From a virus (lineage: Duplodnaviria; Heunggongvirae; Uroviricota; Caudoviricetes), in IMG/VR virus record IMGVR_UViG_2579778982_000018: a DNA stretch of 6,407 bases, one strand, 5' to 3'. The notes beneath the pieces were generated by a model that made no database searches, had not been told where the DNA came from, and saw only the letters and a list, made by a program, of their open reading frames with translations. This document shows, piece by piece, positions 1 to 6,407 of this stretch. Positions within the stretch are counted from its first letter, which is position 1. Each line of letters opens with the position of its first letter. Both the position numbers and the translations under genes were made by a program.

Positions 1-411
1 GTTGTCAGTTACGCGGAGATAATCCCCGGAGAAAGTCGACACACGGCTGTAAGCCACACCCGCCATCGCATACGCGCTGAACCATTCATTCACGCGTACA
101 GACGGCCCCGCCATCACGCTGAACCAGCGGTTACGCACGGAATCTTCATGCCAGCGGGTATCGCTGTAACGGGTAAGCTGGCGATTCCTGTCTCCTGCAT
201 AGCTGAATGACGTCACCAGCCCCAGCGTGTCCGTAAATTCATAACGGTATTTCACGTTAATGCCCTTCAGGTCATCGCTGCCTGGCATATCAGTATGGGT
301 CTGAAGATACCCGGCGCTTAGTGTGGACTGATGCTCTGCTGCGCTCGCTGGCGTACCAGCGGCAACCAGCCAGACTACTGCGGACAGAATAACAGCACAT
401 AATTTACGCAT
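1..411 (-). CDS. lom: Lom-family outer membrane protein (Ail/Lom beta-barrel), 3' end truncated by window edge; first 137 codons present
   Basis: Minus-strand ATG at 411..409 preceded by GAGAGG Shine-Dalgarno. My hand translation begins [17 protein letters not shown], which closely matches the N-terminus of lambda Lom as I recall it. Reading frame is open to position 1. Position downstream of J matches the lambda J-lom order. Not in the supplied ORF track, presumably because it runs off the window. Confidence 0.85.
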
Positions 412-432
412 AATTACCTCTCGCTTTTCTGC

Positions 433-460
433 AATAAAAAAGGCGCCATTTCTGGCGCCC
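433..460 (-). terminator. Rho-independent terminator between J and lom (tJ-like)
   Basis: Perfect GC-rich inverted repeat GGCGCC (442..447) / GGCGCC (454..459) with a 6-nt loop; on the minus strand it is followed directly by a T-run (complement of A-run 436..441). Lies just after the J stop codon (TGA, 481..479). Confidence 0.6.
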
Positions 461-478
461 GTATATGGGTTATAAAAT

Positions 479-3400
479 TCAGCTGATACTGATGCCTGCG
501 GTGGCTTTCTTCATCACCACAACCAGCAAATCGCTGATACTTGCTGTGGGATACCAGTTATTCACCAGCCATGCTGACACCGAAAACTCCAGCGTCATGT
601 GACCGTGACCGGCAGGCATATCAATAACGCCACTGTAAATCAGCGTATTATCCAGCGCGGTACGGTTATAAATTTCAGCACCGTTTTTCCGCACTATCAG
701 ACGGCATGAGGAGTAAATATCAGTATGCTCTCTCTCATGCTTAGCGCCACTGAATGCCACCGCCGGAATAACAATCTGCCGGTCAAACGGCTGATCGTCA
801 TAAACCCTGACGGTAATGGTCCCTGATGGCCACCGCTCCGGTGCACGGGAGTCCCGGGGGAAAGCTTTGCCCACTGTTTTAACGAGATCGCCTTCAATCT
901 GGTTCGCGGACAGTTTTCCCAGAACCCGACAGTTCTCGTTAATCGTGACGTTGTTGAGCGTCCCGGAGTTCGCATTCACACTACCACTGATATCCGCATT
1001 TTTAGCCGTCAGCCGCCCGTCCGATGTCAGGGAAAATGCCGGAGGATTACCGCCACTGGTAATGGTGGGAGCCGTCAGATATTTCAGGAACACTTCATTC
1101 ATGAATATCTGATCGCCCTGACCAACAAACATCGGCTTTGTGTTGCCATTCGCAGGATTAATCATCGCAATCCGGTCAGCAGCCAGAAGCACCTGACTCT
1201 GCATACCTGCTGGCGTATTCTCAATACCGGCACCGATACCCGCAATATAAAGGCGTCCGTCCTGCATCTGCTGCAGCTTCACAGCCCACATGCTGTTCAG
1301 ATTATTATTTGTATCAACCTGAACCTTCTGTATCTGCTGGATCGCCGCACTCTGGTCTTCCAGTTTCTTATTGACGGTCTGCGTGATTTCATTGCTGACA
1401 TTCGTAATGGACGTCCTGATTTCAGCCAGGTCCGGCGCAAGCTGACCGTTATCAATCTGCGTCCACAGCTCCTGGGCCAGATGTGTTTTCCCGATTTCTC
1501 CTTTGAAAAAATCCAGGTAACCTTCCGCATCATCGCTCGCCCGACCGACAGCCTCCACGAATGCCGATTTGCCAACGGTGTTCACACTGCGAACGTAAAA
1601 ATAATAATCATGGCCCGGTTTGATATTGATACTGGCGGCTATCCAGTACAGCGCCGTACCAAGATAACGCGCGCTGGTTTCAACCTGCCTGATATCAGCA
1701 ATCCGTTTTTCCGAGAACCAGAACTCAAACTGTACCGTCGGATCATAAACCGCAAAATGCGGCGTGGCGGTTATCTGAAAATAGCCCGGCGTCAGCTCAA
1801 TCCGCGACGGTGCTGCCGGTGCGGCAATCCGGAACGATACCGACGCCGGATCGCCCTGCTGTCCCCACGCATTTACCGCCCGGACTGTCAGCCTGTAGTT
1901 CCCCAGCGCCAGTTGCGTGAAGCGGTATGTGGTTTCCGTCGTCCGGGCCGTGCTGACCAGCCGCTCACTGCCGTCATCCGCTGCCACGGTCAGGCGAAGC
2001 ATGAAGCTCACGCCCTTCACCACCTTCGGCGTGTCCCAGCGCGCCAGCACCTGATATTCCCCGCTGTCTGCGGTGACTTCGGCAGTCAGGTGCTGCACTG
2101 CTGGCGGCGTGACACCATTCACCGTGCCGCTCTGGTCGCCGTCAAAGTGCGCCCCGTTATCCACGATGGCTTCTTTTTCCGGTACATGCTGCACGGCGGT
2201 GATGGCATACGTGCCGTCGTCGTTCTCACGGATACTCACGCAGCGGAACAGGCGCTGGCGCAGCGTCGGCAACTTCAGCCCCCACACGCTGTATTCAGCA
2301 ACGCCGTCAGGAACACGGCTCACTTTCACCTTCACGCCGTCGGTGACGGACTGAACCTCCACGCTGACCGGATTGCCACTTCCGTCAACCAGGCTTATCA
2401 GCGTGGTGCCGGAGGATGGCAGCGTGATTTCACGGTCGAGCGTCAGCGTCCGGGTCTGGCTGTTCACCGCCAGCACGCGCCCGCCGGTGCTGATACCGGC
2501 ATAGTCATCATCACAGATTTCAATGACATCGCCCGGCACATGGCGAAGCCCTTCTGCACCCACGCTGAAGTCCACGGTCTGCGTTTCCAGCAGTTCCGTT
2601 TTAATCAGCCACAGCCCGGCGCGGTGTGCCTGCCCCCGGCTGGTACAGCCAAAGGCATCCATCTTCGTGACGTGACGACCGTAACGGGCAATGGCCTGCG
2701 TATCCTCCACAAGCTCTGTCGCCGTCTCCCAGCCGTTGTTCGGGTCAATCCAGTTCACCTCAACGGCATTATGGCGGTCCTTCAGGGCGCTGAAGCTGTA
2801 GCGGAACGGCGCACCATCATCCGGCATCACCACATTACTGCGGTTATAGGTCCACACCTTATCTGATGGTCGGTCCTGCACGAACGTCAGCGTCTGCCCG
2901 TTCCATACCGGCATACAGCGCATCGCCGAGCAGAAATCACTGAGCACATCCCACGCCTTGCGCTGTGTGGTCAGGTACGCATTACAGGTAATGCGCGGCT
3001 CCGTGCCGCCAAAGCCATCCGGCACTGACTGGTCGCAGTACTGGCCGATGACATACAGCGCCCATTTGTCCACATCCGCCGCACCAAGACGTTTCCCCAT
3101 GCCGTAGCGTGGATGGGTCAGCATATCCCACAGACACCAGGCCATGTTGTTGCTGTATGCCGGTTTAAACGTTCCGTCCCAGATACCGCTGTATTGCCGC
3201 GTCTGCGGGTTATAATTCGACGGCACCTGCAGAATACGCCCGCGCAGATGATAATTACGGCTCACCTGCTGGCTGCCGAACTGCTCCGAATCCACCTGCA
3301 CGCCGACCAGTGCCGTGTTCGGGTAGCACTGTTTCACATCGATGATTTCGGTGTATGACGACCAGAGCGTTTTGTTCTGCAGCTGGTCTGTGGTGCTGTC

Positions 3401-3958
3401 CGGCGTCATCCTGCGCATCCGGATATTAAACGGGCGCGGCGGCAGGTTATCCACCACCACCGAGGCCAGATACTGCGAGGTGGTTTTGCCCTTAATGGTG
3501 ATGTCTTTTTCCGTCACCCAGCCACCATTACGCTGTATCTGAACCAGCAGGCGGACTTCCGACGGATTCCGGTCCCCCTTTGAGGTGGTTTCCACCAGTG
3601 CCTGCACACCGAAGGTAAAGCGCAGACGGTCGATGTTTGCCGACGTGATGGTCCGGGTGATCGGCGTGTCATATTTCACTTCCGTACCCAGCACCGTCTC
3701 GGAGCCGGAGGATTCAAATCCCTCCGGCGGTGTCTGCTCCTGCTCACCTGCCCGGAACACCACCGTGACACCGGATATATTGGTATTCCCCTCACTGTCC
3801 AGCACCGGCGTACTGTTCAGCAGCACGCTTTTTAATCCGTCCACCGGACCTTCAACCGGCCCTTCGCTGATGGCATCGATCACACTCAGCAGCTGCGTGG
3901 ACTTCAGGTTGTCCCTCGCTTCGCGCGGGGTATGCCCCTTACTGCTTCCTTTACCCAT
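479..3958 (-). CDS. J: Tail tip / host specificity protein J (central tail fibre), 1159 aa, with a variant C-terminal receptor-binding region
   Basis: 1159-aa ORF in the track; ATG at 3958..3956 with a GAGG-containing Shine-Dalgarno about 5 nt upstream. The N-terminus [34 protein letters not shown] and most of the first ~870 residues match lambda gpJ (1132 aa) as I recall it. The C-terminal ~290 residues are homologous but clearly diverged and longer. Confidence 0.95.
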
Positions 3959-3970
3959 TCCTCACACTCC

Positions 3971-4000
3971 ATAAACAACAAAGCCGCCCAAAAGGCGGCT
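3971..4000 (-). terminator. Terminator-like hairpin downstream of the inserted lipoprotein gene, immediately upstream of the J ribosome-binding site
   Basis: Inverted repeat AGCCGCC (3982..3988) / GGCGGCT (3994..4000) with a 5-nt loop; on the minus strand it is followed by the U-rich stretch TTGTTGTTTAT. Located between the lipoprotein stop (TAA, 4027..4025) and the J start (3958). Confidence 0.4.
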
Positions 4001-4024
4001 CATGAGTTACGACAGGATTAACTA

Positions 4025-4363
4025 TTATTTACATGCATTAACACTATCAGCAAAAATTTTTGGCGTTAATGCTGGTACACGTTCATAAAGAGTAAAACTA
4101 CTGCCATTTCCTGCTTTTTTGATATCAAGCACAACATCATATCCCCCCATAGCCTGTGGAACTAAAAGGCTTACCCCATTCTCAATAGGAAGGGATGTTA
4201 TAGGTGTTCCATTACCAGCCCATTGTCTGGATATGCAGCCTGACAATTCATCAATATTTTTTAATGAATTACCTTCCATTACAGGTTTTCCGGATTTTAC
4301 GTAATCCAAAGATTTACATCCTGTTAAGGCAATAATCGTGCAGAATAAAATCGTTTTGTTCAT
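4025..4363 (-). CDS. Small predicted lipoprotein (~112 aa precursor, ~93 aa mature) of unknown function; moron inserted between tail genes I and J
   Basis: ORF 4025..4375 in the track; the track's first codon is TTG, and I prefer the in-frame ATG at 4363..4361. From that ATG the product starts MNKTILFCTIIALTGC: positively charged n-region, hydrophobic h-region and a lipobox LTG|C, the signature of a signal peptidase II lipoprotein. The gene lies in a locally AT-rich segment unlike the flanking phage genes. No strong Shine-Dalgarno was found. I do not recognise the mature sequence. Confidence 0.75.
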   Translation of the reverse strand: MNKTILFCTIIALTGCKSLDYVKSGKPVMEGNSLKNIDELSGCISRQWAGNGTPITSLPIENGVSLLVPQAMGGYDVVLDIKKAGNGSSFTLYERVPALTPKIFADSVNACK

Positions 4364-4375
4364 ATAGCTAACCAA

Positions 4376-4436
4376 TAGAATAATTATCAGTGTTCGATAT
4401 AAATATTAAATCAGTTAGAACATGAGTAAAATAATA
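4376..4436 (-). promoter_or_regulatory. AT-rich spacer upstream of the lipoprotein gene; possible moron promoter
   Basis: 61-bp spacer between the I stop and the lipoprotein ATG, roughly 20-30% G+C, containing several -10-like hexamers on the minus strand (GATAAT, TAATAT, TATTAT). I could not pair any of them with a convincing -35 at 16-18 bp spacing, so this is a weak call. Confidence 0.2.
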
Positions 4437-5078
4437 TTACCGCCCAATTACCACAACCTGACCACCATCCCCTTCATCTGCCGTGCTGATCTCCTGAGAT
4501 GCCACACGTGACCCCACGCGCATTTCACCGTACAGAACAGGCAGGACATTGCCCTGGGCAACCATGTTATCCAGTGAGGAGAAATAGGTGTTCTGTTTGC
4601 CGTTATCCGTTGTCTGTGTACGGGGAGTTCTGGCTTTCGGTGCCAGCATCTGCGCCACACCACCAAGCGTCATCGCCGCACCCATTGAAAAGAGAATGTC
4701 ACTGAAAGCGATACTGATCCCCGGCATCCAGATTGCCGTAGCAATCAACGCCGCACCCAGCACCGCCTGAAACACACCGCCACTTTTTGCTCCCGCAAGA
4801 CGCGGCACGATGTGGATCACGGCACCATTTGCCAGCGGCTCATTAAGACGGGATGATAATTCGGTTTCTCCTGCATCCCGCCCGGCAATCCGTACCTGAT
4901 ACCAGCCATCGCTCAGTTTCTGACGAAACGCCGGGAGCTGTGTGGCCAGTGCCCGGATGGCTTCAGCCCCCGTTTTCACACGAAGGTCGATGCGGCGGCC
5001 AAATCGTTGCAAATCCCCGTAAAGGCAGATGCGTGCCATGCCCGGTGACGCCAGAGGGAGTGTGTGCGTCGCTGCCAT
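4437..5078 (-). CDS. I: Tail assembly protein I, 213 aa
   Basis: ATG at 5078..5076 with GAGAGG Shine-Dalgarno upstream; stop TAA at 4439..4437. N-terminus MAATHTLPLASPGMARICLYGDLQRFGRRIDLRVKTGAEAIRALATQLPAFRQKLSDGWYQVRIAGRD and C-terminus APKARTPRTQTTDNGKQNTYFSSLDNMVAQGNVLPVLYGEMRVGSRV..SQEISTADEGDGGQVVVIGR match lambda gpI as I recall it. The central hydrophobic segment differs, and the protein is 213 aa against 223 aa in lambda. Confidence 0.9.
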   Translation of the reverse strand: MAATHTLPLASPGMARICLYGDLQRFGRRIDLRVKTGAEAIRALATQLPAFRQKLSDGWYQVRIAGRDAGETELSSRLNEPLANGAVIHIVPRLAGAKSGGVFQAVLGAALIATAIWMPGISIAFSDILFSMGAAMTLGGVAQMLAPKARTPRTQTTDNGKQNTYFSSLDNMVAQGNVLPVLYGEMRVGSRVASQEISTADEGDGGQVVVIGR

Positions 5079-5719
5079 TTGTCGGTATACCTCTCTCGTT
5101 TGCTCAGTTGTTCAGGAATATGGTGCAGCAGCTCGCCATCACCACAGTAAATAGCGGCATGATTCGGCACCGATGAACCAAAGCAGCACAGCAGCACATC
5201 GCCCGGCTGCGCCGCTGACAACGGCACCTGATACAGCCCCGTTGCCTCCAGATTATCCAGATAGAGATTCTGACCGTGACGCCACCAGTCATCCTCACGA
5301 TGAAAATCCGGCATCTCAATCCCCGCCAGATGGTAAGCGTCCCGGAACAGCGTGTAACAGTCCGTCACCCCGTGCTCAAAGCGCCGCCCGGTAAGATGCG
5401 GCACACAGCGGAACTTGTGAATCGCCCCCCGGCAGACCAGCCACCACGGCAAATCACTCTGCACCTGCAGCCGCCGGTCAGCCTCACTCAGCCAGGGCAG
5501 ACCACCGGGATGACTGTGGACCAGCGCCACAATCTCACCCTGCATTTCTGCCTGCAGCCAGTCCTCCGGAGCCATCCGGAAATAATCCTCCGGCTCACCG
5601 GAAATATTCACGCAGGGAAAATATCTTTCCCCCTCCGGCGTTCTCACCACGAAGCCGCACGACTCCGCTGGCGCACATCGCCGGGCGTGCGCCAGAATCG
5701 CTGATTCTGTCTCTGTCAT
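4976..5719 (-). CDS. K: Tail tip assembly protein K with an MPN/JAMM (Mov34) domain and an NlpC/P60-like (C40 peptidase) domain; 247 aa if started at ATG 5719 (classical lambda annotation would be 199 aa from ATG 5575)
   Basis: Track ORF 4976..5794 begins with GTG inside the end of L; I prefer the in-frame ATG at 5719..5717 (MTETESAIL...), 4 nt after the L stop. It contains a complete JAMM motif HSHPGGLPWLSEAD (H-x-H-x7-S-x2-D) with acidic residues available upstream only in the longer form. It also contains NlpC/P60-like Cys and His contexts (GVTDCYTLF, NHAAIYCGDG). The alternative ATG at 5575 has a GGAGGA Shine-Dalgarno and corresponds to the 199-aa lambda K. Confidence 0.85.
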   Translation of the reverse strand: MTETESAILAHARRCAPAESCGFVVRTPEGERYFPCVNISGEPEDYFRMAPEDWLQAEMQGEIVALVHSHPGGLPWLSEADRRLQVQSDLPWWLVCRGAIHKFRCVPHLTGRRFEHGVTDCYTLFRDAYHLAGIEMPDFHREDDWWRHGQNLYLDNLEATGLYQVPLSAAQPGDVLLCCFGSSVPNHAAIYCGDGELLHHIPEQLSKRERYTDKWQRRTHSLWRHRAWHASAFTGICNDLAAASTFV

Positions 5720-5723
5720 GGGA

Positions 5724-6407
5724 TTACTGCGAAAGTTTGTTAATGGAAAGGAAGCCGCCAAAGTTGCCGACGTTATTGCGGAACTTACAGCCACTCAGGC
5801 ATTTGCTGCATTTATCCTTCGTGATATCGGACGTCGGCTGGTCATATTCATCCGCGACAGCCGGACCGCTATAACCGCACTCGTCACCGCGATAGGTCCA
5901 GGTGCAGGTGTTGGCCAGCATGATACGTCCCGGAAAAACAGCGCCATCCGTTTCCGTCGGCGTGGACAGTACAAAGGAGGCACTCACCGCGCTCAGTTCG
6001 CTGCACTGCTCGATGCGCCAGCGGCTGATCACCTCCTGCTCCGGATCGGCGTAACTGTTTCCGTTGACGAAGTTCACCGCATCCAGAAAACGGGCGTAAA
6101 CCTTACGCCGGACCACCGTTCCGCCGACCAGACTCTGCAGATCTTCCGCCATCCCGGTGACCATACCGTACAGGTTAGAAACCGTCAGCGTGGGGCGCGT
6201 ACTGGTGCCTTTGCCATTCAGTTCAAAACCGCTCCCCTGAATGGGATACGGCTGATACTGTCGCCCCTGCCAGGTGACCGGCTCACCTTTTTCGTTCTGC
6301 TCATTACAGAAAAAATAACGTTCTCCACCGACCTCTGTCAGGTCGATTTCCCAGAGCACCACGCTGGCCGACTGCTCCGCACGGGTGCATTCATTCAGTG
6401 TTTCCTG
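5724..6407 (-). CDS. L: Tail tip protein L, 5' end truncated by window edge (about 5 N-terminal codons missing)
   Basis: Frame is open from the window edge (6407) to stop TAA at 5726..5724. Product ...QETLNECTRAEQSASVVLWEIDLTEVGGERYFFCNEQNEKGEPVTWQGRQYQPYPIQGSGFELNGKG... matches lambda gpL as I recall it, including the C-terminal Cys-rich segment DKCSKCLSGCKF. Confidence 0.9.
   Translation of the reverse strand, partial: QETLNECTRAEQSASVVLWEIDLTEVGGERYFFCNEQNEKGEPVTWQGRQYQPYPIQGSGFELNGKGTSTRPTLTVSNLYGMVTGMAEDLQSLVGGTVVRRKVYARFLDAVNFVNGNSYADPEQEVISRWRIEQCSELSAVSASFVLSTPTETDGAVFPGRIMLANTCTWTYRGDECGYSGPAVADEYDQPTSDITKDKCSKCLSGCKFRNNVGNFGGFLSINKLSQ

Follow-up and report, generated by a model that had tools for sequence, protein, structure and literature searches.

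The J gene considered here follows that of phage lambda closely over most of its length and then departs from it, which raises the questions of where the departure begins, what the diverged end is, and which receptor on the cell it recognizes. A sequence-only reading of this DNA, a stretch of 6,407 nucleotides that we refer to as the window, had proposed a mosaic J with altered receptor specificity. We compared the window with lambda, other lambdoid phages, solved J structures and complete E. coli genomes. It is highly probable, in our judgement, that positions 482–1498 of the window encode the distal part of the central tail fibre of a lambda-like prophage in the form of a common natural allele, whose receptor is OmpC rather than LamB.

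The window carries the tail-tip block L, K, I, J and the start of lom, all on the minus strand and in lambda gene order. L occupies positions 5724–6362, K lies within 4976–5794, I occupies 4437–5078, and J, the tail tip or central tail fibre protein, is an intact ORF of 1159 codons plus stop at 479–3958. These are followed by a lom-like gene of which only the start is included (from 410 downwards), and a putative terminator-like hairpin, recognized by its match to the consensus in a pattern scan, lies on the same strand at 441–460, just past the J stop and before the lom-like gene. The context is that of a tail module, with one extra ORF of 116 codons inserted between I and J (4025–4375, minus strand). 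The closest complete E. coli genomes match the whole window at 96.5–97.7%, and the annotation of the closest one reads minor tail protein L, C40 peptidase, tail assembly protein, hypothetical protein, tail tip protein J and Ail/Lom family. Gene I has a patch diverged from lambda at about 4700–4910.

Against the NCBIfam profile NF049904 (lambda_TipJ), the window J scores 2389 bits with a cutoff of 1950, and its residues 1–1159 correspond to profile positions 1–1163. Lambda J (UniProt P03749; structures 8iyk and 8xcj/8xck) has the same gene position and domain order, and is 84% identical to the window J overall in a pairwise alignment. The order of hub, two FNIII/Ig domains, shaft, Phage_Tail_Tip fibre and Ig_GpJ_C receptor-binding domain (RBD) was found by Pfam and by homology to solved J chains in both halves of the protein. 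The window J has 1159 residues and lambda J has 1132, in agreement with the earlier estimate of about 27 additional residues. Since the long-shaft form fits the consensus length of lambda_TipJ (1163 positions), lambda J appears to be the shorter variant.

Breakpoint and sections of the distal fibre

The proximal part, residues 1–820 (1499–3958, minus strand), comprises the hub domains, FNIII-A and two Ig/FNIII domains, assigned by Pfam as FNIII-A_GpJ (86–207), Phage-tail_3 (330–498), Ig_J (610–714) and Ig_J_second (716–818). It is about 98% identical to lambda J at the protein level, which bears out the near-identity described for the first part of the gene, and the value is still 96% at the end of FNIII-2. 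Applied to the DNA of the window J and of lambda, aligned codon by codon, a maximum chi-square scan peaked (chi2 = 744) at the third position of codon 820, at about window position 1499. DNA mismatches to lambda amount to 88 of 2459 positions (3.6%) before this point and 367 of 934 (39.3%) after it, and identity in 60-nt sliding windows drops there from 95–98% to less than 60%. The recombination breakpoint relative to lambda is thus placed at codon 820/821, just after ...DFFKG (1497–1499, minus strand). Past it, the divergence is uneven and much greater than chance would give.

With the break at about 1499, the diverged portion is 482–1498, or residues 821–1159, and not 479–1355 as first proposed. 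The motif ...DFFKG, previously put at about residue 868, ends at residue 820 in the pairwise alignment; position 1355 corresponds to codon 868, and the earlier start can be ascribed to an error in residue numbering. A start at 1355 would cut through the helical segment and omit 48 diverged codons, including a stretch of J that lambda lacks (residues about 839–866). The helical segment that had been quoted (ending AVKLQQ) is present at residues 853–897, as is the quoted C-terminal ending. Judging from the end of the second Ig/FNIII domain in Pfam (716–818) and from the structural domain order of lambda J, the break falls exactly at the boundary between FNIII-2 and the shaft.

We named the distal domains, and ordered them, after Ge & Wang 2024, that is FNIII-1, FNIII-2, alpha-helical shaft, beta-prism central straight fibre and Ig-like RBD. 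The long alpha-helical shaft covers residues 821–871 (1346–1498, minus strand), and residues 819–871 have no Pfam domain. It is 98% identical to those of VT1-Sakai and mEp460_4F5 but 30% identical to that of lambda, in addition to a gap of 28 residues in lambda opposite residues ~839–866 (~1361–1444, minus strand). The extra stretch starts near a proline (..GQLAPDL..) and, by eye, has hydrophobic residues spaced 3–4 apart. The sequence-only reading had also proposed to model the C-terminal domain. The homologues retrieved were nearly all fragments with 99% identity. An AF2 model of residues 781–1159 was made from the single sequence, with no alignment; it gave one long helix (J 840–891, pLDDT 58–73) at an overall mean pLDDT of 38, and serves here as weak support for the helix alone.

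The central straight fibre, a beta-prism assigned by Pfam Phage_Tail_Tip, covers residues 872–1000 (959–1345, minus strand) and is 67% identical to lambda and 96–98% identical to mEp460_4F5 and VT1-Sakai. Ahead of the RBD lies a conserved junction (953–1006, minus strand) with 57% protein identity to lambda, which holds the longest distal runs identical to lambda DNA, 23 nt in codons 985–992 and 28 nt in codons 993–1002, and which is conserved across all J types aligned. The Ig-like RBD, residues 1029–1159 (482–874, minus strand; Pfam Ig_GpJ_C), is 43% identical to that of lambda, with 11 gap positions and with indels in loop regions. The fibre retains the phenylalanine of QIFMNE (window residue 952), which in lambda J triggers the Gifsy-1 abortive-infection nuclease HepS.

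We then aligned the J C-termini of lambda, 434, phi330, mEp460_4F5, Stx1_14040, Lambda_2H10, PhiR49_2, VT1-Sakai and the solved A8 construct. VT1-Sakai is 96–100% identical to the window J in every distal section. The J of mEp460_4F5 resembles the window in shaft (98%) and fibre (96%) but differs in its RBD (65%), whereas PhiR49_2 has a similar RBD (92%) and a different, even longer shaft (31%). Moreover, Lambda_2G7b (NC_049954), with an RBD 97.7% identical to that of the window, keeps the short shaft and upper fibre of lambda and switches at ...QIFMN|EVFLKY, around lambda residue 926. The shaft and fibre are therefore inherited as one block, separate from the RBD, and the two assort independently among natural phages. 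Together with the sharp break at the FNIII-2/shaft boundary, this upholds the view of J as a mosaic. In these alignments J behaves as three sections, namely hub plus FNIII, shaft plus fibre, and RBD, and the conserved junction is the place ahead of the RBD where natural exchange usually occurs. The literature already describes natural lambdas in which the last ~150 residues of J are swapped (2H10 and 2G7b, the latter with its own host range), as well as four J clusters among gut lambdas. As a discovery, the mosaic carries little weight, since the swapping of J C-termini among lambdoid phages is well documented.

Spread of the allele in E. coli and its phages

The distal allele proved to be widespread. 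In 1,697 complete E. coli records, window positions 479–1500 are matched at 95% or better, and at least 80% of this query is covered by a match in 2,823 of 5,426 E. coli genomes. Where a genome has any match, the number of matching places has a median of 2 and a maximum of 11. A protein search with residues 821–1159 returned more than 7,600 matches, and the best 120 of them are 99% identical except for one at 90%. These 120, annotated as host specificity protein J or phage tail tip protein, belong to E. coli O157, O111, O153 and O177 and to Shigella. Far from being an unusual mosaic, the allele ranks among the commonest forms of J in E. coli.

In the phage collection, 57 records carry an RBD that is 88–99% identical to that of the window, including VT1-Sakai, the PPompW prophages, many long-tailed Stx2a phages, JLK-2012, 2G7b, PhiR5_1 and PhiR55_1. 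The PhiR phages reportedly come from Brenes and Laub in 2025. VT1-Sakai (Sp15), PPompW and PhiR55_1 have the same distal allele throughout, with 96.6–96.8% DNA identity over 479–1355, while the long-tailed Stx2a phages Stx2a_2409, WGPS2 and JLK-2012, together with PhiR5_1, share the RBD and the lower fibre (window 479–1183, about 91–92% DNA identity). In the long-tailed Stx2a phages and PhiR5_1 the RBD protein is 98.5% identical to that of the window. Where these phages match the window, they differ from it by just a few substitutions.

An allele so abundant might reside in a defective prophage and no longer serve infection, in which case its intact frame would reflect recent decay or use through lambdoid recombination. 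Many of the matching places, up to 11 in one carrier genome, are presumably in cryptic prophages. In addition, the J gene of VT1-Sakai is itself split by mutation, and the lom adjoining J is frameshifted in the complete genome closest to the window. Against this, the window shows no disrupted reading frame in J, I, K, L or the inserted ORF, and the plaque-forming phages PhiR5_1, PhiR55_1 and 2G7b carry the same RBD. We consider such a defective state unlikely, although it deserves more weight than any of the alternatives discussed below.

Receptor of the distal fibre

The lambda J chimeras gpJ 1A2 and A8 (Brodel et al. 2024, Nature, PMC11338833) provide the comparison that bears most directly on the receptor. 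Both were selected on a lamB-deleted recipient and were tested in lamB/ompC double-deletion cells with plasmid-borne ompC; 1A2 delivers DNA via OmpC in lamB-deleted cells and not via LamB, accepting many OmpC alleles, that of EDL933 among them, but not that of K-12 (MG1655), whereas A8 accepts both of these, and 21 of 23 OmpC variants are usable by one or both of the two chimeras (PMC11338833). Their fusion point, lambda residue 964, corresponds to window residue 992 and lies in the conserved junction (PMC11338833), so that the last ~167 residues are enough for a receptor switch.

The 1A2 DNA was taken from the Supplementary Information of that paper (PMC11338833), in a copy with machine-reading indels. 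Since a plain tblastn alignment broke into frames through these indels, we compared the sequences by exact 5-mers after three-frame translation. The 5-mers of 1A2 cover 89% of window residues 992–1159 and 92% of the VT1-Sakai equivalent, as against 27% for A8/phi330 and 11% for lambda. What the 1A2 5-mers leave uncovered is limited to short pieces that have matching sequence in other frames on either side, as frameshifts from machine reading would give. In the part of J equivalent to the 1A2 donor, residues 993–1159 (482–982, minus strand), the window differs from 1A2/VT1-Sakai by S993N, R1076K and S1157T (window residue first), with ~19 residues not comparable because of errors in the sequence copy. 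The window RBD is thus nearly identical to the 1A2 donor part, which runs from lambda residue 964 to the end, and 98% identical to that of VT1-Sakai. By this comparison, the donor part of 1A2 is of the window RBD type. Since that donor part by itself moves lambda from LamB to OmpC, and 1A2 depends on OmpC and not on LamB, the proposal of a mosaic J with changed receptor specificity is supported, as an instance of something already known.

The closest solved chain is A8 gpJ 713 (9wca/9wcb; E = 8e-142), compared with E = 8e-121 for lambda J 713–1132 (8xcj/8xck). According to the entry contents, which were checked by sequence, 9wcb also holds three OmpC chains; a literature search for a paper describing 9wca/9wcb found none. 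The type formed by A8, Lambda_2H10 and phi330 has the same C-terminal strand as the window RBD but is only 61% identical to it, with 9 gap positions in variable segments, and is a related but distinct type. For phi330, dependence on OmpC is known from the Keio ompC knockout and its complementation. Phage 434 has a lambda-type hub like the window J, a short lambda shaft, and an RBD of another branch of the family (44% identical to the window), and its J receptor is, according to the literature, likewise OmpC.

By analogy with these systems, the receptor of the window J is expected to be OmpC, in distinction from LamB for lambda. The fibre consists of a distal part, with long helical shaft, beta-prism and Ig-like RBD, joined to a lambda-type hub and FNIII domains at the FNIII-2/shaft boundary, and represents the type of VT1-Sakai/Sp15, PPompW and the long-tailed Stx2a phages with an RBD of the gpJ 1A2 kind. 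By homology with the lambda J–LamB and A8 J–OmpC complexes, the trimeric RBD would dock on trimeric OmpC. Docking would spread the bases of the RBDs, twist the beta-prism and flip the helical shaft; then the FNIII strings would be released and the tail tip would open for DNA ejection. In lambda, part of the shaft (841–861) refolds on LamB binding and the shaft flips (Ge & Wang 2024). The 1A2 chimera has the short shaft and the fibre of lambda, whereas the window J has a long shaft and a different fibre; we infer that this exact J behaves like 1A2 and that the relay would work alike with a shaft 28 residues longer.

A different outcome would follow if the three substitutions, or the shaft and fibre, directed J to another or an additional outer-membrane protein (OmpF, OmpX, BtuB or another) or shifted the set of OmpC alleles accepted. 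R1076K falls within HEREHTD, a segment whose length and sequence differ from one RBD type to another and which for that reason may be a surface loop. Single J substitutions can alter receptor use in lambda, an OmpF-using mutant being present in the literature, and 1A2 is already selective among alleles. Moreover, Gifsy-1 J binds OmpX and BtuB besides OmpC, so that extra receptors are conceivable for the window J; we set Gifsy-1 J aside as a model, its C-terminus being just ~18% identical to that of lambda. The window RBD is nevertheless so close to that of VT1-Sakai, the best match of 1A2, that we hold such a shift to be quite unlikely, and the data point to no other receptor. It is very improbable that the RBD has diverged in sequence and still uses LamB, with a C-terminus inside the functional variation of lambda J: it shares the Pfam family and the fold class of the lambda RBD, and unrelated phages can share LamB, but its low identity to lambda comes with loop-region indels and with variable segments that differ in sequence and length, and 1A2, which has an RBD of this type, is functional in lamB-deleted cells and requires a suitable ompC allele there.

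The shaft and fibre (821–1000) could in addition be more than a passive spacer, determining how far the fibre extends, or what force or threshold applies to the shaft flip that opens the tail tip, and, together with R1076K, giving a host range unlike that of 1A2. We attach little credence to this idea. If it were true, the 28-residue longer shaft would add ~4 nm of reach if fully helical, and a change in reach or trigger could count on cells with O-antigen or capsule.

Thousands of genomes contain the allele, and lambda particles have already been retargeted to OmpC by means of its RBD. The use of the present assignment is therefore mainly in annotation, where J genes with the window-type ending (...[ST]IS) may be read as OmpC-type and not as LamB-type. 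Such a label bears on the prediction of which E. coli strains can be reached by prophages of this kind, including the long-tailed Stx phages.

The inserted ORF between I and J

The product of the extra ORF is lipoprotein-like (MNKTILFCTIIALTGC...). The ORF lies in an insert of 36–37% GC among tail genes of 57–63% GC, and is followed by a terminator-like hairpin of its own. Searches with it gave no match in Pfam, NCBIfam or PADLOC and no tblastn match in the phage collection; its sole match is PHROG 914, whose function is unknown. Of 5,426 E. coli genomes, 337 contain the ORF, and its homologues are exclusively hypothetical proteins from Enterobacteriaceae. We considered whether it is tied to the window-type RBD and found no strict link, as it stands beside a window-type RBD in five of six loci and beside a 434-type RBD in the sixth. 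In three Klebsiella-type loci the homologue is located between K and I, in a lambdoid tail module with a giant J.

The lipoprotein-like ORF between I and J

An extra ORF of 116 codons was found between I and J (4025–4375, minus strand of the window), which is absent from lambda. The insert that holds it (about 3981–4436) has a GC content of 36–37%, as against 57–63% in the surrounding tail genes, and the ORF is followed by a terminator-like hairpin of its own at 3981–4001. Its product possesses a lipoprotein-type signal (…IIALTGC). Searches of this ORF against Pfam, NCBIfam and PADLOC gave no match, and the single family match obtained was PHROG 914, a family of unknown function. Moreover, tblastn of the product across 50,697 phage records returned zero matches; the ORF is carried by 337 of 5,426 E. 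coli genomes. Among the six loci compared, the neighbouring receptor-binding domain at the C terminus of J is of the window type in five and of the 434 type in one.

A homologue 52% identical to this product is present at 6001–6339 in three Klebsiella-type assemblies (L016–L018), where it is flanked by a K-like peptidase gene and an I-like gene in lambdoid tail modules whose J exceeds 3,100 residues. The homologue lies inside tail modules, and therefore the small lipoprotein accompanies tail-tip genes in more than one genus, but not in the same position: I–J in the window and K–I in the Klebsiella-type loci. A role of the product in superinfection exclusion or at the envelope is only a guess.

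A mosaic patch in gene I

The DNA of gene I is 92–100% identical to that of lambda outside one patch of roughly 200 nt (window about 4700–4910, minus strand), in which identity falls to 57–72% and a 30-nt gap is included. This patch encodes residues roughly 57–136 of I and forms a second small mosaic segment within the tail-tip block.

Distal J: copies, receptor data and probable HepS sensing

The distal J allele of the window is also present in the VT1-Sakai prophage (AP000400, J at 1508–4980), where the annotation divides J into two overlapping pieces and describes it as "truncated by a mutation"; the allele is not functional in every copy. For the OmpC results of the lambda J chimeras 1A2 and A8, we relied on the main text, Fig. 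1b data and Extended Data Fig. 1 data of PMC11338833 instead of Extended Data Fig. 2. In the supplementary source data of the latter, the values of both chimeras are equal in the EDL933-OmpC panel C and the K-12-OmpC panel B, which for 1A2 contradicts Fig. 1b and the main text; the duplication probably arose during copying or text extraction.

The peptide of lambda J reported as the trigger of the Gifsy-1 HepS abortive-infection nuclease (residues 902–933; PMC13043305) corresponds to J residues 930–961 in the window (1076–1171, minus strand). The key phenylalanine is retained (QIFMNE, residue 952), and judging from that report, HepS would probably still sense this J.

The region downstream of J

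The J stop codon is followed by a hairpin (441–460, minus strand) that is rich in G+C and carries a T run. A lom-like gene of the Ail/Lom family, whose product begins [13 protein letters not shown]..., starts at 410 on the same strand and leaves the window (region 1–460); the corresponding lom in the closest complete genome is annotated as frameshifted.

Follow-up and report, generated by a model that had tools for sequence, protein, structure and literature searches.

The window analyzed here, a stretch of 6407 nt taken at its full length, belongs to a lambda-like E. coli prophage in which an AT-rich insert of about 420 bases lies between the tail genes I and J. This island is probably a moron encoding an envelope lipoprotein, most likely one devoted to lysogenic conversion. 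It adds a member to this familiar class of phage add-on genes and is not a new type of element. Temperate phages alter the surface, virulence, and phage resistance of their hosts mainly through morons. The island, its gene, and its neighbors are arranged as follows.

4001 to 4440, no strand: AT-rich island (33.9% G+C, the lowest 440-nt window; a gap in the lambda and Evi alignment)
Hairpin end (4001) to I stop codon (4437-4439), no strand: extra DNA relative to empty junctions, about 420 nt (alignment)
4001 to 4007, no strand: direct repeat CATGAGT, 7 bp, copy 1, bracketing the extra DNA
4421 to 4427, no strand: direct repeat CATGAGT, 7 bp, copy 2, 420 bp from copy 1
4025 to 4363, minus strand: prolipoprotein gene of 112 amino acids, identical to RefSeq WP_001332187.1 (open reading frame list, RefSeq CDS, PHROG 914); start codon ATG 4363-4361, stop codon 4027-4025
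4316 to 4363, minus strand: signal peptide and lipobox, MNKTILFCTIIA-LTG/C, with the Cys16 codon at 4318-4316 (translation)
4437 to 5078, minus strand: tail assembly gene I, upstream neighbor (Pfam Lambda_tail_I, E = 4e-24; RefSeq)
479 to 3958, minus strand: tip attachment and host specificity gene J, 1159 amino acids, downstream neighbor (Pfam J-domain hits)
From about 411, running off the left end of the window: lom homologue (by correspondence with the RefSeq annotation)

Regarding composition, the original prediction of about 34% G+C for positions 4001-4440 agrees with the measured 33.9%, and the sliding-window profile is at its lowest in the 440-nt window that begins at position 4000. Windows of the same size outside the island average 56.7% (sd 4.1, minimum 47%). 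The 60-nt blocks of the island range from 23% to 47%, in keeping with the predicted span of about 20-48%, and the flanking genes are indeed richer in G+C (J 56.6%, I 57.3%, K 58.2%, L 55.9%). The deviation extends to the third codon position, where G+C is 0.24 in the island open reading frame versus 0.57-0.67 in the flanks, the island gene as a whole having 36% G+C. These values support a composition foreign to the tail operon. As predicted, exactly one plausible gene is found in the island, on the minus strand at 4025-4363; RefSeq calls the same CDS on an identical region, and the E. coli alleles differ at 12 synonymous versus 6 nonsynonymous sites. This gene is real and conserved. For gene I, RefSeq places the start at 5012, while the longest open reading frame extends to 5078. 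The CATGAGT pair is only suggestive of microhomology at the junctions, and it is not relied on here because 17 different 7-mers are repeated in the 530-nt AT-rich region.

The island had been proposed to be an insertion, and alignment with lambda and Evi places the insert, missing from both, between the hairpin end and the I stop codon. In an IMG/VR sample of 117 lambda-type I-J junctions, the spacer measures 59-60 nt in 111, compared with 478 nt here and 477-478 nt in carriers, and 6 of the 117 harbor the island. Among complete E. coli genomes, it is present in 337 of 5426 (about 6%), at 349 places against some 8,400-8,650 I-J junction places, so that about 96% of the junctions are empty. Overall, about 4-6% of lambda-type I-J junctions are filled. 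Relative to lambda and related phages, the island is an insertion. The near-identical sequences of its copies suggest a single derived clade of carriers; within E. coli, no empty site with the flank haplotype of the island was encountered, all 334 of 334 records with flanks of at least 95% identity carrying the island. An alternative downstream junction at one locus was ruled out as a 1-nt indel artefact of positional comparison. As for the proposed AT-richer donor, the foreign composition makes it plausible, but no donor was found, and the island DNA matched none of 50,697 phage records, even in distant mode. Moreover, low G+C seems to be maintained rather than merely recent, since all enterobacterial copies are AT-rich (32-43% G+C versus 52-57%) despite about 50% protein divergence.

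Close homologues of the gene were surveyed at 71 loci and are distributed over three gaps of the tail operon (60 in I-J, 6 in T-H, and 5 in K-I) and all on the strand of the tail genes. Homologues in the two further gaps fit repeated insertion and not ancestry. In the K-I slot of Klebsiella and Kluyvera, the gap between K and the gene is a mere 32-34 nt. The location also suits a moron, as the I-J gap harbors "moron products" in the HK97 record itself; the HK97 and HK446 records annotate morons in the same gaps, namely gp22/gp23 in I-J and a gene with a terminator in K-I. When Enterobacter phage LAU1 is compared with an Enterobacter prophage, the flanks are 96% identical and the family members highly diverged, a cassette-like divergence that is expected of an arms-race gene. 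Further afield, a distant Burkholderia member adjoins a cI-like repressor gene, and some other distant members are located in non-structural regions. A position next to the repressor is a classic one for lysogen-expressed genes.

The region around the gene also contains the following elements.

3971 to 4001, minus strand: terminator-like G+C-rich hairpin with a T-rich tail (terminator scan, fold)
4364 to 4436, minus strand: AT-rich spacer upstream of the gene, 73 nt, 21.9% G+C (composition)
4388 to 4383, minus strand: best promoter candidate, -10 GATAAT with a weak -35, either TTAATA (15-nt spacing) or TTTAAT (16-nt spacing)

The original prediction regarded the island as a promoter-gene-terminator unit bounded downstream by a hairpin and a U-rich tract. 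The gene and the terminator-like hairpin stand. The hairpin has a 9-bp stem at 4001-3981 on the minus strand (GAGCCGCC-TTTT-GGCGGCTT), followed by the T-rich tail TGTTGTTTAT, which leaves about 12 nt to the ribosome-binding site and start codon of J. However, it is not specific to the island: a homologous hairpin occupies the same place in every empty junction, lambda and Evi included, and its status as a moron-specific element has been rejected. Since junctions that lack the gene have it too, the hairpin does not prove that the island is transcribed as a unit of its own. The island allele is distinguished by its loop and by a single compensatory change from A-U to G-C, and is never found in empty sites. 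Behind every enterobacterial homologue, a G+C hairpin and a T-run directly precede the following tail gene. No RNA family was detected in the window with Rfam.

Alternatively, the segment might be ancestral to the I-J position and have been deleted in lambda and most of its relatives, the hairpin being its remnant. The empty junctions do retain the hairpin and T-tract with no obvious partner gene, and the similar hairpins directly after homologues elsewhere could make it what is left of an earlier moron at its 3' end. Such a history is nevertheless very improbable, given the G+C content and third-position G+C of the gene, far from those of the tail operon, the small fraction of filled junctions, the uniform length of the empty spacer across about 40 haplotypes, and the absence of the island-linked hairpin allele from empty sites; copies at K-I and T-H in sister tail modules would require independent insertions in any case.

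The promoter of the predicted unit fares less well. While the spacer does contain -10-like hexamers, their number is at chance level (two with at least 5/6 matches, where shuffled sequence would yield 1.6), and 35% of shuffles reach the highest full promoter score of the spacer, 9/12. A consensus promoter scan gave no minus-strand hit in the spacer at 4364-4436, and no sense-strand sigma-70-like site was found upstream of the homologues in other gaps. The promoter thus remains a candidate. The folding of the leader RNA departs from chance (z-score -3.3; 0 of 200 shuffles equally stable). In the predicted structure the start codon is paired, which requires a transcript that begins upstream of about 4420.

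Sharing the orientation of the late operon, the gene must be transcribed together with the tail genes once the prophage is induced. It can be hypothesized that this is all there is to its expression, the gene being a passenger of the late operon with no promoter of its own, expressed by read-through from the late promoter in lytic growth and acting at lysis or late on the envelope, e.g., by shielding released virions from receptor-bearing envelope debris, as is thought for T5 Llp. This reading, under which the island would be an ordinary accessory gene and no more, is rather unlikely. It draws on the common orientation of all 71 close homologues in three slots, on the promoter scores at chance level in the window and the lack of a site upstream of homologues, on the short K-to-gene gap in Klebsiella and Kluyvera, and on the equivalent hairpin of empty junctions, through which late transcription reads anyway. 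However, the common orientation reflects just about three independent insertion events, and the 73-nt spacer of 22% G+C, with its GATAAT, could well be active in vivo, since consensus scans miss promoters that are weak or under H-NS control. Pairing of the start codon in a leader initiated upstream of about 4420 would disfavor translation after read-through, and the distant members that adjoin a repressor gene or lie outside the structural regions likewise speak against a mere late passenger.

Regarding the product, currently annotated as a "hypothetical protein," its translation carries a lipoprotein signal. The lipobox LTGC, residues 13-16 (MNKTILFCTIIALTG/C), conforms to the pattern [LVI][ASTVI][GAS]C, and the predicted mature lipoprotein comprises 97 amino acids from the lipid-modified Cys16. 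Close homologues all share G15, C16, K17, S18, L19, and D20, and Cys16 is found without exception in 56 distant members. At +2 the product has Lys, not Asp, and no Asp occurs at +2 in the members shown in the family alignment. Lipoproteins with a residue other than Asp at +2 are sorted to the outer membrane, and by this rule an outer-membrane location is predicted for the product. The whole protein (residues 1-112) matches PHROG 914 over profile positions 1-118 of 118 (E = 7.3e-33). This family, annotated as "function unknown," comprises 125 representative clusters (50% identity) of 105-150 amino acids from phages of Enterobacterales, Burkholderia, and Pseudomonas, with three invariant cysteines, which in the product are that of the lipobox and two others. 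One distant member has been labeled "YceK" by JGI. Neither Pfam nor NCBIfam has a family for the product, and Pfam hits on the 56 family members amounted to noise; PADLOC returned 0 families at E <= 1, and a PDB sequence-profile search no match. With tblastn, Fraca and LMessi alone matched among phage records, at about 30% identity. Literature searches by protein accession, locus tag, and PHROG number returned no expression or phenotype data, and a Salmonella prophage transcriptome paper contained nothing relevant to the gene.

The AlphaFold2 model of the product is a confident alpha/beta structure (pLDDT 83.7), and its best fold match is Flpp3, an outer-membrane lipoprotein of Francisella (PDB 2mu4, titled a virulence determinant), although the likeness to Flpp3 and DUF3568-like folds is one of common fold only, at 6-13% identity, from which function is not transferable. 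This match, together with the size and predicted location of the product, which resemble those of Bor, would suit an outer-membrane lipoprotein that serves host fitness or virulence through serum resistance, resistance to antimicrobial peptides, or envelope robustness. Lambda Bor and the plasmid-borne Iss and TraT are precedents for such a function. Many extraintestinal and diarrhoeagenic pathogens are indeed found among the carriers (UTI89, S88, IHE3034, APEC O1, NU14, UM146, the O104:H4 outbreak strains, and O55:H7 CB9615). However, the list of carriers is drawn from a pathogen-biased set of sequenced genomes and further includes environmental, animal-commensal, and type strains, among them that of the species; the product has no homology to Bor outside the signal peptide, and the placement of all 71 close homologues inside lambda-type tail modules suggests a phage-directed role. 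A function in host fitness or virulence is unlikely on balance.

The gene lies immediately upstream of J, and receptor-blocking lipoproteins are typically encoded beside receptor-binding genes. By analogy with Cor and Llp, the product might therefore mask the receptor of its own J and exclude phages that use it, as do Lpp010 and Lpp021 of mEpimmI, which exclude receptor-sharing phages by blocking infection at the outer membrane (PMC11893012). The J protein of the window is 98% identical to lambda J over the N-terminal 800 amino acids but just 41.5% over the last 135. The linkage to one J variant raised by the original prediction is refuted: lipoproteins of 99-100% identity adjoin J proteins whose C-termini fall into at least four classes, the last 135 residues being 40-60% identical or unrelated among these prophages, and the C-terminus of the window (at least 95% identity) is present in more than 2000 genomes, compared with 337 that have the island. 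As the product does not co-vary with the receptor-binding domain of J, the simplest model of self-receptor masking is disfavored. The presence of cor downstream of J in Fraca illustrates the expected pairing, yet the same phage carries this lipoprotein family in addition to cor. The T-H homologues are, moreover, far from J, and the product shows no sequence or fold likeness to Cor or Lpp021. Masking specific to the receptor of its own J appears quite improbable.

The moron encoding an envelope lipoprotein remains the preferred reading, and its course may be pictured as follows. An AT-rich foreign block was inserted into the 60-nt I-J gap of a lambda-type prophage. The prolipoprotein would be exported, lipidated at Cys16, and delivered to the outer membrane on its periplasmic side, where a compact alpha/beta domain of about 95 residues, stabilized by a putative Cys43-Cys111 disulfide, would act on the cell envelope. 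In the lysogen, additional transcription might start in the AT-rich spacer and halt at the hairpin before J. We infer that the gene is expressed in lysogens and, with an exclusion function inferred rather than shown, the favored guess is that the product excludes superinfecting phages or protects the progeny, at a step independent of the receptor-binding tip of J, e.g., a block to the passage of a lambda-type tail tip or its DNA through the periplasm. Going further, it is possible, if somewhat doubtful, that PHROG 914 represents a widespread family of prophage outer-membrane lipoproteins that block lambda-type siphophages independently of the receptor-binding domain, carried by a gene-plus-terminator cassette that moves among at least three tail gaps and whose low G+C is kept for H-NS-type or leader-structure control.

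Some 6% of the complete E. coli genomes carry the gene, including UTI89, S88, APEC O1, IHE3034, the O104:H4 outbreak strains, and the type strain. The product is a well-defined candidate for phage exclusion or an envelope phenotype, because it is a conserved, predicted outer-membrane lipoprotein, has relatives in the same tail-operon gaps as the proven exclusion moron HK97 gp15, and is not tied to a single J. The occurrence of one family at three intergenic sites of one operon type is also a clean natural example, useful for studying the movement of morons and the relation of their terminators to resident intercistronic hairpins.

Among known systems, Cor (phi80, N15, and HK022), T5 Llp, and Lpp021/Lpp010 are, like the product, small phage lipoproteins encoded within or near the tail and receptor-binding genes of temperate or T5-like siphophages. 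In temperate siphophages of E. coli, superinfection is excluded by unrelated lipoproteins whose genes lie in the structural cluster (PMC11893012). Cor and Lpp021 are nevertheless unrelated to the product (about 9 bits, signal peptide only), no similar solved fold linking it to Cor, Llp, or Lpp021 came out of the fold search, and its mature form of 97 amino acids exceeds the 55-60 or so of that type; nor does it show the pairing with the J receptor-binding domain expected of receptor blockers. Lambda Bor and Iss share with it the character of a prophage-encoded accessory lipoprotein of about 100 amino acids, with many carriers among extraintestinal pathogenic E. coli. However, an hhalign comparison with Bor covers only 26 columns of signal peptide (probability 51%), and bor is located beside the lysis genes. 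Lambda lom (Ail/Lom) is likewise an accessory envelope-protein gene of the same tail region and prophage type, but Lom is a beta-barrel outer-membrane protein found in most lambda-type prophages, whereas the lipoprotein island is present in about 5%. The Tai and Tab systems, which are cytoplasmic, non-lipoprotein, and differently positioned, were ruled out as equivalents.

Morons in the tail operons of HK97 and HK022 were reportedly described by Juhala et al. in 2000. In general, a moron is recognized as extra DNA between genes that are adjacent in relatives, with a distinct composition, its own promoter and factor-independent terminator, and expression from the repressed prophage (Cumby et al. 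2012, PMC3594210). Extra DNA between I and J and a composition that differs from the surroundings are both observed in the island, which, like the HK97 and HK022 morons, has a terminator-like hairpin after the gene; unlike for them, no promoter is demonstrable. Sequence comparison covered HK97 gp22 and gp23 and HK446 gp18, none of which is similar to the island lipoprotein. The proven superinfection-exclusion moron of HK97, gp15 in the T-H gap, is an inner-membrane protein (PMC3594210), and is set apart from the predicted outer-membrane lipoprotein by this description. The HK97 and HK022 morons nonetheless occupy the same three gaps as the lipoprotein family, namely T-H (gp15), K-I (HK022 gp20), and I-J (gp22/gp23).

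The window is the distal tail module of a lambda-type prophage, in which every gene lies on the minus strand:

5724 to window end, minus strand: L
about 4976-5719, minus strand: K
4437-5012/5078, minus strand: I, from Pfam
4025-4363, minus strand: small ORF (lipoprotein gene), RefSeq "hypothetical protein" WP_001332187.1 on identical stretches
479-3958, minus strand: J, all J domains by Pfam
from about 411 leftwards, off the left end, minus strand: lom-like gene, start only, from the RefSeq annotation of identical prophages

Stretches identical to the window, with the same RefSeq gene annotation, are found in E. coli FDAARGOS_1059 and O104:H4 2011C-3493. With the Ail/Lom-family outer-membrane gene that begins at about 411 (window 1-411), J is flanked by a second accessory envelope gene. 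Over the 40 kb around the island in the FDAARGOS_1059 prophage (L001), the carrier is heavily decayed, with K, side tail fibre and terminase genes broken by three IS66-family insertions, yet the lipoprotein gene is intact; effector pseudogenes espV and tccP2 adjoin this prophage.

A foreign, conserved and selected lipoprotein gene has been inserted between I and J, in a known moron slot. The original prediction of an AT-rich island (about 34% G+C, blocks of 20-48%) with GC-richer flanks and a single gene is matched closely by measurement: G+C is 33.9% over 4001-4440, 60-nt blocks range from 23% to 47%, one ORF is present (4025-4363) and the lowest 440-nt window of the entire sequence starts at 4000, such windows elsewhere averaging 56.7% (sd 4.1) with none under 47%. 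GC3 is 0.24 in the lipoprotein ORF vs 0.57-0.67 in J, I, K and L, and the 73-nt spacer 5' of the ORF has a G+C content of 21.9%. The claimed insertion is likewise borne out by alignment with lambda and phage Evi, where the 3' end of I and the 5' end of J match as far as the junction and about 420 nt have no counterpart, the I-J spacer being 60 nt in lambda and 478 nt in the window. How often the island occurs was surveyed in two samples. Among 117 lambda-type I-J junctions from IMG/VR, collected with the conserved J start as the only bait, spacer lengths are binary, with 59-60 nt in 111 and 477 nt, the island included, in 6. In the second sample, 5,426 complete E. coli genomes, about 4,250 have the flanks, at about 8,400-8,650 places altogether, and 337 have the island, at 349 places; identity to the island never falls below 97.8%. 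Between carriers and non-carriers, both flanks are 87-100% identical up to the junction. The extra DNA is bracketed exactly by two copies of CATGAGT (4001-4007 and 4421-4427, 420 bp apart), a 7-bp direct repeat that could be a junction microhomology; this is a hint only, as 17 different 7-mers recur within these 530 nt. Gene I is a mosaic: compared with several empty-junction prophages, its central ~250 nt (window 4640-4900) have an identity of 23-63% per 30-nt bin, in most bins about 50-60%, vs 87-100% in its last 200 nt.

As for the AT-richer source that had been proposed, the composition is indeed foreign to the tail module, but an AT-rich donor for the island was not found. Because enterobacterial copies keep a GC3 of 0.24-0.38 despite about 50% protein identity and residence in three different slots, we infer that low G+C is maintained, e.g., for regulation, and is more than the mere trace of a recent transfer. 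Family copies in Burkholderia and other hosts have a composition near that of their local surroundings.

The ORF starts with the ATG at 4363 and its product has the N-terminus MNKTILFCTIIALTG/CKSLDYV..., with a classic lipoprotein signal peptide whose lipobox is LTGC and whose +2 residue is Lys. Under the accepted rule for lipoprotein sorting, lysine at this position predicts the outer membrane, and the product is presumably anchored in the inner leaflet of that membrane, acting on the envelope. It matches PHROG 914, a family of unknown function, over its full length (E = 7e-33); searches of Pfam, NCBIfam and PADLOC gave no match. Close homologues (48-62% identity) are found in Klebsiella, Kluyvera, Enterobacter and Jejubacter, and an exhaustive profile search yielded 125 clusters of similar length. 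Invariant in the family are the lipobox Cys together with Cys 43 and 111, while P27, W48 and G63 are nearly invariant. The AlphaFold2 model is confident (pLDDT 83.7) and consists of a five-stranded sheet packed on helices. E. coli alleles vary at 12 synonymous vs 6 nonsynonymous sites, which indicates purifying selection. The product is not related to Cor, to Bor or to Lpp021, a protein already tested by experiment, alignment being confined to the signal peptide.

Whether the island is always linked to the window's J variant had been raised with the original prediction, and no such linkage exists. At least four classes of J C-terminus (last 135 aa) are represented in the 44 prophages that have both the island and a complete J (30 window-like, 6 about 40% and 5 about 59% identical to the window's C-terminus, 2 unrelated; one further J is truncated), and the lipoprotein is 99-100% identical across all of them. 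More than 2,000 genomes have a J C-terminus at least 95% identical to the window's own, and most of these lack the island. Since the same lipoprotein pairs with varied J and this J occurs mostly without it, such independence speaks against the simplest model of the Cor/Llp kind, where the lipoprotein would mask the phage's own receptor. J is mosaic as well, with 49-53% G+C in its 3' third (479-1800, encoding the C-terminal, receptor-binding part) vs 58-67% in the rest (1800-3958). Identity to lambda J is 98% over the N-terminal 800 aa vs only 41.5% over the last 135 aa, so the receptor of the window's J is probably not LamB.

With regard to expression, the -10-like hexamers claimed for the upstream spacer are present at the level expected by chance in DNA of 22% G+C (2 hexamers matching at 5/6 positions or better vs 1.6 expected). 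The best candidate -35/-10 pair combines a -10 of GATAAT (4388-4383) and a weak -35; its score of 9/12 is also reached by 35% of shuffles, which leaves a putative promoter only. A consensus promoter scan returned no site on the coding strand. The leader 5' of the lipoprotein gene (window 4355-4440, minus strand) has a predicted fold more stable than all 200 shuffles (z = -3.3), in which the start codon and a weak ribosome-binding region are paired with about 4405-4425. This predicted pairing needs RNA beginning upstream of about 4420, and would favour translation from a transcript begun at an internal promoter; the alleles are nearly identical, so that no covariation signal is possible. In the T-H slot homologues (L011 and L027), a GGAGG Shine-Dalgarno lies inside a local hairpin, and these leader and Shine-Dalgarno structures may provide translational control.

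The predicted downstream hairpin with a U-rich tract is also present, as a 9-bp stem at 4001-3981 (minus strand) followed by TGTTGTTTAT, and scores as terminator-like. It is not island-specific: a homologous hairpin, AAACCGCC-loop-GGCGGTTT, stands at equal distance from J in lambda, Evi and every empty junction, and therefore the hairpin alone is no mark of a self-contained unit. About 40 haplotypes (L104-L215 junctions) share one and the same empty-site stem, with loops that vary between TGCG, TCCG, TCAG, TGCT and TGCA. The island-bearing allele, AGCCGCC-TTTT-GGCGGCT, has a single compensatory replacement of A-U by G-C and is absent from all empty sites, and each homologue in another slot has a G+C hairpin and T-run 3' of the gene, just before the ribosome-binding site of the next tail gene. 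The cassette may bring along a terminator of its own that takes the place of the resident hairpin; it may also be that the hairpins resident in these tail operons are relics, or intercistronic elements of a general kind. Being co-oriented with the late operon, the lipoprotein gene will be transcribed in lytic growth regardless, and may also be expressed in the lysogen. A purely late, progeny-protecting role is possible, though doubtful, and would be compatible with other roles.

The strongest evidence for mobility is the distribution of relatives over several slots. The 71 close-homologue loci occupy the I-J (60), T-H (between T and the tape-measure gene H; 6) and K-I (5) gaps, always on the tail-gene strand, and have 32-43% G+C within tail modules of 52-57%. 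In the T-H gap of Enterobacter phage LAU1 (L027, MN688132), an unannotated 121-aa lipoprotein ORF (956-1321, GC 32%) is a divergent family member (33 bits vs the family HMM), of which the record mis-annotates a 55-aa fragment only. Because the T-H flanks of LAU1 and Enterobacter prophage L011 are 96% identical and hold very different family members, their difference looks like cassette replacement. Of the more distant members, one in Burkholderia adjoins a cI-like repressor, and others are part of a replication module or an integrative island. The K-I gap of an IMG/VR contig (L089, 1100-5900) holds a multi-gene cargo of about 4.8 kb, comprising an Arc/CopG-like protein, antirepressor-like and HTH proteins, the family member and another lipoprotein, of 149 aa. 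A further small ORF precedes the family member in Fraca and LMessi, and in LMessi this ORF has a lipobox. Unrelated cargo is accepted at I-J in other lineages, the gap of phage mEp021 (L102, 45958-46524) holding a putative HNH endonuclease gene.

The main points of the moron interpretation are supported: the DNA is inserted, is foreign in composition, has one accessory gene and occupies a known slot. The promoter, however, stays putative, the terminator is ambiguous, and a linkage to J is contradicted. The gene family, as yet uncharacterised, is fairly common in pathogenic E. coli. The leading functional guess, tentative and drawn by analogy from position and precedents, is that the product would exclude superinfecting phages at a step in which the J receptor-binding domain plays no part. 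Its main rivals are the purely late, progeny-protecting role and a Bor-like role of the lipoprotein in host fitness, which is unlikely. Among known systems, HK97 carries gp22/gp23, annotated "moron product" and "reverse moron product", in the same I-J gap as the island, HK446 has a small gene with a terminator in the K-I gap also used by the family, and mEp390 has a different lipoprotein as slot cargo. The precedents for exclusion are the Lpp proteins of mEpimmI phages (PMC11893012) and the founding moron, HK97 gp15, a proven superinfection-exclusion protein encoded between the tail chaperone and tape-measure genes (PMC3594210).

Follow-up and report, generated by a model that had tools for sequence, protein, structure and literature searches.

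The open reading frame (ORF) that lies between the tail genes I and J of a lambda-like Escherichia coli prophage is a real, conserved and selected gene, and comparison with its relatives showed it to be part of a horizontally mobile accessory cassette of lambda-like tail modules, which consists of the ORF and a terminator-like hairpin. The product is a predicted outer-membrane lipoprotein. We tentatively regard it as a possible exclusion or conversion factor, whose target would be something other than the receptor specific for the adjacent J.

Organization of the I-J junction

The window, i.e., the complete stretch of 6,407 nucleotides that was analyzed, represents the tail-tip end of the prophage, where L, K, I, the lipoprotein ORF and J follow each other in this order on the minus strand (Table 1). 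From its ATG at position 4363 to the stop codon at 4025-4027 the ORF spans 339 bp and encodes 112 amino acids plus the stop, beginning with MNKTILFCTIIALTGC. An identical 339-bp CDS is present in RefSeq as WP_001332187.1, where it is annotated as "hypothetical protein", and the same annotation is used across E. coli genomes. I and K overlap by 103 nt, which matches the situation in lambda, with the RefSeq start of I giving a shorter gene. In the 1159-aa J all gpJ Pfam domains were found, including Ig_GpJ_C at residues 1029-1159.

Table 1. Features of the tail-tip region in the window, with the evidence on which each assignment is based.
Feature	Position	Strand	Evidence or remark
J, tail-tip / central-fiber gene, 1159 aa	479..3958	-	BLASTP vs lambda J; gpJ Pfam domains
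GC-rich hairpin GAGCCGCC-TTTT-GGGCGGCTT plus T-rich tail	3971..4001 (hairpin 3981-4001)	-	terminator scan
AT-rich insert (leader, CDS, short trailer)	4002..4436	-	alignment with lambda and VT1-Sakai; GC
Lipoprotein precursor CDS	4025..4363	-	ORF list, sequence; PHROG 914 member; RefSeq WP_001332187.1
Predicted mature lipoprotein, 97 aa, about 10.3 kDa	4028..4318	-	from C16 onward
Lipobox L13-T14-G15-C16	4316-4327	-	LTG/C
Predicted signal peptide, residues 1-15, MNKTILFCTIIALTG	4319..4363	-	PROSITE-type lipobox rule; low pLDDT
I, tail assembly protein	4437..5078	-	PF06805, E 4.4e-24; ORF list
K, C40/NlpC-P60 plus JAB tail assembly protein	4976..5719	-	ORF list; RefSeq of identical region
L	about 5724-6362	-	gene order

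In lambda the gap between I and J measures 60 bp (15445-15504) and contains no gene. Alignment with this spacer shows that the window carries about 430 bp of extra DNA, which has a GC content of 34-40% and is flanked by sequences of 57-60% GC. At the same I-J junction VT1-Sakai has 240 bp of unrelated filler and no lipoprotein gene. Following the definition of a moron in the sense of Juhala and Hendrix (PMC3594210), the locus has additional DNA between two genes that are neighbors in related phages (60 bp in lambda, 240 bp of filler in VT1-Sakai) as well as a deviant base composition (GC 0.36 against 0.57-0.58), the GC content being below that of the flanks in 10 of 10 phage-borne copies examined.

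Two ORFs on the plus strand (4119-4304 and 4204-4335) found no support and were taken as chance antisense ORFs in AT-rich DNA. The Rfam scan of the window returned no RNA family.

A lipoprotein signal and a compact predicted domain

For the recognition of a lipoprotein a positive n-region, an uncharged h-region and the motif [LVI][ASTVI][GAS]C within the first 15-35 residues were demanded (PROSITE-type rule). All three elements are present, with the charged K3 in the n-region and an uncharged h-region leading to LFCTIIALTG/C16. Because the residue at position +2 is a Lys and not an Asp, the product is predicted to be sorted by the Lol machinery to the outer membrane. Apart from the lipid-bearing C16 the mature part contains two more cysteines, C43 (codon 4235-4237) and C111 (codon 4031-4033); a fourth, C8, lies in the signal peptide.

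AlphaFold2 yielded a model with a pLDDT of 84 and a pTM of 0.75 from an alignment of 11 sequences. The pLDDT is low for residues 1-15, reaches about 90 from residue 21 and stays mostly above 85 for residues 21-112. In the model the mature domain has a beta-alpha-beta4-alpha topology and is confidently predicted to within a few residues of the lipid Cys, which suggests that there is essentially no tether between the lipid anchor and the globular domain. The first long helix carries C43 and the C-terminal helix carries C111, and a disulfide between the two cysteines appears plausible from the model.

The preliminary description of this DNA had reported a 112-aa ORF at 4025-4363, a lipobox LTG/C and two further cysteines in the mature sequence, and had described a short non-coding I-J spacer for lambda. 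The coordinates and the sequence of the ORF are correct, the strand being the minus strand, and the lipoprotein signal was confirmed by the PROSITE-type rule. C43 and C111 are the two cysteines in question, and the gene-free 60 bp in lambda bear out that the ORF is extra relative to this phage.

The lipoprotein belongs to PHROG 914

In searches of the profile libraries a single match was obtained, namely to PHROG 914 ("unknown function"), with an E value of 7.3e-33 and residues 1-112 aligned to profile positions 1-118 of 118. In Pfam the window protein had no match at E<=1, and 98 family members gave four isolated matches with E values above 0.005. Taken together, the Pfam, NCBIfam and PADLOC scans returned nothing except a sub-threshold VirB7 match to the signal peptide, and sequence searches of the PDB with two profiles gave signal-peptide or chance matches only. 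This agrees with the preliminary description, which had not recognized the mature sequence as Bor, Lom or any other named family; with Bor, and likewise with Cor and Llp, for which it had proposed a comparison, the alignments are confined to the signal-peptide region (see below).

A profile search of 1.84 billion representative proteins recovered about 121 clusters at 50% identity, nearly all of them 105-125 aa long and diverging down to about 20-30% identity. Only C16, C43 and C111 are invariant columns in the alignment of 98 sequences. The lipobox is shared by 117 of the 126 full-length members; none of these 117 has Asp at position +2, and 112 of them have exactly three mature cysteines. 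Relatives occur in phages of Klebsiella, Enterobacter, Yersinia, Serratia, Hafnia and Pseudomonas, and the profile search of genome contigs yielded one related locus. In every source the members are labeled either "hypothetical protein" or "lipoprotein", and literature searches with the accession, with PHROG 914 and with combinations of lipoprotein and K/I/J found no mention of the protein or the family. A fold search in BFVD likewise returned uncharacterized proteins only, the best of which, a protein of Pseudomonas phage phiAH14a, belongs to the family as well.

Selection, prevalence and integrity

Within E. coli dN/dS ranges from 0.06 to 0.11. Orthologs from Klebsiella, Kluyvera and Enterobacter share about 52% identity with a dN/dS of about 0.2, and between genera in general values of about 0.2-0.5 were obtained, with dS saturated. 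The substitution pattern thus indicates that the gene is under purifying selection.

When complete E. coli genomes were searched with a 481-bp insert at an identity of >=95%, it was found at 349 places in 337 of 5,426 genomes (about 6%). Carriers include UTI89, NU14, CE10, APEC strains, O55:H7 CB9615 and O104:H4; isolates of commensal, animal and environmental origin carry it too. Of 60 E. coli-type IMG/VR loci 56 have an intact ORF, the other four being frameshifted or truncated, and some of the carrier prophages are full of IS elements. In a megablast search of 50,697 deposited phage genomes the E. coli allele was found in none; many carriers of this allele may therefore be cryptic prophages.

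The cassette occupies several slots in lambda-like tail modules

The position of the lipoprotein gene (LP) was determined in 13 contexts, which span the Enterobacterales and Pseudomonas. In 11 of them it lies within a tail module of the lambda type or adjoins an I-like gene, and its orientation is always that of the tail operon. The order K-LP-I-J is found in Klebsiella, Hafnia, one GC-rich host, Serratia phage OS31 and several IMG/VR contigs. Phages Fraca and LMessi show the order K-x-LP-I, and the Yersinia arrangement is alike, with an ant/arc block inserted after K. In Pseudomonas phiAH14a and P0021 the gene lies directly upstream of the I-like gene, and in HK97-like Enterobacter prophages the order is G/T-LP-H. 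K-LP-I is therefore the usual arrangement and I-LP-J, as in the window, the exception. The lipoprotein gene is absent from lambda and from thousands of E. coli prophages whose K, I and J are nearly identical.

The remaining two contexts are an integrase-side and a chromosomal one. On contig L026 the homolog adjoins prophage integrase genes and has a holin gene upstream of it. The homolog in Shimwellia blattae occupies a chromosomal, non-phage site adjoining ecotin; this location would be compatible with a housekeeping envelope role and counts against the exclusion or conversion function discussed below.

A hairpin follows the gene

The hairpin at 3981-4001 (Table 1) lies 23 nt past the stop codon of the lipoprotein gene and 23 nt ahead of the start of J, and judged from its sequence it looks like an intrinsic terminator. 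Every phage-borne homolog is likewise followed within 20-40 nt by a GC-rich hairpin and a T-run, after which come a Shine-Dalgarno sequence and the ATG of the next tail gene. By alignment a homologous hairpin is present in the I-J spacer of lambda, where the lipoprotein gene is absent. Since the hairpin is shared with this spacer, the cassette is not necessarily its source, and the idea that the window hairpin is the moron's own terminator was dropped for the same reason. Either the cassette landed beside a resident hairpin, or lambda keeps the footprint of a lost cassette.

The promoter scan of the minus strand of the window returned nothing at its thresholds. Our own sigma-70 scan upstream of the ORF gave matches at only 8-9 of 12 positions, in AT-rich DNA, among them TTAATA-15-GATAAT at 4409-4383. 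The Shine-Dalgarno sequence of the E. coli copy is weak, and in phages with the order K-LP-I the gap upstream of the lipoprotein gene is about 30-40 bp. As there is no convincing promoter and the gap upstream is this short, the gene may be transcribed only together with the late tail genes. If the moron definition (PMC3594210) is applied, the conserved terminator-like hairpin in a Q-antiterminated late operon would argue indirectly for locally initiated transcripts, since a terminator would otherwise be senseless in an operon that is antiterminated.

The same lipoprotein allele is combined with different J types

Residues 1-820 of J are 98% identical to lambda J (BLASTP). The diverged part is the C-terminal third, encoded at about 479-1495, and within it the receptor-binding domain (RBD), i.e., the last 140 aa (482-901), is 42% identical to that of lambda. 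The diverged receptor-recognition end of J that had been reported earlier is thus evident from the contrast between the last 140 aa and the first 820 aa.

Three types of RBD were told apart by sequence and may not use different receptors; RBD1 is the type of the window. The same lipoprotein allele precedes RBD1, RBD2 and RBD3, which are mutually 40-60% identical (RBD3 about 58% to RBD1). In ETEC4069 the lipoprotein is 99.1% identical to that of the window and the last 140 aa of J are only 40% identical. The combination of the lipoprotein with an RBD2-type J, as in ETEC4069, was found at full length in 28 complete genomes and in a variant form in about 20 more. Among the 41 resolved IMG/VR loci RBD1 occurs 30 times, RBD2 six times and RBD3 five times. 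The commonest lipoprotein allele accompanies the three types in 16, two and three copies, respectively, and an L58I allele is also found with all three.

Conversely, the RBD DNA of the window is present at 9,873 places in 3,996 E. coli genomes, compared to the 349 places of the lipoprotein (about 28 times as many), and J genes of the RBD1 and RBD2 types exist without the lipoprotein (VT1-Sakai, E2348/69). Across the family, homologs accompany J proteins of about 1,070 to more than 3,100 aa. Phage Fraca carries, besides its homolog, an annotated cor downstream of J. Linkage to and co-variation with a cognate receptor-binding protein, as seen for Llp, are therefore lacking here. Because the lipoprotein does not co-vary with the RBD of J, it is unlikely to mask the receptor of its own phage's J. 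The preliminary description had suggested exactly this masking of the receptor used by the J variant of the window, and it finds no support, given that one allele goes with three RBD types and the RBDs also occur without the lipoprotein. Nor did the pairing with J hold, as most family members are not adjacent to J and Fraca has cor in addition.

Comparison with characterized systems

The protein resembles T5 Llp and the Cor proteins of phi80, N15, T1 and HK022 in being a small phage lipoprotein encoded in or beside the tail and receptor-binding genes. Llp is a small lipoprotein of the outer membrane that faces the periplasm and contains one disulfide (PMC9586334), and the predicted outer-membrane sorting signal, the short tether and the one invariant Cys pair of the lipoprotein described here are similar. 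Llp and Cor co-vary with the cognate receptor-binding genes (PMC9586334; PMC11990801), and those siphovirus exclusion factors that are known map next to the genes for the J-like hub and for receptor binding (PMC11990801). Homology to Llp was found neither in sequence nor in structure: when Llp (PDB 8A60 chain B) was compared with the family profile only residues 1-19 aligned (E 0.46), and hhalign of Fraca Cor against the 98-sequence profile covered 29 columns, corresponding to the signal peptide plus the first few mature residues.

With lambda Bor and Iss the protein shares a length of about 100 aa, the lipoprotein nature and the status of a lambdoid accessory gene; Bor and Iss are expressed from the prophage. 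Bor differs in that its gene adjoins the lysis genes and not the tail module. In hhalign lambda Bor matched the family profile over 27 columns with a probability of 61%, covering the signal peptide only, and the Pfam model Lambda_Bor was unmatched.

HK97 gp15, the first moron, is an inner-membrane YebO-like protein that excludes phages without receptor block and acts at DNA entry (PMC3594210). Like the lipoprotein it is a small envelope protein encoded by an AT-shifted insert in a lambdoid tail operon, and the Enterobacter homolog fills the slot of gp15, flanked by the tail chaperone genes G/T and the gene for the tape measure. However, gp15 is not a lipoprotein, and there is no sequence relationship. 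T4 Spackle (Sp) is a periplasmic exclusion protein that targets a conserved tail-tip component, the gp5 lysozyme, and not a receptor (PMC7677548). Such a logic would suit the independence from the RBD of J and the linkage to K (a C40 peptidase) and I. Spackle, however, is not a lipoprotein and homology is unsupported. An inhibition of any tail-tip protein is pure conjecture for the lipoprotein described here. The Tai tail-assembly-interference systems were rejected as a model, since they lie ahead of the packaging module and their proteins are not lipoproteins.

A Foldseek search of the PDB ranked Francisella Flpp3 first, as a weak match (E 6e-3, TM 0.52). Sequence identity to Flpp3/DUF3568 structures (PDB 6PNY, 2MU4, 9NLT) is only 6-11%, and none of the 98 family members matched the DUF3568 Pfam model at E<=0.01. 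The predicted fold is also common to DUF302, KA1 and BamC-N domains. To judge from the model, it would thus represent a generic small alpha+beta lipoprotein domain, which assigns no function.

Possible function and alternative explanations

Following from the sequence features, signal peptidase II would cleave the precursor, C16 would be lipidated, and Lol would sort the product to the outer membrane. The compact 97-aa domain, with its putative C43-C111 disulfide, would then sit almost directly on the inner leaflet of the outer membrane and face the periplasm. There it could bind an outer-membrane or periplasm-facing partner and in this way alter the envelope of the lysogen or of the infected cell, the most plausible outcome being that incoming phages or colicins are excluded. 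The predicted position at the inner leaflet would limit its reach to outer-membrane proteins or to things that cross this membrane. The target would be a fixed outer-membrane protein or a post-adsorption step common to lambda-like tails, rather than the receptor of the adjacent J. We favor an exclusion or conversion factor with such a target because the small envelope proteins known from siphovirus tail regions, i.e., Cor, Llp and HK97 gp15, all act in superinfection exclusion; this reading is tentative, and our confidence in it stays somewhat short of even. Points against it are the lack of a convincing promoter, the weak Shine-Dalgarno sequence, the deposited phage genomes, none of which carries the E. 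coli allele, and the chromosomal homolog of Shimwellia blattae. Its action would resemble Cor and Llp in logic, or HK97 gp15 and T4 Spackle in that the receptor allele would not matter, with no membership in any of these families.

A bolder version, which we regard as quite unlikely, is that the lipoprotein neutralizes a conserved tail component that is delivered into the periplasm, and would thereby define a novel type of exclusion factor that is tied to the tail genes. Candidate targets would be the K-type C40/NlpC-P60 peptidase, the hydrophobic C-terminus of I or the conduit formed by the tape measure, in parallel to T4 Spackle acting on gp5 or to the immunity protein of an effector-immunity pair. 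Such a target would account for the observation that the gene travels with K and I and not with the RBD of J, and for the use of one allele by phages with different receptors.

Several other explanations have to be weighed against an exclusion or conversion factor of this kind. That the protein is a Cor/Llp-type factor, which inactivates the outer-membrane receptor of the adjacent J and so mediates self-exclusion and protects progeny from cell debris, appears improbable to us. The small size, the predicted outer-membrane lipoprotein nature and the single conserved Cys pair, features that recall Llp and Cor (PMC9586334), the place of the gene directly upstream of J in this E. coli lineage, and the fact that known siphovirus exclusion factors adjoin J-like hub and receptor-binding genes (PMC11990801) would all fit. 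Yet an identical allele is combined with three RBD types, which are distinguished by sequence so that their receptors may coincide; RBD1 is far commoner than the lipoprotein, and RBD1 and RBD2 J genes do without it. Across the family the gene is usually apart from J, and the J proteins vary widely in size. Fraca has cor as well, and the mature domain is without homology to Cor or Llp. A moron that serves host fitness or virulence in the manner of Bor/Iss or Flpp3, by serum resistance, tolerance of envelope stress or host interaction and with no role in exclusion, is unlikely but deserves to be taken seriously. Against it stand the similarity to Bor, which ends at the signal peptide, and the Pfam searches, in which no member matches DUF3568 or another family. 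A location in the tail module or by an I-like gene in 11 of 13 contexts across the Enterobacterales and Pseudomonas is unexpected for a host-niche factor, and the carriers also comprise commensal, animal and environmental isolates.

The missing convincing promoter and the very short gaps after K would agree with a helper that is expressed late and serves the lytic cycle of the phage itself, for example one that conditions the envelope for lysis or release, instead of a conversion gene; the invariable orientation with the tail operon and the conserved place next to I point in the same direction. We nevertheless consider such a helper rather unlikely, because the conserved terminator-like hairpin right after the gene would not be expected of an ordinary member of an operon, the gene is dispensable, as lambda and thousands of E. 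coli prophages without it demonstrate, and the slot shifts, the atypical GC content and the homolog beside integrase genes on L026 do not fit. That the gene is a remnant which is decaying or not expressed and serves no function at present is hardly credible: a weak Shine-Dalgarno sequence, four broken copies among 60 in IMG/VR and IS-laden carrier prophages speak for it, but they are opposed by strong purifying selection, by 56 intact copies of the same 60, by a lipobox and a Cys pair that are kept across the family at about 20-30% identity, and by the confident fold prediction.

Implications

Cor, Llp and Bor are the classic small phage lipoproteins that remodel the host envelope, and only few such families have been characterized. 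Accessory genes of phages that encode small outer-membrane lipoproteins are of a well-known kind; the family described here is distinct in sequence and fold, unnamed and widespread. It is common in E. coli, including UTI89 and the O104:H4 outbreak lineage, and its place in lambda-like tail modules is conserved. Should the lipoprotein indeed exclude phages whatever the receptor allele, it would represent a further class of mechanism and would be relevant to the prediction of host range for phage therapy in Enterobacterales. If it is a host-fitness factor instead, it would represent a new lysogenic-conversion gene in pathogenic E. coli.

The I-J Junction as a Variable Site

The I-J junction, which holds the lipoprotein gene in the window, is a variable spot among lambdoid prophages. 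In VT1-Sakai (L011, 3110-3349) it is filled by a different segment of 240 bp, which has its own hairpin and nothing more than a 39-aa ORF. The 60-bp I-J spacer of lambda is without the lipoprotein gene and contains the hairpin AAACCGCCTGCGGGCGGTTTT, homologous to the one found 3' of the gene in the window. The core of the lambda hairpin, CCGCCTGCGGGCGG, is identical to the hairpin following the distant lipoprotein homologue of a GC-rich phage (L027) with the gene between K and I. The lambda hairpin could be the trace of a cassette that was once present and is now lost, or it could be a resident element beside which cassettes insert. The genes K and I share 103 nt (window 4976-5078), each reading them in its own frame, exactly as in lambda; in phages carrying the lipoprotein gene between K and I these two genes do not overlap.

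On the far side of the junction, J is a mosaic. The J of the window is about 98% identical to that of lambda as far as residue about 820, and beyond this point the C-terminal module varies, with at least three types (RBD1, that of the window, RBD2 and RBD3) whose pairwise identities are 40-60%. These J types are common in E. coli prophages, and the module of lambda is none of the three.

Features compared in the window and in related loci
Feature	Locus	Position	Strand	Remark
J C-terminal variable part	window	479-1495	-	compared with L020 about 9950-10895 and IMG/VR loci L034, L058, L062, L072, L081
Hairpin after lipoprotein gene	window	3971-4001	-	
Hairpin in I-J spacer	L017 (lambda)	about 2462-2490		
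Hairpin after distant homologue	L027	about 6360-6385		
Small ORF between K and lipoprotein gene	L002 (Fraca)	7725-7994		
Same	L003 (LMessi)	7647-7994		
Same	L022 (Yersinia)	5655-5939		translation only
Lipoprotein gene, HK97-like Enterobacter prophage	L008	8001-8342		
Chromosomal family member, Shimwellia blattae	L014	7001-7339		between YidB-like gene and ecotin
Decayed E. coli-type copy	L086	3279-3613		
Same	L087	6001-6335		
Same	L088	about 6104-6313		

Other Contexts of the Lipoprotein Gene

In Fraca, LMessi and the Yersinia locus, an extra ORF of 89-115 aa, positioned after K, lies directly upstream of the lipoprotein gene. These small ORFs lack a signal peptide, and those of Fraca and LMessi had no match in Pfam. 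The lipoprotein gene of HK97-like Enterobacter prophages is flanked by the G/T chaperone genes on one side and the tape-measure gene on the other, a slot it has in common with the superinfection-exclusion moron gp15 of HK97 (PMC3594210). The Shimwellia blattae member, 38% identical, has a non-phage chromosomal setting near copCD/yebY and a GC content above that of its flanks; it is possibly a cellular ancestor or a domesticated copy.

Carriers and Decay

At megablast sensitivity, a search of 50,697 deposited phage genomes gave no match to the E. coli allele of the insert (window 3960-4440); the allele is carried by 6% of complete E. coli genomes. It may be that the prophages carrying it are cryptic or seldom undergo induction. 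The carrier prophage of FDAARGOS_1059 has several IS66-family insertions within structural genes. Among the E. coli-type copies, a few have either a frameshift after residue about 73 or an N-terminal truncation, indicating that the lipoprotein gene is sometimes lost through decay.
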